Sequence record: OR352947.1 | Source: Escherichia phage AV117 | DNA length: 64,000 nt | Reading direction: 5' to 3' (one strand) | In this document: in pieces, positions 1 to 64,000 of the stretch | How the letters are laid out: every line of letters starts with the position of its first letter | Numbering within the stretch: the first letter of the stretch is position 1 | Position numbers and translations under genes: made by a program | The notes under the pieces: generated by a model | Database searches by the model: none | Told to the model about the DNA's origin: nothing | The model's input: the letters and a program-made list of their open reading frames with translations, nothing else

Positions 1-531
1 AACCATACGATGAATCATTTTCTTCATCATCGAGATTTTATCTTCTTCGGTTGGACGTCCGAATTCGATAACTCGACAACGACTACGTAATGGTTCAATA
101 ATTCCATCGATGTTGTTAGCAGTAATAATAATAGAACAGTTACTAGAGAATTCTTCCATAAACGTACGAAGGTGTCGTTGTGATTCGGCGAGGCCACTAC
201 GGTCAAATTCATCAATAACAATAACTTTAGGCTTGCCTTCCATTGAGACTGAACGAGCGAATGCGGTTAACGGACCCCGCACAAAATCAATCTTACAATC
301 AGAACCGTTGACGAACATCATTTCGGCATTGATATCATTACATAATGCTTTTGCTACGGTTGTTTTACCTGTACCAGGAGAAGGAGAGTGCAAAATAATA
401 TGAGGAAGTTTTCCTTTAGATACTAAAGACTTGAATGTTTCATGGTCATACGCAGGCAGAATACATTCGTCAATGGAAGAAGGACGATATTTCTGTTCTA
501 GAATGTGTTCTTTGGAATTGATAGTAATCAT
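1..531 (-). CDS. 44: Clamp loader large subunit gp44 (N-terminal 177 codons; C-terminus lies beyond the window start)
   Basis: Translation from ATG at 531 reads MITINSKEHILEQKYRP... with Walker A SPSPGTGKTT and DEFD Walker B; sits downstream of gene 45 as in T4. Confidence 0.9.
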   Translation of the reverse strand, partial: MITINSKEHILEQKYRPSSIDECILPAYDHETFKSLVSKGKLPHIILHSPSPGTGKTTVAKALCNDINAEMMFVNGSDCKIDFVRGPLTAFARSVSMEGKPKVIVIDEFDRSGLAESQRHLRTFMEEFSSNCSIIITANNIDGIIEPLRSRCRVIEFGRPTEEDKISMMKKMIHRMV

Positions 532-606
532 GTAATTTTCCTCATTATCATTAAACTGGAGGATTTCTCCTCCATAATCGTATCACAATAAACGTAAAGC
601 TTTAAC

Positions 607-1293
607 TTAAAAGTCGTGAGTAGAATCGGCTTCCATCGCAATAACATAACTTACTTGAGAGCTTTCAAACTTGGCTGCAACTTTATCACCAGCTCCCCAC
701 AGCATTACTTTATAGTTACCTGGCTGGATTTTCATATTAGCCATATTGATTACGAAGTTAAAATTGTTAGAACCATCATAATCGGTAAGAGTCAAAGAAT
801 ACTTAGGACGGGTTAGTCCAGAATCTTCAACTTTATTATAGCCATTGATAACAATTTTACCATCTTTATTTGTAATAGCAATTGTATCAATCTGAAGACC
901 ACGTGAAACTCGAAGCAATTGTTGAAGGTCTTCAGCTTTAATTTCAGTAATCACAGAAGCCACTGGGAATTGAATTGGCTTATTAGGAAAAACAATGGTG
1001 CTCTTGTCAGCGGCAGGCCAATAAACCGTGGAACGTGTATCTGCAATTTTAATATTGCCATCGGTGTGCATTGAAATTTCAGCATCATCAGACACTAAAC
1101 TCAAAATGCTTAAGAAGCTATTCAAATCATAAAGTGCTACGTCAAAATCAATTTCATCAGAGATATTTGCTTCCGCATAAGTGGTGCCATTAACTGCACG
1201 AGTCATAATAAATTTACCTTGACTCAGCAGAATACCGGAGTTAATAGAGGCAAAGTTTTTCAGAATAGCGATAGTATCTTTAGACAGTTTCAT
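607..1293 (-). CDS. 45: Sliding clamp gp45
   Basis: 228 aa from second ATG (MKLSKDTIAILKNF...), preceded by SD AAGGAAAT; the longer ORF-track start is a TTG codon; length and sequence match T4 gp45. Confidence 0.9.
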   Translation of the reverse strand: MKLSKDTIAILKNFASINSGILLSQGKFIMTRAVNGTTYAEANISDEIDFDVALYDLNSFLSILSLVSDDAEISMHTDGNIKIADTRSTVYWPAADKSTIVFPNKPIQFPVASVITEIKAEDLQQLLRVSRGLQIDTIAITNKDGKIVINGYNKVEDSGLTRPKYSLTLTDYDGSNNFNFVINMANMKIQPGNYKVMLWGAGDKVAAKFESSQVSYVIAMEADSTHDF

Positions 1294-1335
1294 TTTATTT
1301 CCTTTCAAGACAATTCAAAGTTTATAACAAATTTA

Positions 1336-1752
1336 TTATGCAGCAACCATTTGCTTTTTAATAGCTTCAGGCAGTGATTCAATATATTCTGGAATTTTAG
1401 AAGCAACAATTTCGCCAGCTGCAATTAGTTGTTCGTCGGCATCAACACAGTAGAGATCTTCCAGACGCTCAGAACCATCTTTATCAAGAACGATTTTTCC
1501 GCCGGCTTCAATAGAATCTTTATAGTGCTTACGCATCAGATGAATCCACATATCAGATACATCGTTATCAATAAAACCATAAATCATAAAACGAGTTTCT
1601 TGTGGCAAAGATTGGAGTTTTTTAGCACTTGCGTCATCACAATGCAGGACCCATGCTTTACGAACACGATTATGGTTATGTGGGTTAGCGTCAGTACGGA
1701 TAGAAGTAACTTTCAGATCAGCAGCAGTGAAACCTTTAGCAGTAGTAAACAT
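1336..1752 (-). CDS. rpbA: RNA polymerase binding protein RpbA
   Basis: 138-aa ORF directly downstream of gene 45, the T4 rpbA position. Confidence 0.75.
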   Translation of the reverse strand: MFTTAKGFTAADLKVTSIRTDANPHNHNRVRKAWVLHCDDASAKKLQSLPQETRFMIYGFIDNDVSDMWIHLMRKHYKDSIEAGGKIVLDKDGSERLEDLYCVDADEQLIAAGEIVASKIPEYIESLPEAIKKQMVAA

Positions 1753-1764
1753 ATTATTTCTCTC

Positions 1765-1965
1765 TTATTCGTAGAAGTCGGTAACTGTCCATGCGGAATT
1801 GCGATTAGACATTATTTTATTATACTCATCTTTAAAAGCAGATTTGAGCATTTGTTCAGTAACAATATGTTCTTCGCCTGAAAACGTATTGGTCAAAACA
1901 TATTTTTTAATTTCAGGGACAACTAGAAGATGTTGTCCGGTTGAATACTCCATGTTGTTCTCCAT
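1765..1965 (-). CDS. Hypothetical small protein (T4 45.2 position)
   Basis: 66-aa ORF between rpbA and 46; start may be the internal ATG at 1953, which has a GGAG SD. Confidence 0.5.
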   Translation of the reverse strand: MENNMEYSTGQHLLVVPEIKKYVLTNTFSGEEHIVTEQMLKSAFKDEYNKIMSNRNSAWTVTDFYE

Positions 1966-2007
1966 TTAATTTGATGTGGTCATTATAACCACATCGTGTT
2001 AAAGCGT

Positions 2008-3696
2008 TTATGAAACAGTCATTACCGTAAATCGTCCAACTTTGCTCATCTGAAGATGTTGTCCGTACCGTTGAGGGTCATGGTCTCGATGGGAGATAAT
2101 GAACACATTAGTATTTTGTAAACTTCCAAGGATGGTATCTATAGCCTTAACAGCCTCAGAATCGACAGCACCATCAAAAACCTCATCAAGAATCAGAGTG
2201 TTGATTTTAACACCAGAGACCTTTTCAGCAATATCTCGCCATGTAAACAACAATGCGATATCGATACGTGCCTTTTCACCTTGACTAAATGAAGCATAAC
2301 TAAAATCTTCACGACCACGTGATTTTATAGATTCATTGAATTCTTCGTCAATAGAAAACACGTAATCAGCTTCCATGATTTTAAGATAATGGTTAATCTG
2401 CTTGTTGAACAGAGGCACATATTTTTTAATGATAGCACCTTTAATACCAGAATCTTTTAACATATCTGTGATAATACCACGATGGTATTTTTCAAGAACG
2501 ATATCTGATTTTGTTTTAATGATTTTATCAAGTTCTTTTTGAAGCAAAGCTATCTCATCGGCATGGTCGATAAATTCAGCTGAGGCTTGTTCTATTGCAG
2601 CTTTAACTTTCTTAGCTTTATCAATAGTGGCAATCATTGCTTGTTTCTTAGTACGAATATCAGATGCAAGGTCCTGTTTAGTCTTAACATTAGCTCTATA
2701 TTCGTCAACTAGGACACTCAGATTATCTCTGTGACATGTAAGTTGCTCGAATGAGTGATTACATTCGTGAAGCTTATCGGTAATCTTAGAGACAATAGGG
2801 TCACCCTGGTGCAACTGTGATGCGCAAGTAGGACATGTACCACCATCATGATACATCTTAATAACTTTATTATATGAGTCAATTTTAGATTTAATCAAGA
2901 ATGCTTCTTGTCCTATCTTGTTGAATGCCTCAGTAGGGTCTTCATCAAGAACGATATTAAGTAGTCGCTCATTAGCTTCTTCGATTTCTGCTTTTAATGA
3001 ACGAGCTTCTTTGGCTAGGTCGTCATACATATTCTGTAGACGCGCTACATTATCACCAGATAATTTCTTTTGACGTTCGATATTCTCGTTATAAATCTTA
3101 ATTTGTTGGATAATACCATCTTTCTTGGCATCGAGAACTTGTCCCTGGGAATTAAGTTCTCGAACTTGAGACTTATTGATTTTATCCATTTCAGCGAGTG
3201 TGCCGACTTCTAAAAGGTCTTCGACAAGTTTTCTGCGAGCAGGGGTGCTAAGAGCCATGAAAGGGGTATACCCTGCCGTCCCAAGCACAACGATTTGTTT
3301 AAAAGACGCGTATGACATTCCGATGCTACGTTCAAATTCTTCTTGGAAGTCACGACTGCTGGCAGATTCATCAAGACGAACACCGTCAACGGAGATTTCG
3401 AAAATATTGGGTTTTTGGCCACGTTTAATGAAGTATTTTTTACCATCGAATTCCATCCAAAGCTCAACTAAGAGCTCTTTCTTGTTCGTGCTATTAATGA
3501 TTTGCCCTTTCTTAACATCACGAAATGGTTTACCGAAAAGTCCGAAAGTAATGGCTTCTAACATCGTAGATTTACCACCACCATTTTTACCAGTGATTAA
3601 TGTCTTTTGGACTTTATCTAATTGGATGTCAATAGGATTCCCACCTACCGACATGATGTTTTGATAACGAACACGATTTAATTTAAATGATTTCAT
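2008..3696 (-). CDS. 46: Recombination endonuclease subunit gp46 (Rad50/SbcC-like ATPase)
   Basis: 562 aa; N-terminal Walker A GKNGGGKST, long coiled-coil middle, CxxC zinc hook (CPTC), C-terminal signature/Walker B LILDEVF. Confidence 0.9.
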   Translation of the reverse strand: MKSFKLNRVRYQNIMSVGGNPIDIQLDKVQKTLITGKNGGGKSTMLEAITFGLFGKPFRDVKKGQIINSTNKKELLVELWMEFDGKKYFIKRGQKPNIFEISVDGVRLDESASSRDFQEEFERSIGMSYASFKQIVVLGTAGYTPFMALSTPARRKLVEDLLEVGTLAEMDKINKSQVRELNSQGQVLDAKKDGIIQQIKIYNENIERQKKLSGDNVARLQNMYDDLAKEARSLKAEIEEANERLLNIVLDEDPTEAFNKIGQEAFLIKSKIDSYNKVIKMYHDGGTCPTCASQLHQGDPIVSKITDKLHECNHSFEQLTCHRDNLSVLVDEYRANVKTKQDLASDIRTKKQAMIATIDKAKKVKAAIEQASAEFIDHADEIALLQKELDKIIKTKSDIVLEKYHRGIITDMLKDSGIKGAIIKKYVPLFNKQINHYLKIMEADYVFSIDEEFNESIKSRGREDFSYASFSQGEKARIDIALLFTWRDIAEKVSGVKINTLILDEVFDGAVDSEAVKAIDTILGSLQNTNVFIISHRDHDPQRYGQHLQMSKVGRFTVMTVS

Positions 3697-3947
3697 ATGT
3701 ATTCTCTTCGAATGAAGTCCTCTACATATTTTAACATGTCATCTCTATCAGCAAAATATTCATCTAGTTCTGCATACATAACAACACCTGGTGCGTACTC
3801 ACAGGTAACGTACATTGTTCCAAAGAAACGAGGAGTTGATTCCTCGTAATTCTCAGTCCATTCAACGATACCAATATAACCATCACCAATACTAAACTCA
3901 TGACGATGGATTTCATAATCTGTCTTAGTCATTATATGCATCCTCAA
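3693..3947 (-). CDS. Hypothetical protein (46.1 position)
   Basis: 84-aa ORF translationally coupled to gp46. Confidence 0.5.
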   Translation of the reverse strand: MRMHIMTKTDYEIHRHEFSIGDGYIGIVEWTENYEESTPRFFGTMYVTCEYAPGVVMYAELDEYFADRDDMLKYVEDFIRREYI

Positions 3948-4176
3948 TACACGCTTCAGCCATTTTAAGAATAGAGCCAGGAGTATCGTTGTCCATTATA
4001 TTAAAGCTAAATTCAATAGCCCAGTCGGTGCAGACATGAACTGCTTTAACTTCATTGCCTTCAACGCGTAATGGCTCAATCCAATACTTGATAGTGTTCT
4101 CGAATCCATCGTCATCTTTAACGTCCATTTCAACTTCAAGGTTGAGTCCAGCATTGTTAAATTCATCTAAAGTCAT
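3925..4176 (-). CDS. Hypothetical protein (46.2 position)
   Basis: 83-aa acidic ORF overlapping gp47 stop. Confidence 0.5.
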   Translation of the reverse strand: MTLDEFNNAGLNLEVEMDVKDDDGFENTIKYWIEPLRVEGNEVKAVHVCTDWAIEFSFNIMDNDTPGSILKMAEACIEDAYND

Positions 4177-5192
4177 TGTGTTGCCTCAATATAAAGTTCG
4201 TTGGAATATTTGACCAGCGCTTCTCTGTCTTCGTCTGAGATATCTGGAATCGCGTCAATATATTCTTTAATGATATCTTGAAGTGATTTAATCTCGATTT
4301 CCTGGTCGTCATCAGATTCAACACTGTTATCAACTTTAGAAACCATACGAAGAGAGTGAACTACTTTTTCAAGTTCAGATTCAAACTTAGTCAACTCTGA
4401 ATCAATTTCTGATACTATAACACGTACGGCTAGATTAGTATAATCAGAATAATTGATTTTGCCTTTAAACGGATAAGTGATTCGTCGATGCCATGTTGTT
4501 TCATTAGGAATAAATTCCATACGTTCAACATCGGTGTCAAATACCCAGAATCCTCGAGGGTCGTTTTCATCACCTGCAGTAAGGGTCCATGGTGTCCCAA
4601 TATATTTGACGTTAGCAGCTTCAGAGATTGTGTGGAAGTGGCCGGACCAGACTTGTTTATAGGTCTTTAAGAAATCAGGTTCAAGCCCATGAGACTTCAT
4701 TCCTTTATAGAAATAAAAGCCATTCAGTTCCCAGTGCCCAACACAAAAAGAAGCAGATGAAGTTTTGATATGTTCAAGAATTTCACCAGTATTTTCTTCG
4801 CACATCCAAGGAATTAAATCAATCAAACATCCGTCAAAATCTACTGTAGTAGGCTTATCATATACTTTAACATTAGGATATTTAGCTAAAAGCTCAGTAG
4901 AAGCGTTTGGAGTTAAAGTATTTTTAAAGTGCATATCATGGTTTCCTACAACAGTATGTAGGGTAATACCAGCATCATCAAGCATTTGAACTATTTCACG
5001 TGCGAACTCCATAGTTTTATGCGTGATTGCTTTTCGCACATCAAAAATATCACCGTATTGAATCCATGTAGTAATTCCATTTTTCTTGGAATATTCTATC
5101 GCCTGCTTAATTCCATCCAACTGAATGGATTGAACCCACTCATCATCGGCTTTAACACCTAAATGCCAATCACCTAAATTTAAAATTTTCAT
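4173..5192 (-). CDS. 47: Recombination endonuclease subunit gp47 (Mre11/SbcD-like phosphoesterase)
   Basis: 339 aa; calcineurin-like motifs LGDWHLG, GDIFD, GNHD, GHWE/GHFH. Confidence 0.9.
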   Translation of the reverse strand: MKILNLGDWHLGVKADDEWVQSIQLDGIKQAIEYSKKNGITTWIQYGDIFDVRKAITHKTMEFAREIVQMLDDAGITLHTVVGNHDMHFKNTLTPNASTELLAKYPNVKVYDKPTTVDFDGCLIDLIPWMCEENTGEILEHIKTSSASFCVGHWELNGFYFYKGMKSHGLEPDFLKTYKQVWSGHFHTISEAANVKYIGTPWTLTAGDENDPRGFWVFDTDVERMEFIPNETTWHRRITYPFKGKINYSDYTNLAVRVIVSEIDSELTKFESELEKVVHSLRMVSKVDNSVESDDDQEIEIKSLQDIIKEYIDAIPDISDEDREALVKYSNELYIEATQ

Positions 5193-5235
5193 ATTATTTC
5201 CTCATTAGTTAATTCATTCTATCATCCGTTTATAA

Positions 5236-5264
5236 AGCAAAAAAAGGAACTCCGAAGAGTTCCT
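5236..5264 (-). terminator. Rho-independent terminator (hairpin AGGAACUC-UUCG-GAGUUCCU plus U7)
   Basis: Perfect 8-bp stem with UUCG loop at 5245-5264, followed on the minus strand by TTTTTTTGC. Confidence 0.6.
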
Positions 5265-5439
5265 ATCCACATAGTACACCGTACAGAGGCTCATTTGAAC
5301 TTTTAAATCGAATGGGCTTGTATGTAATAGTTCCTTCTGCTTTAGCTTTATCATGAGACTCTTTAAAACGTCTCATCATTTCTACTTTAGAGGAACGAAT
5401 TTTATTATAATCTATTTCAGAAGTCGGGATGTTCGTCAT
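5263..5439 (-). CDS. Hypothetical small protein (58 aa, below the ORF-track cutoff)
   Basis: Hand translation MTNIPTSEIDYNKIRSSKVEMMRRFKESHDKAKAEGTITYKPIRFKSSNEPLYGVLCG; stop abuts the terminator hairpin. Confidence 0.3.
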   Translation of the reverse strand: MTNIPTSEIDYNKIRSSKVEMMRRFKESHDKAKAEGTITYKPIRFKSSNEPLYGVLCG

Positions 5440-5478
5440 GCATAAGCACCTCTCAGAAAATGCCTAAATCAATTTCTC

Positions 5479-5700
5479 TCATCGTTTCCACCATTTCTTA
5501 ACTTGAAATGAATCAACCCACACGAGTTGTTTTGGGTCTGCCTTTACAATAGGCGGACAAATTTCTGTAATAGAACCGTCGTGATATTCCTTTTCAGAGA
5601 TTTTAACACAAAGAGGACCTCCCAATTTAAGGGTGAATCCTGCGTTCAGATTAAGACGTTTAAACTTTGTTTGAACTAGCGCCATTAATGATGTCCTCAA
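5479..5700 (-). CDS. Hypothetical protein
   Basis: 73-aa ORF; start ambiguous (M1 or M6), overlaps upstream ORF. Confidence 0.4.
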   Translation of the reverse strand: MRTSLMALVQTKFKRLNLNAGFTLKLGGPLCVKISEKEYHDGSITEICPPIVKADPKQLVWVDSFQVKKWWKR

Positions 5701-5983
5701 TAGCCTGACGAGTAGTAACCCACTGGATTTTAATTAACTTGTCATTATATGGTTGTCGTAGAATATCCCGAGATTTCTTAATAGCATATTCGTAAGCTTC
5801 GAAGTTGTTTTGAATTGCTGCTTCTTGAGCATGAGCATAAAGACGGTTTAGTTCAAAACGATTCTTTTTAAGAATCTTTTCGGATTTTTTACGTGCTTCA
5901 GCTTCATTTTTCTTTTGGATTTCTTGTAGCATTTTAGCTACTGCATCTTCTGCTTCTTTATTTTCAATAATCTCGGTAGTCAT
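5660..5983 (-). CDS. Hypothetical protein
   Basis: 107-aa charged, helical ORF. Confidence 0.5.
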   Translation of the reverse strand: MTTEIIENKEAEDAVAKMLQEIQKKNEAEARKKSEKILKKNRFELNRLYAHAQEAAIQNNFEAYEYAIKKSRDILRQPYNDKLIKIQWVTTRQAIEDIINGASSNKV

Positions 5984-5984
5984 A

Positions 5985-6200
5985 TTATCTCATTAAATTA
6001 AAATAAAAACGTCCATCCTCTTCAATACAGAACTCATACTCGACCGGAGTCCCATTTATCGAAAATGACACGTCATGTGGGTTCAAAGGGTCGATGTCAA
6101 AATTAATTTTAAATTCACGACCCAACAGTTTTATCAAATAAGGGATTGCTTCGTCAAAAGGTTCTTCTAAGTAGTTAGAGATGTCAATTGTCATCCTCAT
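5985..6200 (-). CDS. Hypothetical protein
   Basis: ORF-track start 6278 would overlap gp55 by 95 nt; internal ATG at 6200 preferred. Confidence 0.4.
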
Positions 6201-6741
6201 ATAAAAAATCCAAACTAGGCGAATCGCTAACAACTTCCTTCTTTTCAGCCCCAGGAGCTTTATAAGCGGATTCTTCATAATGCGTCATTTTATCGTAGAT
6301 GTCTTGAATAAACGTTTCATCTACCAACGCTACCATATCATCGTCATGACTGTCGTAGACGTTATGAACGAAGTAACTATATTTCTTTGCAACTTCCTTA
6401 CGTTCTTTTTTGATACGTTGGACAAAAGCATTAAAACAAGCTCGAGTTATGTATGCATGTGGGTTATTGTACTTAGTTTCGTCGAAATTATGAAGTCCCT
6501 TAATAGAGGCTTCAATCCCATCTGCAATCATCTCCTGCTTCCAAGACTGGGTATATCCTGAAAAGTTGAAACGTTTGGACAGGCCTTCGGCGATAAGCAT
6601 AATTGCTAAACCGATGGTATCATTCTGACGAATAATTTTGTTTGGGTCTTTATTATTTAAGAGCTCCTTTTTCCACTCGATTATAGCGGCGAGAAGCTCT
6701 TTATTATTCACATAGTTATTTTTAGGTTTTTGTTCAGTCAT
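6184..6741 (-). CDS. 55: Late-transcription sigma factor gp55
   Basis: 185 aa, [24 protein letters not shown]...; length and sequence match T4 gp55; no alpha-gt gene between 47 and 55. Confidence 0.9.
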
Positions 6742-6770
6742 AAGTACCTCTTAGCTCAATTCATAGGTCT

Positions 6771-6806
6771 ATTATATCATAATATTTAGAGACCTATCTT
6801 AAAGCA
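6771..6806 (-). promoter_or_regulatory. Putative middle-type promoter of gene 55 (MotA-box-like TGCTTTA, TATAAT, flanking 8-bp inverted repeat)
   Basis: Minus strand reads cgTGCTTTAagataggtctctaaatattatgaTATAAT; spacing is ambiguous. Confidence 0.35.
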
Positions 6807-6813
6807 CGAGATA

Positions 6814-7083
6814 CTATCGGAGCAAACAATAAGCCTGAAACACTTTTTCCATTAAACGTTTGAACTCATGGATATCGATATAAAGCTCAGTAAGACCGGC
6901 ATTATAAAGAAAATCTAAAAAGTTCTCATGTGTTTCGTTATAGTCGCCTTCGTTTAATTGAGATACATGAGTTTCCCAAAAACCAACACCTTTAACGAAT
7001 GGAAAATACGTGACTTTCATGTATTCGTCAACATAAAATTCGCCCAGCTTTTCTTCAGTTATACTGATTCGAGTTAATTTCAT
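6814..7083 (-). CDS. Hypothetical protein
   Basis: 89-aa ORF. Confidence 0.5.
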   Translation of the reverse strand: MKLTRISITEEKLGEFYVDEYMKVTYFPFVKGVGFWETHVSQLNEGDYNETHENFLDFLYNAGLTELYIDIHEFKRLMEKVFQAYCLLR

Positions 7084-7307
7084 TCTAGTTCCTTTGCTGC
7101 TTCAAGAGCATCATCCAACGAATCAAATTGGTCAACGAAATCGATATTCAACGCATCGTCAGCCGTAGCATATAGCCACCATTGTTTGAATTCATATTCT
7201 AGGATAAATCCAAGCCCTTCAATCTGAGAAAGACCTAGGCTATTTGTACCAACTTCGTAACCAGCTAGACGCAGGTCATTAATCAAAGATTCTGTTAATA
7301 CGCTCAT
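7080..7307 (-). CDS. Hypothetical acidic protein
   Basis: 75-aa ORF, coupled to neighbours. Confidence 0.5.
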   Translation of the reverse strand: MSVLTESLINDLRLAGYEVGTNSLGLSQIEGLGFILEYEFKQWWLYATADDALNIDFVDQFDSLDDALEAAKELE

Positions 7308-7636
7308 TTTACCGCCTTAACAATTTTCAGGTCAACGAATTTTTTCTTACGTTGATTTTTCATACGACGGATAGTCTTTTCAGAGATTTCATGTTTCTGA
7401 TAAGCTTTAGATTCAACACCAAATGCAGCAACGTCAAATTCAGAAAGAATATATTGTACTAGAATTTCACGAATAGAATTACGTCCAATTTTCTGGTCGT
7501 GTTTTTGCATGATTTCATAAAGACGGAATTCCCATGCGTCAAGGACTTGAGGAGTAACAATATTGCCGGATTCCAGAAGAGCAACAACTTTATCGAAAGC
7601 GAAAGAATTAACTACGTTTTTGATTTTAGTAGACAT
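7304..7636 (-). CDS. Hypothetical protein
   Basis: Start moved to ATG at 7636 (MSTKIKNVV...) with SD GAGGAAAAT; ORF-track start lies upstream. Confidence 0.5.
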   Translation of the reverse strand: MSTKIKNVVNSFAFDKVVALLESGNIVTPQVLDAWEFRLYEIMQKHDQKIGRNSIREILVQYILSEFDVAAFGVESKAYQKHEISEKTIRRMKNQRKKKFVDLKIVKAVK

Positions 7637-7673
7637 ATTATTTTCCTCGGTTATTTTATTATCCAATGAGAGC

Positions 7674-7702
7674 ATTATACTCTGCTCTCAAGAGTTTGTG
7701 CA
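7674..7702 (-). promoter_or_regulatory. Early-type promoter in a palindromic cassette (copy A; near-identical copy at 37939-37967)
   Basis: Minus strand has TATAAT inside inverted repeat GAGAGCA/TGCTCTC; the 42-bp block 7658-7699 matches 37923-37964 at 41/42 positions. Confidence 0.45.
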
Positions 7703-7942
7703 TTATTCCGTGATAAGATAATGTAAATAGTTTGCTTGACGAACACTGATATCAACACCCATATCAAAGATACCTTTATAGAACGGGTATTTGTTTTCAG
7801 TAGAATCTAGACTAAAAGCCTTTCCACCACAACTAACGGTAATAGCATCAGTTAAAGTGTCATATACAAACTTAATAGTTGAGCCATTCACTACGACTTC
7901 AAGACGTTTTTTCGATGTAATAACGTCTAATTCTTGTTCCAT
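7703..7942 (-). CDS. Hypothetical protein
   Basis: 79-aa ORF; a palindromic promoter-like element (GATAGGAAGA...TCTTCCTATC) lies upstream at 7950-7990. Confidence 0.5.
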   Translation of the reverse strand: MEQELDVITSKKRLEVVVNGSTIKFVYDTLTDAITVSCGGKAFSLDSTENKYPFYKGIFDMGVDISVRQANYLHYLITE

Positions 7943-8005
7943 GATATTTTCCTCATTTTAAGACGATAGGAAGATAATAACACGTCTTCCTATCGTTGTA
8001 CATTA

Positions 8006-8218
8006 TTAACCGAACTTTTTAGCGCCTTTCCAGCCTTCATACATAGCTGCACAAGTCAGTAGTACAGCGTGCTGGCATTCTTTGTATTTGTAAATCCAGA
8101 ACCAACGTAAAAAGTCTTCGTCCTCAACGCCGTTGAGTTTCATATTGGCAAAGAATTCGGCACGTTCTTCACGAAGTTGCCATGACACAATATTTTCAGG
8201 ATTCATTTTGTGTTCCAC
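8006..8218 (-). CDS. Hypothetical protein
   Basis: 70-aa ORF. Confidence 0.45.
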   Translation of the reverse strand: MEHKMNPENIVSWQLREERAEFFANMKLNGVEDEDFLRWFWIYKYKECQHAVLLTCAAMYEGWKGAKKFG

Positions 8219-8344
8219 GTCCCATTTTCATCGATGAACTTAATCCAGTCATTTACAGACCATTTAGTTGTATCACCCTTTGGATTAACATTTAAAGTAT
8301 ATAATCCCTGCTTAAAAAGCATTCGTTTGATATTCATAATTTCC

Positions 8345-8665
8345 TCAACTGTAACGATAACATTCATTAGCTTTACGTTTGGCTTCAGTATGAGAAGTAT
8401 TATAATCATAATCTTCTTTACTGTAAACATCTTTTTTCAACTTACGAACTTCTTTGCGGAGTTGTCGATTCATTTCGTTCTTGACTTCGGAATCAACGCC
8501 TTTCATACGTTTCCATTTATCTGAGCGGAAAATGTTTTCAACCATGTCTTTGTGGCTAACACCGTCAGGAGCTTTACGTTTACCAAAATAGTCGTAATCA
8601 CGAACTTTCAAATCTTTACGACGATACGTTTTACCCATAAGTACCTCAGAGGTTGATTGATACAA
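8345..8665 (-). CDS. Hypothetical basic protein
   Basis: 106-aa lysine/arginine-rich ORF. Confidence 0.45.
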   Translation of the reverse strand: MYQSTSEVLMGKTYRRKDLKVRDYDYFGKRKAPDGVSHKDMVENIFRSDKWKRMKGVDSEVKNEMNRQLRKEVRKLKKDVYSKEDYDYNTSHTEAKRKANECYRYS

Positions 8666-8894
8666 TGCGTTTGATAAAATTCATTTCACTTACTGAAAGG
8701 TCTTTAAGACCGATTGATTCTAAACGCTGAGTAAGCGTCAACATTGGGATATAGTCCCATTGTGTTTTAGACGTTTGATAAGTACGGACGCCATTAGCAA
8801 TTTCAACATGCAAATCGGAAATGGTAACGAATACTGGACGTTCGTTGTTTACATTAAGAGTTAGAACAACTTTCTTTGAATCTAAACTAATCAT
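8646..8894 (-). CDS. Hypothetical protein
   Basis: 82-aa ORF. Confidence 0.45.
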   Translation of the reverse strand: MISLDSKKVVLTLNVNNERPVFVTISDLHVEIANGVRTYQTSKTQWDYIPMLTLTQRLESIGLKDLSVSEMNFIKRIVSINL

Positions 8895-9073
8895 GGCTTA
8901 ATTTCCTTCGCAATTGAACAGAAGATACCACGGTCACAAAGCATTTCACCAATTTCTGGATATTTGATTGAACGGTACCAAACATCCAGGCTTGAAACTC
9001 TGGTTATCTGTATTGCATTACCATTGACAGAATAGTACTGGTCGACCTTAATTTCTTTATCTTCAATTGTCAT
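8891..9073 (-). CDS. Hypothetical small protein
   Basis: Start at ATG 9073 (MTIEDKEIK...) with SD GAGGAAAAT; early promoter (GTTTAC) just upstream near 9100-9131. Confidence 0.4.
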   Translation of the reverse strand: MTIEDKEIKVDQYYSVNGNAIQITRVSSLDVWYRSIKYPEIGEMLCDRGIFCSIAKEIKP

Positions 9074-9223
9074 TTTATTTTCCTCTATAGTAGATGGTTT
9101 AATCTTAACACATCTATTGAGGATGTAAACTGTTTTATGAAAATATTTTCGATTTGAGAGGGGCACAAGGAGATAGTGAAGTGAAGATTCCAATGGATTA
9201 TATTAGAAATGAGATAAAGAAGA

Positions 9224-9238
9224 CCAGGCGGCACCTGG
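9224..9238 (-). terminator. Hairpin CCAGG-CGGCA-CCTGG immediately after the nrdH stop
   Basis: 5-bp GC-rich stem next to the TGA at 9239-9241; weak U-tract. Confidence 0.35.
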
Positions 9239-9562
9239 TCAATCTTCTATGATATCAGAGTCATATCCTAATGAAATCAAGGACTTTTTAAACTCTGCAA
9301 TATTCTTTTGTTTCTTATCATTTAAAAATATGACAGGATAACGAATATTAAGTGAAGTGAATCCTGCACGTTTAGCAAGAGATACGATTAAAGGACGGTC
9401 ATATTCAATCTTACCATTATTAGTGAGGACTTTATAAAATGTATAAGGAGCATTGAGCTCCTTTAAAAGTTTTGTAACAGTATAACATCCCGGACAACGT
9501 CCTACTTCTTCAGGGATGCCATAAATTTCAATCTTGTTCTTTAAGTTCGAGTTTTGTTCCAC
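9239..9562 (-). CDS. nrdH: NrdH-like glutaredoxin
   Basis: CPGC redox motif in ...IEIYGIPEEVGRCPGCYTVTKLL...; directly downstream of nrdG as in T4; no in-frame ATG near the N-terminus, GTG at 9562 proposed. Confidence 0.6.
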   Translation of the reverse strand: MEQNSNLKNKIEIYGIPEEVGRCPGCYTVTKLLKELNAPYTFYKVLTNNGKIEYDRPLIVSLAKRAGFTSLNIRYPVIFLNDKKQKNIAEFKKSLISLGYDSDIIED

Positions 9563-9845
9563 GAGAAATAATTCCTTGGTAAGCCCAATAAGGAGGATTA
9601 ACAGAATCCTCGCCAGAGTTTTCTTCAGGAAAATAAACCTGGATAACAAATCCAGATGCATCAAAGGTAAAATAAACCGTAGGCAGTTCACCTAACAATT
9701 CGGCGCGAGCATTAATTTCTTCGAGATCTCGTTCACGTCCAGCCCAAAAACTAGGATTTAGACTACATTCATAGAAATAATAGTCATTACCGAACATATC
9801 AAAACCTTTCCAACTCTCTACCACATACTGCTCAAAACTAATCAT
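9528..9845 (-). CDS. Hypothetical acidic protein
   Basis: 105-aa ORF between nrdG and nrdH. Confidence 0.5.
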   Translation of the reverse strand: MISFEQYVVESWKGFDMFGNDYYFYECSLNPSFWAGRERDLEEINARAELLGELPTVYFTFDASGFVIQVYFPEENSGEDSVNPPYWAYQGIISRGTKLELKEQD

Positions 9846-9847
9846 AA

Positions 9848-10087
9848 TTAAGCCTTTTTATCAAGAACAGAATTCAGTTTATTAGTAATTTTGTCCAAAC
9901 GTTCATTGAATTCGCTGGAGGATAAACCCTTTTCCGGAGAAATTAAACTAATCACGAAAAATACACCAGTAAAAGGAATAAGAAAAATAGCTCCAACTGC
10001 CATAAACAAAAAGAACGTTACAGTTGTAAGAAAATCAGCTAAACCTTTACGAAATTTATACATATTTACCCTTAATTGATTAACCAA
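9848..10087 (-). CDS. Hypothetical membrane protein
   Basis: 79 aa with a hydrophobic segment FLFMAVGAIFLIPFTGVFFVISLI. Confidence 0.5.
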   Translation of the reverse strand: MVNQLRVNMYKFRKGLADFLTTVTFFLFMAVGAIFLIPFTGVFFVISLISPEKGLSSSEFNERLDKITNKLNSVLDKKA

Positions 10088-10177
10088 ACATTGATAAACA
10101 CTAAACTATATTGCGAATAAAATTCTGGACCAAAACGAAAAATCATATCATTTATAGTATCCATAGTGTAATTCAAT

Positions 10178-10648
10178 TTAATCATGTTTCCACACCCCAT
10201 CGGTATTTGACCAAAGTCGCTGATTATCTGATCCTCGCCACAGTTTTTTGGTCGGAAGATTTTTCTCATACTTCCCATCAATAATAACATCAACATATTT
10301 AAGCATTTCTAGTTGTTTAATATCTTCAAACTTGTACCCTGTCCACAACCAAATGCTTTTATTGGGATAAAGATTTTTTACTGTTTGAGCAATGCAATGA
10401 ACAACATCTCTGTTATCAGGATAAAGAGGGTCTCCTCCAGTTATAGTTAATCCTTCTATATAATCATTATTCAAACATTCAATTAATTGCTCTAGTGTTT
10501 CACCAGTGAATGGAATACCATTTCTAGCGTTCCATGTTGATTTATTATAACACCCTTCACATTTATGCAAACAACCTGTAACGAAAAGAACGACCCTGCA
10601 TCCAGGGCCATTCACAAAATCACAGGGATAAAATCTATCATAATTCAT
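10178..10648 (-). CDS. nrdG: Anaerobic ribonucleotide reductase activating protein NrdG (radical SAM)
   Basis: 156 aa with CLHKCEGC cluster motif; coupled to nrdD. Confidence 0.9.
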   Translation of the reverse strand: MNYDRFYPCDFVNGPGCRVVLFVTGCLHKCEGCYNKSTWNARNGIPFTGETLEQLIECLNNDYIEGLTITGGDPLYPDNRDVVHCIAQTVKNLYPNKSIWLWTGYKFEDIKQLEMLKYVDVIIDGKYEKNLPTKKLWRGSDNQRLWSNTDGVWKHD

Positions 10649-12462
10649 TGGTGTTTAACCCTATGCATGATTTCTTTATTTTTGCCGAGATTAAATCCAC
10701 GTTCATTCGGATTTCCAAGATAACCGCATGTTCTTCTTATTGTGTTCATCTTTTTAGGATCAGTTTCTCCACAAATAGAACAAACAAATCCGTTTTCGGT
10801 AGGAGTCATTTCATGGGTACTTCCACACGTAAAACATTTATCTACTGGCATATTAACACCAAAATAATCTAAATGTTGCGCAGCATAATCCCAGACAGCC
10901 TCAAGACCTTTTAGGTTATTTTTCATATCAGGAAGTTCAACATAAGAAATGTGTCCACCGGTCGCAATGAAATGATATGGGGCTTCGCGAGAAATCTTTT
11001 CAAACGGAGTAATATTTTCTTCTACTGAAACGTGGAAACTATTAGTGTACCAGCCTTTATCAGTAACATCTTTTACACTTCCATATTTTTCGATATCAAG
11101 TTTACAGAAGCGATAGCACAGGTTTTCAGCAGGTGTAGAATACAAGCTAAAAGCAAAACCGGTTCTTTCGGTCCACTGCTTAAGACGAGCATTCATTTTA
11201 GTTAAAATTTCCTTTCCAATATCACGACCGACAAGAATATTCAATTCGTGAATACCAATGTATCCTAAGGACACTGAACTTCTACCGTTTTTAAATAACT
11301 CAATTATATCGTCCTCAGGTTTAAGACGAACCCCGAATGCACCTTCTTGGTAAAGAATAGGAGCAACAGTAGCTTTAACTCCTTTTAAGGAACTAATTCT
11401 ACACATCAAAGCTTCAAAACACAGATCCATTCGTTCATTAAATAGCTCAACAAATTTCTGTTCATTGAATTGTGTTCCAATATAAGAATCTAACGCAATA
11501 CGAGGAAGATTCAGTGTTACAACACCAAGATTATTACGTCCATCAAGAATTTCATTACCGGTCGAATCTTTCCATACGCTCAAGAAACTACGGCAACCCA
11601 TTGGAGAAACAGGAACAGATGAACCGGTGATAGCTTTATTATTCTTAACTGAAATAATATCAGGATACATTCTTTTGCTTGCGCATTCTAAAGCAAGCTG
11701 CTTAATATCATAGTTCGGGTCGTCTTTATAAAGATTGACACCCTCTTCAACGAACATAACAAGTTTAGGGAAAATAGGAGTTATTCCATCACGACCAAGA
11801 CCTTTGATACGATTTTTCAGAATTGCTTTCTGAATCATTCGTTCAGTCCAGTCAGTTCCCGTGCCAAATGTAATTGTTACAAAAGGCGTTTGTCCGTTTG
11901 AACTAAAGAGAGTATTTACTTCGTATTCATACGCTTGGAATGCATCGTATACGTCTTTTTCTGTTTTAGATTGGGCATAATTCAACGCATCAGCGATTTG
12001 CCATTTTTCTGCATCCTCAATATGTTTTGCATAGGTGCGTTTAACATAAGGAGAAAGTACTTTATCTACATTAGCAAAAGTCGTTCCGCCGTACTGATGT
12101 GAAGCAACTTGTGCAGTAATTTGTGCCATAATTGCAGTAGCAACGCCGATTGATTTAGGAGTTTCAATTTGAGCATTGCCTAATTTAAATCCATTCTCAA
12201 GCATCCCCTTTAAATCGACTAAACAGCAATTAGTAAATGGAAGAGCAGGAGAATAATCAATATCATGGAAATGGATAATTCCGCTTTCATGTGCTTTCAT
12301 AATAAAAGACGGGACCATATTTTTGGCAATGTGCTTAGACACAATACCAGCCATAAGGTCCCGTTGAGTTGGAAAAACACGAGAATCTTTATTAGCATTC
12401 TCGTTCAAAAGATCTTTATTAGTTTTATGAATTAATCCTTCAATTTCTTTTTCAATTTTCAT
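10645..12462 (-). CDS. nrdD: Anaerobic ribonucleoside-triphosphate reductase NrdD (intronless)
   Basis: 605 aa; C-terminal glycyl-radical motif RRTCGYLG and C-x2-C...C-x2-C zinc ribbon; single uninterrupted ORF. Confidence 0.9.
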   Translation of the reverse strand: MKIEKEIEGLIHKTNKDLLNENANKDSRVFPTQRDLMAGIVSKHIAKNMVPSFIMKAHESGIIHFHDIDYSPALPFTNCCLVDLKGMLENGFKLGNAQIETPKSIGVATAIMAQITAQVASHQYGGTTFANVDKVLSPYVKRTYAKHIEDAEKWQIADALNYAQSKTEKDVYDAFQAYEYEVNTLFSSNGQTPFVTITFGTGTDWTERMIQKAILKNRIKGLGRDGITPIFPKLVMFVEEGVNLYKDDPNYDIKQLALECASKRMYPDIISVKNNKAITGSSVPVSPMGCRSFLSVWKDSTGNEILDGRNNLGVVTLNLPRIALDSYIGTQFNEQKFVELFNERMDLCFEALMCRISSLKGVKATVAPILYQEGAFGVRLKPEDDIIELFKNGRSSVSLGYIGIHELNILVGRDIGKEILTKMNARLKQWTERTGFAFSLYSTPAENLCYRFCKLDIEKYGSVKDVTDKGWYTNSFHVSVEENITPFEKISREAPYHFIATGGHISYVELPDMKNNLKGLEAVWDYAAQHLDYFGVNMPVDKCFTCGSTHEMTPTENGFVCSICGETDPKKMNTIRRTCGYLGNPNERGFNLGKNKEIMHRVKHQ

Positions 12463-12932
12463 TTTAAACTCTTTCTAAGCTGCTTTTTGAATGAAGCTAT
12501 TAATTGTGTTTTGGTATCAGATTCATTATATTCAAATCCTCTTTGAAGCATCTCAGCCATCATTTCCTCTTTACCTAGTCTTGAGAACTCTTTAGTTTTG
12601 TCTGGAACAAAATTAGGATGGATATTATTATCAGAATAATCTTGTTTCAAATAAGCAAGAAGAGCTTCAAGCCATTCGAGGTAGTCGACATCACGTCCTT
12701 TAAGACCGGAACGGTTGAACTTATGCTTCATTTGACCTTCTGCTGCGTTGCACAGATTACAGAGTAACCCACGAACTCTACCGGCTTGTGGCCCGTTTAA
12801 TTCGTGGTCGTGGTCAAGGTGGTTACCTTGAACATCAGGGTCTAATTCACGGTGGCAAATAGGACACTTACCGTTCTGTGCATCATAAAATTTTTGTTTT
12901 TCTTCTTTATATTTTGCGCCTGATAATAACAT
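12459..12932 (-). CDS. 49: Endonuclease VII (Holliday junction resolvase) gp49
   Basis: 157 aa, MLLSGAKYKEEKQKFYDAQNGKCPICHREL...HLDHDHELNG...; sequence matches T4 gp49. Confidence 0.85.
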   Translation of the reverse strand: MLLSGAKYKEEKQKFYDAQNGKCPICHRELDPDVQGNHLDHDHELNGPQAGRVRGLLCNLCNAAEGQMKHKFNRSGLKGRDVDYLEWLEALLAYLKQDYSDNNIHPNFVPDKTKEFSRLGKEEMMAEMLQRGFEYNESDTKTQLIASFKKQLRKSLK

Positions 12933-12961
12933 GATAAACCCTTACCTTAAATAGATAAGGG

Positions 12962-12969
12962 TATTTATA
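12962..12969 (-). promoter_or_regulatory. Late promoter TATAAATA upstream of gene 49
   Basis: Exact TATAAATA on the minus strand about 30 nt upstream of the gp49 ATG. Confidence 0.5.
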
Positions 12970-12971
12970 AT

Positions 12972-13151
12972 TTAGTAAACGTTATAAAAGTCTCGATGAA
13001 AACGTTTATATTGGCGAATCATTCTTTTAGTAGGACGTGTTACCGAAATGATTGAAGTCCTCATGTTCGGATTGTTTGGAGCACCAATTATAACAAATTT
13101 CCAAGATTTTTGACCGTTTGTTCTTTCGCCAAAAAATAATGCAGTTTTCAT
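12972..13151 (-). CDS. Small basic protein (59 aa), paralogue of 13576-13746
   Basis: Hand translation MKTALFFGERTNGQKSWKFVIIGAPNNPNMRTSIISVTRPTKRMIRQYKRFHRDFYNVY; shares the VTRPTKR...HR.FY motif with the second copy. Confidence 0.35.
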   Translation of the reverse strand: MKTALFFGERTNGQKSWKFVIIGAPNNPNMRTSIISVTRPTKRMIRQYKRFHRDFYNVY

Positions 13152-13160
13152 AATAAGCCC

Positions 13161-13574
13161 TTAACTTAAACGTCTTTCTAAATATTCAATGTATTCCGCT
13201 GCGGCTTGCATCAGATTACCTTCATAACCGTCATTATTTTCTTGGGCGGCTAATTTAGCTAAAGCATAAGAAATACGTTCACCTTCGAATTCGCCAAGTC
13301 CACCATCACAAACTACTTGGTCAATTTCTTCGAGTTCATCTATTGAATGGGATTCCCAGAAGCACCAAAGAGAAGTATCACGGTCATAGATGCAAAGTTT
13401 CTCACCTGTGTTCAACATCACTTCGATAATGCCATGGTCGCCATAACCATCTTCGGCAGTAGTACCAATTACCTTGATGATCGTATCTTTCTTTAATTCG
13501 GGAAACTTATCTTGGAGTTCTTCGTCTTCTTTAACAATCTTGAACCATTTACCGCGAGTTTCAGAAATATTCAT
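13161..13574 (-). CDS. Hypothetical acidic protein
   Basis: 137-aa ORF flanked on both sides by the paralogous small basic ORFs. Confidence 0.5.
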   Translation of the reverse strand: MNISETRGKWFKIVKEDEELQDKFPELKKDTIIKVIGTTAEDGYGDHGIIEVMLNTGEKLCIYDRDTSLWCFWESHSIDELEEIDQVVCDGGLGEFEGERISYALAKLAAQENNDGYEGNLMQAAAEYIEYLERRLS

Positions 13575-13575
13575 A

Positions 13576-13746
13576 TCAATATTCTCTATAAAAGTTACGA
13601 TGAGAACGTTTAGCTTTGCGAAGCTGACGTTTAGTAGGACGAACTGTAAATGGTTGTCCAGAGAAAAAATTTGGTTCAGTTTTAATCAACACATACCAAT
13701 CGTGTTCGCCGCTTTTTAATAAACGATATAACAATTTAACTTGCAT
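13576..13746 (-). CDS. Small basic protein (56 aa), paralogue of 12972-13151
   Basis: MQVKLLYRLLKSGEHDWYVLIKTEPNFFSGQPFTVRPTKRQLRKAKRSHRNFYREY; DNA-level similarity too (shared tttagtaggacg block). Confidence 0.35.
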   Translation of the reverse strand: MQVKLLYRLLKSGEHDWYVLIKTEPNFFSGQPFTVRPTKRQLRKAKRSHRNFYREY

Positions 13747-13874
13747 AATAATCTCTTCCAATTTCCAAATCAATCATATCGTTTACTGTAGGTTCATCAT
13801 AACACGTTTCTTCGTCGTTGTAAACTGTTTCGACGTCTGGCTCGACAGTTTCCCATCGAGCCGAATACCATGGT

Positions 13875-14231
13875 TTAACCCCGGAGTTTATTGAGCTCTT
13901 CATAATCAATCCAGGATTCTAGCCCTGACGGCAGGTCACATTCAATGTTCCACAGAAGCTCTTCAACGGCTTGCAGGCGATTATATTCTTCAACGGTAAT
14001 GGTAACCATTGGTGCAACCGGTTCCGCCTTTTTAACCATCATATCGTTCATCAGGACGTAAAGGTCATCACGAACGACGGTGTCGTTCCAACCCCATGAT
14101 TTGGCTTCGTAAGCTAATGATGAAGGGAGCACATTTAAAACTTCAATAATAGTTGGAGCATCAGGACCAAGTTCATTGGCACAAACTTCGTATACATCTT
14201 GGAAATCTTTAAGATTTAATGAATATGTCAT
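13875..14231 (-). CDS. Hypothetical protein
   Basis: 118-aa ORF coupled to nrdC. Confidence 0.5.
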   Translation of the reverse strand: MTYSLNLKDFQDVYEVCANELGPDAPTIIEVLNVLPSSLAYEAKSWGWNDTVVRDDLYVLMNDMMVKKAEPVAPMVTITVEEYNRLQAVEELLWNIECDLPSGLESWIDYEELNKLRG

Positions 14232-14491
14232 TTAAAATATTCTCGCAGTTGGTCAAATCCACCAATATGACTTCCATCAGGAGCAAACACTTGAGGCATA
14301 GTCAATCCGACTTGTGATTCACGTCCAAGCTTAACCAGAAGCTCAGCAATTTTCTCATCATCAAAAACACCTTTTTCTGGCATAACATTAATGAATTCGA
14401 ATGGCTGTTTCTTAACAGTCAGCAATCGTTTCGCATTATCACAATAAATGCATTTATGAATAGTAGAGTCATACCCGTACACTTTAAACAT
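14228..14491 (-). CDS. nrdC: Thioredoxin/glutaredoxin NrdC
   Basis: 87 aa from ATG 14491 (MFKVYGYDSTIHKCIYCDNAKRLL...), SD AAAGGA; CxxC motif; sequence matches T4 NrdC. Confidence 0.8.
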   Translation of the reverse strand: MFKVYGYDSTIHKCIYCDNAKRLLTVKKQPFEFINVMPEKGVFDDEKIAELLVKLGRESQVGLTMPQVFAPDGSHIGGFDQLREYFK

Positions 14492-14897
14492 TATTTTTCC
14501 TTTCATCGATTAAATATGTAATGCCAAATACAATACATGTAATAAAACCTGTGATACAGATAGAAACCAACAACACTGTACCAAAGAACCAAATCAAGTT
14601 ATCTTTAGTAGTTTGTTTGATATCCATCTCACGAATTTCTATAGCTATCGTATCACCTTTATTCAGAAGCGTATAAAACGACGGTGATACATGCCTGTCA
14701 AAAACACGGCCTTGTTCATCTTTATAAACTGCAATAAATTCCAATTTAGAATATTTTCCTGTAGATTGGCCTGAGATTAATTCCACTACCTCCACAGGAA
14801 TTACTTTAGTTTCCATGTAAGTATTCTGGCTGTTCCAAATGAATGGAATAATAGCAAAAACTAAAGCTGCGATAAAACAACGAAGGCTATATCTCAT
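14484..14897 (-). CDS. Hypothetical membrane protein
   Basis: 137 aa with N- and C-terminal hydrophobic segments. Confidence 0.5.
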   Translation of the reverse strand: MRYSLRCFIAALVFAIIPFIWNSQNTYMETKVIPVEVVELISGQSTGKYSKLEFIAVYKDEQGRVFDRHVSPSFYTLLNKGDTIAIEIREMDIKQTTKDNLIWFFGTVLLVSICITGFITCIVFGITYLIDERKNNV

Positions 14898-15202
14898 TAT
14901 AATGTTCTCTCAAATTTGTGGAAGCATTTACGGCATTTCAATTTCAAGTTATCAGTGGTCCAGTTAACCAGTTGGACTTGGATAGTTCCACATTCCGGGC
15001 ACGGATGTTTTGCTGCCGTTTTGGCAGCATTTTCACGTCGTTCAACCATTTTCATTATTTCGTTCCATGCCGGAGGAACGAACTCTCCTTCACCGTGGAT
15101 TTTATCTCGCTGAACAAATTCAATCTTTGAACTATCGTCAATAAACTTAACCAAGCCGTGATTAGTGCTCATATCAATATCCTCTAAAAGACGTAGTTTC
15201 AT
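14897..15202 (-). CDS. Hypothetical zinc-ribbon protein
   Basis: 101 aa with CPECG...CRKC. Confidence 0.5.
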   Translation of the reverse strand: MKLRLLEDIDMSTNHGLVKFIDDSSKIEFVQRDKIHGEGEFVPPAWNEIMKMVERRENAAKTAAKHPCPECGTIQVQLVNWTTDNLKLKCRKCFHKFERTL

Positions 15203-16146
15203 TATAAAACCTCAATGGCATTTCGTAAACCATCAGCTTTTGCATTCAGAGCTTTTAATGATTTAGTTTGTTCTGCAATCTGGGCTTCGACTTCTTTCAG
15301 GCGAGATTTGAGATATTCGCGTTCTTCTCTTAAGTTATCAACTTTTTCTGCTTTAGGCTCTTTAATAGGCTTATACTCGTTAGGGTTCTTCAACTTAATT
15401 TGAATGCGAGAACTGTATAACATTGAACCATTATCTTCGGTTTCATCATACATTTCTACCACGTCCATGATTCTTAACATCATGCGAAGTTTATAAGACA
15501 GCGAACGAATGGTTTTGTTGTGCTTATTAATTTCTTCGGCTTTCATGGTACCGAGATTACGTGAGTAGTAATAAGGAACCTGGATATCAATTGATAATGA
15601 TGCGGTACCATTACCTGTTGGTTTGAACACTGCAGTAACCCAATCTTTAGCATGAACTGTATTTGTACGATCATCGCCACCTGTGAATAATTTACGTGAA
15701 TGTTTAAAAAGCATATTCACTTGGTTATTGAATTCACAAGCAAATTTATCAGCAAATTTAGTTTCAGGAATGGTAGTTAACCAATCAGCCAAATGAGTCT
15801 TTTTAACATCATTAACAATAGTGAATTCAACCAAATCGGTTTTAGATGTCACAGATTTAATAAAGCTCGGCTTCATAAAGTTTTTAATGTTATCGCGAGC
15901 TACAGTAGAAGATAATAAACGAGAACGTTTGAACCATTGAAGCAGTGTCCCTAATGAATGAGAATACGCATTCTGAGTATCTTTACAGATATGATTTTCT
16001 TGGCCTGTGTATGTACCAAAATCGCGAAGAATACCACTTACTACATCTCGGTGTGGAACATCAAATCCTAGTGCACCAGTAGCGCGCTGAGCATGAACGT
16101 TAGCGATAAGACCTGCAAAATAATCAATGTAATGTGAACGTGTCAT
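15202..16146 (-). CDS. Hypothetical protein with C-terminal coiled coil
   Basis: 314 aa; own early promoter; C-terminal heptad-rich region (LREEREYLKSRLKEVEAQIAEQTKSLKAL). Confidence 0.55.
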   Translation of the reverse strand: MTRSHYIDYFAGLIANVHAQRATGALGFDVPHRDVVSGILRDFGTYTGQENHICKDTQNAYSHSLGTLLQWFKRSRLLSSTVARDNIKNFMKPSFIKSVTSKTDLVEFTIVNDVKKTHLADWLTTIPETKFADKFACEFNNQVNMLFKHSRKLFTGGDDRTNTVHAKDWVTAVFKPTGNGTASLSIDIQVPYYYSRNLGTMKAEEINKHNKTIRSLSYKLRMMLRIMDVVEMYDETEDNGSMLYSSRIQIKLKNPNEYKPIKEPKAEKVDNLREEREYLKSRLKEVEAQIAEQTKSLKALNAKADGLRNAIEVL

Positions 16147-16174
16147 AATATTTTCCTCTCGTTAAGATAGAAAG

Positions 16175-16204
16175 ATTATACTCCAACCATCCTTGGTTGT
16201 AAAC
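16175..16204 (-). promoter_or_regulatory. Early promoter (GTTTAC-N18-TATAAT)
   Basis: Minus strand GTTTACaaccaaggatggttggagTATAAT, about 30 nt upstream of ATG 16146. Confidence 0.5.
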
Positions 16205-16208
16205 TGAT

Positions 16209-17141
16209 TTATGATTTTAATGCATTCATTGCGTTAAAAAGTTTAGAGTACTGCAACTGGAGCTTGGTAACTACTTGTTGAGCATCACGAAGCTTAGCTT
16301 GTGCTTTGTCAAGTTCAACAGACAGTTGGTCCGCAGTGGCTTTGATTTGATTATAATAGTAATCTTCGGCAGGAAGAAGACCGTTAGAGATTTCCAGTTT
16401 AGTCGACGGTGTGCCATTAAACATAACAGGTTGTGCTGAAGCCGCATTAATCTTACCGATAGTCGGGGCGACAATAATTGACGCTTCGAACGTTGCATTT
16501 TCCTTTTTAAGATTTTTATAATATTCAGAGTCTTTGTGCCACCATGGCGCAGGAACCTTTTTACCAATAGATACACGAGCCTGGATAGCGATATGGCCCT
16601 TATTCTTGATAACGTCGATAATATTAAGCTCACGAGAATAAATTGCTTTAATCTGGTAAATATTATCACCTAACACTTCCAACGCTTGGTGGAATACACG
16701 AGCAACGTTATCATTCTTAGGTTTATACGTAAGAGTGAACTCGTTCTCACTGATAACCATGATTTCTAACTTATCGTAAGTATATTTCAAATGTTTCATG
16801 TTAATTGCTTGAGGACGAATACGAGAAGCAATGGCCATCAGATTGTTAAGGTTATTTCTGAACTGTTTAGCAAAATATTGTCCTTCACCGCCAATACAAA
16901 AATTACGAAGTTTCTGTTTGGCTAATAAACGACTGAACTCGCCATTTTTAATGAACTCTTTAACTGGTGTGTTAGTAACGCATTCAAATTGAGTAAACTT
17001 ACGAGAAGTAATCCCATAATATGAACAGATTTCCTCAATCTCTTCAGGAGTCTTTACAGGCATACGGATAGGATTAGGTCCTGGGGTATATGCGTTCGAG
17101 GTAAATTCTTTGATAAGTTCTCTACGTGTAATAAAAGCCAT
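16209..17141 (-). CDS. Hypothetical protein with C-terminal coiled coil
   Basis: 310 aa; SD GAGGAATAT; C-terminal LSVELDKAQAKLRDAQQVVTKLQLQY. Confidence 0.55.
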   Translation of the reverse strand: MAFITRRELIKEFTSNAYTPGPNPIRMPVKTPEEIEEICSYYGITSRKFTQFECVTNTPVKEFIKNGEFSRLLAKQKLRNFCIGGEGQYFAKQFRNNLNNLMAIASRIRPQAINMKHLKYTYDKLEIMVISENEFTLTYKPKNDNVARVFHQALEVLGDNIYQIKAIYSRELNIIDVIKNKGHIAIQARVSIGKKVPAPWWHKDSEYYKNLKKENATFEASIIVAPTIGKINAASAQPVMFNGTPSTKLEISNGLLPAEDYYYNQIKATADQLSVELDKAQAKLRDAQQVVTKLQLQYSKLFNAMNALKS

Positions 17142-17167
17142 TTTATATTCCTCATGTTGAAAAATTT

Positions 17168-17197
17168 ATTATACTCCAACCATCCCTGGTTGTACAT
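17168..17197 (-). promoter_or_regulatory. Early promoter (TGTACA-N18-TATAAT)
   Basis: TATAAT with upstream TGTACA; shares the ccaaccatcc..tggttgta core with the promoter at 16175. Confidence 0.45.
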
Positions 17198-18192
17198 CAT
17201 TCCTTAAGAAGTTTTACTACTTGAATAAGATTAGCTCGTTCCGTTTTATTTTTACCATTTAAGCCTGCTAATCGTGAGATTTCATCATCAGTCTGTTGAA
17301 TAGTTACATTAAGTTCGTTAATCAAAGCTTCAAAGTATTTGATTTGCTCAGCATGTTTTGATTCAAATTTCTGAACCGGAATAACGTCTTGGTTCAGTTC
17401 ATCAATAAGGTCTTTAAGAGCATCTTCTTGGTTGATATCATATTCAACTTCTTTTATTTCTTCAACGAGCTCGTCTTTATATCTAACGTCTTTTAGTCCT
17501 GGTGCTGGTCCTGAAATCTCTTCTTTAAGAGTACAAACATATCCAATACGGTATCCAATGCCGTCTCGCTTGATATCAACTTCGTCAATAAATCCACAAT
17601 GTTTAAGACCAGAGCCGATTAGGTCAAAATATCCTTGACGTCGTCCTTCAAACGTTACACGAACTACTAAGACAGTTTTACCTGCAACCTTTTGAAGCTC
17701 ACATTTATAAAAGTTTGTTGAACCTGAATACCGTGGATGAGTTTTAAAGTTCATCTGACGATCTAGGCCCATTTGTAAGCGTGCTGATACGGCCATAAAA
17801 CGTGTTTGGTTCTCGTTAAGATGAGCAACAATCCATTTCAAAGGCATTTTACACTGTTCACGACCGAACAAATCAGTACGTCCTAGATTACGCAGAATGT
17901 TGTTAGAGTTAATCATCGACAGAACGTTAAGTTTATTCAGCGCGCTGAAGATTCCATCAGCCATTGATTTTCCGTAACCTTTACACGCTTTAATAAGCGC
18001 TCGCGGTAGATTAGTATAAATTTCAGACGGCATATGAAAATCAAATTTACTAGTCAGTAATTGATGAACTTGGATAGCAATTTGCTCATAATTAAGTGCT
18101 CTGCGATCATTATGGTCTTTAAACCACACTTTAATCTGTGAAGCACATAAACCGTTAATTTCATGTTTTACCGCATCAGATGTAATGCTCAT
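17197..18192 (-). CDS. Hypothetical protein with C-terminal coiled coil
   Basis: 331 aa; SD GAGGAAATAG; C-terminal heptad region; upstream TATAAT with a MotA-box-like CGCTTTA. Confidence 0.55.
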   Translation of the reverse strand: MSITSDAVKHEINGLCASQIKVWFKDHNDRRALNYEQIAIQVHQLLTSKFDFHMPSEIYTNLPRALIKACKGYGKSMADGIFSALNKLNVLSMINSNNILRNLGRTDLFGREQCKMPLKWIVAHLNENQTRFMAVSARLQMGLDRQMNFKTHPRYSGSTNFYKCELQKVAGKTVLVVRVTFEGRRQGYFDLIGSGLKHCGFIDEVDIKRDGIGYRIGYVCTLKEEISGPAPGLKDVRYKDELVEEIKEVEYDINQEDALKDLIDELNQDVIPVQKFESKHAEQIKYFEALINELNVTIQQTDDEISRLAGLNGKNKTERANLIQVVKLLKE

Positions 18193-18254
18193 AACTATTT
18201 CCTCAGATTGAATTGGAACTCAAAACCATTATAACCCGTCCTTGGGTAAAGCGT

Positions 18255-18782
18255 TTATGCGTGAACCGTCTTTAAACGTTCTTCAAATTTCCGAAGAGTA
18301 CTAATACGTTCTGCTTTCTGTTTTGTATAGTTTGCAATACGTTCTGAAGTGAGAGCGTATCGTTCATTTACTGTTTCTTTCATGAAGTCAGGGATTTCAC
18401 GAGAAGCTTTAATTTCATCAAACTTATCGAGTACTGCCTGGTCTTCAGCGATTAAATTTTCGTACATCTCGATATCTTTCTTGATAAACTCGATATCTTC
18501 CTGGGTTACTTTGGATAAACGAGATGCTTTATCCTTTTTGTACTGCTCGTTAGTTTCACGAGACCAGAATAATGTACGTTTTTTGTTAGTGTTTTTGTAG
18601 ACTTCCACAATTCCAACTGAATCGATGATAGCAATCCAATTCCAGCGAGATTTGAAAATCTGACCTCCGTCTACGGTAATCTCGTTACCATAAGCAACGT
18701 CATTAAAGAACTTGCTTTGTGCTTCAGATTTAAATTTACCGTCGTTATAATTTACCAGGTTGAAAATATCTTTAGCGTTCAT
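18255..18782 (-). CDS. Hypothetical protein
   Basis: 175 aa; SD GGAGGTAAAAC; early promoter at 18810-18838. Confidence 0.5.
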   Translation of the reverse strand: MNAKDIFNLVNYNDGKFKSEAQSKFFNDVAYGNEITVDGGQIFKSRWNWIAIIDSVGIVEVYKNTNKKRTLFWSRETNEQYKKDKASRLSKVTQEDIEFIKKDIEMYENLIAEDQAVLDKFDEIKASREIPDFMKETVNERYALTSERIANYTKQKAERISTLRKFEERLKTVHA

Positions 18783-18809
18783 GTTTTACCTCCAGTAGTT
18801 GATAGGTCT

Positions 18810-18838
18810 ATAATAACATAACCATAGACCTTGTAAAC
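18810..18838 (-). promoter_or_regulatory. Early promoter (GTTTAC-N17-TATTAT) with inverted repeat AGGTCTAT/ATAGACCT
   Basis: Minus strand GTTTACaaggtctatggttatgtTATTATagacctatc. Confidence 0.5.
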
Positions 18839-18840
18839 AA

Positions 18841-19128
18841 CTAAAAGAAACTTTTTTCGGTATTTTTTCCACTGAACCAAACCGATTTCGGAATTTTCTG
18901 TAATTTTTCAGATTTAAGTTTCTCTTCCTGTTCTTTCTTATATGCATCCTTGTCGTACTGGAACAACTCTAGGGCATTCTTTTGCAAACGATCTAAGGTA
19001 ATTAAGGCTTTAGTTTTTCCTTTCAAGGAAGAGTCCTGGCGAACCTCCTCGCTGTATTGCATCGTAGAACTAACCATACGATGAGCATACAGTTCGACTG
19101 CGGCTTTAATTTTTTGCATAAAATCCAT
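18841..19128 (-). CDS. Hypothetical protein
   Basis: 95-aa lysine-rich ORF. Confidence 0.45.
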   Translation of the reverse strand: MDFMQKIKAAVELYAHRMVSSTMQYSEEVRQDSSLKGKTKALITLDRLQKNALELFQYDKDAYKKEQEEKLKSEKLQKIPKSVWFSGKNTEKSFF

Positions 19129-19266
19129 AACATATCCTCTTTGATTTGTATACCATTATTTTTAAATATTTCTATGCCCTCAGTAGGTTCCTGGTGTCCT
19201 TCTTTGAGGTAAGCCATATGATTATTCATCTTTATGGCTTTTGTTACCTCAGAACTTCCTATAAGC

Positions 19267-20247
19267 TTATTTCAGTAAAGTTACTTCAGAGATTTCCTCC
19301 CAACCATCTTTATCAGTTGAAATAAAATCTGCTACATAAAGAGCCGTACGTAATGATACATTGCGAAGACGAGATACGTTGGCCTTCATCCAGGACAATG
19401 CTTTATACGTTTCTGCATCTGTCAGACCACGTTTCTGCATCATGTCAGTAGATAATATTACATCTTCAACTCGAACCATAATCTCTTCATTAGAGTGTAC
19501 TCCGAGGTCGAGATACACTGAACGAGATACTAAAGCTTGAAGGTGTGGGGCAAGTTTCGAACCGCGTTCTAACTCTTTATCGATATCAACGTTTGTAATG
19601 AAAACGATAGTACCTTCAAACTCAAATTCTTTATCAATACCCTTATCATCGAGATAAGATGACGCAGTGCTCCAGCAAACTTTGCGTTTATCTCCAGTAT
19701 CTAATGCTGCTTTAAGAAGGTTCAAGATGTCCATATCCGAGAATACGTCAACGTCGTCGATTAAGAGAACGCTGTCTGCATCACGGTTGAGCCAAAGTTG
19801 TTCGTAAAGGCCAATACCAGAGATTTTACCATTAATGCTTTTGTATTTGATGAAACCATTATCATTAGCATTATTAAGTGCTTTATCCAGAGAATACGTC
19901 TTACCAATACCAGCTGCACCTGAAATAATGAGTGAACGAATTTTGCCATCGATAATGCCATTCGTCATCATGTTCATTACTTTAAAGCGTTTGTTGATAC
20001 GAGTTTTCATATCTTCAGTGCTTTCAACAACTGCAACTGGTGATGTCTCAACTCCTTCCATTACGATGTCTGATTTGAAGACCCATACTCCACGTTCAGA
20101 ACCATCAATCATAACGAAAATTTTACCATCACCTAAGTGGGAACATTCAGGATTAAGCTTTGCCGGGAACCATGTCTTTGTGGCAACATAAGAACCAGAG
20201 ATTTCGTTATTACGATAGATACCTTTTTTGATTTGAACGTTGAACAT
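19267..20247 (-). CDS. P-loop NTPase (AAA-like) with N-terminal domain
   Basis: Walker A GAAGIGKT, Walker B LLIDDVD, possible sensor-1 FITN; start moved to ATG 20247 with SD GGAGAATAAA. Confidence 0.55.
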   Translation of the reverse strand: MFNVQIKKGIYRNNEISGSYVATKTWFPAKLNPECSHLGDGKIFVMIDGSERGVWVFKSDIVMEGVETSPVAVVESTEDMKTRINKRFKVMNMMTNGIIDGKIRSLIISGAAGIGKTYSLDKALNNANDNGFIKYKSINGKISGIGLYEQLWLNRDADSVLLIDDVDVFSDMDILNLLKAALDTGDKRKVCWSTASSYLDDKGIDKEFEFEGTIVFITNVDIDKELERGSKLAPHLQALVSRSVYLDLGVHSNEEIMVRVEDVILSTDMMQKRGLTDAETYKALSWMKANVSRLRNVSLRTALYVADFISTDKDGWEEISEVTLLK

Positions 20248-20285
20248 TTTATTCTCCAATTTACTCATTTCGTTTCGATAGGTCT

Positions 20286-20314
20286 ATAATAACATATCCT
20301 AAAAGCATGTACAC
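20286..20314 (-). promoter_or_regulatory. Early-type promoter (GTGTAC-N17-TATTAT)
   Basis: Conserved gataggtctataataaca box shared with the 18810 promoter. Confidence 0.4.
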
Positions 20315-20345
20315 TACTTTTTTAAAAATATTTTAACCCCCTAAA

Positions 20346-20361
20346 GGGACCCGAAGGTCCC
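20346..20361 (-). terminator. RNA hairpin GGGACC-UUCG-GGUCCC (terminator or stability element); part of a 28-bp exact repeat
   Basis: 20336-20363 is identical to 38836-38863; sits just 3' of the stop of 20367-20630. Confidence 0.45.
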
Positions 20362-20366
20362 CACAT

Positions 20367-20630
20367 TTACTTATCGCACTTAGCAACATAATTAGGCATA
20401 TCACAGAATACGGAGCGAGTAACTACTCGGCCCTTTGACCATGCTTCAGTTGCTTGTCCGGCTGTGCTATTAATATAGCTTGATCTAATGTTCTCAATAC
20501 CCTGAGAATGTGATGCATTTACAGAACCATTAGAAGTCCCAGAAGACTGGTTACTACCAGCTGCACCCGTGGTAGCACCAACAGAGAATGCCATCATTAC
20601 TGCGAATAAACCAATTACTAATTTTTTCAT
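20367..20630 (-). CDS. Small secreted protein (signal peptide)
   Basis: 87 aa; N-terminal MKKLVIGLFAVMMAFSVGA, then Ser/Gly/Asn-rich region and C-terminal cysteine pair. Confidence 0.5.
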   Translation of the reverse strand: MKKLVIGLFAVMMAFSVGATTGAAGSNQSSGTSNGSVNASHSQGIENIRSSYINSTAGQATEAWSKGRVVTRSVFCDMPNYVAKCDK

Positions 20631-20661
20631 ATTTACCTCAAGTTAATGGTTATTTATCTAC

Positions 20662-21651
20662 TTATTTATAGTAAGAATTATGATTTTCGAGATAGACTTG
20701 TTCAAGGAAGTCATCCCAGAAACTCATATCTACTTTTTGTTGCATACCGTTCTTGGCAGCTTGTTCTGACGCATGTTCAACTTGGTCAACGATATCTTCT
20801 AGGAATTCTTGAACAGTTTTAAACGTATGTTTACCAAGCTTAACATCGAGAATAAATGGAGCATCCTGAAGTGGGTAAACCAGGTCGCCTGTTTTGTAAA
20901 TTTCCAATAATTGAAGTCCACCACGACATGCATGACTCAATGCTTTCCAGTCAATACCTTCGTTAGCTTCTGCCTTACGAGCACGTTCACCATAGTTCTC
21001 TTCCAGTTTAACCAGGATGGCATTGAACTCTTTATTGGTTAACGTGTCTTGGAATTTACGGTCTAACAGATTATAGAATGTTTGCTTACCTGTTTTCTCG
21101 TTTTCAGTTTCAACCCACGAAGCAAATTCACCTACAGGCAGAACATTCTTCATATGTGATAAACGAATTACCGCACCATTATCAAAGTATTGTCCCCATT
21201 CATTAGAACGTTTAAGGGCTTGACGAAGAACAGCCAGTCGAGAACCCTTGACACCGTATTTAGAAGCTTGCTTACGGACATACCCTAAATAAGATTTCAT
21301 GTTAGTGGTATAGAAACGAGACCTGTTATCTTGAATATACTTCCATACATCAGGCAAATCAGATTTAACTACTAAACTTGGTGGAGTGTGAAGCATATCT
21401 AATGCGACGGTTTCACCATCCGCCGCTAATTTAAAGAAATATTTGAGACTATACAACTCATGGTCTACGTCGTCTTTTGTGTTCTTAGAAGATGTGTTAT
21501 TCGTGTTCTTGCTCATGTGTTCTTTAACGTTACCGGTCAAGATATCACGAGCGTGAGGGACATAAATTTCTTTAAAATCGACGTCAGATTCAGGAGTAGA
21601 CGTTCCGTAAAGGTGGCTACCAAAGTAGCCTTTCATAATTGTTTTCATCAT
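20662..21651 (-). CDS. Pol-beta-superfamily nucleotidyltransferase-fold protein
   Basis: N-terminal GS-x9-13-DxD signature (YFGSHLYGTSTPESDVDF) plus downstream acidic strand TVALDMLH; 329 aa with helical C-terminal half; ATG overlaps the upstream stop (ATGATGA). Confidence 0.6.
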   Translation of the reverse strand: MMKTIMKGYFGSHLYGTSTPESDVDFKEIYVPHARDILTGNVKEHMSKNTNNTSSKNTKDDVDHELYSLKYFFKLAADGETVALDMLHTPPSLVVKSDLPDVWKYIQDNRSRFYTTNMKSYLGYVRKQASKYGVKGSRLAVLRQALKRSNEWGQYFDNGAVIRLSHMKNVLPVGEFASWVETENEKTGKQTFYNLLDRKFQDTLTNKEFNAILVKLEENYGERARKAEANEGIDWKALSHACRGGLQLLEIYKTGDLVYPLQDAPFILDVKLGKHTFKTVQEFLEDIVDQVEHASEQAAKNGMQQKVDMSFWDDFLEQVYLENHNSYYK

Positions 21652-22121
21652 TTAGCCTTATATTCAAGAGTAGGACAGATTTTTTCTTTACGAGCTTTAA
21701 GGTATTCACCTATTAATGATTTCTTACGTTCAATAGGTTCAAGTCCGTTTTTAATTCGTTCTTGGTTTTGCGCAATGAGCTCAATTTCTTTATAATATTT
21801 TCTGTCGTTATATTTGTCTAACAACCAAGACGGACCAATTACCAACCCGGCAGAAATAAAAGCCATGACTGCTACCATTAAAATGCCTACACCAATTGAG
21901 GCCGGAACTAATGTCCATAGACTGCTAAAAACAAAGAATCTAGTTAAAATTTCTTGGCCAATGATTGTTACTGCTGCTAAAATCGCAAATCCAATAATTG
22001 AAACAGCCAATACCGGGATTAACGTTTTCCAAAAATAAGCACACAACGTTTTCGGACGATTCCATGTACTATTGAACGCGGCATAAATTTTAAAGTGCCA
22101 AGAGTTTTCATTGATAATCAT
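21648..22121 (-). CDS. Hypothetical membrane protein
   Basis: 157 aa with three or four hydrophobic helices; SD AAGGAATT; coupled to the NTase gene. Confidence 0.5.
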   Translation of the reverse strand: MIINENSWHFKIYAAFNSTWNRPKTLCAYFWKTLIPVLAVSIIGFAILAAVTIIGQEILTRFFVFSSLWTLVPASIGVGILMVAVMAFISAGLVIGPSWLLDKYNDRKYYKEIELIAQNQERIKNGLEPIERKKSLIGEYLKARKEKICPTLEYKAK

Positions 22122-22130
22122 AATAATTCC

Positions 22131-22661
22131 TTATTTCAAAGTCGGGATAATAGAATCAAGATAAGCTTTAAGAGCAACTGCTTCATCTTTGTCTAATGTA
22201 ACGATATGTTGACGAAGGTCATCAATTTGACGAATAACTACGACATCACCATCTTCATAAGAAGGATTAACGCCTAGGACTGTTGTATAGTCAGGGCGGT
22301 CCTGATTTGTAATAAAAGCATTACGGCATTTAGCCCATTGAAGTTTGGCCTTTTTGGCTGTTTCAGATTCCATGAATTCTTTCACTTTAGCGACGAATGT
22401 TTTCCAATTATTAATAGAAAAACATTCGTCTTCAGTTTCGATATTAACCCCACTATAAAGTCCATGATAAAAACGAACTTGAAGGTCTTCGTTAATGTTA
22501 ATTACAGATGCATGACCCGGTGGATTGAGTTTCAAAATCTTGTCTAGTTCCATAGGAAGAATAGTAGCAGCATCATCTTCTTGTGTCAGAACATACACAT
22601 AACCACGTTTTTCGATACATAAATCACCAAACAACTCGGTTGTTTCAATTACAGTTTTCAT
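22131..22661 (-). CDS. Hypothetical protein (first large gene of the NTase cassette)
   Basis: Start at ATG 22661 (MKTVIETTELF...); ORF-track start is TTG; coupled to the upstream small ORF (TAATATG). Confidence 0.5.
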   Translation of the reverse strand: MKTVIETTELFGDLCIEKRGYVYVLTQEDDAATILPMELDKILKLNPPGHASVININEDLQVRFYHGLYSGVNIETEDECFSINNWKTFVAKVKEFMESETAKKAKLQWAKCRNAFITNQDRPDYTTVLGVNPSYEDGDVVVIRQIDDLRQHIVTLDKDEAVALKAYLDSIIPTLK

Positions 22662-22662
22662 A

Positions 22663-22842
22663 TTATTCACCAATTAAAGTTTCAACAAAATTCACCAAAG
22701 CATTCTGACAAGCATCAACCTGATTTTCATAAAAGTCTACATTATCATTTACCGCATGATAAGCTACATCATTCAAATCTGAATCGGCTTCACGTAAGTC
22801 ACGGATAAGGTCCATCAATTTATTAGCTTGTTCACGGGTCAT
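22663..22842 (-). CDS. Hypothetical small acidic protein (59 aa)
   Basis: Hand translation MTREQANKLMDLIRDLREADSDLNDVAYHAVNDNVDFYENQVDACQNALVNFVETLIGE; a possible 36-aa hydrophobic peptide ORF lies upstream (about 22838-22948). Confidence 0.3.
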   Translation of the reverse strand: MTREQANKLMDLIRDLREADSDLNDVAYHAVNDNVDFYENQVDACQNALVNFVETLIGE

Positions 22843-22977
22843 TTTACCATACTCGTTTCAATAAGATTCACTATGCCGTTTACCATGTTATAAGTAAACA
22901 TCGGATAATTGTATTGTACTACAACATAAGCGATAAGCAAAAGTTTCATTTTGTTCTCCATTTGTTTTGGTAGGACT

Positions 22978-23008
22978 ACTATAACATAGTCCTACCAAGA
23001 CGTAAACT
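22978..23008 (-). promoter_or_regulatory. Early promoter (GTTTAC ... TATAGT) inside palindrome TAGGACT/AGTCCTA
   Basis: Minus strand GTTTACgtcttggtaggactatgtTATAGTagtcctacc. Confidence 0.45.
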
Positions 23009-23216
23009 ACCGATTGTGTTTTAAATGTTGATAAAGCTCTTCAACTTGTTTGGGGTCCAAAACAATTAAGTCATTTTCTTGGCGAAGATAAATCCATCCC
23101 TTATCCCCAGGGCCATTTTTACAAAACATCACCACCACCATATCATCATCTTCAGCGCTTTCAGGTAAAAGTTCAAGTACACCGTCTTCAGATTTTCCAG
23201 TATAATCGTAAAGCAT
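23007..23216 (-). CDS. Hypothetical small protein
   Basis: Start at ATG 23216 (MLYDYTGKSEDG...) with SD GAGGATATT. Confidence 0.4.
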   Translation of the reverse strand: MLYDYTGKSEDGVLELLPESAEDDDMVVVMFCKNGPGDKGWIYLRQENDLIVLDPKQVEELYQHLKHNR

Positions 23217-23223
23217 AATATCC

Positions 23224-23403
23224 TCACATAATCTCGTTAACATACATTTGCAATTCGGTGTGGGCATCGGCCATCTTTTTCATAGCTCTGTTAATGTCGA
23301 TGTCTCCATCTTCGCAACCATGAGCATTTTCCCAATCAGATACCGCATTAGCGTACTCTTCAATCAAAAACATTAACTTAGAAATTTTTTCTTTACGTGA
23401 CAT
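23224..23403 (-). CDS. Hypothetical small protein
   Basis: Start at ATG 23403 (MSRKEKISK...) with SD GAGGAGAACG. Confidence 0.4.
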   Translation of the reverse strand: MSRKEKISKLMFLIEEYANAVSDWENAHGCEDGDIDINRAMKKMADAHTELQMYVNEIM

Positions 23404-23465
23404 AACGTTCTCCTCTAGTAAGTAAAGACTACTATAACACAACCTGAGGAGAAGTAAACTGCTAA

Positions 23466-23498
23466 ATGCAAAAAAGCCCCAACCGTAAGGAAGGGGCT
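23466..23498 (-). terminator. Rho-independent terminator after rI
   Basis: Hairpin AGCCCC...GGGGCU followed by UUUUUGC on the minus strand; near-identical to the terminator at 39535-39567. Confidence 0.55.
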
Positions 23499-23504
23499 AG
23501 TAAA

Positions 23505-23807
23505 TTAGATAGATGTAGGCTCTAATTTTATTTTCATGAACTCGGCAAATTGTCTGGCAGTTTTTATGCCTTGTTCATGACATTCAAATGCATCATCACA
23601 GGGGCTATTTTTGTAATGCTTTGCCATATACTTATAGAATTTTTCAGAATTCTCGACATTTTGAATTTCAAACAAAGTATATACGTTTTTAATCCCTGAT
23701 TCCATAAAGTTGTCAAAATATGGGTCAGTATACGCAGTACCAACGATAGGAGTTGTTGCTGCAAAAAACCCCAGCATCGCCATGACAGCTATCGCTCTTA
23801 AGGCCAT
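23505..23807 (-). CDS. rI: Lysis inhibition regulator rI (periplasmic, signal-anchored)
   Basis: 100 aa, MALRAIAVMAMLGFF...DPYFDNFMESGIKNVYTLFE...; immediately downstream of tk as in T4. Confidence 0.7.
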   Translation of the reverse strand: MALRAIAVMAMLGFFAATTPIVGTAYTDPYFDNFMESGIKNVYTLFEIQNVENSEKFYKYMAKHYKNSPCDDAFECHEQGIKTARQFAEFMKIKLEPTSI

Positions 23808-23819
23808 ATAGGCCTCCTG

Positions 23820-24032
23820 TTAATTTTGGCCAGTATTTATTTTTCGCCTTTGGACGGCCTTAACATCTGTGAGGTATTTTTCCAGCTTGCGCTTGCGTGT
23901 ATAATCAGCTTTAGAACCAGTTTGACGGATATCCTCGTTTAAATGAGAAATAGAATGTCCTAATTCTCTTCGGATTTCATCCAATTGGGTTACAGTAAGA
24001 TTACGAAGTTGTCTTTCGTTTAATTGCTGCAT
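23820..24032 (-). CDS. Hypothetical protein (rI.1 position)
   Basis: 70-aa basic ORF between tk and rI. Confidence 0.5.
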
Positions 24033-24059
24033 ATATACCTCTTGGTTAGATATTAGTAT

Positions 24060-24641
24060 TTATAACAACCCTGTCAAATCATTCCAATGCTTCCGGCATA
24101 ATGACACATATCTATCGGTATCACCAATTTCAATTTGACTGCCATCCGTAATTGGAAGTCCGTCTTCCGTGACTCTAGCTACCATTGTGGCCTTTTTACC
24201 ACAATGACAGACACCTTTAAGTTCAACAAGCTTATCGGCAATAGCCATTAATGCTTGAGAACCTTCAAATAGATTACCTTTAAAATCTGTTCGTAGTCCA
24301 TATGCCATTACTGGCACATTGTATACGTCAACAATACGACTAAGTTGATACACCTTTTCAGTAGTTAAGAACTGAGCTTCGTCAACAAATACACAATGAA
24401 TATCCTTTTGTGCTGCAGCCCATTTATAGAATTCAAAGATATCCATGTCTTTTGTAATTATATTGGCGTCCTGACGAATACCAATACGGGAGACTATTTC
24501 ACCTTTTGAATCGCGAGTATCAATAGCCGGTTTAAGAACTAATACACCCATGCCACGTTCTTTATAGTTATGTGCGGCAGTAAGTAATGAAGCAGACTTA
24601 CCAGCGTTCATAGCGGCATATGTAAAAATTAAACTAGCCAT
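24060..24641 (-). CDS. tk: Thymidine kinase
   Basis: 193 aa; P-loop MNAGKS; C-terminal zinc ribbon CHCGKKAT...CRKHW. Confidence 0.9.
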   Translation of the reverse strand: MASLIFTYAAMNAGKSASLLTAAHNYKERGMGVLVLKPAIDTRDSKGEIVSRIGIRQDANIITKDMDIFEFYKWAAAQKDIHCVFVDEAQFLTTEKVYQLSRIVDVYNVPVMAYGLRTDFKGNLFEGSQALMAIADKLVELKGVCHCGKKATMVARVTEDGLPITDGSQIEIGDTDRYVSLCRKHWNDLTGLL

Positions 24642-24650
24642 AAGAGTCCC

Positions 24651-24833
24651 TTATAGTGAATTCACGTAGTCAATGAGTTCTTGTTCTTTCCTGTCAAATG
24701 ATTCCAACAATGCTTGATATTCTTCATCTGTTAAAGGAGCATATTCATCGTACGCATTGGTGGCTGCTTGCTCATCCAATAGGTCATGGATAAGTTCGAA
24801 CAGTTTAGCTTTCTCTTCTTTAGTTAATTTCAT
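24651..24833 (-). CDS. Hypothetical acidic protein (tk.1 position)
   Basis: 60-aa ORF. Confidence 0.5.
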   Translation of the reverse strand: MKLTKEEKAKLFELIHDLLDEQAATNAYDEYAPLTDEEYQALLESFDRKEQELIDYVNSL

Positions 24834-25057
24834 TTAGGTTCACCTTCTTTAACGAAATCCGGGTAAGGGTAAAATCCTGAGTAAAACCCTTCACCTTTAT
24901 GATTGCTACAACCTTTGTTCGAACAGTAACACCAATAATCAAAATCACAAGCCATTTCGTCATTGCATAAAGCAAAAACTACAGGCCATTCGCATTTTTC
25001 GCATTTAGCACCTGTAAGAATTTTTGTTTGACTCATAGCCATGTCACCTTTAAGCAA
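24830..25057 (-). CDS. Hypothetical cysteine-rich protein
   Basis: 75 aa with 10 Cys (CEKCEW...CNDEMACDFDYWCYCSNKGC). Confidence 0.5.
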   Translation of the reverse strand: MLKGDMAMSQTKILTGAKCEKCEWPVVFALCNDEMACDFDYWCYCSNKGCSNHKGEGFYSGFYPYPDFVKEGEPK

Positions 25058-25260
25058 TATTCTTCTATATGTTGTTTACGGCCTTTCTTATCAATAAAGG
25101 TATATTCAACGAATGTTCCGATGTAGTCTTTATCTACATCATGTGGACTATTAATTGGACATTTGGTACGACAAATGCGTTCCCATTGACGAATAATTAC
25201 TGCCTTATTCTTTGGGTCATATGGATGTGGATAATGTATATTCATAATAATGGTTCCCAA
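25033..25260 (-). CDS. Hypothetical protein
   Basis: 75-aa ORF; start may be the internal MNIHYPHPYDP. Confidence 0.45.
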   Translation of the reverse strand: MGTIIMNIHYPHPYDPKNKAVIIRQWERICRTKCPINSPHDVDKDYIGTFVEYTFIDKKGRKQHIEEYCLKVTWL

Positions 25261-25709
25261 TCAACAATCACAATTTCTAGTTTAGTGGAATACGTATCTA
25301 AAATCTCTTCGATGACATCCCAGTTTCCACCACCAATACCTGCACCAATTCTTGGCATATAAATTACAGGCTTTGTTATCTTATTCTTTCCGAATTCATT
25401 TAATTCTATTATACAATTCATTAAAGCAGAGTACTCAAAATTAGGTCCCGGCTCAAACTGTGTATAAAGATTAAAGCAATAAGCTTTATGGGTCTTAAAA
25501 TATTTTTCATAAACCGAATAAGTCCCGAGTTTAGACTCGTCTCCAAATTCGGTTTGAAGTTTATCGGCTTCCAGAATTTTTGGATAAGCCTTTGCTAATT
25601 GTCCTGCCACGCCAGCGCCCATTGTATGAAAACAATTACACCCATGAGCGATATTATTACCTTTAGAAAACAGGGCGACAATATCGCCCTTGATATAGTT
25701 TTTAATCAC
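25242..25709 (-). CDS. Macrodomain protein, TARG1/OARD1-like (putative ADP-ribose hydrolase)
   Basis: Motifs KGDIVALF...AHGCNCFHTMGAGVAG and VIYMPRIGAGIGGGNWDVIEEIL parallel the TARG1 signature; no ATG at the N-terminus, GTG at 25709 with SD AGAGGA proposed. Confidence 0.6.
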   Translation of the reverse strand: MIKNYIKGDIVALFSKGNNIAHGCNCFHTMGAGVAGQLAKAYPKILEADKLQTEFGDESKLGTYSVYEKYFKTHKAYCFNLYTQFEPGPNFEYSALMNCIIELNEFGKNKITKPVIYMPRIGAGIGGGNWDVIEEILDTYSTKLEIVIVDWEPLL

Positions 25710-26049
25710 TTGCTGCAAGTCCTCTATTATAAGAGTCAACTAGACGGTCCACCATAGAATTGCATGCTGCCTTATCTTTAGGTTCCGCCACCGAGCATTC
25801 TAATATTTGCCATTTTTTATAGTATCTTTTAATTAAGGTAGACGCCTTGAACCTACTAGACGCCCCATCTTTTTCTCCGTCTTTATACGCATATAACAAT
25901 TTTTGTGAAAAATCTACTTTACACTCTTGACTTTTACCACAATAATCAGACGCTGTTCTGTTTGTATACTCCGTTACATCAGTATATGTAGTATTAGCAA
26001 GAGCGTTAAATGAAACCAAGCCAACTATTAAAGCCAACATTTTGGTCAT
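25702..26049 (-). CDS. Secreted or periplasmic protein (T4 vs position)
   Basis: 115 aa; signal peptide MTKMLALIVGLVSFNALA; four Cys. Confidence 0.5.
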   Translation of the reverse strand: MTKMLALIVGLVSFNALANTTYTDVTEYTNRTASDYCGKSQECKVDFSQKLLYAYKDGEKDGASSRFKASTLIKRYYKKWQILECSVAEPKDKAACNSMVDRLVDSYNRGLAASD

Positions 26050-26588
26050 TCTTTTATTTCCAGTAGTTTGTTTGATTTAAGGTAATTAGCCTTTTCTAGG
26101 ACTTCAGAAGCATATTTACTTCCAGCACTTGTCTTCCATCCCGCATTATATGAGGATATAGCTTTTCTTATATCCCCGTTATGTATATTTAACCAATAAG
26201 AAAATTCGATATAAGCCCATCTGGCTGAATTAGACCGCTTAGATAGCATTTTCTTAATTTGGGCATCAGACATATTATAACCAAGCTGGTTAATTCTTGC
26301 CCTCATTGTTGGTAGATAATTTTGGAACATTCCATACGCATGGTGACCTTTCTTATCTTTAAGATTAATACCGGCAGATGATTCCTGCCATAGTATTGCG
26401 GCCATTATGTATCCAAGTCCTTTCTTATGCATATTTTCATGCGTTTTAAATTTTCCGTCCTTAGAAAACTGTTCCCCAAACTGATAAGCATAATTCAAGT
26501 TATCGAGTTGGACATTACTAAAAGTATGCTCGGAGCTATGTGCTGATAATGAAAGAGCAAATAGACCAGCGAGTAGTGCTTTTCTCAT
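26046..26588 (-). CDS. Periplasmic soluble lytic transglycosylase-like protein (vs.1 position)
   Basis: Signal peptide MRKALLAGLFALSLSAHS; SLT family-1 motifs AILWQESS, GMFQ, SYNAGW. Confidence 0.6.
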   Translation of the reverse strand: MRKALLAGLFALSLSAHSSEHTFSNVQLDNLNYAYQFGEQFSKDGKFKTHENMHKKGLGYIMAAILWQESSAGINLKDKKGHHAYGMFQNYLPTMRARINQLGYNMSDAQIKKMLSKRSNSARWAYIEFSYWLNIHNGDIRKAISSYNAGWKTSAGSKYASEVLEKANYLKSNKLLEIKE

Positions 26589-26596
26589 GTTTACCT

Positions 26597-27055
26597 CTAG
26601 ATTTTAATCACTGCTTTAGAAGCTTTTCCTGGTAGTCGTTTACTGTTAATAATAGCCATTCTGCATTGAAGAGTCTTCATTTTGAATGCTGGATTTTCGC
26701 GACAAACTGTAAGTCCTAACCAAAGATTTCCGTCAGTTATTTCTAAACGGCCTGGGCGATATTCGACACCTTCGACAAAATCTTCATCAACATCTGGACG
26801 TGCCGGCATTGATAAAAATTCTGCAACTTCTTTAACATGATTTTTTACTTTACGAAATAATTCAAAAACGTAGTTCTCATCTATTTCTCTCTGGATGGCA
26901 CGATCTAAGAGATGTTGAGAATACTTGATATGAAAGCCTGGTAATCCAAGAGACTTTGCAGCATCTTTTATACTGGCATTTATTTTGCGGAACTCCGTTT
27001 CAAAGATTCGACGGAGTTTATTACGGCGGATAAAAACGTCTGAATTGATAGTCAT
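26597..27055 (-). CDS. regB: Endoribonuclease RegB
   Basis: 152 aa, MTINSDVFIRRNKLRR...HLLDRAIQREIDENYVFELF...RLPGKASKAVIKI; SD GGAGA. Confidence 0.85.
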   Translation of the reverse strand: MTINSDVFIRRNKLRRIFETEFRKINASIKDAAKSLGLPGFHIKYSQHLLDRAIQREIDENYVFELFRKVKNHVKEVAEFLSMPARPDVDEDFVEGVEYRPGRLEITDGNLWLGLTVCRENPAFKMKTLQCRMAIINSKRLPGKASKAVIKI

Positions 27056-27083
27056 TTTGATTTCTCCTCTAGTTGACAGGTCT

Positions 27084-27112
27084 ATAGTAACACATCTAGA
27101 GGAGAAGTAAAC
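27084..27112 (-). promoter_or_regulatory. Early promoter of regB (GTTTAC-N17-TACTAT)
   Basis: Minus strand GTTTACttctcctctagatgtgtTACTATagacctgtcaac; near-identical cassette at 38786-38814. Confidence 0.55.
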
Positions 27113-27411
27113 TACTCTTTGAAAGGAATTAACTTTTTAACTGCTTTAGATACTTCGTCACGAACCTGGTGGAAGTTCTTGAGCTGTTCAAGGCGTTGTT
27201 CGTAATACGCAATCTCATCTTCTTCAAGACAATCGTCAGCGTCTTCTTTCAGATATGCCTTGTACTCATTAAAGAGGGCCCATAGGCGATTCTCAAAGTC
27301 ATCAAGGCTTTGAATTTTCTTGTGCTTCGGAACAAGGCCAAAAGGATTGCTTTCAGTTATGCGTCGAGATGCTTCATAATGAGTTCCAAAGCCTGATAGG
27401 ATTTGAGCCAT
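27112..27411 (-). CDS. Hypothetical protein (vs.3 position)
   Basis: Start at ATG 27411 (MAQILSGFG...), overlapping the upstream stop (TAATG). Confidence 0.5.
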
Positions 27412-27656
27412 TAGTATTTTTCCTCTGGTTGAAATACCGCACGACAAGCCCACATACTAGCTTCCTTTAGGCGTTCTTTAGCACAGTTCAATTGGGACAA
27501 AGCAGTCAGAGCTTCAGGAGTATTTGCTGATAATGCTTCTTCTGCCAGGGCGTCTAGAATAAGTCCTAAACGAACTTCGGCATCTTTAATAGCGTTCACT
27601 TTACCGATTTTATCATCGGTATGCGGTTTGTAGCCTTTGATGTCTTCAATCGACAT
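27411..27656 (-). CDS. Hypothetical protein
   Basis: Start at internal ATG 27656 ([12 protein letters not shown]...). Confidence 0.45.
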
Positions 27657-27870
27657 AAGGAATTTCCTCATCTGTGGCAAGGTCATATTCGACCAATTGG
27701 ATAGGCTCATTAATACCATATCCGCGTACAGTGATATCAGTTGTCGGATAGTTTCCAGTAATATCACCCGTTCTAAATGCTTCAATGAATGATTGCTCGC
27801 CTGAGCAACTAAACCAGGCGGCAAAACATTTTAAAACATCTTCAGACCCTTCTATAATCAATTTAGCCAT
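27646..27870 (-). CDS. Hypothetical acidic protein
   Basis: 74-aa ORF coupled to the GrcA-like gene. Confidence 0.45.
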   Translation of the reverse strand: MAKLIIEGSEDVLKCFAAWFSCSGEQSFIEAFRTGDITGNYPTTDITVRGYGINEPIQLVEYDLATDEEIPYVD

Positions 27871-28232
27871 TATAGACTCTCAGTAAAGGTACGAGCGATA
27901 ACATCGCGCTGCTGTTCCGGAGTCAGAGAGTTAAAGCGAACTGCATAACCTGATACACGGATGGTCAGCTGCGGATATTTTTCCGGATGCTTAACTGCAT
28001 CTTCCAGAGTTTCACGACGCAGAACGTTAACGTTCAGGTGTTGACCACCTTCAATTTTAACTTTAGGTTGATGTTCAATTTCAATTTCACGAGCATTCAA
28101 ACCGTAGAAAATTTCTGGGTCTACAATAGCGTCTTCTTTAAAAGTCTTAGAGACAATAATCCGGGCTTGAGTACCGTCTTCAAAATAAATAGTGCCTTTA
28201 TGTTCACCTTCAAGAATTTGATATGCTTTCAT
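27870..28232 (-). CDS. grcA: Autonomous glycyl radical cofactor (GrcA/YfiD-like; T4 Y06I-type)
   Basis: 120 aa; C-terminal ~60 residues ...[59 protein letters not shown] carry the glycyl-radical motif RVSGY; SD GAGGT. Confidence 0.8.
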
Positions 28233-28238
28233 ATAACC

Positions 28239-28547
28239 TCAATTAGAAAATAAATTTATCCAAGATTTTTCTTTAATCAAAAATGGGTCGGAATTAAACG
28301 CCATTAAACTTTGAGTGATTAATCCCTTAAATGGCCCATCAATAAATTCCATTTTGAAATGCGGAATACTAGTCATCAACCGTGCATTAGGAGCAGTACA
28401 AAGAACCTGCTGCCCTGCGAACGGACCTTTAGTCAAACGATATCGTTTAGGTTTAAAATGGTAAATCTCGTAATTTTCTACAAGAGCCCTTTTATTGCAT
28501 ACTTGGCTGTTATAACAATACTCAAAAACTTCAATAGTGGTCATCAT
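28239..28547 (-). CDS. Hypothetical protein
   Basis: Start at ATG 28547 (MMTTIEVFEYCY...), ATGA overlap with the upstream stop. Confidence 0.45.
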   Translation of the reverse strand: MMTTIEVFEYCYNSQVCNKRALVENYEIYHFKPKRYRLTKGPFAGQQVLCTAPNARLMTSIPHFKMEFIDGPFKGLITQSLMAFNSDPFLIKEKSWINLFSN

Positions 28548-29083
28548 TGCATTCCAATCACAAAAAATTGAGGACGAGCAATACCGCCGATGCAATATTT
28601 ACTTTTGCAGCAGTGCTGTACTGTTTTAATATGGACATTGTAAATCTTATCCATATCAGGAGCTTTAATAGGCTCATCAATTATATACAGAATACGAGAA
28701 AGCGTTAATCCACGGAATTTAGAACCTTCATTGCCAATAAAACTACGGACAGAATCAGTAAATAAACGGAATCGAATATCGTCGCTAGAATAACGTGAAA
28801 ATTCTTTTTCAATGTTGCCAGCAGAAATTTTAGCATAAGCTGAAGTATTAGAAAGAACAATAACTGTTCCACCGTCATACAGCCAATTAGCAGCAAAGTT
28901 AGTCACAGCAATTGATTTACCTGATTGTCTGCCACCGTCTAAACGAAGTGTACAGTACTGCTTGAGTACGTCTTCAAATGGTGGGACATAACCGTTCTTA
29001 CAAATTTCTTCTACTCTAGCATCAGAATGGTGTGTAAAAGCATTCATCAGGGATAGATAAGGTCCAGTTAAAAATGTTCTCAT
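28544..29083 (-). CDS. Hypothetical P-loop protein
   Basis: Start at ATG 29083 (MRTFLTGPYL...); Walker A-like GGRQSGKS and hhhhDE (YIIDEP). Confidence 0.5.
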   Translation of the reverse strand: MRTFLTGPYLSLMNAFTHHSDARVEEICKNGYVPPFEDVLKQYCTLRLDGGRQSGKSIAVTNFAANWLYDGGTVIVLSNTSAYAKISAGNIEKEFSRYSSDDIRFRLFTDSVRSFIGNEGSKFRGLTLSRILYIIDEPIKAPDMDKIYNVHIKTVQHCCKSKYCIGGIARPQFFVIGMQ

Positions 29084-29356
29084 ATTATTTCTCTTAAGGT
29101 TTGGGCCATTCCGTGGCACATGAATTGTCCATTTCTGTATTTACCCATTACCGCACTTGGGCTCGACCTTATTACAGGTTGGCGGGAATCCCTCATAGAA
29201 TCATGAGGTCCAGGTTGTTCCCATGTTATTTGAATGTAAATATTTTTGCCGTAATACTTATACTAGTGTGGCTTCATTAAAATTTTTTCATCGAGTCATT
29301 TCACCTCTCCAAGTAATTATGAATATACTATCACAATTTTAGGAGAAAGTAAACTG

Positions 29357-29659
29357 TTATTTACCTTTAATTACTTTAGCTGCTTCGATAGCCGCTTGCT
29401 GAAGGTCATCCATAGACATACCGAATTTAGAAGCAAAGTTATCAATTTTCCTTTCGACAGCATTCAAAGGCTTGGCCTGTTTACCTTCATTAGCGCCAGG
29501 AAGAGCGAGAATACGCTCTTTGTCAATATAAAGGCTTACAAGTTTCTTACGGTCTTTATCGGACAAATCATGAAATGAATGGGCCTTTTTATTTATAGCG
29601 GCTTCTAATTTACCTGCACTCACTCGCGCTTCAGTAATAAATTCTTGATATGTTTTCAT
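29357..29659 (-). CDS. Internal protein (IPIII-like) with capsid targeting sequence
   Basis: N-terminus MKTYQEFITE matches the T4 internal-protein CTS consensus MKTYQEFIAE. Confidence 0.65.
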   Translation of the reverse strand: MKTYQEFITEARVSAGKLEAAINKKAHSFHDLSDKDRKKLVSLYIDKERILALPGANEGKQAKPLNAVERKIDNFASKFGMSMDDLQQAAIEAAKVIKGK

Positions 29660-29685
29660 TTTTGTTCCTATTGGTTTAATTTATG

Positions 29686-30000
29686 TTATTCTTTAGGGAA
29701 GTTTTTAGAGTATGCATCATAAAGTTTATTACCGATGCGACGGAAGACTTTAGCTGCAAAACGGTTTTCAGGGTTTTTAATCATGATTTGCATCATGTAA
29801 GTTCCTGCATCCGAAAGAGCTTCTTCATAGTACCCATTAATTTCTTTAAGGGTTCTACGTTTACCACCAGGTCCATCAACAGTAATTTTCCATTTACCTG
29901 TAGAAGTGCGGCTCGGTGGTTCAACTTGTTCAATCCAAATATAACCGCCTTCAACGCGTTGGTTGGCGGATTCTGCAATAAATTCTTTATACGTTTTCAT
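29686..30000 (-). CDS. Internal protein (IPII-like) with capsid targeting sequence
   Basis: N-terminus MKTYKEFIAE; own early promoter at 30031-30060. Confidence 0.65.
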   Translation of the reverse strand: MKTYKEFIAESANQRVEGGYIWIEQVEPPSRTSTGKWKITVDGPGGKRRTLKEINGYYEEALSDAGTYMMQIMIKNPENRFAAKVFRRIGNKLYDAYSKNFPKE

Positions 30001-30030
30001 TTTTGTTTCCTTGTTTGTTTTGATAGAGTA

Positions 30031-30060
30031 ATTATACCATATTAATACTTAAGCGTAAAC
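30031..30060 (-). promoter_or_regulatory. Early promoter (GTTTAC-N18-TATAAT)
   Basis: Minus strand GTTTACgcttaagtattaatatggTATAAT, followed by SD AGGAA and ATG 30000. Confidence 0.5.
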
Positions 30061-30063
30061 AAT

Positions 30064-30324
30064 TTAAGCTTTACCGCCAGAAATAATTCCGAAGTTGTTA
30101 AAATCGTATCCAATATCGTCAACATCTACTTTAGGGCTTGCTACAACATAAGCAATTTCACTACGTTTTGCATAGGTGTTGATTTCTTTACCATCGTCAC
30201 CTAAGAAAGAATACCCATTACGTTTTAATGAGCCAAAGTCTTCCGCATCACCAATGAAAGCTTTAACTTTAAATTTAGGACCTTTGGCATCTGCGTCAAT
30301 GATAAATTCTTGATACATTTTCAT
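30064..30324 (-). CDS. Internal protein-like (CTS variant MKMYQEFIID)
   Basis: 86 aa with CTS-like N-terminus; SD AAGGA. Confidence 0.6.
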   Translation of the reverse strand: MKMYQEFIIDADAKGPKFKVKAFIGDAEDFGSLKRNGYSFLGDDGKEINTYAKRSEIAYVVASPKVDVDDIGYDFNNFGIISGGKA

Positions 30325-30330
30325 TTTTCC

Positions 30331-30744
30331 TTAGTAAATTGATTTACCATAGTATTTGTACCAAGTCGGACGTTGAGCAATTTTTTCATCTAAGCGTGCT
30401 TGACTTATCGCAATGGACGCTTCGGACGGGACATAATTATTACGAAATTCGGCAGGGATGTCGGAAATATCCTGGACTGTCGTGTCCTTGATTTTGAAAC
30501 CACGTTTCAAACATTCAGCGATTAGCTCGATTTGTCGTAAACGTAAAAATTCGAGTTTGTCGTAAAAGAATGTTACGTGACCTGTGCCTAAGATAAATGT
30601 TGGAGAGATTTTAAAATCCTTTACACGTTTACCGTTTTGAACATGTTTACGGACTGCACCAAATACGCGTGGTAATTCACGATACTCAGCCATAAGATGT
30701 TGGTCGGTCAGTTCAGAAACAAGTGTTAAATTGATACGAGTCAT
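30331..30744 (-). CDS. denV: Endonuclease V (pyrimidine dimer DNA glycosylase) DenV
   Basis: 138 aa from ATG 30744, [33 protein letters not shown]...; matches T4 DenV. Confidence 0.85.
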
Positions 30745-30802
30745 AATTTCCTCCAAGTAGTTGATGAATGTATAGTATCAAAACCCTTGGAGGAAGTAAA
30801 CA

Positions 30803-31084
30803 CTATTTTTCTGAAGCGCCCGAAATATATTTTTCAAGACGTTGTTTCATCAGCGAGCCGTTCTTAGCGATTTCTTCCGGTTTATCGCACATGCGCAACA
30901 AGGCTTCAAGCTTAACGATATCACTGGTACGTTCAAATTTGCGAGTATCTATCTTACTAGCAAGTTCAGAAATACGTGCTAATAGACTTTCAGCTTCAAC
31001 CAAAGCTGCACCTAGCTTAGTCGCAAATGTGTCAGTAGCTTCGTTAAGAATAGATTCTGATAAAAATTCACTATATGTTTTCAT
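30803..31084 (-). CDS. Internal protein-like (CTS variant [10 protein letters not shown])
   Basis: Start at ATG 31084, overlapping the gene e stop (ATGA); CTS-like N-terminus. Confidence 0.55.
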
Positions 31085-31569
31085 ATATACGCTTTCCAAG
31101 TTCCTGTTTTAAATGTTGAGATTACGCGTTTCGCTCGATTAGGTGTCTGACGATACCATTTAGATTGGGCTAGATTTACTGCCGCTTCATCCCAACGTTT
31201 CTGTTGAAGCATACGAAGAGAATTAGTAAAACCAGCGACGCCTGCTACACCCATTTGGAAGACCATATTGACCAATGCACATCGACGAACTGCATCTAAA
31301 GAATCATATACCGGTTTAAGTTTAGCATTACCCAAGATTCCGCGAACAGCTTTATCAACGTCTTCATTAAATAACTTTTCAGCCTCATCAAGGGTAATTG
31401 TACCGTTGCATTTACGTCCGATCATTCTGTCAAGTTCAGCTTTAGCTACGGTTAAAGACGGGTTCTTTGTTACTAAATGACCTATGCCAATCGTCCAAAA
31501 GCCTTCAGTGTCTTTGTATAAAGACAGTCTAAGACCTTCGTCATTACGAAGCATTTCAAATATATTCAT
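31081..31569 (-). CDS. e: Endolysin (T4 lysozyme)
   Basis: 162 aa from ATG 31569, [32 protein letters not shown]... with catalytic E11/D20; SD GGAGGTATT. Confidence 0.9.
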
Positions 31570-31571
31570 AA

Positions 31572-31595
31572 TACCTCCCACGTTTATAGGAGGTA
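31572..31595 (-). promoter_or_regulatory. Hairpin sequestering the gene e Shine-Dalgarno (translational control)
   Basis: Minus strand UACCUCC-uauaaacgug-GGAGGUA-uu-AUG; the 7-bp stem pairs the SD; an AT-rich AATAAATA box sits just upstream. Confidence 0.5.
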
Positions 31596-31603
31596 TTTAT
31601 TAC

Positions 31604-32062
31604 TTATAGGATGGTAGTGAGCACCTTATATAATGATTTGCCCATTACATATTCCCATTGAGAAGGTTTAATTAAAGCGAATGCATCAAATTCAGGAATC
31701 TGTCGTCCGTCTTGGAACGTATGATAGGAATTACAAACACTGTTTCTGAATTGCTCGTGCTCTACAGGGATGGTATATAGGAACAGATGAATATTCTTAT
31801 TGTCTGAGTAACGATGTTCACCTAGGTCTTTCAGGAAGGCAGGGTCATATTGTGTAAACCCAGTTTCTTCTTCGCATTCACGAATAGCGGCTTCGATAGG
31901 AGATTCACCTGGCTCGACACGGCCTTTAGGAATATCCCACCGATGAGCTAAAGAACCTTTAGGACGAGAACCAGTTACACGCCCCATGAATAATTCTTTA
32001 TCTTCGGTAAGGAAAATAATACCGGCTGATAGTTCTTTCACTTTATTTTTCTTACTCATCAT
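31604..32062 (-). CDS. nudE: Nudix hydrolase NudE
   Basis: Nudix box GRVEPGESPIEAAIRECEEETG; start at ATG 32062 with SD AGGAATTTGAG. Confidence 0.75.
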   Translation of the reverse strand: MMSKKNKVKELSAGIIFLTEDKELFMGRVTGSRPKGSLAHRWDIPKGRVEPGESPIEAAIRECEEETGFTQYDPAFLKDLGEHRYSDNKNIHLFLYTIPVEHEQFRNSVCNSYHTFQDGRQIPEFDAFALIKPSQWEYVMGKSLYKVLTTIL

Positions 32063-32550
32063 CTCAAATTCCTGCATTCGGTAATAAAACGTTCAACTTC
32101 ATTATTCTTGGCCTTTATCTTGTCTTTACGTTCCTGTAAACTACTTTTAACAAGATTAATAATGATGGCGGCGGTACCGCCGCCAATGATGCCACCAACA
32201 ACACTTATGATACTAGATGCTAATAAGATAGCAATAATATCAACAAAACCGAAAGAACTCACCTTAGTACTGAAAAACCATATAGATGGTACAAATATAA
32301 TCCATCCTGTTATCCATTGGCACTTATTGAAAAACCTTTCAAGCTCAGCTTGAGTTGTTCGTATTACTTCATCGATAGGTTGATATCCATTAATGTATCT
32401 GTTCACGATAATACCTGCTGGCTGGTCGATTTTAAATTCTTGGCAAATATGTTTCACTAAGTAGGATGGACAGGATGTCCAATCTACTGAATAGTATGAA
32501 ATACCTTCATTGCCATCGTCTATATTAGACCAATATGTTTTGTTAATCAT
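32059..32550 (-). CDS. Hypothetical membrane protein with C-terminal FITECR motif
   Basis: 163 aa; two TM helices; C-terminus ...EVERFITECRNLR. Confidence 0.5.
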   Translation of the reverse strand: MINKTYWSNIDDGNEGISYYSVDWTSCPSYLVKHICQEFKIDQPAGIIVNRYINGYQPIDEVIRTTQAELERFFNKCQWITGWIIFVPSIWFFSTKVSSFGFVDIIAILLASSIISVVGGIIGGGTAAIIINLVKSSLQERKDKIKAKNNEVERFITECRNLR

Positions 32551-33236
32551 TACCAGCCTTCCATAGGGAATTCCAGATAAACTTGAGCATTGACACGAAT
32601 TTCATTGGTAATCTTTTTAACTCGGTCTGTATTACGAGATACACGTCCGAACCAACGCCATCCATTACTAATTGCACGAGAACCAGTGTGCCATGTTTGC
32701 CAATCAAACTGAAGAAGAGTACGATCTGGAGCTTCCCATTTCTCTAGTTCACCTTTTTCGATTTTTTCGAGGACTTCTTTGTGCCACTGGCGATAGATAA
32801 GTTCGCCATCAGGAATCTGACTGAACTCTGCAGTTCCTGTTGCAAAATGAGTAGGACACACATCAGCGTTAACAAGACCAAGAATATGTTCAGAATGGTA
32901 ACGAGGGTTGTCATAGTCAGGTTGTCCTGCAGTAATAAAGTGTTGACCAACTGGAATATCAGGGCGTGGTACGTCATCATGGTGATAGCCTGGGATTGCA
33001 GGATACCAACCAGGCATCAGCATGTGGACTCGTGAATCAAATACAACCTGGTCGGTGTTCCAATCATCCGGCAAGTTCATAATGAAAGAGCGAGTAATAG
33101 GACCGCCATTATTATAAGCAAATTCTAAACTACAGTTGAAGAACATAGGCTCGTTCTTGATTTTATCATTAGAAATACCGCCAGCAAAACCACCTACTGC
33201 ACGAGCTTGACTATTAAACACTTTAGAACTATTCAT
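32550..33236 (-). CDS. Hypothetical protein
   Basis: 228-aa ORF rich in His/Asp/Trp (HHDD, HFATG); no confident family assignment. Confidence 0.5.
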   Translation of the reverse strand: MNSSKVFNSQARAVGGFAGGISNDKIKNEPMFFNCSLEFAYNNGGPITRSFIMNLPDDWNTDQVVFDSRVHMLMPGWYPAIPGYHHDDVPRPDIPVGQHFITAGQPDYDNPRYHSEHILGLVNADVCPTHFATGTAEFSQIPDGELIYRQWHKEVLEKIEKGELEKWEAPDRTLLQFDWQTWHTGSRAISNGWRWFGRVSRNTDRVKKITNEIRVNAQVYLEFPMEGW

Positions 33237-33237
33237 A

Positions 33238-33543
33238 TTATTTTCCTCGACATTCTTTAATGAAATTTTCTAGATTGGTAGATTCAATAGCTTTTTTACG
33301 AGCTTCTGCGTGTTCTTCTTCGGACAATTTACGTTTATAATTGACCCAGACATTATGGTCGAAACCAGTCGTGGCATATAATAACAATGCTCCAACGAAT
33401 AGCAAAAACGGCGATAAGAATACAAAACCAGGAACACCATCCATATCGTAAGCCTTTTGTAATACTGCAACAGAAAGAGCTACGTAAAAAGGTGATGCAA
33501 GTATTGTTAAAAGACCAATTCGGTTGGTTTCTGTTAATTTCAT
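33238..33543 (-). CDS. Hypothetical membrane protein with C-terminal FIKECR motif
   Basis: 101 aa; two TM helices; ...NLENFIKECRGK; SD GAGGAGAATATT. Confidence 0.5.
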   Translation of the reverse strand: MKLTETNRIGLLTILASPFYVALSVAVLQKAYDMDGVPGFVFLSPFLLFVGALLLYATTGFDHNVWVNYKRKLSEEEHAEARKKAIESTNLENFIKECRGK

Positions 33544-33569
33544 AATATTCTCCTCAAGTTGATAGGACT

Positions 33570-33599
33570 ACTATAACATAGCCCTATCAGTTTGTACAC
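33570..33599 (-). promoter_or_regulatory. Early promoter in palindrome GATAGGACT/AGCCCTATC
   Basis: TATAGT -10 inside the inverted repeat; -35-like GTGTAC. Confidence 0.45.
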
Positions 33600-33800
33600 T
33601 TATTTTGACATTTCTTCGATGTCACGACGATACCCATCACGAACTTCACGAAGAGCTTCAAGGCCACACATAGGCTCGATACCAGTAATGTGAACTTGAT
33701 TAATCTGATACTCTACATCTTCTAACTGAGCGAAAACATAACGACGTTCTGCTGCACAACCAGGTTTAGCTTTACCGAAACGTTTATTCAAAGTAGTCAT
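33600..33800 (-). CDS. Hypothetical protein
   Basis: Start at ATG 33800 (MTTLNKRFGK...) with SD GGAGATATAAAA; ORF-track start is GTG. Confidence 0.45.
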   Translation of the reverse strand: MTTLNKRFGKAKPGCAAERRYVFAQLEDVEYQINQVHITGIEPMCGLEALREVRDGYRRDIEEMSK

Positions 33801-33838
33801 TTTTATATCTCCATTCACTCATTTGTTTTGATAGGTCT

Positions 33839-33868
33839 ATAGTATCAACAACTACAGACCTTGTAAAC
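33839..33868 (-). promoter_or_regulatory. Early promoter (GTTTAC-N18-TACTAT) with inverted repeat AGGTCT/AGACCT
   Basis: Minus strand GTTTACaaggtctgtagttgttgaTACTATagacctatc. Confidence 0.5.
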
Positions 33869-33881
33869 AGTTTTTGCGAAA

Positions 33882-34838
33882 TTATTTGAAAGGTTTTACC
33901 ATATGAAAGTTTTGTTTGAAACGCTTGACGTAATCGTCATGTCCTAAGCTTTGGTACATACTTACTACTTTGCTATAATTTTCCCAAGCGAACTCACGGA
34001 ACCAACCGGAGGTGATGCTTGTGCAGACTTTTTCTAATGCCATCATGAAACTGGCTTCAGGGTTAATTTCAAAGTTATTAGGAATCTGAGAACGTTCTAA
34101 CGCTAGTACACATGATTCTTCGTATACACCGGCCAATTTGACCATTTCTGGTAACGATTCGAACTTCTCGCGTGAGGTCATGACTTCAGAACCGTCTTTC
34201 ATGTAAAACGTATATGCTGGACGGTCTGTTAGTGCAATGGCTTCATGAATAGTATCATGGTCATATGTATAGATATCATCTTTAAAGAACGCACTTTTAG
34301 AAGTGTCAAGAACTGGGTGAGCATAGTTCAAGGTTTCTTTCTGGCGTTTCAGCATAATTTCAGTAAGTTCATCGTTCAGTATAACACCTTTACCACGAAG
34401 ATACTGAATATGGTTCATAGTCTTTAAAAAGAATGGATTATTTTTCTTGAAACGATGAGACATCTTAATTGCAAGGCACATCTCAGGAGTTGCCCAGTAA
34501 AACCCGTTCAAACGGTCTTTAGTCAAATTTTTCTTGGCGTATTTTAAAAGGTCATAAGAAGACGTGAAATCTTCAGGAGTGAGTTCACCGACCAATTCAC
34601 GGACATTAGTGATTGCCGGAACAATATATGCTTCAAAATGAGTTTCGCGTCCATTATGGAAGCATTTGAAAACTTGGACATCAGGGTTATCTTGATGAAC
34701 ATATACACCCATCATTTGATTTTTAAATGCATTCCAAGAACTTTGGTCTGCAATAAAGTCCCAATCACTATTTTTGATAGCGTTAGAATCAATAAGACCG
34801 TGATAGTGAAGTGCACGAGAACCAATAACTAACATCAT
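33882..34838 (-). CDS. Hypothetical protein, possible nucleotidyltransferase fold
   Basis: 318 aa; N-terminal VIGSRALHYHG...SDWDFIA resembles the hG[GS]...[DE]h[DE]h signature; weak evidence. Confidence 0.5.
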   Translation of the reverse strand: MMLVIGSRALHYHGLIDSNAIKNSDWDFIADQSSWNAFKNQMMGVYVHQDNPDVQVFKCFHNGRETHFEAYIVPAITNVRELVGELTPEDFTSSYDLLKYAKKNLTKDRLNGFYWATPEMCLAIKMSHRFKKNNPFFLKTMNHIQYLRGKGVILNDELTEIMLKRQKETLNYAHPVLDTSKSAFFKDDIYTYDHDTIHEAIALTDRPAYTFYMKDGSEVMTSREKFESLPEMVKLAGVYEESCVLALERSQIPNNFEINPEASFMMALEKVCTSITSGWFREFAWENYSKVVSMYQSLGHDDYVKRFKQNFHMVKPFK

Positions 34839-34862
34839 AATATTTTCCTCGGATTAATTAAC

Positions 34863-35102
34863 TTAAATTTCACGACATGCGATATTATATTCATCCCAGA
34901 GGTCATCGTGTGAAGCCTCTACCAATGGAACGATTGTACCATTTATATCTTCATTATAAGGGCAAATTGTACAATGTGCATCTTCGAATCGGATGCCTTT
35001 GTGTTCAGATTTTTTATAACGCATATCGAATATCTTTGCAAACTTTTCACGAGTAATGGTTTTAGCAACCACTTCGGTTCCAACACTTTCATAATAAATC
35101 AT
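34863..35102 (-). CDS. Hypothetical protein
   Basis: Start at ATG 35102 (MIYYESVG...) with SD GGAG. Confidence 0.45.
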   Translation of the reverse strand: MIYYESVGTEVVAKTITREKFAKIFDMRYKKSEHKGIRFEDAHCTICPYNEDINGTIVPLVEASHDDLWDEYNIACREI

Positions 35103-35130
35103 TGTGGACTCCATTTAATTTGATAGGACT

Positions 35131-35160
35131 ACTATAACATAGTCCTATCTTGTTGTAAAC
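35131..35160 (-). promoter_or_regulatory. Early promoter (GTTTAC-N18-TATAGT) in palindrome GATAGGACT/AGTCCTATC (near-identical copy at 41861-41890)
   Basis: Minus strand GTTTACaacaagataggactatgtTATAGTagtcctatc. Confidence 0.5.
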
Positions 35161-35164
35161 TGTT

Positions 35165-35362
35165 TTAGCAAGAATAACTAGATGATACCCAGCCTTGAAC
35201 AGTGATACTATTGTGGGATAATGAGATCGCGTCCTGGAGATTCAGACCTGCGTTATCTTCAATCCATAACGTAACTTCTTCGCGTTCTTCTGTTGCAATT
35301 TGGAACAGGTTTTCCAGAGCAGCTACTGCCGTACGTACAGCACAATCTAATTCACGAGACAT
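35165..35362 (-). CDS. Small protein, C-terminal GWVSSSYSC (paralogue family of three)
   Basis: 65 aa; shares the terminal W-[VI]-[SA]-S-S-x-x-C motif with 35372-35644 and 35654-35959. Confidence 0.5.
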   Translation of the reverse strand: MSRELDCAVRTAVAALENLFQIATEEREEVTLWIEDNAGLNLQDAISLSHNSITVQGWVSSSYSC

Positions 35363-35371
35363 ATGGTTTCC

Positions 35372-35644
35372 TTAACAAGTGTGAGAAGATGCGATCCAAC
35401 CACCAGTTTCGAGGCTCAGGTTGTAGTCGTATTGGTAAACGTCGGCCCATTCAGCATAGCCATTTTTTGTACAACGTTCAAGATCGGCTTTAAGTTGTCC
35501 GGGTGAATGATAGGTTCCACCCATACCATAAGCTGGACACAAGTCGAATGATGTGTTTTGTTTATCAGCAATTTCTTTGGCAGCCTCAATAGCTGCATAG
35601 ATTTTTGCTACAGCTTCAGCCAGTTCGGTTTGTTCTTTAGACAT
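35372..35644 (-). CDS. Small protein, C-terminal GWIASSHTC (paralogue family)
   Basis: 90 aa; internal similarity to the next paralogue (KIADQ / G.GGTY). Confidence 0.5.
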   Translation of the reverse strand: MSKEQTELAEAVAKIYAAIEAAKEIADKQNTSFDLCPAYGMGGTYHSPGQLKADLERCTKNGYAEWADVYQYDYNLSLETGGWIASSHTC

Positions 35645-35653
35645 AGTGATTCC

Positions 35654-35959
35654 TTAGCACAACGCAGAAGACGAAACCCAAGCACCTTCAGTAATAATGT
35701 AACCATTACCTTCACGCTTAACATCGCCACCATTATTTTCAATTTCATCTTTCATCCACTGGGATACGATTTCACCCTTAGGATAATAAGTACGACCACT
35801 ACCATAATCACCTACAGAAAATGATACGGCATATTGGTCTGCGATCTTTGTTGCTTCTTCTTCGATACGTTCAGCTTGATTCAGAAGTTTATAAATTGCA
35901 TCTGAAGCGGATTTGGCATCATTAAACTCTGGTACTTTAATTTCAATAATCTTACTCAT
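35654..35959 (-). CDS. Small protein, C-terminal AWVSSSALC (paralogue family)
   Basis: 101-aa ORF. Confidence 0.5.
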   Translation of the reverse strand: MSKIIEIKVPEFNDAKSASDAIYKLLNQAERIEEEATKIADQYAVSFSVGDYGSGRTYYPKGEIVSQWMKDEIENNGGDVKREGNGYIITEGAWVSSSALC

Positions 35960-36315
35960 TTTCTACATTCCTTAATAAAGTTTTCGATTGTTTCATTTTC
36001 ACGTCTAGCTAGGAGTTCATTATAACTAATCATTTGAGAAGCGTAAACCTTTTTATTTTTCTTGTTATGGTTTATAAAATCGTAGTAAAAATAGACTACA
36101 GTACAAAATGATGCGATGGATGCAAAGGCTTGTGTATACCGTAAGTCCTGCCATTGGTCTGTGAATCCGCCAGTGTTCCCTATAAATCCTAACACAACGC
36201 CGTCAATAAGAAATCCAACTAATCCAAAGGCAAATCCCATGCCAATACTCATAATAAAAATTAGAATGTTCTCACCAAGAGAAGGCCATACGGTTAAGAG
36301 TTGAGGCTTTTGCAT
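35956..36315 (-). CDS. Hypothetical membrane protein with C-terminal FIKECR motif
   Basis: 119 aa; TM helices; ...IENFIKECRK. Confidence 0.5.
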   Translation of the reverse strand: MQKPQLLTVWPSLGENILIFIMSIGMGFAFGLVGFLIDGVVLGFIGNTGGFTDQWQDLRYTQAFASIASFCTVVYFYYDFINHNKKNKKVYASQMISYNELLARRENETIENFIKECRK

Positions 36316-36689
36316 CTTATTTCCTTAACGAATTCCATAGCTTCTTCATATTCATACTTTTTAACAGCTTCATCATACTGAGCTTGGGCTTTTGCGCACT
36401 GAACTTTCCACTCACGAACTCGAGCTCTGTGATGACGGCCTTGGTGCCAATATCCTGCCCAATTAATAGGCATTAATAAAAACGGTACAATAAGTGGTGC
36501 GACGAACATTAATGAAAACGCTGCATCAGACGATATAACTTTATTGGAATCTAAAACAGCTCCTATAATCATAAAGATTAAAAACGCTAAAGCTAAAATA
36601 GGGCCAAATAGTACTTCATTTGGGATTAATTTACGTTTGTATTCGTATGCCCAGGGCTTAATTGGCATGTACAGGGTTGGCTTTGACAT
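36294..36689 (-). CDS. Hypothetical membrane protein with C-terminal FVKEIRC motif
   Basis: TM helices; ...AMEFVKEIRCKSLNS; start ambiguous (36689 or 36668). Confidence 0.45.
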   Translation of the reverse strand: MSKPTLYMPIKPWAYEYKRKLIPNEVLFGPILALAFLIFMIIGAVLDSNKVISSDAAFSLMFVAPLIVPFLLMPINWAGYWHQGRHHRARVREWKVQCAKAQAQYDEAVKKYEYEEAMEFVKEIRCKSLNS

Positions 36690-37254
36690 ATTCTCTACAT
36701 TCCATAATAAATTGCTCAAGGATTAAATTGTTAGTGAAATTAGGACTAACAACCATGGTTTCATAAAGCGCATCAATAGCACTTAAAGCATCAACTCTTT
36801 TAAGCAAAGGCTTGCCTTCATACATAGTTTCAGAATCGACGATTAACGTAAAGTAATATTTTTTATTATCGACTAGAACTTCAGTATCGATATAAAACAT
36901 GTTAGACCTTAAAAGCTTGTCTCTAAAGCCTAAGTAATCATCTGAACGTTCACTGATATAGTCCCATTCAGTGTTTAAACAACAAACAGACCACGTAGGA
37001 GCAACGAAATCAGTGAATCTAATATCATGGTCTGCAACTAGTTTAGCAATAGCTCCGATATCATGAATCATAATACCTGGGGCTAATAAAGATTTTCGGT
37101 TATTTGCATATTCAGTTGTCTCATAAGAAGACGACCAGTACCATTTACGTCCAGTTGCAACATATCGTAATGAATCAACTAAAGACGTAGGTGGATTTAC
37201 CTTATTTCGGAACTCTTCGAACATTGAGTCAATATCATTATTTTGGTTTCGCAT
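36658..37254 (-). CDS. Hypothetical protein with C-terminal FIMECR motif
   Basis: Start at ATG 37254 (MRNQNNDIDSMFEEF...) with SD AAAGGAG; ORF-track start is TTG. Confidence 0.5.
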   Translation of the reverse strand: MRNQNNDIDSMFEEFRNKVNPPTSLVDSLRYVATGRKWYWSSSYETTEYANNRKSLLAPGIMIHDIGAIAKLVADHDIRFTDFVAPTWSVCCLNTEWDYISERSDDYLGFRDKLLRSNMFYIDTEVLVDNKKYYFTLIVDSETMYEGKPLLKRVDALSAIDALYETMVVSPNFTNNLILEQFIMECREYVKANPVHAN

Positions 37255-37272
37255 GTTAACTCCTTTATTATC

Positions 37273-37295
37273 CAAAAGGAGGACCGGAGTCCTCC
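37273..37295 (-). terminator. Hairpin GGAGGAC-UCCG-GUCCUCC with a short U-tract
   Basis: 7-bp perfect stem right after the stop of 37304-37897 and before the SD of the next gene. Confidence 0.5.
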
Positions 37296-37303
37296 GTATT
37301 ATT

Positions 37304-37897
37304 TTATTTCAAAGAGTTAATATATTCTTGTACATCGGCAGAAGTGGTTTCGACACCGGTTGGAGTGCCATTGAACGTTTCAACACGAGTCAGAGTGTCT
37401 TCGATATCAACCTTAGTTAGTGCAGCGATTTCAATTACATCATCGGCCGTAGAGATACCAAGGGCATTGGCTGCTCGAGTTTCACGAATGTATTCGAGTT
37501 TGATTGCCAGATTCTGACGAGCATCATCAAGTTCAACCACCTTACGAGCAATTTCAATTCGCATAGCGGCATACCCGTCAGCTTTTGTATTAAGTTGTTC
37601 GGCAGTTCGACGATACAGAAGACCAAGCTTAGCATGCATGGTAACATCTTGTCCTTCAGCCAGGAGCTTACGAATTTCACGTTCCTTAGAAGCTGCTTGC
37701 TTGTTCTTTTCATTAACAAGTTCGCGAATACGTTTTTCTTCATTAATAGATTTAACAGAAGCCGTTTTTAGTTCTTTGATTTGGGTAATCAACTTATCTG
37801 CAGCTGCGTTATACTGTTCTTCGACAGTCAGATTTTTAGCCATAGCAGTACCCAGTTTAGTGCGGATGAATTCAACAAGTTTCTTCAGTGTGTTCAT
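37304..37897 (-). CDS. Coiled-coil protein (a PspA/IM30-like helical architecture is possible but unproven)
   Basis: 197 aa from ATG 37897 ([10 protein letters not shown]...) with SD AAGGTAATAAT; heptad-rich. Confidence 0.5.
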
Positions 37898-37938
37898 ATT
37901 ATTACCTTTCAATTGGTGGTTTATTATCCAACGAGAGC

Positions 37939-37967
37939 ATTATACTCTGCTCTCAAGAGTTTGTAAA
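37939..37967 (-). promoter_or_regulatory. Early promoter (TTTACA-N17-TATAAT) in a palindromic cassette (copy B of the 7674-7702 element)
   Basis: Minus strand TTTACAaactcttgagagcagagTATAATgctctc. Confidence 0.5.
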
Positions 37968-38195
37968 TTATTTTTTAATCAAATTGACATAAAACTCGGC
38001 GTCTTCTGGGTGCATGCCTTCGCAGTATTCTTCAACCATGAACTTCTTAACAGCTTCATAAGGACCGCTCAGATTAAGCTCAGTTGTCCAGAATTTGGAA
38101 TCTTGGACTGAATCGATACGAACTTCAGGGTGACGGTTGCGAATAACTTCTTCGGTGTATTCATAATCAACGACATCAATACTAACTGTAGCCAT
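37968..38195 (-). CDS. Hypothetical acidic protein
   Basis: 75 aa; SD AGGAGAAACAAA. Confidence 0.5.
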   Translation of the reverse strand: MATVSIDVVDYEYTEEVIRNRHPEVRIDSVQDSKFWTTELNLSGPYEAVKKFMVEEYCEGMHPEDAEFYVNLIKK

Positions 38196-38224
38196 TTTGT
38201 TTCTCCTCTGTAGTTGATAAGTCT

Positions 38225-38254
38225 ATAGTATCACCATCCTTGGTGTTTGTACAT
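38225..38254 (-). promoter_or_regulatory. Early promoter (TGTACA ... TACTAT)
   Basis: Conserved gataagtctatagta box with inverted repeat CACCAAGGATGG/CCATCCTTGGTG. Confidence 0.45.
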
Positions 38255-38757
38255 CATTTATTTTTAATTTTGCAAATTTTTTCTGCTTCAACAATTGCAG
38301 CGTCAATGATGCTTTGTGCAATTTTATTACTAGTTGACCTGGCAATCACACTAAGAACAATTTCTTTTTCTTCACCACCCCAACCCCAAGTCCTTTGTTC
38401 GTGGGTACCTTTAACTACAGCTGAAACTTCAACAGAACGTCCACCATCAGAAGTTTTAACATCTACAACCCAATCACCATCTTTCTCTTCTACCCTTGAT
38501 TTATCCCAAGAAATACTAATATATGATTCGCTATCAATAGAAGTCGCCGGGTTTTTCTCTACCGTAAGACCTTCACTTTCCAGCCATTCAATAGTATTTG
38601 CGCATAAATCTGAAGAACACCTAATCGGAAACCGGCAAGATTTTTCACCTTTAGCTGCAGCGTTATACATCTTTTCTAAAATACGCTTTTGCACGTTTTT
38701 AAAAATAGTTTCAGCAGATTCTTCAGATTTTTTATTCAGTTCAGTGTAAAGACTCAT
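38254..38757 (-). CDS. Hypothetical protein
   Basis: 167 aa; SD GGGGAGAATATT. Confidence 0.5.
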   Translation of the reverse strand: MSLYTELNKKSEESAETIFKNVQKRILEKMYNAAAKGEKSCRFPIRCSSDLCANTIEWLESEGLTVEKNPATSIDSESYISISWDKSRVEEKDGDWVVDVKTSDGGRSVEVSAVVKGTHEQRTWGWGGEEKEIVLSVIARSTSNKIAQSIIDAAIVEAEKICKIKNK

Positions 38758-38785
38758 AATATTCTCCCCATGTTTTGATAGGTCT

Positions 38786-38814
38786 ATAGTAACACATCTA
38801 GGGAAGAAGTAAAC
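38786..38814 (-). promoter_or_regulatory. Early promoter (GTTTAC-N17-TACTAT), near-identical to the regB promoter cassette
   Basis: About 92% identical over 40 bp to 27072-27112. Confidence 0.5.
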
Positions 38815-38845
38815 AACTTTTTCAGTAAGTTATAGACCCCCTAAA

Positions 38846-38861
38846 GGGACCCGAAGGTCCC
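38846..38861 (-). terminator. RNA hairpin GGGACC-UUCG-GGUCCC (second copy of the 28-bp repeat)
   Basis: 38836-38863 is identical to 20336-20363; sits 3' of the stop of 38868-39494. Confidence 0.45.
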
Positions 38862-38867
38862 CATTCT

Positions 38868-39494
38868 TTACTTACGAGTTTTTGCATACTGAGCAGCGTC
38901 AGCAGCCAAACGACCTGCCTGACGAAGTTTTTCTTTAATCGCATCGTGAAGTGGTTGAGTATACTTCAAACCTTCGATAGTCAAATAAAGACGATAAAGG
39001 TCTGGGGTATCAAGGTTGTTGATATGTTGGCCATTGCGAAGAATATTGAATTCACGAACGAGTGAAGATGTATCGGATTCAATATCGCGAACAAGCGAAG
39101 ATAGTTGTTTATATTTTTTTTCCAGGCTAGAAGTATCAAACTTAAGAGCAGGAGCTTTAGGAGTTGCTTTTACTTCCGGCTTAGGCTCAGGTTTTGCTAT
39201 TGCTTTAGGGGTCGCAGGTTTAGGAATGGTAGGAGCAGGTTTTACTTTAGGCGAACCCGATTTAGCAGAAACACCACCACTAACAATATCTTTGAATGCT
39301 TTAGAAGCTCTGTAATATTCTTTTTGGCTGGAAGTGTCGATACCGTACATGGCTTGAACGTTTTTGAAAAACTCTGTACTAGTTTTTGTACCAGAAATAG
39401 CATCGTAAGCAGCTTGCCATTTCTCTTTTGTCATACGTATACCGGCTTCGGTGATTACTTCCGTTTCGGCTAAAAATTCATTAAAAGTATACAT
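38868..39494 (-). CDS. Putative packaged internal protein (CTS-like N-terminus, Pro/Lys-rich linker)
   Basis: N-terminus MYTFNEFLAE resembles the CTS MKTYQEFIAE; late promoter TATAAATA and SD AAGGA upstream; PKPATPKAIAKPEPKPEVKATPKAP linker. Confidence 0.55.
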   Translation of the reverse strand: MYTFNEFLAETEVITEAGIRMTKEKWQAAYDAISGTKTSTEFFKNVQAMYGIDTSSQKEYYRASKAFKDIVSGGVSAKSGSPKVKPAPTIPKPATPKAIAKPEPKPEVKATPKAPALKFDTSSLEKKYKQLSSLVRDIESDTSSLVREFNILRNGQHINNLDTPDLYRLYLTIEGLKYTQPLHDAIKEKLRQAGRLAADAAQYAKTRK

Positions 39495-39529
39495 TGATGG
39501 TCCTTAGAAAGTAGGTTTATTGTTTACTA

Positions 39530-39537
39530 TATTTATA
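39530..39537 (-). promoter_or_regulatory. Late promoter TATAAATA
   Basis: Exact minus-strand TATAAATA 36 nt upstream of ATG 39494. Confidence 0.45.
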
Positions 39538-39567
39538 CAAAAAAGCCCCAACCTTTCGGAAGGGGCT
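39535..39567 (-). terminator. Rho-independent terminator closing the tRNA/small-RNA transcription unit
   Basis: Hairpin AGCCCC-uuccGAAAgguu-GGGGCU followed by UUUUUUG; sister of the terminator at 23466-23498. Confidence 0.55.
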
Positions 39568-39599
39568 ATATACCTTGTCGGGGTTTCCACCTACTAGGT

Positions 39600-39780
39600 A
39601 AGTGTTTTTACGAAACGCCGGGATTCGAACCCGGTTATTAAGCAGTTGACGCTACTCAATATTTTTAAAAGGCCATATCTCGACCATATCCGAACGTTCC
39701 GTCAAAAACGCTACTCGGCTTACGGCAAAGATATTTCCTCGAATCGATAATTCTGTGCGCCGTTTCTGCTGTGATGTAAG
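39600..39780 (-). ncRNA. Putative stable small RNA region (tRNA-like T-arm; possibly a T4 rnaC/rnaD-like species or a tRNA remnant)
   Basis: ORF-free; canonical T-arm CCGGG-UUCGAAU-CCCGG at 39618-39634 on the minus strand but no pairing acceptor stem; position matches the T4 stable RNAs downstream of tRNA-Arg. Confidence 0.2.
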
Positions 39781-39869
39781 GGGGTATTAACAAATCGTAA
39801 AGATTTATTAAGACCAGTCCTTACTCAGGGAACATCAGTCCGACGTCTTGCCGGTAGCGACCCGGCTTC

Positions 39870-40214
39870 TTATTTTGGCATATCATCAATTTGCTCTCGA
39901 CGCCGACGCCATAGATTAATCGCTTCATAAACACATTCAGCATTTGGTATATGGCGACAATAGTATAGTGATTCGCGTTTCTGGAACCGATGTTGTAATG
40001 GAATTTCGTTTAAAAGGTCTTTACGGTCAAAGTATTCAAAACTAGTTAACCCGGAACGGTTTTTAAGAAACTTCCAATGTCCGAATTCATTTTGAAAATA
40101 AACGTAATCAGCGTGTTGATATAACGAATTAATCAACCGGTCGGAAATAACTGTATCCTGTTCGTTAAAATAAAACGTTAAATCATGAACTACCAAATAA
40201 ATATTGCCTTTCAT
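39870..40214 (-). CDS. Hypothetical protein embedded in the tRNA locus
   Basis: 114 aa from ATG 40214 (MKGNIYLVVHDLTFYF...) with SD GAGGAAAAT; the ORF-track start would overlap tRNA-Arg. Confidence 0.5.
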   Translation of the reverse strand: MKGNIYLVVHDLTFYFNEQDTVISDRLINSLYQHADYVYFQNEFGHWKFLKNRSGLTSFEYFDRKDLLNEIPLQHRFQKRESLYYCRHIPNAECVYEAINLWRRRREQIDDMPK

Positions 40215-40232
40215 ATTTTCCTCACTTGAAGT

Positions 40233-40309
<77 letters not shown>

Positions 40310-40312
40310 GAT

Positions 40313-40387
40313 TGGTGACCCTGGCTGGTTTCGATCCAGCTACCTATCAGTTATGAGCTGACAGCTCTCCCATTGAGCTACAGGGCC
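40313..40387 (-). tRNA. tRNA with anticodon CAU (Ile, lysidine-type, or Met), CCA encoded
   Basis: Hand-folded: acceptor GGCCCUG/CAGGGUC, D-arm GCUC/GAGC, anticodon arm GUCAG-CUCAUAA-CUGAU, T-arm GCUGG-AUCGAAA-CCAGC; 3 nt from tRNA-Arg. Confidence 0.7.
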
Positions 40388-40466
40388 TTAATAACTTTCT
40401 ATTATGAAAGGCACTTTAGAGCACCTTTGGTAATAGAGGGTATGAATTAATAATAACACATAATTC

Positions 40467-40982
40467 TTAAAGCAAATCAACCATTTTAACGGTTGGCAAA
40501 ACAATTTCTTTTTCAATATAAGCAAATTCGACACGTTCAACTACACGCAAGAAATCGTAATCATAGTATTCAGAAGCATAACCAAGAATATCAATAAGAC
40601 CTTGAGATATCTCATCGCCTTTCACAAAGAACAGGTCGAATACACGTGATTCATCTTCTTCAGATTTATTACCGAGGTCGACTTCAATATCAAAGACCTT
40701 TTTAATAAATTCCGGATAAAGCTGGTCTGAGAACAGCCCTTCAACCAAGTATTCATAGATTAAAAGCGAGCAATCACTGAATGGTGTATTACCACAATAA
40801 CGTTCGGCTTTGGTGCTAGAATGACGGCTCTTAAATTTCTTCAAGAGATATTTAAACTGTTGGAGCTCATGCTCTTCCACTTCAAACAATGTTTTGGTTT
40901 TATAGTTGTCACCATCATTTTCATAGGTAGTGACATCAATTACGTAACCCTTAGGAATTGTACTGCCTAAACAAATATTCAT
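40467..40982 (-). CDS. Hypothetical acidic protein
   Basis: 171-aa ORF. Confidence 0.5.
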   Translation of the reverse strand: MNICLGSTIPKGYVIDVTTYENDGDNYKTKTLFEVEEHELQQFKYLLKKFKSRHSSTKAERYCGNTPFSDCSLLIYEYLVEGLFSDQLYPEFIKKVFDIEVDLGNKSEEDESRVFDLFFVKGDEISQGLIDILGYASEYYDYDFLRVVERVEFAYIEKEIVLPTVKMVDLL

Positions 40983-40986
40983 TTAC

Positions 40987-41277
40987 TCACCGTACCATAT
41001 TAATGTAATTATATTCAATGCAACGTAATTTCAAAGGATTCTTGAAAATATCATATTCAAGAGGACCTTTTTCTGTTTCAATAAAGAAATCAAAGTTCAC
41101 ACTATTAAATTTGCGGTCTTCCCAAAGTAATTTAACCTGTGAAGATGAACGGTCGACGTAAACCTTTTCAACTTCAAAGTGGGTCAAAATACCATAGTAA
41201 TCGACTAGTGCTTTAGCTGCAGCTCGGTCGCTTTCATATCCATTCTCAACGGATTTTACCTTAGCATAAAGAATCAT
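40987..41277 (-). CDS. Hypothetical protein
   Basis: 96-aa ORF. Confidence 0.5.
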   Translation of the reverse strand: MILYAKVKSVENGYESDRAAAKALVDYYGILTHFEVEKVYVDRSSSQVKLLWEDRKFNSVNFDFFIETEKGPLEYDIFKNPLKLRCIEYNYINMVR

Positions 41278-41636
41278 GAATGTTCCACCATTTCAAAGGT
41301 ATGAGCATCAACAATATGATACCAGTCAAAATTTTCTTCTGCGTTTTTATAAATTTCGCGAAGAGCCTCAACAGTTTTTCCTGTAGCAACAAGGTCGTCA
41401 ATACCACCAAGAGGATAACAGTCATAACCAGCAAACAGAAGGAAATTAATAGTTTCTGTAGGTTCTGGATGCAGAACTCCGTTATCGTCTACCACTTCAA
41501 AGAAAGTGTAAGAAGGAGTACAAGTTTTAATCCAGGCCCATGCTTGAGCTGCTGAATCAAACGGATTACGGAATAAACGACAATCAGGGTCTTTAGAAGG
41601 ATTTGCTTCAAAATCAGCATATACATGATATTTCAT
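41274..41636 (-). CDS. Hypothetical protein
   Basis: Start at ATG 41636 (MKYHVYADF...) with SD AAGGTGAGTAAA; ORF-track start is TTG. Confidence 0.5.
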   Translation of the reverse strand: MKYHVYADFEANPSKDPDCRLFRNPFDSAAQAWAWIKTCTPSYTFFEVVDDNGVLHPEPTETINFLLFAGYDCYPLGGIDDLVATGKTVEALREIYKNAEENFDWYHIVDAHTFEMVEHS

Positions 41637-41637
41637 T

Positions 41638-41823
41638 TTACTCACCTTTTGCAATTTTATCCATAACGATAGCGATTAAGCCGATTAGAAATGCTACTAC
41701 CAATGAGATAGAGTTTTCAGTTGTTGTCAGTAGTCCACAAATGAATCCTACAAACATCGAAAAACTAAAAGCCATTGAAGCAATTACTACAGCAACATTA
41801 CGAATCAGTTCAGCGCGTTTCAT
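41638..41823 (-). CDS. Small membrane protein
   Basis: Start at ATG 41823 (MKRAELIRNVAVVIASMAF...) with SD GGAGAAATAAA; two hydrophobic helices. Confidence 0.45.
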   Translation of the reverse strand: MKRAELIRNVAVVIASMAFSFSMFVGFICGLLTTTENSISLVVAFLIGLIAIVMDKIAKGE

Positions 41824-41860
41824 TTTATTTCTCCATTTACTCATTTGATTTGATAGGACT

Positions 41861-41890
41861 ACTATAACATAGTCCTATCGTGTTGTAAAC
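41861..41890 (-). promoter_or_regulatory. Early promoter (GTTTAC-N18-TATAGT) in palindrome GATAGGACT/AGTCCTATC
   Basis: One mismatch from the cassette at 35118-35160. Confidence 0.5.
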
Positions 41891-41893
41891 TAC

Positions 41894-42181
41894 TTACAGA
41901 AGAGTTTTTGCAATAATTTTAAGCTGAGCTACAGAAATATGCTTAGCTTTAAACAGTGCAGTCTCTTCAGCCGGAGAGATAACAATAGTAGCGCCATCTT
42001 TCTTAGCAGACCATCCATCCCCTAAGTAAACAGTACCTTTTACTTCTTCGCCGTCAACCAGACTAATCATTGGTTTACCCTCACGTCCTTTATTTGCTTT
42101 AATAACTTCGGAAGTAAGGGTTGCTTCAGTCAGAGTAGAAACGTTAGCAACAGGTGATATAAATTCTTTATAGGTTTTCAT
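41894..42181 (-). CDS. Internal protein (IPI position) with capsid targeting sequence
   Basis: N-terminus MKTYKEFISP; sits next to 57B as ipI does in T4; mature region not recognisably T4 IPI. Confidence 0.6.
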   Translation of the reverse strand: MKTYKEFISPVANVSTLTEATLTSEVIKANKGREGKPMISLVDGEEVKGTVYLGDGWSAKKDGATIVISPAEETALFKAKHISVAQLKIIAKTLL

Positions 42182-42215
42182 TTTATTTCCTTGAGGTCGT
42201 TTATTTGATAGGATG

Positions 42216-42245
42216 ATAGTATCACGCCATCATCCTTATGTAAAC
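42216..42245 (-). promoter_or_regulatory. Early promoter (GTTTAC-N18-TACTAT) with inverted repeat AGGATGAT/ATCATCCT
   Basis: Minus strand GTTTACataaggatgatggcgtgaTACTATcatcctatc; SD AAGGAAATAAA precedes ATG 42181. Confidence 0.5.
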
Positions 42246-42257
42246 TGTTTTGTGAAA

Positions 42258-42943
<686 letters not shown>

Positions 42944-42947
42944 TTTA

Positions 42948-43682
42948 TTACCTTAAGATTGTTTCAATTTTAGAATAAAGCTCTTCTAAAGAGCCGTCGT
43001 TTGTAATAACTAAATCGCCTTCTTCAATAGGCAATCCAGCTTCTGTAATATGTTTATCGGTGGATTCCGTACCAGAGCGAACCACATGAATAACTGTAGC
43101 ACCCATCGCTCTAGCGGTTTCCATTTCATGGACTTGGCGTGTATCGGTTACAACATAGTAATCGAAATCACTTCCAATATAATCCATATAGTTTAATGCA
43201 AAAAGTTTAACCCAATACATACGGTCAAATAAATTAACGACAACATCCGTACCGAGGGCTTGCATAAGACGGCGGATTGACCATGTGTCGTTGATATTAT
43301 TTATAGCTTCACGCAGGGCTTCATATGGTTTAATATCTAGATATGAATACCCACCTTCTAATGATGATAATACTTTAACATTATTAATTGGTAAATATTG
43401 GCTTTGTAAATAAATTAGCGTTTCTTCCATTAATTCAATAACATCCAACTTATTGATATTTAATGGTGTTTCACGGTCGTATCCAACACCTTCAAAGTAT
43501 TCATATTTCAACTCGGTGAATACATCAGGGTTTTCGGCGTGTTTACGCTCCCAAGCTATTGCTAGAGCGTCTTTAATCGGATATGCCAATTGGTATTTTA
43601 CGGATTTAAAGTTTGAATTGATGTAATCAGCAGTAGTGTCTTTACCACTACGTTTGATGCCGCTTAAAAAGATTAGCTCCAT
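42948..43682 (-). CDS. 1: dNMP kinase gp1
   Basis: 244 aa, MELIFLSGIKRSGKDTTADYI... (P-loop), ...RRLMQALGTD..DRMYWVKLFAL... Confidence 0.85.
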   Translation of the reverse strand: MELIFLSGIKRSGKDTTADYINSNFKSVKYQLAYPIKDALAIAWERKHAENPDVFTELKYEYFEGVGYDRETPLNINKLDVIELMEETLIYLQSQYLPINNVKVLSSLEGGYSYLDIKPYEALREAINNINDTWSIRRLMQALGTDVVVNLFDRMYWVKLFALNYMDYIGSDFDYYVVTDTRQVHEMETARAMGATVIHVVRSGTESTDKHITEAGLPIEEGDLVITNDGSLEELYSKIETILR

Positions 43683-43735
43683 AGGTTTTCCTCATATAAT
43701 TTATGAGTGATTATAACATACGGAGCTAGAAGCGA

Positions 43736-44320
43736 TTATCGCAAGGAAGGGTGTCTAGAAATGGATTTAGATTCGACTGCTTGACGTGGTTGTTGAGATA
43801 CAATGACTTCGCCATCCTTTTCTATTGTCATATACGCGTAGTGAATAGTTGCTACGCACGTAACGGCAGGGTCAGAGTCTTCAGTGTAACTAAATTCAAT
43901 TTCACTCAAATCAGAAATCCATGGTTTATAGAAATTTGCCGTCAAAACTACTTCGGTCTTATTGTTGTTTAAAATGTGCAAAGTCACAAACTCAGGACCA
44001 TCTGAGTGGGCCGTATTATGTCCGGTTATATAGTTATTAGTGCTGAGCATCCATTTATACATGTTCATCCAGGACGTCATGTCTTCATCAACTATAAATC
44101 GTACAATAAAAGGGTCATATTCAAATGTGGTGCCTGCGCGCATTGCACGTCCTAACCCCATTGTGCCTGTCACAGTTTCAACAACAGGAATTCTCACACC
44201 TGGCAATGGTGCCGTTTGGGCATTGAGCACAAAACCTGAAGTTCGTGTACTATCTGGGATATCCACAACAAAGTTTGTTATATTTGTTTGGTTAAAAATC
44301 TGTCTCGCTGGACGAGTCAT
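43736..44320 (-). CDS. 3: Tail completion / sheath stabiliser gp3 (call by synteny)
   Basis: Start at ATG 44320 with SD GAGGTG; position between 1 and 2 as in T4. Confidence 0.55.
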   Translation of the reverse strand: MTRPARQIFNQTNITNFVVDIPDSTRTSGFVLNAQTAPLPGVRIPVVETVTGTMGLGRAMRAGTTFEYDPFIVRFIVDEDMTSWMNMYKWMLSTNNYITGHNTAHSDGPEFVTLHILNNNKTEVVLTANFYKPWISDLSEIEFSYTEDSDPAVTCVATIHYAYMTIEKDGEVIVSQQPRQAVESKSISRHPSLR

Positions 44321-44422
44321 AAGCACCTCAAAAACGCTTTAATAAAAATGCAGTATAATGGTTTTAGGTCTCTTCCATTAATCCGGTTCAACAGAATATC
44401 AGAAGAACGGAAGAGAATAGAA

Positions 44423-45244
44423 TTAAGATTTCCAAACAGTATTCGCAGAGAAACGTTTTCCTTTTGACATAAACTGTTGAGTAGGTAACATGATTATGTT
44501 AGCCCAGTCTTTAGGAGCTATTTCTGTTATTGTTCCTCTAATGTGGCCTGGCAGGTATGCTTTAATCATTTTGTCAGCACCTTGAAATCCTTTCACCTTG
44601 CTCCAGTCTATCTTCAACTTTGTGTTATTAGTAATAGTAGTTGTGCTAGCATATTGCTTCAGCAATTCTTCAAGAAACTGTTGTCGTGCTTTAGGCGGGA
44701 TATAGTGCAAGTTTAACCCATACATCAAATTATGTTTACCTAATCCTAAATAAATAATCAAAGGATATCGGTCCCAATACGGCAGAGTATCTTTATGTTT
44801 AGCATCATACACGTAAGTATAAATTTTGCCTGGCGTAGGCTTGACTACTTTATGACCTTTTACACTTTTCTTAATTGTTTCAACAAACCATTTAGATGAT
44901 TTGTTGTTTACTGCTGCGCCTTCATTTCTAATCTTTTCTCGTATTGAACTGCGAAACGAGTTTATCATCAGAAGTTGACGTTCTTGCTTATTGAGTTTAT
45001 TTTTAGGTTTAGATTCAAGCGTTTCAATTTTCTGTGCAGTCTTAATAGATGATGCATATCTAGACATTGCAGATGTAAACGACGAGTATTTTATTCCTTT
45101 TGATTCTGCAAATGCTTTTGCCGTGATTCCTTTCTCTTTAGCTTTCTTGTATTCTAATCCTATCTCAATCCATTTTCTTTCATTCATAGACTGAGCAATC
45201 TTAGGGGCTTGTACGCCTTCAGATATAATTTGGAATATGCTCAT
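44423..45244 (-). CDS. 2: DNA end protector protein gp2
   Basis: 273-aa basic protein at the T4 gene 2 position. Confidence 0.7.
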
Positions 45245-45246
45245 AA

Positions 45247-45696
45247 TTACCCCTTGTATCCGAGTTTTCTAAGACCATCTTCGGTTAGAACTCGGAATTT
45301 TATATTTCTCTTTTCAGCAACAGCTGAGGCAGCTTTCCATTTGTCACAGTTCACAGACCAGGTATATATTTCATTCATATAACGTTTCTTTGCTGCAGTC
45401 GTAAGATTTGCAGGCTTAATAGGTGGTTGAGTTTCTTTCTTTGGTTTTATTTCTACAAAGAACTCTTGACCTGATGCATCTTTCATCCATATGTCCATAT
45501 AGTATCGACGTTTCTTACCTTCAGCATTACAAAAATATGGAATTACTGCTGTTTCACTACCCCATGCAATAATTTCTGGATTTTTATCCAACCATTCGAA
45601 AAAGAATTTTTCCCAGTTTGAACGATACGTTATTTTGGTATGGTCTCCACGGTATTTTTTTAAATTTTTTGGGACCCATTTACCAGAGTAGGCCAT
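45247..45696 (-). CDS. 4: Head completion protein gp4
   Basis: 150 aa from ATG 45696 ([19 protein letters not shown]...) with SD AAGGAGGACAAC; late promoter TATAAATA at 45723-45730. Confidence 0.75.
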
Positions 45697-45707
45697 GTTG
45701 TCCTCCT

Positions 45708-45715
45708 TATAAATA
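45708..45715 (+). promoter_or_regulatory. Late promoter TATAAATA for gene 53 (a divergent minus-strand TATAAATA for gene 4 sits at 45723-45730)
   Basis: Exact plus-strand TATAAATA 43 nt upstream of the gp53 start; a second exact copy on the opposite strand. Confidence 0.55.
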
Positions 45716-45757
45716 GTATTATTATTTATACCAATTTCATATTGGAAGGAGACTATC

Positions 45758-46333
45758 TTGTTATTTACATTCTTCGACCCAATAGGATATAGTGCTAAAA
45801 CAGTTGATAAGAATGCACCTACTATTCCTATGACAGACATATTTCGTAACTATAAAGAGTACTTTAAGCGTGTTGCTGCCAATTATAGATTACGTTCTTA
45901 TTATATTAAAGGCTCTCCGCGTCCTGAAGAACTAGCAAACATAATTTATGGCAACCCTCAATTATACTGGGTCCTTTTGATGTGTAATGATAACTACGAT
46001 CCGTATTATGGTTGGATTACATCTCAGGAAGCAGCGTATCAAGCTTCTATTCAGAAATATGCTAATGCTGGTGGCGACCAAGTTCTTTATCATATTAATG
46101 AAAATCGTGAGAAATTTTACAATTTGGTTTCATATCCGGACGAGCCTTTAGTGTGGTACGATAAAGGTGATGAAGCTCGTAAGTATCCGCAATATAAAGG
46201 ACCTTTAGCTGCAGTGGATACTTATGAAGCGGCAGTATTAGATAATGAAAAACTTCGTAAAATAAAAATTGTTGCAAAAGAAGATATAAACTCGTTTATC
46301 ACAGATTTGATTCGTGAGATGGAGATTGCATAA
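45758..46333 (+). CDS. 53: Baseplate wedge protein gp53
   Basis: 191 aa; TTG start preceded by SD GGAAGGAG; first of the late baseplate cluster. Confidence 0.8.
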   Translation: MLFTFFDPIGYSAKTVDKNAPTIPMTDIFRNYKEYFKRVAANYRLRSYYIKGSPRPEELANIIYGNPQLYWVLLMCNDNYDPYYGWITSQEAAYQASIQKYANAGGDQVLYHINENREKFYNLVSYPDEPLVWYDKGDEARKYPQYKGPLAAVDTYEAAVLDNEKLRKIKIVAKEDINSFITDLIREMEIA

Positions 46334-48066
46334 TGGAAATGATTAGCAGTAGCCTTAATTGGTTCGTGGGTGTTGTCGAGGACAGAATGGACCCATTAAA
46401 ACAAGGGCGAGTTCGAGTTCGAGTCGTTGGTCTTCATCCGGCACAGAGAGCACAAGGTGATGTACAAGGTATTCCTACAGAAAAACTTCCATGGATGACT
46501 GTTATTCAACCTATTACGTCTGCATCAATGTCAGGTATTGGCGGTTCTGTTACAGGTCCTGTTGAAGGAACTCGAGTATATGGTCATTTCTTAGACAAAT
46601 GGAAAACAAACGGGATTGTACTTGGTACATACGGCGGAATAGTACGTGAAAAGCCTAATAGACTTGAAGGTTTTTCAGACCCGACAGGCCAGTATCCGCG
46701 ACGTTTAGGTAGTGATACTAACGTATTAAACCAAGGTGGTGAAGCTGGTTATTATTCAAACTCTAACGTAATTCAAGATAACAACTTGGATTATGGTATA
46801 AACCCAGACGACACAGATTTAGCAAATATTCCAGAAGATGATGACCCTAATTTTACAATAACGGAAATGTTACGTCGTGACGAAGGTCTTCGTGATAAAG
46901 TGTATTGGGACCATCTCGGATATCCTACAGTAGGTATTGGACACCTTATCGTAATGGAAAAGACCCGAGATATGTCTCGAATTAATAAATTGTTATCTGA
47001 TCAAGTAGGGCGTGAAGTAACAGGAAATCCGGGAACTATTACATTAGAAGAAGCAACAGCGTTATTTGAGAAGGACCTTGCTAAGATGCAGAAAGACATT
47101 CGTTCTAATTCTAAAGTAGGTCCTGTTTATGCTAAAATGAACAGATCTCGCCAAATGGCATTAGAAAACATGTGCTTCCAGATGGGCGTCGGCGGTGTAG
47201 CAAAATTCAATACTATGCTTAAAGCAATGGCCACAGGCGATTGGAAAACCGCATACAAATCTGGGCGTGATTCGTTATGGTTCCAACAGACTAAAGGGCG
47301 TGCTTCACGTGTAACAACAATTATTTTAACTGGTAACATGGAATCATATGGCGTTCCTGTTAAAACACCACCTTCACCAGGAGTTGGTGCCGATTTAGTT
47401 ACTAGAAATACTGATCCAGAAGACCCAGCTGGTCCTCCTGTTCCGTTAGATTCACGTATCCTTTTTAAAGAACCTGAATCAAGTTATCGTGGTGAGTATC
47501 CATACGTTCATGCTATGGAAACAGAAAGTGGTCATATCCAAGAATTTGACGATACTCCAGGTAATGAACGTTATCGCTTAGTTCATCCAACAGGGTCATA
47601 TGAGGAAGTTTCTCCGTCTGGGCGTCGTACTCGTAAAACTGTAGAAGACCTTTTTGACATCACTAATGGCGACGGGAACTTCTTGATTTCTGGCGATAAG
47701 CTTGTTAACGTTGGTGCTAATGAAATATATTATAACATGGCAGACCGCCTCCATCAAATAGACGGCAATGATACAATCTTTATTCGTGGTAACCAATCTA
47801 AAACTGTTGAAGGCGATGGAACTCTTTACGTTAAGGGCAATATCAAAATAGTCGTTGACGGAAATGCAGATATTCTTGTTAAAGGCGATGCTAAAACTCA
47901 GGTCGAAGGGAATCATGATTACACCGTAAACGGAAACGTTAAATGGACTGTTAATGGTAATGTTGATATGACTGTTGCTGGGGATTGGGCAGAAACAATG
48001 TCTACAATGAGCTCAGTAGCTTCAGGACAATACACTGTTGACGGATCTCGTATTGATATTGGGTAA
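46333..48066 (+). CDS. 5: Baseplate hub / tail-associated lysozyme gp5
   Basis: 577 aa; N-terminal OB domain, central lysozyme domain (GLRDKVYWDHLGYPTVGIGHL), C-terminal VxGxxxxx beta-helix repeats. Confidence 0.9.
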   Translation: MEMISSSLNWFVGVVEDRMDPLKQGRVRVRVVGLHPAQRAQGDVQGIPTEKLPWMTVIQPITSASMSGIGGSVTGPVEGTRVYGHFLDKWKTNGIVLGTYGGIVREKPNRLEGFSDPTGQYPRRLGSDTNVLNQGGEAGYYSNSNVIQDNNLDYGINPDDTDLANIPEDDDPNFTITEMLRRDEGLRDKVYWDHLGYPTVGIGHLIVMEKTRDMSRINKLLSDQVGREVTGNPGTITLEEATALFEKDLAKMQKDIRSNSKVGPVYAKMNRSRQMALENMCFQMGVGGVAKFNTMLKAMATGDWKTAYKSGRDSLWFQQTKGRASRVTTIILTGNMESYGVPVKTPPSPGVGADLVTRNTDPEDPAGPPVPLDSRILFKEPESSYRGEYPYVHAMETESGHIQEFDDTPGNERYRLVHPTGSYEEVSPSGRRTRKTVEDLFDITNGDGNFLISGDKLVNVGANEIYYNMADRLHQIDGNDTIFIRGNQSKTVEGDGTLYVKGNIKIVVDGNADILVKGDAKTQVEGNHDYTVNGNVKWTVNGNVDMTVAGDWAETMSTMSSVASGQYTVDGSRIDIG

Positions 48067-48069
48067 TAT

Positions 48070-48585
48070 ATGGCACAAATACTTCCTTTAAATACCGACT
48101 TAGGAGAAGACATGGAAGGGGCGTCTATTGACGTCCTTTTTACTCCACAGTTAGAACCAACCGAAACTTTAGTGTCAATAAATATAACAGATTATGAACC
48201 GACACAAGGCATTACGGTAGATGGTAATCGTTTATATGGAACATATGAAAGCGTGTTTAGCTTTTCTTCGGATGCATTGAAATACCGATTAAATGATGAT
48301 TTTGAAACCGCATCTTCATGGGATGATTTACCAAAAGATGAATCCACACAGTTATATTTGTGGAGAGCTCCTCAGAATCTTCGTAAAGTGTTTAGTTATA
48401 CGGTTGAAATGATTTATAACTACCAAGAAGAAAGTTCATCAGGCGGTTCTAGAAGTGACTCTGGTACAGAACCTCCACCGGCTCCAGTACAAAAAACTCT
48501 TACTAAGGTTTATACAAAAACTATAGTAGGAAATTGGAGCAAATGGGCTCAACAATTACGAAACTATGTTTATGTGAGGCCGTGA
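48070..48585 (+). CDS. 5.1: gp5.1-like protein
   Basis: 171-aa ORF directly after gene 5. Confidence 0.55.
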
Positions 48586-48587
48586 AA

Positions 48588-48881
48588 ATGTCTGGCTTAA
48601 GTTACGACAAGTGCGTTACAACAGGTCATGAAGCATGGCCTCCTACTGTAATAAATGCTTCCCAATCTAAAGTGTTCACCGGTGGTATTCCTGTTCTTGT
48701 GGCAGGAGACCAAATAACACCTCATACAGAAATTAAAAAACCATACGAGACTCATGGAGGTGTTACTGAACCTCGTACATCCAAAGTATACGTCACCGGT
48801 AAAAAGGCCGTTCAAATGGCCGACCCAATTTCATGCGGGGATACTGTTTCTCAGGCCTCGTCAAAAGTCTTTATAAAATAG
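48588..48881 (+). CDS. 5.4: PAAR-repeat tail spike tip protein gp5.4
   Basis: 97 aa from ATG 48588 ([10 protein letters not shown]...) with SD GAGG; PAAR-like, small Cys/His-containing. Confidence 0.6.
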
Positions 48882-48889
48882 GAATTAAA

Positions 48890-50863
48890 ATGGCAAACAC
48901 TCCTGTAAATTATCAATTAACACGAACAGCGAATGCTATTCCCGAGATTTTTATCGGGGGCACATTTGCCGAAATCAAACAGAACATTATCGAATGGCTC
49001 AATGGACAGAATGAATTTCTTGATTATGATTTTGAAGGTTCGCGTTTAAACGTATTATGTGACCTTTTAGCATATAACACTCTTTACATCCAACAGTTTA
49101 GTAATAGTGCAGTGTATGAAAGTTTTATGCGTACTGCAAACTTGCGTAGTTCTGTTGTACAAGCGGCTCAAGATAACGGATATCTGCCTTCATCTAAATC
49201 AGCAGCACAAACAGAAATTATGCTCACATGTACGGATGCATTAAATAGAAACTATATCACCATTCCACGTGGCACTCGTTTCTTAGCATACGCTAAAGAT
49301 ACTTCTGTTAACCCGTATAACTTTGTTTCTACTGAAGATGTCATTGTAGTTAAAGACAAAAATAACCAATATTTTCCACGTCTTCGATTAGCTCAAGGAC
49401 GTATTGTTCGCACTGAATTAACATTTGATAGATTAAAACCTATCATTATTCGTGATAAGAATATTGACCGTAATTTGGTTAAGTTGTATGTTGACGGAGC
49501 AGAATGGATTAACTGGACTCGTAAGTCGATGGTTCACGCTGGTTCTACGTCAACAATCTATTATATGCGTGAAACAGTTGATGGGAACACCGAATTTTAT
49601 TTTGGTGAAGGCGAAATCTCTATTAACACATCAGAAGGTGCGTTAACATCTAACTATATTGGTGGCCTTAAACCTGTTCAGGGTTCTAAAATCGTAATTG
49701 AGTATATTTCTACTAACGGCGCAGATGCTAACGGTGCTGTAGGATTTTCTTATGCCGATACATTAGCTAATATCACGGTAATCGGTATTAACGAGAACCC
49801 TAGCAATAACCCAGACTTTGTTGGGGCTGATGGTGGTGGCGACCCTGAAGATATTGAACGTATCCGCGAATTAGGCACAATTAAACGCGAAACTCAACAA
49901 CGTTGTGTAACAGCTTCCGACTATGACACATTCGTCTCTGAGCGGTTTGGCTCTATTATTCAAGCGGTTCAAACATTCACAGATTCATCTAAACCAGGGT
50001 ACGCATTTATTGCTGCTAAACCTAAGTCTGGGTTGTATTTGACTTCTGTTCAACGTGATGATATCAAAAACTATTTAAATGATTATAACTTAGGGACTAT
50101 TACACCTGTTGTTATTTCACCTGATTATTTGTTTATCAAAATGAATATCAAAGTCACATACGCGTTGAATAAACTCCAAGAATCAGAACAATATCTTGAA
50201 GGGCAGATTATTAATAAAATAGACCGTTATTATATTGAAGATGTAGAAATTTTTAACTCATCGTTTGCAAAATCTAAAATGCTAACTTATGTCGATGATG
50301 CAGATATTTCTATTATTGGTTCTTCAGCTACTATTCAAATGGTTCGCGAAGTACAAAACTTCTATAAAACGCCTGAGGCCGGTATTAAATACAATAATCA
50401 GATTAAAGATAGATCGATGGAATCTAATATATTCTCGTTTGATTCGCACAGACCTAATCCAGAAAATGCAAACGAAACTATTAAATATGGTGTTCGCATA
50501 GTATCTTCTGACCGTAATGACCGTGGCATAGGTCAAGTTATTATTGGTCCATTTGCAGACGGTGATGTTGTTGAAAACGAAAATATACAACCTTATACAG
50601 GTAATGATTTTAATAAACTTACTGTTACTGACGGACGAAACAAATACTATTCAATTGGTGAAGTGAATTATCCTGCCGATTCGATTTATTGGAACATTGC
50701 TAAAATTGACCTCACTTCAGACCGTTTTGAAGTTCAAACAATTGAACTTTATTCCGACCCTGCAGATGATATTATTTTTACAAAGGATGGTTCTTTAATC
50801 GTATTCGAAAATGACTTACGCCCTCAGTACTTAACTATAGATTTGGAGCCTATTTCACAATGA
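48890..50863 (+). CDS. 6: Baseplate wedge protein gp6
   Basis: 657 aa from ATG 48890 (MANTPVNYQL...). Confidence 0.85.
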   Translation: MANTPVNYQLTRTANAIPEIFIGGTFAEIKQNIIEWLNGQNEFLDYDFEGSRLNVLCDLLAYNTLYIQQFSNSAVYESFMRTANLRSSVVQAAQDNGYLPSSKSAAQTEIMLTCTDALNRNYITIPRGTRFLAYAKDTSVNPYNFVSTEDVIVVKDKNNQYFPRLRLAQGRIVRTELTFDRLKPIIIRDKNIDRNLVKLYVDGAEWINWTRKSMVHAGSTSTIYYMRETVDGNTEFYFGEGEISINTSEGALTSNYIGGLKPVQGSKIVIEYISTNGADANGAVGFSYADTLANITVIGINENPSNNPDFVGADGGGDPEDIERIRELGTIKRETQQRCVTASDYDTFVSERFGSIIQAVQTFTDSSKPGYAFIAAKPKSGLYLTSVQRDDIKNYLNDYNLGTITPVVISPDYLFIKMNIKVTYALNKLQESEQYLEGQIINKIDRYYIEDVEIFNSSFAKSKMLTYVDDADISIIGSSATIQMVREVQNFYKTPEAGIKYNNQIKDRSMESNIFSFDSHRPNPENANETIKYGVRIVSSDRNDRGIGQVIIGPFADGDVVENENIQPYTGNDFNKLTVTDGRNKYYSIGEVNYPADSIYWNIAKIDLTSDRFEVQTIELYSDPADDIIFTKDGSLIVFENDLRPQYLTIDLEPISQ

Positions 50864-53800
50864 CAGTAAAAGCGCCAGCAGTCACAAGTCTCAGAATATC
50901 CAAGTTGTCCGCTAACCAAGTTCAAATACGCTGGGATGACGTTGGTGCTAATTTCTACTATTTCGTAGAAATCGCTGAGACTAAAACGGCAGACGGGGAA
51001 ATAATTCCCCCTGCCAGCTACAGATGGACAAATTTAGGATATACTCCTAATAGCGACTGGTTCGAAAGTAGCTTAGACCCATTAACTTCTTATATTATTC
51101 GTGTATCAACTGCCGCCGAAGGCTTCGAGAGATCTGATTGGGTATATACCGAAATATTTGAATCATTTCAGACCAACGCGTATACATTTCAACATATGAT
51201 TGAAATGCAATTGGCTAACACTTTTATTAGAGAAAAATTTACAAATAACAACATGGCTTATGTCGATTTTAATAACGACACTATAATGGCAGCTCTAATG
51301 AATGAATCGTTCCAATTTAGCCCTGCTTATGCTGATATTTCATCTATTAAAAATTTCATTATTGGCGAAAATGAGTATCATGAAATTCAAGGTTCGATTC
51401 AACAGGTGTGTCATGATATAAACCGTGTTTATTTGATGGAATCTGAAGGAATTCTTTATTTGTTTGAACGGTATCAGCCTGTGGTTAAAGTCTCTAATGA
51501 TAAGGGACAAACCTGGAAATCGGTTAAATTGTTTAATGACCGTGTAGGGTACCCTGTATCAAGAACAGTGTATTACCAGACAGATCACACCACATATGTT
51601 CTTGGGTATGATAAATTATTTTACGGCCGTAAATCAACAGACGTTCGTTGGTCTGCTGATGATGTGAGATTTAGTTCTCAAGATATAACATTTGCTAAAA
51701 TTGGCGACCAATTAAATTTAGGATTTGATGTAGAAATATTTGGTAACTACGCATCATTACCTGCTAACGTATCGCGTATTGCAGAAGCTATCGTTTGCAA
51801 TGACGATTATGTATACGTTGCTGCTCGAGATAAAGTTCGTTTTATTAAAACTAGTAATGCCCCTATTGATTCGGACCCATTATCTCCGACATATTCCGAA
51901 CGTTTGTTTGAACAAGAAACATTTAACATCACAGGTAACCCTAAGGCAGTTTGCTATAAAATGGATTCTGTCGGTGGTAAAATATTTGCACTGATTATCG
52001 GTGAAGTTGTTAATCTTAATGACGACCCGAGGACCACTCCTATTGTTGATTCTGTTGATAAGGGTGTTTACGTTCTAGACCATGATGCTGGCACATTTAA
52101 ACGTGTGTTTGGTAATACTGAAGAAGAACGCCGTCGTATTGAACCTGGGTACACCAGTATGTCTACTGATGGTGTTGAGTTATCTATTTCATCTAGTAAT
52201 TTTAAATTTTTAGAATCAGATATTGTTGATGACCCAAAAACACAAGCCAAGTACGGTTTAATCGGTGCTGTTAAATACGAGTATCCTCGAGAATGGTTGG
52301 CTGATAAACATTATCATATGATGTCATTTATTTCAACCGAAGACTCTCAATGGGAATCGTTCACTCCCCAACCGATGGAATACTATGCTGAGCCATTCTT
52401 TAGTTATTCTAGAAAGTCTGGTACTCGTTGTTGGATTAATAACTCAGACAAGGTCGTTGTAATTTATTCTGATTTACTTTACACTAAGGTTATTGAGAGT
52501 CATCCACTTAGTTCTCCAGACCGTGAAGTTCATGAATATTGGAAGGACGGTGACTGTACAATAGTGATGCCTAACGTAGATTTCACCGGATTTAAAAAAT
52601 ATGCATCCGGCATGATTTTCTATAAAGCATCAGGTGAGATTATTTCTTATTATGATTTTAGTTACCGTGTTAGAGATAATGTTTCTATAATTTGGAAGCC
52701 TACTAATGTATTCTTAACAGCATCGTTACAAAACCAAGAAAAAGATACCACATGGTCTCCTGTGGAAGAGAACGGTATTGCGGACCCAGATTTACGACCA
52801 TTGCTCACTACAATGATGCCGGAGTCTTATCTTTTAGATAATACAAACTTCGAAGCATTCTGCGAGGCCTATATTCAGTATCTTTCTGACGGTTATGGGA
52901 CCCATTATAACAACCTTTTAAATCTTATTAAAAATCAATATCCGCGAGAAGAACATGCGTGGGAATATTTATGGTCTGAGATTTATAAACGAAACATTTA
53001 CTTAAACGCCGAAAAACGCGATTTAGTGTCTCGTTTCTTTGAATCAAGAAGTTATGACTTCTATTCAACTAAAGGAACTGAAGCATCATATAAATTCTTG
53101 TTTAAAGTGCTTTATAATGAAGATGTTGAAATTGAAATTGAATCTAGTTCCGGGACCGAATATGATATCATCATTGAATCTGATTCGTTGACAGAAGATT
53201 TGGTCGGACAAACTATATACACCGCGACAGGACGTTGTAATGTGACGTATATCGAGAGAAGTTACTCTAAAGGTAAATTACAATGGGCTGTAACAATTCA
53301 CAACCTCTTAGGTCGTTTAATCCAAGGACAGGAAGTTAAAGCTGAAAGACTCCCTGGTTTTGAAGGTGAAATTGTTCGTGGTATTAAAGGTAAAGAGCTT
53401 TCTCAGAACAACATCGATTACATAAATCGTGGTAGAGCATACTACGTAATGAAGATTAAATCTAAACTTCCATCATCTCGTTGGAAATCAGACGTATTAC
53501 GTTTTGTTCATCCGGTTGGATTTGGATTTATCGCAATTACCCTTCTCACAATGTTTATTAACACCGGATTAACACTTAAACATGTTGAAACCATTATTAA
53601 TAAATACAAAAACTATAAGTGGGATTCTGGATTACCAACTAAATATGCAGACCGAGTGGCTAAATTAGACCCACAAGGAAATGTTGAGTTTGACCCTATT
53701 ACAGGTGAAGCGATATATGAAATAGGCCCTATGGCTGGTCAAGATTATCCATTGCCTGAAGATTATAACGCTGAAAACAATAACTCCATATTTCAAGGTC

Positions 53801-53958
53801 AACTTCCATCGGAACGACGTAAACTGATGAGCCCATTATTTGATGCGTCCGGAACAACATTCTCTAGATTTAGAGATTTGGTTGAACAGCGGTTAATCGA
53901 TAATGTAGGAAATCCAAGAGACCCCGTGAATCCACCACAGGTTAAATTAGATGAATGA
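50860..53958 (+). CDS. 7: Baseplate wedge initiator gp7
   Basis: 1032 aa, same length as T4 gp7; between 6 and 8. Confidence 0.9.
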   Translation: MTVKAPAVTSLRISKLSANQVQIRWDDVGANFYYFVEIAETKTADGEIIPPASYRWTNLGYTPNSDWFESSLDPLTSYIIRVSTAAEGFERSDWVYTEIFESFQTNAYTFQHMIEMQLANTFIREKFTNNNMAYVDFNNDTIMAALMNESFQFSPAYADISSIKNFIIGENEYHEIQGSIQQVCHDINRVYLMESEGILYLFERYQPVVKVSNDKGQTWKSVKLFNDRVGYPVSRTVYYQTDHTTYVLGYDKLFYGRKSTDVRWSADDVRFSSQDITFAKIGDQLNLGFDVEIFGNYASLPANVSRIAEAIVCNDDYVYVAARDKVRFIKTSNAPIDSDPLSPTYSERLFEQETFNITGNPKAVCYKMDSVGGKIFALIIGEVVNLNDDPRTTPIVDSVDKGVYVLDHDAGTFKRVFGNTEEERRRIEPGYTSMSTDGVELSISSSNFKFLESDIVDDPKTQAKYGLIGAVKYEYPREWLADKHYHMMSFISTEDSQWESFTPQPMEYYAEPFFSYSRKSGTRCWINNSDKVVVIYSDLLYTKVIESHPLSSPDREVHEYWKDGDCTIVMPNVDFTGFKKYASGMIFYKASGEIISYYDFSYRVRDNVSIIWKPTNVFLTASLQNQEKDTTWSPVEENGIADPDLRPLLTTMMPESYLLDNTNFEAFCEAYIQYLSDGYGTHYNNLLNLIKNQYPREEHAWEYLWSEIYKRNIYLNAEKRDLVSRFFESRSYDFYSTKGTEASYKFLFKVLYNEDVEIEIESSSGTEYDIIIESDSLTEDLVGQTIYTATGRCNVTYIERSYSKGKLQWAVTIHNLLGRLIQGQEVKAERLPGFEGEIVRGIKGKELSQNNIDYINRGRAYYVMKIKSKLPSSRWKSDVLRFVHPVGFGFIAITLLTMFINTGLTLKHVETIINKYKNYKWDSGLPTKYADRVAKLDPQGNVEFDPITGEAIYEIGPMAGQDYPLPEDYNAENNNSIFQGQLPSERRKLMSPLFDASGTTFSRFRDLVEQRLIDNVGNPRDPVNPPQVKLDE

Positions 53959-54955
53959 TTCAAGTGTTATCTATCGTGCAATAGTTACATCAAAATTTAG
54001 AACAGAGAAAATGCTGAATTTTTATAATTCAGTTGGGGATGGAGATGATAAGAACTCCATTTATATTACGTTTGGACGTTCAGAGCCTTGGGCGTCAAAT
54101 GAAAATGAGGTGGGCTTCGCCCCACCTTATCCTACAGATTCTGTTCTTGGTGTTACTGATATGTGGACCCATATGATGGGTATCGTTAAAGTTTTACCTT
54201 CAATGTTAGATTCTGTTATTCCTAGACGTGATTGGGGAGATGTGCGATATCCAGACCCTTACACGTTTAGAATTAACGATATAGTCGCATGTAATACTGC
54301 TCCGTACAACGCGACAGAAGTTGGAGCTGGTTGGTTAATTTACCGTTGTTTAGATGTCCCTGACGTAGGGCTCTGTTCAATAGAATCTTTAGATAATAAA
54401 GATGAATGTCTTAAATTAGGTGGTAAATGGACTCCGTCTGTTCGTTCTATGTCTCCTCCTGAAGGCAGAGGCGATGCTAATGGGGTTATCGAAACCGGTG
54501 ATGGGTATATTTGGGAATACCTTTATGAGATTCCTGCCGATGTGTCAATTAACCGTTGCACTAATGAATATCTTGTAGTTCCATGGCCGGAAGAAATTAA
54601 AGAAGACCCCACCCGTTGGGGATATGAAAATAACTTAACTTGGCAACAAGATGACTACGGCTTGATTTACCGTGTTAAAGCTAATACGATGCGGTTTAAA
54701 GCATATTTTGATTCTGTTTATTTCCCTGAGGCAGCTTTGCCTGGTAACAAGGGTTTTAGACAGATATCAATTATCGCAAACCCGTTAGAAGCTAAGAAAA
54801 ATCCAAATGACCCTAATGTTAAAGCAGAAAAGGATTATTATGACCCTAGAGACCTGCAGCGTCATTCCGGTGAAATGATTTATATGGAAAACCGACCACC
54901 TGTTATTATGGCAATGGACCAAACAGAAGAAATTAACATTTTGTTTATGTTTTAA
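53951..54955 (+). CDS. 8: Baseplate wedge protein gp8
   Basis: 334 aa, same length as T4 gp8. Confidence 0.9.
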   Translation: MNDSSVIYRAIVTSKFRTEKMLNFYNSVGDGDDKNSIYITFGRSEPWASNENEVGFAPPYPTDSVLGVTDMWTHMMGIVKVLPSMLDSVIPRRDWGDVRYPDPYTFRINDIVACNTAPYNATEVGAGWLIYRCLDVPDVGLCSIESLDNKDECLKLGGKWTPSVRSMSPPEGRGDANGVIETGDGYIWEYLYEIPADVSINRCTNEYLVVPWPEEIKEDPTRWGYENNLTWQQDDYGLIYRVKANTMRFKAYFDSVYFPEAALPGNKGFRQISIIANPLEAKKNPNDPNVKAEKDYYDPRDLQRHSGEMIYMENRPPVIMAMDQTEEINILFMF

Positions 54956-54958
54956 TTA

Positions 54959-54982
54959 GGGAGCCTTCGGGCTCCCATTTTT
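54959..54982 (+). terminator. Rho-independent terminator after gene 8
   Basis: GGGAGCC-UUCG-GGCUCCC followed by AUUUUU. Confidence 0.6.
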
Positions 54983-54987
54983 GTATC

Positions 54988-54995
54988 TATAAATA
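54988..54995 (+). promoter_or_regulatory. Late promoter TATAAATA for gene 9
   Basis: Exact TATAAATA 33 nt upstream of the gp9 ATG. Confidence 0.55.
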
Positions 54996-55027
54996 GAATA
55001 TAATATAGGACAACAAAAGGCAGAATT

Positions 55028-55900
55028 ATGGCATTTTTTAAGCAAACTCCTAAACAATTAATCGATACCGGCGAAATCGGTAATGCCTCAACAGGTGATA
55101 TCTTATTCGACGGTGGTAATAAAATAAATGACGATATCAACGCTATTTACAATGCATTTGGCGATCAACGTAAAATGGCTGTAGCAGATGGAACCGGACC
55201 TACAGGTCAAACTATTCATGCCACAGGTTATTATCAAAAAGGAAAGGCTGTCGATTATCAAACTCCTATTAAACCGGGCACCATGCATGATATTGATGCT
55301 TCTGATGGCGGTGTGATTGTTATTATTGACCGTCCTGAATTAGGTGACTCTGTAGAATTCATAAACTCTAATGGGTCTATTTCTGTTAACAATCCTTTAA
55401 GTATCCAAGTAACCGATGGTTCAATTAAAGGCGTTCTTAATAATCTTGTTATTTCCACCCCTTATACCCATGTTGTTCTTCGTTGTATTGAACTTAATGG
55501 GCCAACTTCAGTATGGAATTATTCTACTGATAGCATGTTTGGGCAGAAAGAATCTCCTGTAGATGGGACTTGGAGTCTTACAGGAAACACAGTTTCTATT
55601 CCTCTGTTTTATCGCACAGATTATAACATGGCTAAATTGCTTGTTACATGCCAATCCGCTGACGGTAGAAAAATAAAAACATGCGAAATAAATATTCTAA
55701 TAGATACAATTAACTCAGAAGTTCTTTCTACCGAATTTGCAGTAATGCGAGTTGGTAATGTAGATGAAACCGACGAGATTGCTAATATTAGCTTTAGTAT
55801 TATTAACAACTTTGTTACTATGACGATTACATCTGATATTATTGGATTACGTTCAGCAGTTAAAATTATCTCAACTCAGAAAATTGGGGTCGCTCAATAA
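55028..55900 (+). CDS. 9: Baseplate wedge / long tail fiber socket gp9
   Basis: 290 aa, MAFFKQTPKQLIDTGEIGNASTGDILFDGGNKINDD... Confidence 0.9.
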   Translation: MAFFKQTPKQLIDTGEIGNASTGDILFDGGNKINDDINAIYNAFGDQRKMAVADGTGPTGQTIHATGYYQKGKAVDYQTPIKPGTMHDIDASDGGVIVIIDRPELGDSVEFINSNGSISVNNPLSIQVTDGSIKGVLNNLVISTPYTHVVLRCIELNGPTSVWNYSTDSMFGQKESPVDGTWSLTGNTVSIPLFYRTDYNMAKLLVTCQSADGRKIKTCEINILIDTINSEVLSTEFAVMRVGNVDETDEIANISFSIINNFVTMTITSDIIGLRSAVKIISTQKIGVAQ

Positions 55901-57705
55901 TGAAACAAAATATTAAAATCGGTAACGTCGTTGATGACGGACAAGGCGATTACCTTCGTCGAGGTGGTGAAAAAATAAATGAGAACTTTGACGAAATCTA
56001 TTATGAATTAGGTGATGGTGAAGTTCCTTATGCCGCTGGTGCATGGAAGACTTATGATGCGGCTGATGGTCTTAATCTTAATGCCGCTTGGGGTAAATCT
56101 TATGCAATTAATACTACTTCTGGGCGAGTTTCGGTAAATCTTCCTAAAGGGACAATTGCAGACTATAATAAAGTTATTCGTGCTCGTGACGTATTTGCAA
56201 CTTGGAACATTAACCCTGTTACTTTAATTCCGGCAAACGGAGACACGATTAAAGGTTCTTCATCTCCGGTAGAAATTAACGTTCAGTTCTCTGATTTAGA
56301 ATTAGTTTATTGTGCTCCTGGACGTTGGGAATACATCAAGAACAAACAAATTGATAAAATAGTTAGCTCTGACATTAGTAATGTTGCTCGTAGAGAATAT
56401 CTGGTTGAAACCCAAGGTCAGACCGATTTCATGGATGTTTTTAACGGGACCTCTTATAACGTTAATAACATTCGCGTAAAACATCGTGGCAACGAATTGT
56501 ATTATGGTGATGTATTCAGTGATAATAGTGATTTTGGTTCTCCAGGCGCTAATCCTGGTGAACTGGTTGCACTTGATGGATTTAATATTAGATTACGTCA
56601 ACCATGTAATGTTGGCGACACTGTACAAATTGAGACATTCTTAGATGGTGTTTCTCAGTGGCGTAGTTCATATACTCGTCGCCAAGTTCGCATTTTAGAC
56701 AGTAAATTGACCGCTAAAAAGTCTATTGATGGAAGTATTTACGTCACCGATTTGAGTACGTTCCGGTCTATTCCATTTACAGCATTTGGTATTAATCCTA
56801 CAGAACCACCTAACCCGAATTCGTTAGAAGTTCGCTTCAATGGTATTCTCCAAGAATTAGCTGGTACTGTTGGAACTCCTATTTTCCGTTGTGAAGGTGT
56901 GGATGCTGATTCTGAAGAGTCATGCGCTAATCTCGGCGGGACATGGACTCAATCGTATACAGATTATGCGATTGAATACACTGATAATATCCCTAGCGCA
57001 ATTCTGTTTGACCGTCAATTTGAAGACCAAGACATTATTACCATCACATGGTTTAATAACGATTTAGGAACTCTTCTTGAAATGGAAGAAATCCTTGATG
57101 TCGCTGATGAGAAATATGTTTCTCAAGGGTCTAACATTGAAATTACTGGTGACGTTGCATTAACCGATTTCGATAAAATTGGATGGCCTAATGTAGAACC
57201 TGTTCCTAAGTATGAACGTGAATTCTCGACTATCTCAGCAATATTTGATACAATTTATCCTGTCGGGACTATTTACGAAAATGCGGTTAACCCTAATAAT
57301 CCGGCAACTTATTTAGGTTTTGGTTCGTGGAAAATTTGGGGACAAGGCAAAGTATTAGCAGGTTGGAATGATGACGCGTCGGATCCTAATTTTGCATTAA
57401 ATAATAATGACCTTGACGTCAATGGTAACCCTACTCATACCGCAGGTGGGACCGTCGGTGTAACAACCATCACATTAGAAAATGCTGATTTACCAGCTAC
57501 ACAAACCGATGAAAAGGTTCTTATTTCTGATGATAATGGTACAGTAATTATAGGCGGTTGCCAATATGACCCAGATGAAGAAGGTCCTATTTACACTAAA
57601 TATCGTGAAGACCGTGCAAAGACTAATGGATCTCATGTTCCAGCGCGTTCTATAACTAATATTCAGCCATCTATAACTGTATACCGTTGGGTAAGGATTG
57701 CATAA
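55900..57705 (+). CDS. 10: Baseplate wedge and tail pin gp10
   Basis: 601 aa; shares the N-terminal motif with gp9 ([28 protein letters not shown]). Confidence 0.9.
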
Positions 57706-58364
57706 TGACTGTACTTAATACAAAGGCGGGAGTTATTTCCCGTCATGCTGATTTTTTGAATTACAGAAAAAATCCAGCTCAAATCGATGTTTTAAACAAC
57801 CAAGCTGTAGGTTCCGTGACTATTTCTCAGTTAGCTCGCGGTTTTTATGATGCTAACGTAGAATCTGCAATAAATGATGTCCATAATATGGCACGAGCTG
57901 ATATTGGTACTGTTGTCACAAACACTTCAGGCGTATCGCCTGAAGGTGTAGCACAAGTTGATTATTGGACTTTTTCCGGTGATGTTCTCGACGATACTTT
58001 GGACACTGGAACGCCAGTCGTTATTAACGTATTTGGACTTGCCGTTAAAGCAACAATCGGTATGACTGATAACGAATTAACGGCACAAGTTCGTATAGCT
58101 TTACAAGAGGCCATTGCTAATCAAATCGCTATTTCTTCTTATAAAGACCATCCAACTGAAGGTAATAAACTTCAGGTGACATATTTAGATAACCAACGTC
58201 ATGTGTTGCCAACATATGCTTCGTTTGGTGTAACAATTTCGCAAGAAATTTTGTCTGAAGCAAAATCCGGATACGGAACATGGAATTTATTGGGTGCCCA
58301 AACGGTTACTCTTGATAACCATGATACTCCTACCGTTTTCTACCACTTTGTGAGAGCCTCATGA
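57705..58364 (+). CDS. 11: Baseplate wedge and tail pin gp11
   Basis: 219 aa from ATG 57705 (TAATG overlap with the gp10 stop). Confidence 0.85.
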
Positions 58365-59944
58365 GTAATAACAATACATACCAACACGTTTCAAACGAAT
58401 CCATTTACGTTGAATTCGACCCTACGGGGACGAATTTTCCAGATACAGTCACTAATGTCCAAGCCGCATTAGCTGCTATTTCTCCTTCAGGTGTTAATGG
58501 TGTACCGGAAGCAACAACTACTACACCAGGAATTATTCAAATAGCTACTCCACAAGAAGTTATTGATGGATTAGATAATAATAAAGCTGTTACTCCGGCA
58601 TCACTGAATGCTCGTCTACAATATCCTAATGCAACCGAAACTCAATATGGCTTAACTCGTTATGCTACTGAAGATGAAGCAGTAACCGGAACTATTGACG
58701 ATGCATCAATTACTCCGCTTAAATTGAATCAAAAAATAGACAATGTATTTCAGACAAAAGTGTCAACAGAAGCAACAAATGGTGTAATTAAAATTTCAAC
58801 TTCTGCTGCGGCATTAGCTGGTTCTGACGATACAACAGCAATGACTCCGTTAAAAACGCAACAATTAGCAATTAAACTTATTTCACAAATTGCTCCAAAT
58901 AATAGCGACGCCACCGAATCTATTACCGGTGTTGTTCGTTTGGCTACAGTTGCTCAAGCACAACAAGGCACCCTGCGTGAAGGCTATGCAATTTCGCCTT
59001 ATACCTTTATGAATTCAGTAGCATCAGAAACTAATAAAGGCGTTGTTAAACTAGGGACACAGACTGAAGTAAATAGTAACAACTCTTCAGTTGTAGTGAC
59101 CGGCGCAACATTAAACGGGCGTGGGGCTACAACTTCTTTACGTGGAGTTGTTCGTTTAACTACACAAGCGGGTAACCAATCAGGTGGTGATGGTTCTTCT
59201 GCTCTTGCTTGGAATGCTGATGTTATCCACCAACGAGGCGGACAAACTATTAATGGCACACTTCGCATTAATAATACGTTGACGGTTGGTTCTGGCGGCG
59301 CTAATATAACGGGCAATGTCAATATGTCCGGTGGTTATATTCAAGGCAATCGTATTGTGACTCAAAATGAATTAGACCGAATTCTTCCAGTTGGCGCTAT
59401 TACAATGTGGGCTGCAGATAGTTTACCGAGTTCTGACTGGCGCTTCTGTCATGGTGGGACCGTTTCTGCTTCAGAATGTCCGGTATATGCTTCCAGAATT
59501 GGGACACGATATGGTGGTAGTTCTTCTAACCCAGGCTTGCCTGATATGCGTGGATTATTTGTTCGTGGCTCAGGTCGTGGCTCTCACTTAACAAATCCAA
59601 ATGTTAATGGTAATGACCAGTTTGGTAAGCCTAGATTAGGTGTAGGTTGTACTGGTGGATATGTTGGTGAAGTACAGAAACAACAGATGTCTTATCATAA
59701 ACACGCTGGCGGATTTGGTGAGCATGATGATTCTGGAGCATTCGGTAATACCCGTAGATCAAATTTTGTTGGTACACGTAAAGGACTTGACTGGGATAAC
59801 CGTTCATACTTCACCAATGACGGATATGAAATTGACCCGGCATCACAACGAAATTCCAAATATACATTAAATCGTCCTGAATTAATTGGAAATGAAACAC
59901 GTCCATGGAACATTTCTTTAAACTATATCATTAAGGTAAAATAA
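58361..59944 (+). CDS. 12: Short tail fiber gp12
   Basis: 527 aa, same length as T4 gp12; [14 protein letters not shown]...; C-terminal receptor-binding region ...[18 protein letters not shown]. Confidence 0.9.
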
Positions 59945-61392
59945 TGGCTGATATAACTCTGGTAGATTTACCATATGTTGACGGCCCGCCAGACGCGGGT
60001 CAGAGTCGTATTGAATGGATTAAAAACGATGAAGAAATAACAGGTGCTGACACAAAATACGGTTCTGAAGGTGTAATGAACCGTCCTATTGTTGAAGTTC
60101 AACGTAACGTAGAAGCGTTAGATGTTAATATTAAAACTATAGCATCTTCTCTGAATACGGCCAATGAAGATATAAAAGCTATTCAAGGTATTTTAAATGT
60201 TTCTGGGGATGTTGATGCTCTTGCACAGATAGGCCAGAACACTCAAGATATTGATGTCATTAAAGTCACAGTTCAAACCCATGCTAGTGAATTGACTGAT
60301 TTGAATAAACATATTGATGCGAATACTGATGATATTGGTGTTTATAATCAGGAAACAGATTCAGTTTATAGAACTGTTCGTAACGACCTGCTTTGGATTA
60401 AAAATGAATTAGGACAATATACCGGTCAAGATATTAATGGGGTTCCTACTCCAGGAAATGATAGCACCGGTATGAAACGCCGTATTATGACTAATAGCTC
60501 CGTAATTGTTGACCACGGTGTTCGATTAACTGATTTAGAAACTAAATTTGCTGATTCTGACGTCGGCTCTTTAACTAATGAAGTCGAACACTTGCGCGAA
60601 GAAATGGGACCTCGCACTTCTTTCACTACTCCAGTATTTAGTCGTCTTTCCGGTATTGATTTAACTTTGTCGCGTCAAAATGCTGACTTGGATGGCATTA
60701 AACAGTCTATTGGGTATCCTAATACGACTTCTATTATCACTACCACTAATGCAAATAGTTCAGCAATAAACGACATTAATCTTGAGCTCAATCAATCAGG
60801 TGGTATTAAACCTCGTTTGACTACAGTAGAAACTGCCATTGGCGCTGATGATTTGCCTACTACAATCCAAGGACGTATTAAACTCAATACTGATGCTATC
60901 GGAGCATTGAACACTGTTGTCGGCTCTGATTCTTCGTCAGGACTGCGTTTTAATGTGTCATGGTTAAATAACGTAGTTGGTGTTGACGCTTCAGGTGGGA
61001 AACCGGAACCAGACGGCTCTTTGCTTTATCGTACTCGAGCGCTTGAAGGATCTATCGGTGAGATGAGTAATGACATTCAGAACATTCAAACTGATGTTGG
61101 GACTAATGCCACAGGGATTAAGGGTTCTGTAAACACATTAAATACTCTTATAAATGGCACCAACCCAAATGGTTCGACTGTTGAAGAACGTGGTATATTG
61201 CCTACAGTTAAAAGTCATGATACGACAATTAATGGTTTAACTTCTAGAATTGCTACTCTTGAAACTGATTTGGCCGCTGCAGAAGCCGAAATCCAAACTC
61301 TTAAGGACGCTGGATATATTGAAGATGCTCCTTCAGACGGTAAATTCTATGTTCGCAAAGACGGTGCATGGGTTGAACTTCCTACAGCTTAA
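59944..61392 (+). CDS. wac: Fibritin (whisker antigen control)
   Basis: 482 aa; long coiled-coil segments; C-terminal foldon GYIEDAPSDGKFYVRKDGAWVELPTA. Confidence 0.9.
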   Translation: MADITLVDLPYVDGPPDAGQSRIEWIKNDEEITGADTKYGSEGVMNRPIVEVQRNVEALDVNIKTIASSLNTANEDIKAIQGILNVSGDVDALAQIGQNTQDIDVIKVTVQTHASELTDLNKHIDANTDDIGVYNQETDSVYRTVRNDLLWIKNELGQYTGQDINGVPTPGNDSTGMKRRIMTNSSVIVDHGVRLTDLETKFADSDVGSLTNEVEHLREEMGPRTSFTTPVFSRLSGIDLTLSRQNADLDGIKQSIGYPNTTSIITTTNANSSAINDINLELNQSGGIKPRLTTVETAIGADDLPTTIQGRIKLNTDAIGALNTVVGSDSSSGLRFNVSWLNNVVGVDASGGKPEPDGSLLYRTRALEGSIGEMSNDIQNIQTDVGTNATGIKGSVNTLNTLINGTNPNGSTVEERGILPTVKSHDTTINGLTSRIATLETDLAAAEAEIQTLKDAGYIEDAPSDGKFYVRKDGAWVELPTA

Positions 61393-61398
61393 TGAAAA

Positions 61399-61412
61399 GG
61401 GCCTTCGGGCCC
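61399..61412 (+). other. RNA hairpin GGGCC-UUCG-GGCCC between wac and gene 13 (no U-tract)
   Basis: GC stem with UUCG tetraloop; shares the ccTAAAGG flank with the minus-strand UUCG hairpins. Confidence 0.4.
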
Positions 61413-61424
61413 TAAAGGATTTAT

Positions 61425-62351
61425 ATGTCAGGTTATAATGCACAAAACCCTAAAGAATTAAAGGACGTAATATTACGTCGTTTAGGCGCTCCTATTGTAA
61501 ATGTTGAATTAACTACAGATCAAATTTATGATTGTATTTCACGAGCGTTAGAACTTTATGGTGAATACCATTTTGACGGGTTGAATAAAGGTTTCCATGT
61601 ATTTTTTGTTGATGATGAAGAAAAATACCGTCACGGCGTATTTGATATGCGTGGTTCTAACGTATTTGCTGTAACAAGAATTATAAGAACAAACGTTGGC
61701 TCTATTACTTCAATGGACGGTAATGCAACTTATCCATGGTTCACTGATTTTCTTTTAGGAATGGCCGGTGTTTCAGGTGGTATGGGTAGTAATTGCGGTA
61801 AATTCTACGGCCCGAACGCTTTTGGCGCTGATCTCGGGTATTATTCTCAATTAGTATCTTATATGGGTATGCTTCAAGATATGATTGCTCCTCTTCCAGA
61901 TTTTTGGTTTAACTCTGCAAACGAGCAATTAAAAGTAATGGGTAACTTTAGACAGAAAGATGTCATTATCGTTGAATCATATGTTCGCTCTTATATCGAG
62001 ACCAATAAGATGGTAGGAAATACAGTAGGGTACGGTCAAGTAGGTCCTCGTGATTCATGGTCTATTTCTGAACGTTATGATAATCCAGACCATAATTTGG
62101 TCGGACGTCGAGTTGGTGAAGATCCTGCAACTAAACAAGGCGCATATAACAACCGCTGGGTTAAAGATTATGCAACTGCATTAGCTAAAGAGCTTAATGG
62201 ACAAATTCTTGCTAAACATCAAGGTATGATGTTACCGGGTGGCGTCACTGTTGACGGTGTTCGATTAATTGAAGAAGCTCGTTTAGAGAAAGAAGCTTTA
62301 CGAGAAGAGTTATATTTACTGGACCCTCCTGCAGGTATTTTGGTAGGTTAA
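61425..62351 (+). CDS. 13: Neck protein gp13
   Basis: 308-aa ORF following wac. Confidence 0.85.
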
Positions 62352-62352
62352 T

Positions 62353-63117
62353 ATGGCAACTTATGATAAAAATCTTTTCGCCAAACTAGAAAATAGTGGT
62401 GGGTATTCTCAGACAAATGAGACTGAAATTCTCAATCCATTTGTCAATTTTAATAACTATGAGAATAGTCAGACATTAGCCGATGTTCTAGTGGCAGAAA
62501 GCATACAGATGCGCGGTATTGAATGTTTTTATGTTCCACGTGAATATGTTGCCGTGGACCTTATCTTTGGTGAGGACCTTAAAAATAAATTTACTAAAGC
62601 ATGGAAATTTGCTGCATATCTGAACTCTTTTGAAGGTTATGAAGGAGCGAAATCGTTCTTCAGCAACTTCGGAATGCAAGTTCAAGACGAAGTTACATTA
62701 TCTATTAACCCAGGTCTTTTCAAACACCAGGTCAACAATCAGGAGCCCAAGGAAGGTGATTTAATATACTTCCCAATGGATAACAGTTTGTTTGAGATTA
62801 ACTGGGTTGAACCATATGACCCATTCTATCAAGTAGGTAAAAATGCGATTCGTAAAATTACTGCAGGCAAGTTTATTTACTCTGGCGAAGAAATCAATCC
62901 GGTGCTTCAGAAAAATGAAGGTATCAATATACCTGAATTTAGTGACTTGGAACTTAACCCTGTTAGAAATCTTGACGGTATCCATGACATTAATATCGAT
63001 GAATATTCTGAAGTTGAGCAAATCAATTCAGAGGCAAGTGAATACGTTGAGCCGTATGTAGTAGTTAACAACCGTGGTAGACAAAATTCACCATTTGACG
63101 ATGGGTTTATGAATTAA
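62353..63117 (+). CDS. 14: Neck protein gp14
   Basis: 254-aa ORF. Confidence 0.85.
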
Positions 63118-63140
63118 TAAATAGATAAGATAAAGCAAAC

Positions 63141-63158
63141 ACCGGTCGAAAGGCCGGT
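63141..63158 (+). other. RNA hairpin ACCGGUC-GAAA-GGCCGGU (GNRA tetraloop) in the 14-15 intergenic region
   Basis: 7-bp stem (one G-U pair) just upstream of SD AGGAGAA. Confidence 0.4.
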
Positions 63159-63169
63159 TAGGAGAAATG

Positions 63170-63991
63170 ATGTTTGGTTATTTTTACAACTCGTCGTTCA
63201 GGCGATATATCACAATGATGGGCGATTTGTTTTCAAATATCCAAGTTAACCGTCAATTGTCTACAGGCAATAAATTAATTAGAGTTCCTATTACGTACGC
63301 ATCTAAAGAGCACTTTATGATGAAACTTAATAAATGGACCTCTATAAACTCACAAGAAGATGTGGCTAAAGTCGAAACTATTCTACCACGTATAAATCTC
63401 CAAATGGTAGATTTCGTTTATAACCCAACGTTTAAAACGAATATATTGAATAACTCTCTTTTGAGTAAATCGACTAAGGATATTGTAGACCAATACAACC
63501 CATCACCAATTAAAATGATTTTTGAACTGAGCATCTTTACTCGTTATGAAGATGATATGTTCCAAATCGTTGAGCAAATTATTCCATATTTTCAGCCGCA
63601 TTTTAATACGACTATGATTGAGCAATATGGGCAGGATATTCCATTTGAAAGGGATATTAAAGTCGTATGGATGGCAGCAGCAATGGATGAACAAATAGAC
63701 GGTGATAATTTATCCCGTCGACGTTTAGAGTGGTCATTAACATTTGAAGTAAATGGATGGATGTATCCTCCGGTAGGCGCAGCAGAAGGCCTTATTAAAA
63801 CGACTTATCTTGATTTTCATGCTAATGAACGAGACCTTCAAACGGCCGCCAGTGTTTTTGAATCAGTTGATACAGAAATTAAACCGAGAGACGTTGAAGC
63901 ACAAGATTGGAATGGTGAAGTTGAACAAACTTATACTCATGATATTCCAATCCCGACTCCACCAACCCCTCCTGGTCCTAGAAAACAATAA
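63170..63991 (+). CDS. 15: Tail sheath stabiliser / tail completion protein gp15
   Basis: 273 aa from the second ATG (MFGYFYNSSFRRY...), which has better SD spacing. Confidence 0.85.
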   Translation: MFGYFYNSSFRRYITMMGDLFSNIQVNRQLSTGNKLIRVPITYASKEHFMMKLNKWTSINSQEDVAKVETILPRINLQMVDFVYNPTFKTNILNNSLLSKSTKDIVDQYNPSPIKMIFELSIFTRYEDDMFQIVEQIIPYFQPHFNTTMIEQYGQDIPFERDIKVVWMAAAMDEQIDGDNLSRRRLEWSLTFEVNGWMYPPVGAAEGLIKTTYLDFHANERDLQTAASVFESVDTEIKPRDVEAQDWNGEVEQTYTHDIPIPTPPTPPGPRKQ

Positions 63992-64000
63992 GAGGTAAAT

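Follow-up and report, generated by a model that had tools for sequence, protein, structure and literature searches.

A recurrent C-terminal tail on proteins encoded beside the PspA/Vipp1-like protein e.6 of T4-like phages, a candidate docking helix

The window analyzed here, a 64,000-nt stretch of DNA from Escherichia phage AV117 (OR352947.1), represents a Mosigvirus, i.e., a T4-like phage of the RB69/JS09 type, and contains a minus-strand gene cluster in which five ORFs encode proteins with similar C-termini. The first gene of the cluster is the e.6 orthologue (37304..37897, 197 aa), whose C-terminus, VQEYINSLK, is encoded at 37307-37333. It is preceded by an early-type promoter-like site (37939..37967; TTTACA-17-TATAAT, 11 of 12 matches) and separated from the next gene, P5, by a GC-rich hairpin with a T-run (37278..37295) that resembles an intrinsic terminator or attenuator; both sites, also on the minus strand, are consensus matches only. 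The tail genes are e.5 (P5), e.4 (P4), e.3 (P3), an extra gene (P2) and e.2 (P1), and all five lie on the minus strand where an earlier note on this DNA had placed them, with the C-termini as it had read them.

The e.5 orthologue P5 (36658..37254, 198 aa) carries the tail LEQFIMECREYVKANPVHAN, with the motif core at 36694-36720, and the e.4 orthologue P4 (36294..36689, 131 aa, two transmembrane (TM) segments) carries a variant tail, AMEFVKEIRCKSLNS (core at 36315-36341), in which Ile replaces Cys and the Arg-Cys codons enclose the ATG of P3. The e.3 orthologue P3 (35956..36315, 119 aa), a membrane protein, ends in IENFIKECRK (core at 35962-35988), and P2 (33238..33543, 101 aa, two TM segments) has a K/R-rich cytoplasmic tail that ends in LENFIKECRGK (core at 33247-33273). 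The e.2 orthologue P1 (32059..32550) ends in VERFITECRNLR (core at 32071-32097). Four small proteins with two TM helices and one soluble protein had been described; P5 indeed has no TM segment, but P1, at 163 aa, combines a soluble N-terminal domain with two to three TM segments followed by the cytoplasmic tail. The families of the five full-length proteins (phrog_2203 for P1, phrog_9798 for P2, and phrog_2330, 2604 and 2607; Pfam PF26873/PF26876) are separate entries without an assigned function, and the shared tail is recorded in none of them.

Four of the ORFs end in F-I-x-E-C-R and the fifth, P4, in a shifted variant, EFVKEIRC (F-V-K-E-I-R-C). When the 64-kb window is translated in six frames, the strict pattern F[IV]xEC[RK] has exactly four matches, those in P1, P2, P3 and P5, all 1-11 residues from the stop codon, compared to 0.24 matches expected from the amino-acid composition of the window over all six frames and 0.004 expected by chance in the last 20 residues of ~110 genes. 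For the back-translated pattern TTYATHNNNGARTGYMG, 4 matches were counted vs 0.06 in shuffles. A PSSM derived from the tails of other phages separates the five window tails, along with T4 e.3, e.4 and e.5, from all other positions (~51,000 ORF positions). The likeness among the five proteins is limited to the last 9-22 residues.

The tail-motif group was delineated by the presence of [FY]-[IV]-x-x-C-[RK] at most 16 residues from the C-terminal end, together with a hydrophobic residue at position -3; P1, P2, P3 and P5 are strict matches, and P4 conforms except for Ile at the Cys position. Among IMG/VR loci, 78 unique tails were found; in the consensus, Φ(-3)-x-x-[FY]-[IV]-x-x-C-[RK] precedes a terminal stretch of 0-15 residues, most of them basic. 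Two corrections apply to the motif proposed previously, [E/N]-F-[I/V]-x-E-C-R: the Glu preceding Cys (position +3), present in only 23 of the 78 tails, falls outside the core, and the conserved hydrophobic residue at -3 had been missed. Across 80 related loci, 108 motifs are located no more than 16 residues from the stop codon, vs 3 internal ones in the coding orientation and 5 on the opposite strand, and the motif is always in one reading frame. Conservation in orthologues from other T4-like genomes, which the earlier note had asked about, is indeed seen in T4 e.3/e.4/e.5, VR7, Bp7, LC53, Merci and a Karamvirus phage; within positions 1-76.5 kb of T4, the motif is found only in e.5, e.3 and the ORF for the C-terminal part of e.2.

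The tail is modular. With the tail masked, phmmer divides the carriers into at least six families and at least seven singletons without cross-similarity, so what had been taken for a family of five proteins is a real motif shared by at least 13 unrelated protein groups, in Tevenvirinae and beyond. In T4-like phages, the carriers are encoded between e.6 and nudE, and about half of them are small inner-membrane proteins with two TM segments, the other half being soluble. The hydrophobic residues of the tail follow the i, i+3, i+4, i+7 pattern of an amphipathic helix, and the motif core of P5 lies inside a predicted helix (residues 177-192). Because the C-tails carry 9-11 K/R residues vs 0-1 in the inter-TM loops, the tail is cytoplasmic, which bears out the topology previously suggested for it. 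The linker between the TM segments and the motif is mostly 30-36 aa long.

By profile and, probably, by fold, e.6 is a formerly unrecognized PspA/Vipp1-like helical-hairpin protein of the ESCRT-III superfamily. The e.6 family profile, compared with PDB sequences, matches Vipp1 with E=2.4e-4 (residues 1-146 vs 1-147, colinear from residue 1), and Vipp1/PspA proteins account for 8 of the top 9 matches in that search. The hhalign comparison of e.6 with E. coli PspA is in register (E=2e-4, probability 47%), and the top 10 Foldseek matches for e.6 are all Vipp1/PspA. Neither the e.6 protein of the window nor any of 24 close homologues gives a match to Pfam PspA_IM30 (PF04012) at its gathering threshold; one distant family member matches this profile with E=1.1e-4 and 22.3 bits (cut-off 33.9), and distant members have PspA-like N-termini, e.g., MGILSRI and MSIFQRL. 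In the AF2 model of e.6, α0 is followed by a long hairpin and then by short helices at the C-terminal end, the last of which is equated with α5 by helix order only.

The C-terminus of e.6 itself (V-Q-E-Y-I-N-S-L-K) conforms to Φ-x-x-Y-[IL]-x-x-L-K, which is the register of the tail with Leu in place of Cys, and under a relaxed C-terminal pattern e.6 is the sole match besides the tail proteins in a set of ~200 ORFs encoding 90 aa or more. The Tyr of this segment, Y192, is one of five near-invariant columns across the whole e.6 family. Of the 41 loci that have tails or their Y/K variants, 39 contain the e.6 gene, and all 39 loci that have neither lack it; this co-occurrence is confounded by linkage and phylogeny, since the tail genes adjoin e.6 and both are limited to related phages. 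Tail-bearing neighbors recur around distant homologues of e.6 from unrelated metagenomic phages: 7 of 32 neighbor genes, mostly encoding membrane proteins, end in I-[IV]-x-x-[A/S]-[RK], compared to 14 of 1025 control ORFs, with the caveat that the relaxed pattern was partly set after these contexts had been seen.

These observations lead us to propose, with confidence somewhat short of even, that the tail is a common handle by which client and anchor proteins dock onto a putative e.6 polymer. Under this scenario, a modular C-terminal amphipathic helix on the cytoplasmic ends of unrelated early proteins would dock on the polymer because it imitates the conserved C-terminal helix of e.6; the membrane proteins could, via the tail, anchor or nucleate the polymer at the inner membrane, and the soluble tail proteins could ride on it. 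We infer both the physical binding of the tail to e.6 and the site at which it would occur. Of the three functions that the earlier note had offered for the tail, docking is the one favored by the new evidence.

Known systems provide partial parallels to this arrangement. In PspA-PspB/PspC of E. coli and LiaH-LiaI of B. subtilis, as in the phage cluster, the gene for a PspA-family scaffold adjoins genes for small inner-membrane proteins, and the cytoplasmic parts of PspB/C and LiaI bring PspA/LiaH to the membrane (PMC7619361, PMC11237479). Unlike these systems, the phage cluster is encoded by a lytic phage and has many interchangeable partners, some of them soluble, with one short tail in common; unlike Psp, it has no PspF-type regulator. 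P1-P4 have no Pfam match to PspB, PspC or LiaI-LiaF-TM at E<=1, and the tail motif is absent from E. coli PspA/B/C; by analogy, the tail membrane proteins may work like PspB, PspC and LiaI, although they are not members of those families. In the ESCRT-III/Vipp1 contact between α5 and the hairpin tip (Interface 1) and in the C-terminal MIM of ESCRT-III, contacts with subunits or partners are made through a short amphipathic helix at the C-terminus (PMC8281802). The tails resemble α5 and the MIM in the i, i+3/4, i+7 spacing of their hydrophobic residues and in the basic residue at the end; in the proposed phage system, by contrast, non-ESCRT proteins would provide the helix in trans, and a MIT/Vps4 partner is absent. 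A conserved short C-terminal docking peptide after a variable linker is also a feature of FtsZ and of the SSB tail. The FtsZ peptide has the form Φ-x-x-F-Φ followed by basic residues. The phage tails differ from both in lacking Pro and possessing Cys-Arg, and in that one peptide is found on many unrelated proteins, whereas in FtsZ and SSB one protein binds many partners.

It is also possible, although we consider it doubtful, that the tail is a docking or oligomerization helix for a different partner, such as a host cytoplasmic or membrane-peripheral protein, another phage protein or a hetero-oligomeric bundle of the tail proteins themselves, in which case e.6 would be a mere neighbor. The evidence for a modular, cytoplasmic amphipathic helix selected at the peptide level fits this reading equally well; furthermore, the Karamvirus-like contig L054 encodes four tails with no e.6 within 10 kb, and e.6 has Leu-Lys at the positions of the near-invariant Cys-Arg of the tails. 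No co-variation of the e.6 end with the tails was seen. However, this reading leaves unexplained why e.6 alone among the ~200 other ORFs ends in the tail pattern and why tail-like neighbors appear again beside distant e.6 homologues, and no candidate for such a partner emerged.

A role of the tail in turnover, as a C-terminal degron or anti-degron read by a host protease (ClpXP, FtsH or Lon) that would time the removal of early proteins, appears improbable. The extreme C-terminal position is suggestive of such a signal, as are the short basic ends that follow the motif (e.g., CRK, CRGK, CRKLK and CRRARK) and loosely recall the basic ClpX C-motif 2. However, what is conserved is a helix face, Φ..F-I..C-R, rather than the last residues, the sequence after the motif being free over 0-15 residues, and known E. 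coli degrons are unlike the tail motif.

Very unlikely, too, is the cysteine-dependent site suggested in the earlier note, be it one that binds a metal, acts as a redox or disulfide switch or is modified covalently, e.g., through ADP-ribosylation by Alt/ModA/ModB. The invariance of Cys and Arg in the 78 strict tails follows from the definition of that set; Cys is also kept in the Y/K tail variants of Bragavirus-like and Muldoon-like phages. Against this, Cys is replaced by Ile, Val or Met in whole orthologous groups, namely e.4 (FVKEIR, FIKEVR), the Kar_120 family (FIQGIR, FIRGIR) and Merci_52 (WIKEMK), and by Ala or Ser in the tail-like ends beside distant e.6 homologues; moreover, the tail has a single Cys, no conserved second ligand and a location in the reducing cytoplasm. 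Such a substitution pattern is expected for a small hydrophobic packing residue.

Another very unlikely explanation is conservation at the level of nucleic acid or translation, whether of the Shine-Dalgarno (SD)/initiation region of the next gene, of a recombination junction for gene shuffling or of nascent-peptide pausing in the manner of SecM/MifM for translational coupling. Several features do point in this direction: each of the five window genes has its motif over or just upstream of the SD or start of the next gene, which the earlier note had missed; a downstream start is detectable for 71 tails, of which 62 overlap the next ORF, 30 via ATGA; the Arg codon is enriched in AGA/AGG (13 of 24 vs 4.4 expected); gene-sized indels fall exactly at the junctions between the motif and the next gene; and the linker that follows the TM segments is mostly confined to 30-36 aa. 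Nevertheless, Arg is also encoded by CGN (11 of the 24 tails and 41 of the 78 in the larger set), and in the 78 unique tails all six Arg codons occur, along with TTT (50) and TTC (28) for Phe, ATT, ATC and ATA for Ile, and TGC (41) and TGT (37) for Cys, the usage for the latter three amino acids being that of the genome background. The SD placement relative to the motif varies, the next start codon lies anywhere between 1 and 51 nt away, the pattern stays in a single reading frame, and the motif is kept when it is followed by a 30-nt intergenic spacer with no overlapping gene start as well as on soluble proteins in which up to 15 further residues follow. The region has no match in Rfam. Because synonymous codons are used freely and the start-codon spacing varies, selection acts on the peptide, not on RNA or DNA, in agreement with the earlier note. 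Its supporting statement that the underlying DNA is divergent is not borne out for the core within the window, where 15-16 of 18 nt are identical, and the protein-level conclusion is safe only with the larger sample. The likeness to known arrest peptides (SecM, MifM, VemP) is superficial, the motif having no fixed distance to the next start and half of the carriers lacking TM segments.

The T4 capsid-targeting sequence of internal proteins (MKTYQEFIAE/A) is likewise a portable terminal F-I-x-E peptide encoded in the same genome region, and the internal protein of the window starts with MKTYQEFITEAR (29624-29641). It is N-terminal, cleaved by the prohead protease at an (L/I)-x-E site and devoid of Cys, whereas the tails are C-terminal, with Glu +3 in a minority, and we regard the two as sharing a resemblance only. 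One additional F[IV]xExR match in the window does not exceed chance expectation (~2 in six frames).

The T4 genes e.2-e.8, which have been without assigned function since the genome was sequenced, thus gain one common testable feature, a short cytoplasmic tail, and the tail proteins are now linked to a neighbor that resembles a phage PspA/Vipp1. Text searches of the literature found no paper describing the tail motif or a phage PspA, and two Psp/ESCRT-III survey papers do not mention phage-encoded homologues. As a broader and rather doubtful possibility, T4-like phages might encode their own Psp/ESCRT-III-type membrane-maintenance system, composed of e.6 and exchangeable anchors and clients that mimic in trans the domain-swap helix of the scaffold, which would keep the inner membrane energized once the phage has shut off the psp response of the host. 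If the docking model is true, this would be the first phage-encoded Psp/ESCRT-III-like module, one in which partners join an ESCRT-III-family polymer by imitating its α5 helix, and it would be relevant to the membrane potential of T4-infected cells during infection and lysis inhibition as well as to cargo recruitment by ESCRT-III-family polymers.

The five open reading frames described in the earlier note, P1 (32059-32550), P2 (33238-33543), P3 (35956-36315), P4 (36294-36689) and P5 (36658-37254), and their C-termini were recovered unchanged. A six-frame translation of the 64 kb contains four occurrences of the strict pattern F[IV]xEC[RK], all located 1-11 residues from the stop of a real minus-strand gene; the P4 tail is a shifted variant of the motif. 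Given the amino acid composition of the window, about 0.004 matches would be expected by chance within 20 residues of the C-terminus across all genes, and the back-translated DNA pattern yields 4 matches compared to 0.06 in shuffled sequences. BLASTP similarity among the five proteins is confined to the last 9-22 residues, and no gene outside the cluster carries the motif, either in the 64-kb window or in T4 positions 1-76.5 kb. Hydropathy analysis bore out the proposed division into membrane and soluble proteins, TM segments being present in P1-P4 but not in P5. The C-tails contain 9-11 lysine and arginine residues compared to 0-1 in the inter-TM loops, and therefore the tag is cytoplasmic, as the earlier note had suggested. 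The five proteins belong to separate PHROG/Pfam families without function, and the tail is not recorded in these entries. Pfam searches with these proteins and ten neighbours gave nothing useful except DUF7277/DUF7275 in a 318-aa protein and Phage_FRD3, P1 and P5 had no match among PDB sequences, and AF2 modelled P5 poorly (pLDDT 60), the Foldseek matches of this model being meaningless. P1 additionally contains an internal tail-like segment (AELERFFNKCQW, residues 65-78), located directly before the first TM segment, which scores 11.7 with the PSSM, the highest value in the data set outside the tails, and is not conserved in T4-type e.2.

All genes of the tail cluster are on the minus strand, in a region 96-97% identical to the Mosigvirus phages vB_EcoM_TU01, JS09 and phage 55. 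In transcription order, e.6 (37304-37897, -) comes first, followed by P5 (e.5), P4 (e.4) and P3 (e.3), three small paralogues, three further genes including that for the 318-aa protein (33882-34838), P2, a gene for a 228-aa protein, P1 (e.2), and then nudE, e (lysozyme), an internal protein gene and denV; the T4 orthologues were taken from NC_000866. Given that an early-type promoter-like site (37939-37967, -) and a GC-rich hairpin with a T-run (37278-37295, -) flank e.6, this gene may be expressed partly on its own, apart from e.5-e.3. A 78-aa gene found between e.2 and nudE in most relatives is missing here (32059-32080, compared to 2553-2789 in the relative L001), and the deletion lies exactly between two GAGATGA stop/start junction repeats; thus, whole genes are lost via microhomology at translational-coupling junctions.

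The three small paralogues (35654-35959, 35372-35644 and 35165-35362, all -) represent a second tail family, namely tandem arrays of 2-5 small soluble proteins that all have the exact end W-[VILY]-x-S-S-x-x-C-COOH (WVSSSALC, WIASSHTC, WVSSSYSC) and also occur in L025 (2307-3566), L026 (2183-3221), L027 (4329-4894) and L029 (3134-3660). These small proteins have no Pfam match. Their near-perfect co-occurrence with the 318-aa DUF7277/DUF7275 protein across 80 loci, together with the absence of both from T4, suggests that they function as a pair, possibly as enzyme and substrates.

The search of other T4-like genomes proposed in the earlier note revealed the tail on T4 e.3 (EFVIDCRKIK), e.4 (KFVKESRCKSQS) and e.5 (KFVKECREYVKA…). 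Beyond T4, the sample covered the e-region in phages of seven additional genera, as well as 80 IMG/VR loci for which nudE was the anchor. On the coding strand of these 80 loci, 108 occurrences of the strict pattern F[IV]xxCR lie within 16 residues of a long-ORF stop and 3 lie in the interior of a long ORF; long ORFs on the opposite strand contain 5. Among the 78 unique tails, position -3 is hydrophobic (L33, I14, F14, V11), positions -2 and -1 are acidic or polar, and the core consists of F, I/V, two free positions, C and R, after which come K/G/R and a short end. The glutamate that had been included in the motif does not belong to it, being present at +3 in just 23 of the 78. Bragavirus-like and Muldoon-like phages have the forms Y-I-x-x-C-R or F-I-x-x-C-K, and the e.4 family and a Karamvirus/Winklervirus family have Ile or Val at the Cys position. 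A PSSM sets the tails apart from all of the approximately 51,000 other ORF positions. With the tails masked, phmmer sorted 31 carriers into no fewer than 6 families plus 7 or more singletons and detected no similarity across families; TM segments are present in 41 of the 78 carriers and absent from 37. A more specific DNA pattern, scanned against the collection, matched only orthologues of P1, P2 and P3 and one Karamvirus family. A protein database search with a profile of the tails returned fragments only, the profile being short, and literature searches with peptide strings and T4 e.3, e.5 and e.6 found nothing relevant. The motif is real, ancient and previously undescribed.

The reference T4 e.2 (102 aa; L024 3973-4461 = NC_000866 67,472-67,960, -) is a disrupted form of a 163-aa gene: its middle has lost the reading frame, and the tail is encoded by a 51-aa ORF, not annotated, that overlaps the nudE start. 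The ORF is intact in the Tequatrovirus contigs L046 and L047 (end …NLNNFITECRKLK); the disruption is either a laboratory-strain pseudogene or the product of old sequencing errors. The thymidine kinase end Y-[VI]-S-[LF]-C-R-K-H-[WY] (L033 = T4 59,763-60,344; tk genes in L066-L089) was taken as a superficial likeness, part of the conserved C-terminus of tk itself, and these genes should be left out of scans for tails. Capsid-targeting leaders on internal-protein genes (29624-29641, -, MKTYQEFITEAR…; 30803-31099, -) were likewise considered and dropped; the former has F-I-x-E-x-R as in the tails, differing solely by Ala for Cys, a resemblance within chance.

Because the motif is located on or just before the Shine-Dalgarno (SD) sequence or start of the next gene in all five window genes, whether selection acts on peptide or nucleic acid needed care; in most tail genes the next ORF overlaps (30/71 via ATGA). 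Codon use in the 78 unique tails matches the genome background for F (TTT 50, TTC 28), I (ATT 37, ATC 15, ATA 9) and C (TGC 41, TGT 37), and all six Arg codons are used. The SD sequence shifts relative to the motif (K-E codons AAGGAA in P3 and P4, R-G codons CGAGGA in P2), the spacing between the Arg codon and the following start codon varies between 1 and 51 nt, and the Merci phage gene Merci_102 and the Karamvirus gene Kar_117 retain the motif although a 30-nt spacer lies after the stop. Together with the single reading frame throughout and the lack of an Rfam family matching the region, these features indicate that selection acts on the peptide. The same claim in the earlier note thus holds, although the five window copies by themselves, with 15-16 of 18 core nucleotides identical, would not prove it. 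The sole nucleotide-level signal, an AGA/AGG excess at Arg (13/24 vs 4.4 expected), fits a secondary use of this codon in the downstream SD.

In search of a tail partner, we examined e.6 as the conserved first gene of the cluster. The AF2 model (24 homologues; pLDDT 76.6, hairpin above 90) has a helix at the N-terminus, then a long helical hairpin and a pair of short C-terminal helices, and each of its ten best Foldseek PDB matches is a Vipp1/PspA structure (E from 6e-4, probability 1.0). With close homologues, Pfam PspA_IM30 was not detected and hhalign gave no significant match to E. coli PspA. An exhaustive profile search yielded 45 cluster representatives, the full-length ones of about 195-209 aa and the others shorter fragments. 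The resulting broad profile matched Vipp1 among PDB sequences (E=2.4e-4), with 8 of the 9 top matches being Vipp1/PspA, each aligned colinearly over residues 1 to about 146, and the broad alignment matched E. coli PspA in register (hhalign, E=2e-4). One distant member matched PspA_IM30 below threshold (E=1.1e-4), and the N-termini of distant members (MGILSRI…, MSIFQRL…, MNIFKRL…) resemble MGIFSRF of PspA. Thus, e.6 is very probably a phage-encoded member of the PspA/Vipp1 family (IM30, ESCRT-III superfamily). Neither of two broad papers on Psp/ESCRT-III refers to homologues in phages, and none came up in text searches.

The e.6 protein itself ends in Φ-x-x-Y-I-x-x-L-K, the tail register with Leu for Cys, and the Tyr is one of five near-invariant columns in the broad alignment. 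Among approximately 200 ORFs of at least 90 aa (the window and T4 1-76.5 kb), a relaxed C-terminal pattern retrieved tail proteins and e.6 only. In Vipp1/ESCRT-III, the contact of helix α5 with the hairpin tip is a conserved domain-swap contact of the polymer (PMC8281802). Of 41 loci with tails or Y/K variants, 39 have the e.6 gene, compared to 0 of 39 loci without them, a comparison confounded by gene adjacency and phylogeny. Around distant e.6 homologues in unrelated metagenomic phages, neighbouring genes, mostly for membrane proteins, end in HIIEQARNR…, EIVTKARGR…, KIVEQAREE…, KIIETAKSE…, MIINEARSN… and SIIEHSKRN…; a relaxed tail pattern, partly chosen post hoc, matches 7 of 32 such neighbours vs 14 of 1025 control ORFs (P ~2e-7).

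We tentatively propose that the tail is a portable cytoplasmic helix imitating the terminal helix of e.6, through which carriers might dock on the e.6 polymer. Against this proposal stand locus L054, which retains four tails but lacks an e.6 gene within 10 kb, the Cys of the tails in place of the Leu of e.6, the lack of detectable co-variation between the e.6 C-terminus and the tails, and the failure of e.6 to reach the Pfam threshold. Binding of the tail to a different partner, or self-association, for which L054 would speak, appears somewhat less probable. A role as a degron is improbable, and cysteine chemistry, for which the predominant Cys would speak, slightly more so given the families with Ile, Val, Met, Ala or Ser at this position. 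Least probable are explanations at the RNA or DNA level and ribosome pausing, taken together, which could invoke the Arg codon excess but lose weight given the free codon choice, the variable spacing and the restriction to one frame. Two variant tails contain a 'GIRG' that recalls SecM, but this likeness was discounted on account of its different spacing.

Under the docking proposal, the small membrane carriers could be anchors or nucleators, by analogy with PspB/PspC and LiaI, the small membrane partners of PspA and LiaH, respectively (PMC7619361), and the soluble carriers could be clients of the e.6 polymer. What would be new here is a common C-terminal docking peptide in a phage-encoded Psp/ESCRT-III-like setting. 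With regard to the physiological role of such a module, a phage copy of PspA would, in our view, make biological sense: T4 shuts off host transcription, so induction of the host psp operon is blocked.

Follow-up and report, generated by a model that had tools for sequence, protein, structure and literature searches.

A C-terminal W-x-S-S-x-x-C tail in tandem small phage proteins and its pairing with a putative nucleotidyltransferase gene

Three tandem genes with a common tail

The 64-kb stretch of Escherichia phage AV117 DNA analysed here (referred to below as the window) contains three adjacent small ORFs, the products of which end in W-[VI]-[SA]-S-S-x-x-C, as a first-pass annotation of the sequence had pointed out; all three lie on the minus strand, which that annotation did not mention. 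The three tail genes lie upstream of, and are codirectional with, a longer gene encoding a protein with DUF7277 and DUF7275 domains (hereafter referred to as the partner). The locus comprises the following elements.

35654–35959, minus strand: gene for the 101-aa tail protein, ending in GAWVSSSALC; counterpart of RB69ORF139c; phrog_899
35657–35680, minus strand: tail codons W-V-S-S-S-A-L-C of the 101-aa protein, read from the sequence
35372–35644, minus strand: gene for the 90-aa tail protein, with an AYGMGGTYH motif and ending in GGWIASSHTC; phrog_899
35375–35398, minus strand: tail codons W-I-A-S-S-H-T-C of the 90-aa protein, from sequence and alignment
35165–35362, minus strand: gene for the 65-aa tail protein, ending in QGWVSSSYSC; counterpart of RB69ORF136c; phrog_4882
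35168–35191, minus strand: tail codons W-V-S-S-S-Y-S-C of the 65-aa protein, from sequence and alignment
35122–35159, minus strand: intergenic hairpin (35122–35149) and overlapping sigma-70-like promoter (TTTACA-17-TATAGT), following the 65-aa gene
34863–35114, minus strand: 83-aa ORF (phrog_3723), separating the tail genes from the partner gene
33882–34838, minus strand: partner gene, encoding a 318-aa DUF7277 and DUF7275 protein; counterpart of RB69ORF134c; phrog_2141

When the six reading frames of the entire 64 kb were searched for ORFs with the C-terminal pattern W-[VILMA]-[SATG]-S-S-x-x-C, or a looser form of it, exactly these three were recovered. The 101-aa and 90-aa proteins align by BLASTP with 30% identity (E = 1e-6) over a region spanning ..IAD...SF....YG.G.TY.. 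and the tail, so that the internal similarity previously remarked on between the two longer proteins is real, and the match of the 65-aa protein to the other two is confined to its C-terminal part (E about 1e-3). Profile comparisons matched the 101-aa and 90-aa proteins to phrog_899 (E = 3.5e-22 and 7.9e-18, respectively) and the 65-aa protein to phrog_4882 (E = 7.7e-37). The 101-aa protein has an N-terminal helix and a YGSGRTYY segment, and its gene overlaps the e.3-like gene upstream at ATGA, which holds the stop codon of the latter and the start codon of the former. The 90-aa protein is a member of the most populous subfamily (AYGMGGTYYP...GWxSSSxxC). In the 65-aa protein the YG.GGTY segment is absent, and the protein appears to be a family member shortened internally. 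An AAGGA Shine–Dalgarno sequence precedes each of the three tail ORFs.

In the AF2 model, the body consists of a long N-terminal helix and a small sheet, the G-G before the tryptophan forms a β-turn, and W94 (numbering of the 101-aa protein) closes the last strand, with S-S-x-x-C projecting beyond it (pLDDT of 55 for the terminal cysteine). Nothing among the solved structures matches this predicted fold.

The 83-aa ORF is a lineage-specific insert, present in some T4-like relatives only and not picked up by the tail-family HMMs, and we do not regard it as a universal part of the locus. The hairpin carries a terminator annotation in OL960576, and the promoter and hairpin of the window resemble the early-promoter/stem-loop cassettes (the PeSL concept) of T4-type hyperplastic regions (PMC2839356, PMC4122927). 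An e.4-like neighbour, outside the conserved module, is labelled 'sulfurtransferase' in one GenBank record. A connection with tRNA found no support, the nearest tRNA genes being about 4.3 kb away.

A viral family in which the tail is conserved at the protein level

A profile search recovered 172 representatives of the tail family, clustered at 50% identity; the 150 listed representatives are mostly 65–150 aa long, with the domain reaching the last residue. The proteins are acidic, and their ends follow the logo [ED]-G-G-W-x-[SA]-S-S-x-x-C; the tail is present in 140 of the 144 newly found representatives examined. Alignment with homologues bears out the conservation of the tail: all three window proteins align in both alignments (A1 and A2) with the W, S, S and C invariant, and the tryptophan, the two serines and the terminal cysteine are also invariant across three groups with a mutual identity of only 23–33%. 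On sequence grounds, the three window ORFs are members of an old, large family of small acidic proteins.

The conservation acts at the level of the protein. At the invariant serines, 115 distinct tail DNA sequences draw on all six serine codons (TCN and AGY), so that selection is on the peptide, not on the DNA or RNA; both cysteine codons and all three stop codons occur as well. This codon analysis refutes the reading of the tail as a nucleotide-level signal, such as one that serves ribosome binding or recombination at the following gene, and we give almost no credence to either this reading or a chance resemblance. The preceding gene's stop codon is indeed embedded in the Shine–Dalgarno sequence of the tail ORFs (TGY-TAA-GGA), so that the stops of the first two tail genes fall within the ribosome-binding sequence of the next; however, the last gene of the array keeps the tail with no gene start behind it, and the motif occurs nowhere else in the six frames of the window, nor antisense in 68 related loci.

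The position and geometry of the tail vary. The spacing from the tryptophan to the cysteine is 7, 5 or, rarely, another value, and one subfamily has a second, internal copy of the motif (..DW[QL]SSxCYGE..), for which the earlier description of the tail as strictly C-terminal does not hold. Given the internal copy and the variable spacing, a free C-terminal carboxylate is therefore not essential everywhere. The terminal cysteine is the sole cysteine in 81 of 140 tail proteins.

Phages carry between one and seven tandem tail genes. The proposal that the tandem arrangement reflects a recent duplication fails as to the date. The window paralogues are only 28–32% identical to each other, and each has its own orthologue, at 40–60% identity and in an identical gene order, in other T4-like phage genera; the 101- and 90-aa types are recognizable even in Phapecoctavirus. 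These separate orthologies date the duplication as ancient, not recent. The fast divergence of the bodies and the range in copy number would fit a possible host-range or anti-defence arms race of the kind that had been suggested for these genes.

The family was seen in viruses only, within the limits of our searches. About 400 sequenced phages carry relatives of the 101-aa protein, and a pattern scan of bacterial and archaeal genomes (A5; AYGMGGTY pattern only) found no relative. The three small proteins match no defence or anti-defence model in PADLOC or NCBIfam, apart from one hit at E = 0.01 that we take as noise. The entries phrog_899, phrog_4882, DUF7275 and DUF7277 (the latter two in Pfam) are all annotated as 'unknown function', and within the reach of our searches of database entries and literature, neither the tail motif nor the pairing of the small proteins with DUF7277/DUF7275 is on record; nothing relevant was found in the literature on the function of the tail proteins or of the partner.

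Near-obligate pairing with a DUF7277/DUF7275 gene

The linkage of the tail genes to the partner gene holds in both directions. Among 68 IMG/VR loci found via the partner, 58 carry one to five tail ORFs, all upstream and on the same strand, and none of the 68 has an antisense or downstream tail ORF; when the partners were grouped at 60% identity with single linkage, 39 of 44 clusters had tail genes immediately upstream, in the same orientation. In the reverse direction, 37 of 40 loci reached via the small proteins have the partner gene 0.1–1.6 kb downstream, and two of the three loci without it are contig ends. This near-obligate pairing spans unrelated phage groups, including Straboviridae, Stephanstirmvirinae (with up to 6–7 copies of the small genes) and many uncultured contigs. 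When all co-directional ORFs of about 110 loci were clustered, no family was shared beyond the small proteins and the DUF7275 protein. The pairing has exceptions: a few phages (L018, L032-34 and L041) carry the partner without a tail gene within 3.5 kb, and the small genes of T4-like phages can be separated from the partner gene by unrelated ORFs and a promoter/hairpin.

Since the tail genes almost always lie just upstream of one conserved enzyme-like gene, the arrangement points to an as yet undescribed two-part phage module. A distant branch of the partner is paired with a different small protein, and in one case fused to it, which suggests that the enzyme family generally acts on, or with, a small protein partner. 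This second small-protein family was considered as a homologue of the tail family and rejected (hhalign probability of 0.2%).

The pairing bears on whether the tail has a function of its own, with the neighbouring gene merely co-inherited. The terminal thiol might bind a metal or cluster in oligomers, or the tail might be read by a host C-terminus reader or serve as a targeting signal. The terminal cysteine is usually the sole one, the long N-terminal helix of the predicted structure could drive oligomerization, and the two-motif subfamily would offer two thiols per chain. We nevertheless hold such an independent function to be improbable, as it explains neither the constant order and strand of the genes nor the persistence of the pairing in phage lineages that share no other gene of the neighbourhood.

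The partner is present in more than 700 phage genomes, its carriers including enterobacterial, Aeromonas, Acinetobacter, Pseudomonas, Stenotrophomonas and actinobacterial phages, and its homologues are typically about 310 aa long. The window protein matches DUF7275 and DUF7277 with E-values of 1e-79 and 5e-28, respectively; an exact-sequence look-up of this 318-aa protein returned no record. The partner is far more conserved than the small proteins (39–49% identity between phage families), and 22 of its residues are invariant in 25 diverse sequences. Near the N terminus, it carries the signature hG[GS]-x(12-17)-D-h-D-h, in which G6, S7, D25 and D27 are invariant in 25–28 diverse homologues and the spacing from G-S to D-x-D in the window protein is slightly above that of the canonical hG[GS]-x(9-13)-D-h-[DE]-h. 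About 45 residues past D-x-D follows an h-E-h-E-h strand (E69), which is conserved but varies in the most distant sequences. The highly conserved C-terminal domain, which contains the invariant residues K125, H128, K139, H194, D195, H198, E240, E241, E248, R249 and K270, is apparently helical (single-sequence model, pLDDT of 36).

At the motif level, the partner is a putative polymerase-β-type nucleotidyltransferase with the putative active-site pattern G6-S7...D25-x-D27...E69, in which E69 is a candidate third catalytic carboxylate. The nucleotidyltransferase family DUF6036 of Pfam matches one of 25 members over residues 1–40 (E = 0.005), with a score of 17 bits that lies below the 23.6-bit cut-off and is not significant after multiple testing. 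When the N-terminal domain was compared by hhalign with manually entered sequences of ANT(2'')-Ia and KNTase, the D-x-D motifs aligned but without reaching significance (E = 0.05 and 0.21, respectively). One GenBank record names a partner homologue 'putative nucleotidyltransferase'. Profile searches of the PDB with the full-length protein and with the N-terminal domain alone gave no match, and the gene contexts of P0043 offered no further Pfam hints.

The gene order recalls the MenAT and AbiE systems, with the DUF1814 toxins MenT1-4 and AbiEii, in which a partner protein controls, or is linked to, the activity of a nucleotidyltransferase (PMC7450476). In those systems, as here, one or more small genes lie upstream, on the same strand, of a gene for a protein of about 300 aa whose N terminus has a polymerase-β-type G[GS]...D-x-D motif and whose C-terminal lobe is helical, both features being putative in the present case. 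The small proteins might accordingly act like antitoxins: the 318-aa protein would inhibit growth via host RNA or tRNA in the manner of MenT or AbiEii, and the small proteins would restrain or time it, the tail plugging the active site (with the cysteine thiolate or a serine at the metal site) or inducing self-modification. The tight, directional linkage and the acidity of the small proteins agree with such a role, and one MenA antitoxin is only 68 aa long (PMC7450476).

However, none of the 25 partner homologues matches DUF1814/AbiEii of Pfam (a family with four motifs, III and IV being C-terminal) or a PADLOC model, even at E <= 5, and the module is, within our searches, phage-borne only, with one to seven diverged small genes sharing a tail. 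It would be uncommon for one toxin to be matched by as many as seven diverged small paralogues, and an intact partner gene stands without a tail gene within 3.5 kb in some phages. Translational coupling is absent, since the genes may be set apart by further ORFs and a promoter. Moreover, the carriers found are all viral contigs, many of them large lytic-type myoviruses, in which an addiction role is not obvious. We know of no W-x-S-S-x-x-C tail in MenA or AbiEi antitoxins, and we judge both the antitoxin-like role and the routes suggested for it unlikely, if worth keeping in view.

Possible roles of the tail

The first-pass annotation had offered the tail as a processing or modification site or as a shared interaction motif. 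The strong conservation of the tail at the protein level makes a modification site or interaction motif a reasonable proposal, which gains weight from the near-obligate pairing with one conserved enzyme-like gene. In the reading that we favour, the small proteins would work jointly with the enzyme-like gene downstream. The variable body, a helix and a small sheet, would give each paralogue its individuality, and the invariant eight-residue C-terminal tail would be the common handle by which the partner recognizes them all. Most likely, the partner would be a nucleotidyltransferase that docks the tail in its catalytic cleft and modifies it on one or other of the two invariant serines (Ser-O-nucleotidylylation); the terminal cysteine might then take part in further chemistry.

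That the tail is a docking and acceptor site for the partner seems to us a credible proposal, if one that falls a little short of probable. We infer contact between the tail and the enzyme. Both the chemistry and a biological role in host takeover or counter-defence are speculative, and such a role comes into consideration because the genes probably lie in an early-gene setting. Because the partner is far better conserved than the small proteins, the sequences would show what is expected if a single catalyst served many diverging clients by way of a constant tail. The synteny by itself would fit an inhibitor or an adaptor role equally well.

A bolder form of this proposal, which we put forward only tentatively, is that the module is a new phage protein-tagging system, virus-only so far, in which a nucleotidyltransferase-like enzyme covalently modifies the tail of diversified small acidic effectors. 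Ser-O-nucleotidylylation, or a nucleotide-activated crosslink between serine and cysteine, would then provide a handle or cap for action on the host, and the module would be unrelated in sequence and fold to the known carrier-protein, ubiquitin-like and RiPP systems.

Several known enzymes offer precedents for a docking and acceptor tail. GlnD with PII, GlnE with glutamine synthetase and the MNT–HEPN (type VII) systems have polymerase-β-fold enzymes that transfer an NMP to a hydroxyl side chain of a partner, often encoded by a neighbouring gene; their acceptors are tyrosines in a loop, whereas the acceptor proposed here is a serine in a C-terminal tail, and no homology is detectable. CitX and MdcG are nucleotidyltransferase-type enzymes that place a nucleotide-derived group on a serine of an acidic carrier of about 100 aa, in citrate lyase and malonate decarboxylase, respectively. 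These systems have a single carrier with an internal serine and derive their thiol from the attached dephospho-CoA, whereas the protein here itself ends in a cysteine, and we found neither a CitG-like partner nor sequence similarity. LysW and ArgW are small, very acidic proteins in which a conserved flexible C-terminal tail, EDWGE (also with a tryptophan), is the covalent handle; the likeness is one of analogy only, since they use glutamate carboxylate chemistry, a zinc ribbon fold and ATP-grasp partners, and serve cellular metabolism.

The same evidence can be read with the small proteins as adaptors, the bodies of the paralogues binding different host or phage targets and the tail recruiting the enzyme, which would modify the target and not the small protein. 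A single conserved enzyme beside many fast-diverging small proteins with a constant tail, the copy number of 1 to 7 between phages and the distinct orthologous classes kept over long times would all suit adaptors. We think this rather unlikely: no target is known, the bodies are tiny (some of 45–65 aa) and of one simple fold, leaving little surface for two jobs, and two invariant serines with a cysteine look more like chemistry than like pure docking.

The chemistry at the tail could, as a special case of the favoured docking and acceptor reading, resemble that of RiPPs. In microcin C7 (MccA/MccB) and the AviCys peptides, the strictly conserved last residue is the site of action of the enzyme, and AviCys peptides such as epidermin and cypemycin end in S/C-x-x-C-COOH, with the same spacing as the main tail class. 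A serine of the tail, activated by the partner, might be converted to dehydroalanine, to which the terminal cysteine would add in a lanthionine-type ring or, decarboxylated, as in AviCys, yielding a capped C terminus. The main tail class has serines at −4 and −3 from the terminal cysteine, the invariant serine at −3 having the spacing of the AviCys ring; G-G often stands before the tryptophan; and several precursor-like genes lie upstream of a single enzyme gene, as can also occur in the microcin C7 and AviCys systems.

By contrast, the short-tail classes differ in their serine-to-cysteine spacing, and the G-G is simply a β-turn in the AF2 model. The enzymes of the known systems are E1-like (MccB) or are flavoprotein decarboxylases and dehydratases, none of which occurs in the loci here: about 110 loci contain no conserved homologue of a dehydratase, a cyclase or a flavin-dependent cysteine decarboxylase, and Pfam detected no dehydratase or LanD/HFCD domain in those window neighbours that were scanned. 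Furthermore, RiPPs, including AviCys peptides and lanthipeptides, have a conserved leader and a variable core, the opposite of the present arrangement, and the products here are folded proteins of 65–150 aa. We therefore regard such a crosslink as a long shot.

In T4-like phages, the early genes of the variable regions are mostly orphans without a functional clue, and three such orphans are now tied to a very large family and to one conserved enzyme-like partner. Should the tail prove to be modified, as in the docking and acceptor reading, phage biology would gain a new protein modification, and possibly a new mechanism of counter-defence or host takeover; if the small proteins are instead inhibitors, lytic phages would have their first native module of the nucleotidyltransferase toxin-like kind. 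Either outcome would provide a function for two Pfam DUFs and two PHROGs.

The tail-protein family and its setting

The window phage, a T4-like coliphage, belongs to the genus Mosigvirus and shares 98% identity across the region with HX01 and many relatives. Its array of small genes occupies a variable region flanked by the lysozyme/nudE/e.2 block on one side and e.3-e.6 on the other, arranged as follows.

35654-35959, minus: tail protein of 101 residues, ending GAWVSSSALC
35372-35644, minus: tail protein of 90 residues, ending GGWIASSHTC
35165-35362, minus: tail protein of 65 residues, ending QGWVSSSYSC
35122-35159: ten-pair hairpin and overlapping minus-strand sigma-70-like promoter (TTTACA-17-TATAGT), between the 65-residue gene and the 83-residue ORF
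34863-35114, minus: ORF of 83 residues, between the tail genes and the enzyme gene
33882-34838, minus: partner (enzyme) gene, 318 residues, Pfam DUF7277 and DUF7275, phrog_2141, just downstream of the three paralogues

As the first-pass annotation had stated, the three small ORFs share a W-[VI]-[SA]-S-S-x-x-C tail, and scanning the window in all six frames returned these three only. The internal similarity that it had seen between the two longer proteins also held, marking them as clear paralogues (BLASTP E=1e-6, 30% identity); the 65-residue protein resembles both in its N-terminal helix and its C-terminal region but lacks the central YG.GGTY segment. Each tail ORF is preceded by an AAGGA ribosome-binding site, and the start of the 101-residue gene overlaps the stop of an e.3-like membrane-protein gene (ATGA). 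Annotated relatives list the three as 'hypothetical proteins', matching RB69ORF136c, RB69ORF139c and the ORF(s) between.

A multiple alignment revealed that the tail is conserved in homologues, with the tryptophan, both serines and the terminal cysteine invariant among groups that are 23-33% identical. When 1.84 billion cluster representatives were searched with a profile built from eleven members, 172 proteins scored E<=1e-3; the 150 matches listed are mostly 65-150 residues long, with the alignment reaching the last residue, and the motif ends 140 of 144 new sequences. In the family consensus, an amphipathic helix at the N-terminus (..A..AI.EAE.IADE.G..F.F) is followed by AYGMGGTYYP, and a linker of acidic character precedes the ending [ED]-G-G-W-x-[SA]-S-S-x-x-C-COOH. 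With a median pI of 4.5 the family is acidic, and 81 of 140 members have no cysteine besides the terminal one. Across 115 distinct tail DNA sequences, the invariant serines use all six codons (TCN and AGY), and both cysteine codons and all three stop codons are present, so the constraint acts on the peptide rather than on any nucleotide signal that overlaps it. One residue follows the cysteine in a few proteins, some have the shorter forms W-x-S-S-x-C or W-x-x-S-S-C, and one subfamily of 72-84 residues carries an additional internal copy (..F[ED]DW[QLN]SSxCYGE..), indicating a modular motif that mostly, though not invariably, sits at the C-terminus. The 'virus-only' distribution of the family rests on a pattern-limited genome scan. 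The RB69 counterpart of the 101-residue gene (P0002) is annotated as 71 residues and matches the first ~68 residues only, without the tail, and phage mar005P1 has an annotated 75-residue truncated form of the 90-residue protein (P0018); frameshifts, errors in sequencing or genuine truncation could account for these short forms.

The duplication, which had been taken to be recent, is instead ancient. Each paralogue has its own best-matching orthologue in other genera in the same gene order, at 50-57% identity in one group of related phage loci (L009) and 40-62% in two others (L013 and L017), whereas the paralogues are mutually 28-32% identical. Phapecoctavirus counterparts are recognisable for the 101-residue (35%) and 90-residue (42%) types. 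Related T4-like phages have up to five tail-protein classes, so the three of the window phage represent a reduced set.

Promoter/stem-loop (PeSL) cassettes have been proposed to shuffle genes in the hyperplastic regions of T4-type phages (PMC2839356, PMC4122927). The hairpin and promoter at 35122-35159 resemble such cassettes and, together with the 83-residue ORF, are lineage-specific additions of this kind to the window module (PMC2839356, PMC4122927). No T-run follows the hairpin on the coding strand, yet a related GenBank record annotates a terminator. The 83-residue ORF, which gave no match to the family HMMs, ends ..LWDEYNIACREI, with the W-to-C spacing of 7 found in the tail, no Ser-Ser pair and three extra residues; it may be a coincidence or a degenerate family member. 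Genes for tRNA-Arg(tct) and tRNA-Met(cat) lie at 40233-40387 (minus), ~4.3 kb from the array, on its upstream side with respect to transcription. Two genes upstream of the array, an e.4-like membrane-protein gene (~36294-36719) is labelled 'sulfurtransferase' in OP870146.1 (L002:3498-3893); it is not part of the conserved module.

A second C-terminal motif, [ED]-x-F-[IV]-x-[EQ]-C-R-[KGR] plus 0-12 residues, occurs in the same region on ORFs that differ in the rest of their sequence; several of these encode e.2/e.3/e.4-type membrane proteins.

32059-32550, minus: second-motif ORF
33238-33543, minus: second-motif ORF
35956-36315, minus: second-motif ORF
36658-37275, minus: second-motif ORF
36294-36719, minus: variant, EFVKEIRCKSLNS

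Endings include ERFITECRNLR, ENFIKECRGK, ENFIKECRK and EQFIMECREYVK, and the motif also ends many unrelated ORFs among the tail genes of other T4-like phages (L008, L009, L012, L013, L017 and L021).

Pairing with a DUF7277/DUF7275 gene

In Phapecoctavirus phiWec181 and ABPW7, Justusliebigvirus FKP3 (with six or seven tail-protein genes) and Aeromonas phage 31, the tandem tail genes are directly followed by a gene of ~300-313 residues that is homologous to the window ORF at 33882-34838. A search seeded with the enzyme found 1-5 tail-motif ORFs in 58 of 68 IMG/VR loci, all upstream on the same strand; none was downstream or antisense in the 68 loci, which serves as an internal control against chance. 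Since the sampled loci are not phylogenetically independent, we also counted clusters at 60% identity, and tail genes were upstream in 39 of 44 enzyme clusters. In the reverse search, which was seeded with small proteins and covered the AYGMGGTY class, 37 of 40 loci had a same-strand enzyme gene at a distance of 0.1-1.6 kb downstream, two of the three exceptions being contig ends. When all co-directional ORFs of ~110 loci were clustered, only the small-protein and enzyme families were common across lineages. We conclude from this gene order that the two constitute a putative two-component module.

The partner protein and the possible role of the tail

Conservation of the enzyme far exceeds that of the small proteins: Straboviridae and Stephanstirmvirinae homologues are 39-49% identical, and 22 residues are invariant among 25 diverse sequences. 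It was detected by tblastn in 734 phage records, including phages of Pseudomonas, Acinetobacter, Vibrio, Stenotrophomonas, Xanthomonas, Gordonia, Streptomyces and Mycobacterium. The first 30 residues of every homologue read M-h-h-h-h-G-S-x-A-h...(R)-x-x-x-D-h-D-h-h, followed by a conserved h-E-h-E-h strand, a pattern that is by its sequence a polymerase-beta-type nucleotidyltransferase signature. In one member, a sub-threshold match to Pfam DUF6036 ('nucleotidyltransferase of unknown function') covers exactly residues 1-40, and hhalign pairs the D-x-D motif, non-significantly, with the catalytic motif of ANT(2'')-Ia and of KNTase. Profile searches of the PDB with the enzyme gave no match. GenBank labels one homologue 'putative nucleotidyltransferase' (MT385367.1) and another 'DefenseFinder protein' (PQ885451.1, L120:2992-3945, category moron/host takeover), the latter label suggesting a match to some protein of a defence system in an automated pipeline. 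The partner protein is thus probably a nucleotidyltransferase. Its C-terminal DUF7275 domain appears helical in a low-quality single-sequence model, and its many invariant polar residues (K125, H128, K139, H194, D195, H198, E240, E241, E248, R249 and K270) suggest that catalysis or substrate binding has a second site here.

The module combines one slow-evolving enzyme, many small clients that evolve fast, and one invariant tail of eight residues with two hydroxyls and a thiol. On the most economical reading, this tail would be the element recognised by the enzyme. We tentatively consider the tail to be the docking or acceptor site of the putative enzyme, a reading held at somewhat less than even confidence. 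Polymerase-beta-type transferases normally load NMP onto hydroxyl groups, and one invariant tail serine would therefore be the likely acceptor; a Cys-Cys covalent relay is disfavoured, because Cys272 is not invariant.

The same synteny is also compatible with four other roles. By analogy, the small proteins could be antitoxin-like inhibitors of a MenT/AbiEii-like enzyme, as the gene order is that of MenT/AbiEii-type modules (PMC7450476), but this is unlikely, given that no DUF1814 or PADLOC match was found for the enzyme family, multiple paralogues per enzyme would be out of the ordinary, and in some phages the enzyme persists in the absence of tail genes. It is rather less probable that they are adaptors bringing the enzyme to different targets, and doubtful that the tail works independently of the enzyme, for example in metal binding or through host C-terminus readers. 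Least probable of all would be a RiPP-like Ser/Cys crosslink: the Ser(-3)...Cys-COOH spacing is reminiscent of AviCys peptides, but the loci contain no dehydratase or decarboxylase, and conserved and variable parts are inverted, the tail being conserved and the body variable here, the reverse of RiPPs.

A distant enzyme branch (Gordonia, Mycobacterium, Vibrio and roseophages; L073/L074) has no tail proteins and is flanked by a different family of ~100-120 residues, with the pattern ..GGGEGEGEYCY.V....G.FYK.EWSYYSYNG.DYDY...EV.P..KT.T.YE.

L073:4112-4465: second-family protein
L115:3600-3893: second-family protein
L116:3639-4297: second-family protein
L117:4217-4609: second-family protein
L118:3991-4356: second-family protein
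L119:2360-2656: second-family protein
L074:273-1355, C-terminal part: second-family protein fused to the enzyme

No Pfam entry matches this family, and homology between it and the tail family is not detectable. Its association with the distant enzymes supports the broader view that enzymes of this kind act together with a small partner protein.

Relation to described systems

Full-text literature searches with ORF names, DUF/PF numbers and descriptive terms found no publication on either component or their pairing, and PHROGs and Pfam hold both families as 'unknown' entries only. The module, a putative nucleotidyltransferase with a dedicated small-protein partner, is unrelated by sequence and fold to every characterised system of that composition, and may turn out to be of a wholly new category when its chemistry becomes known.
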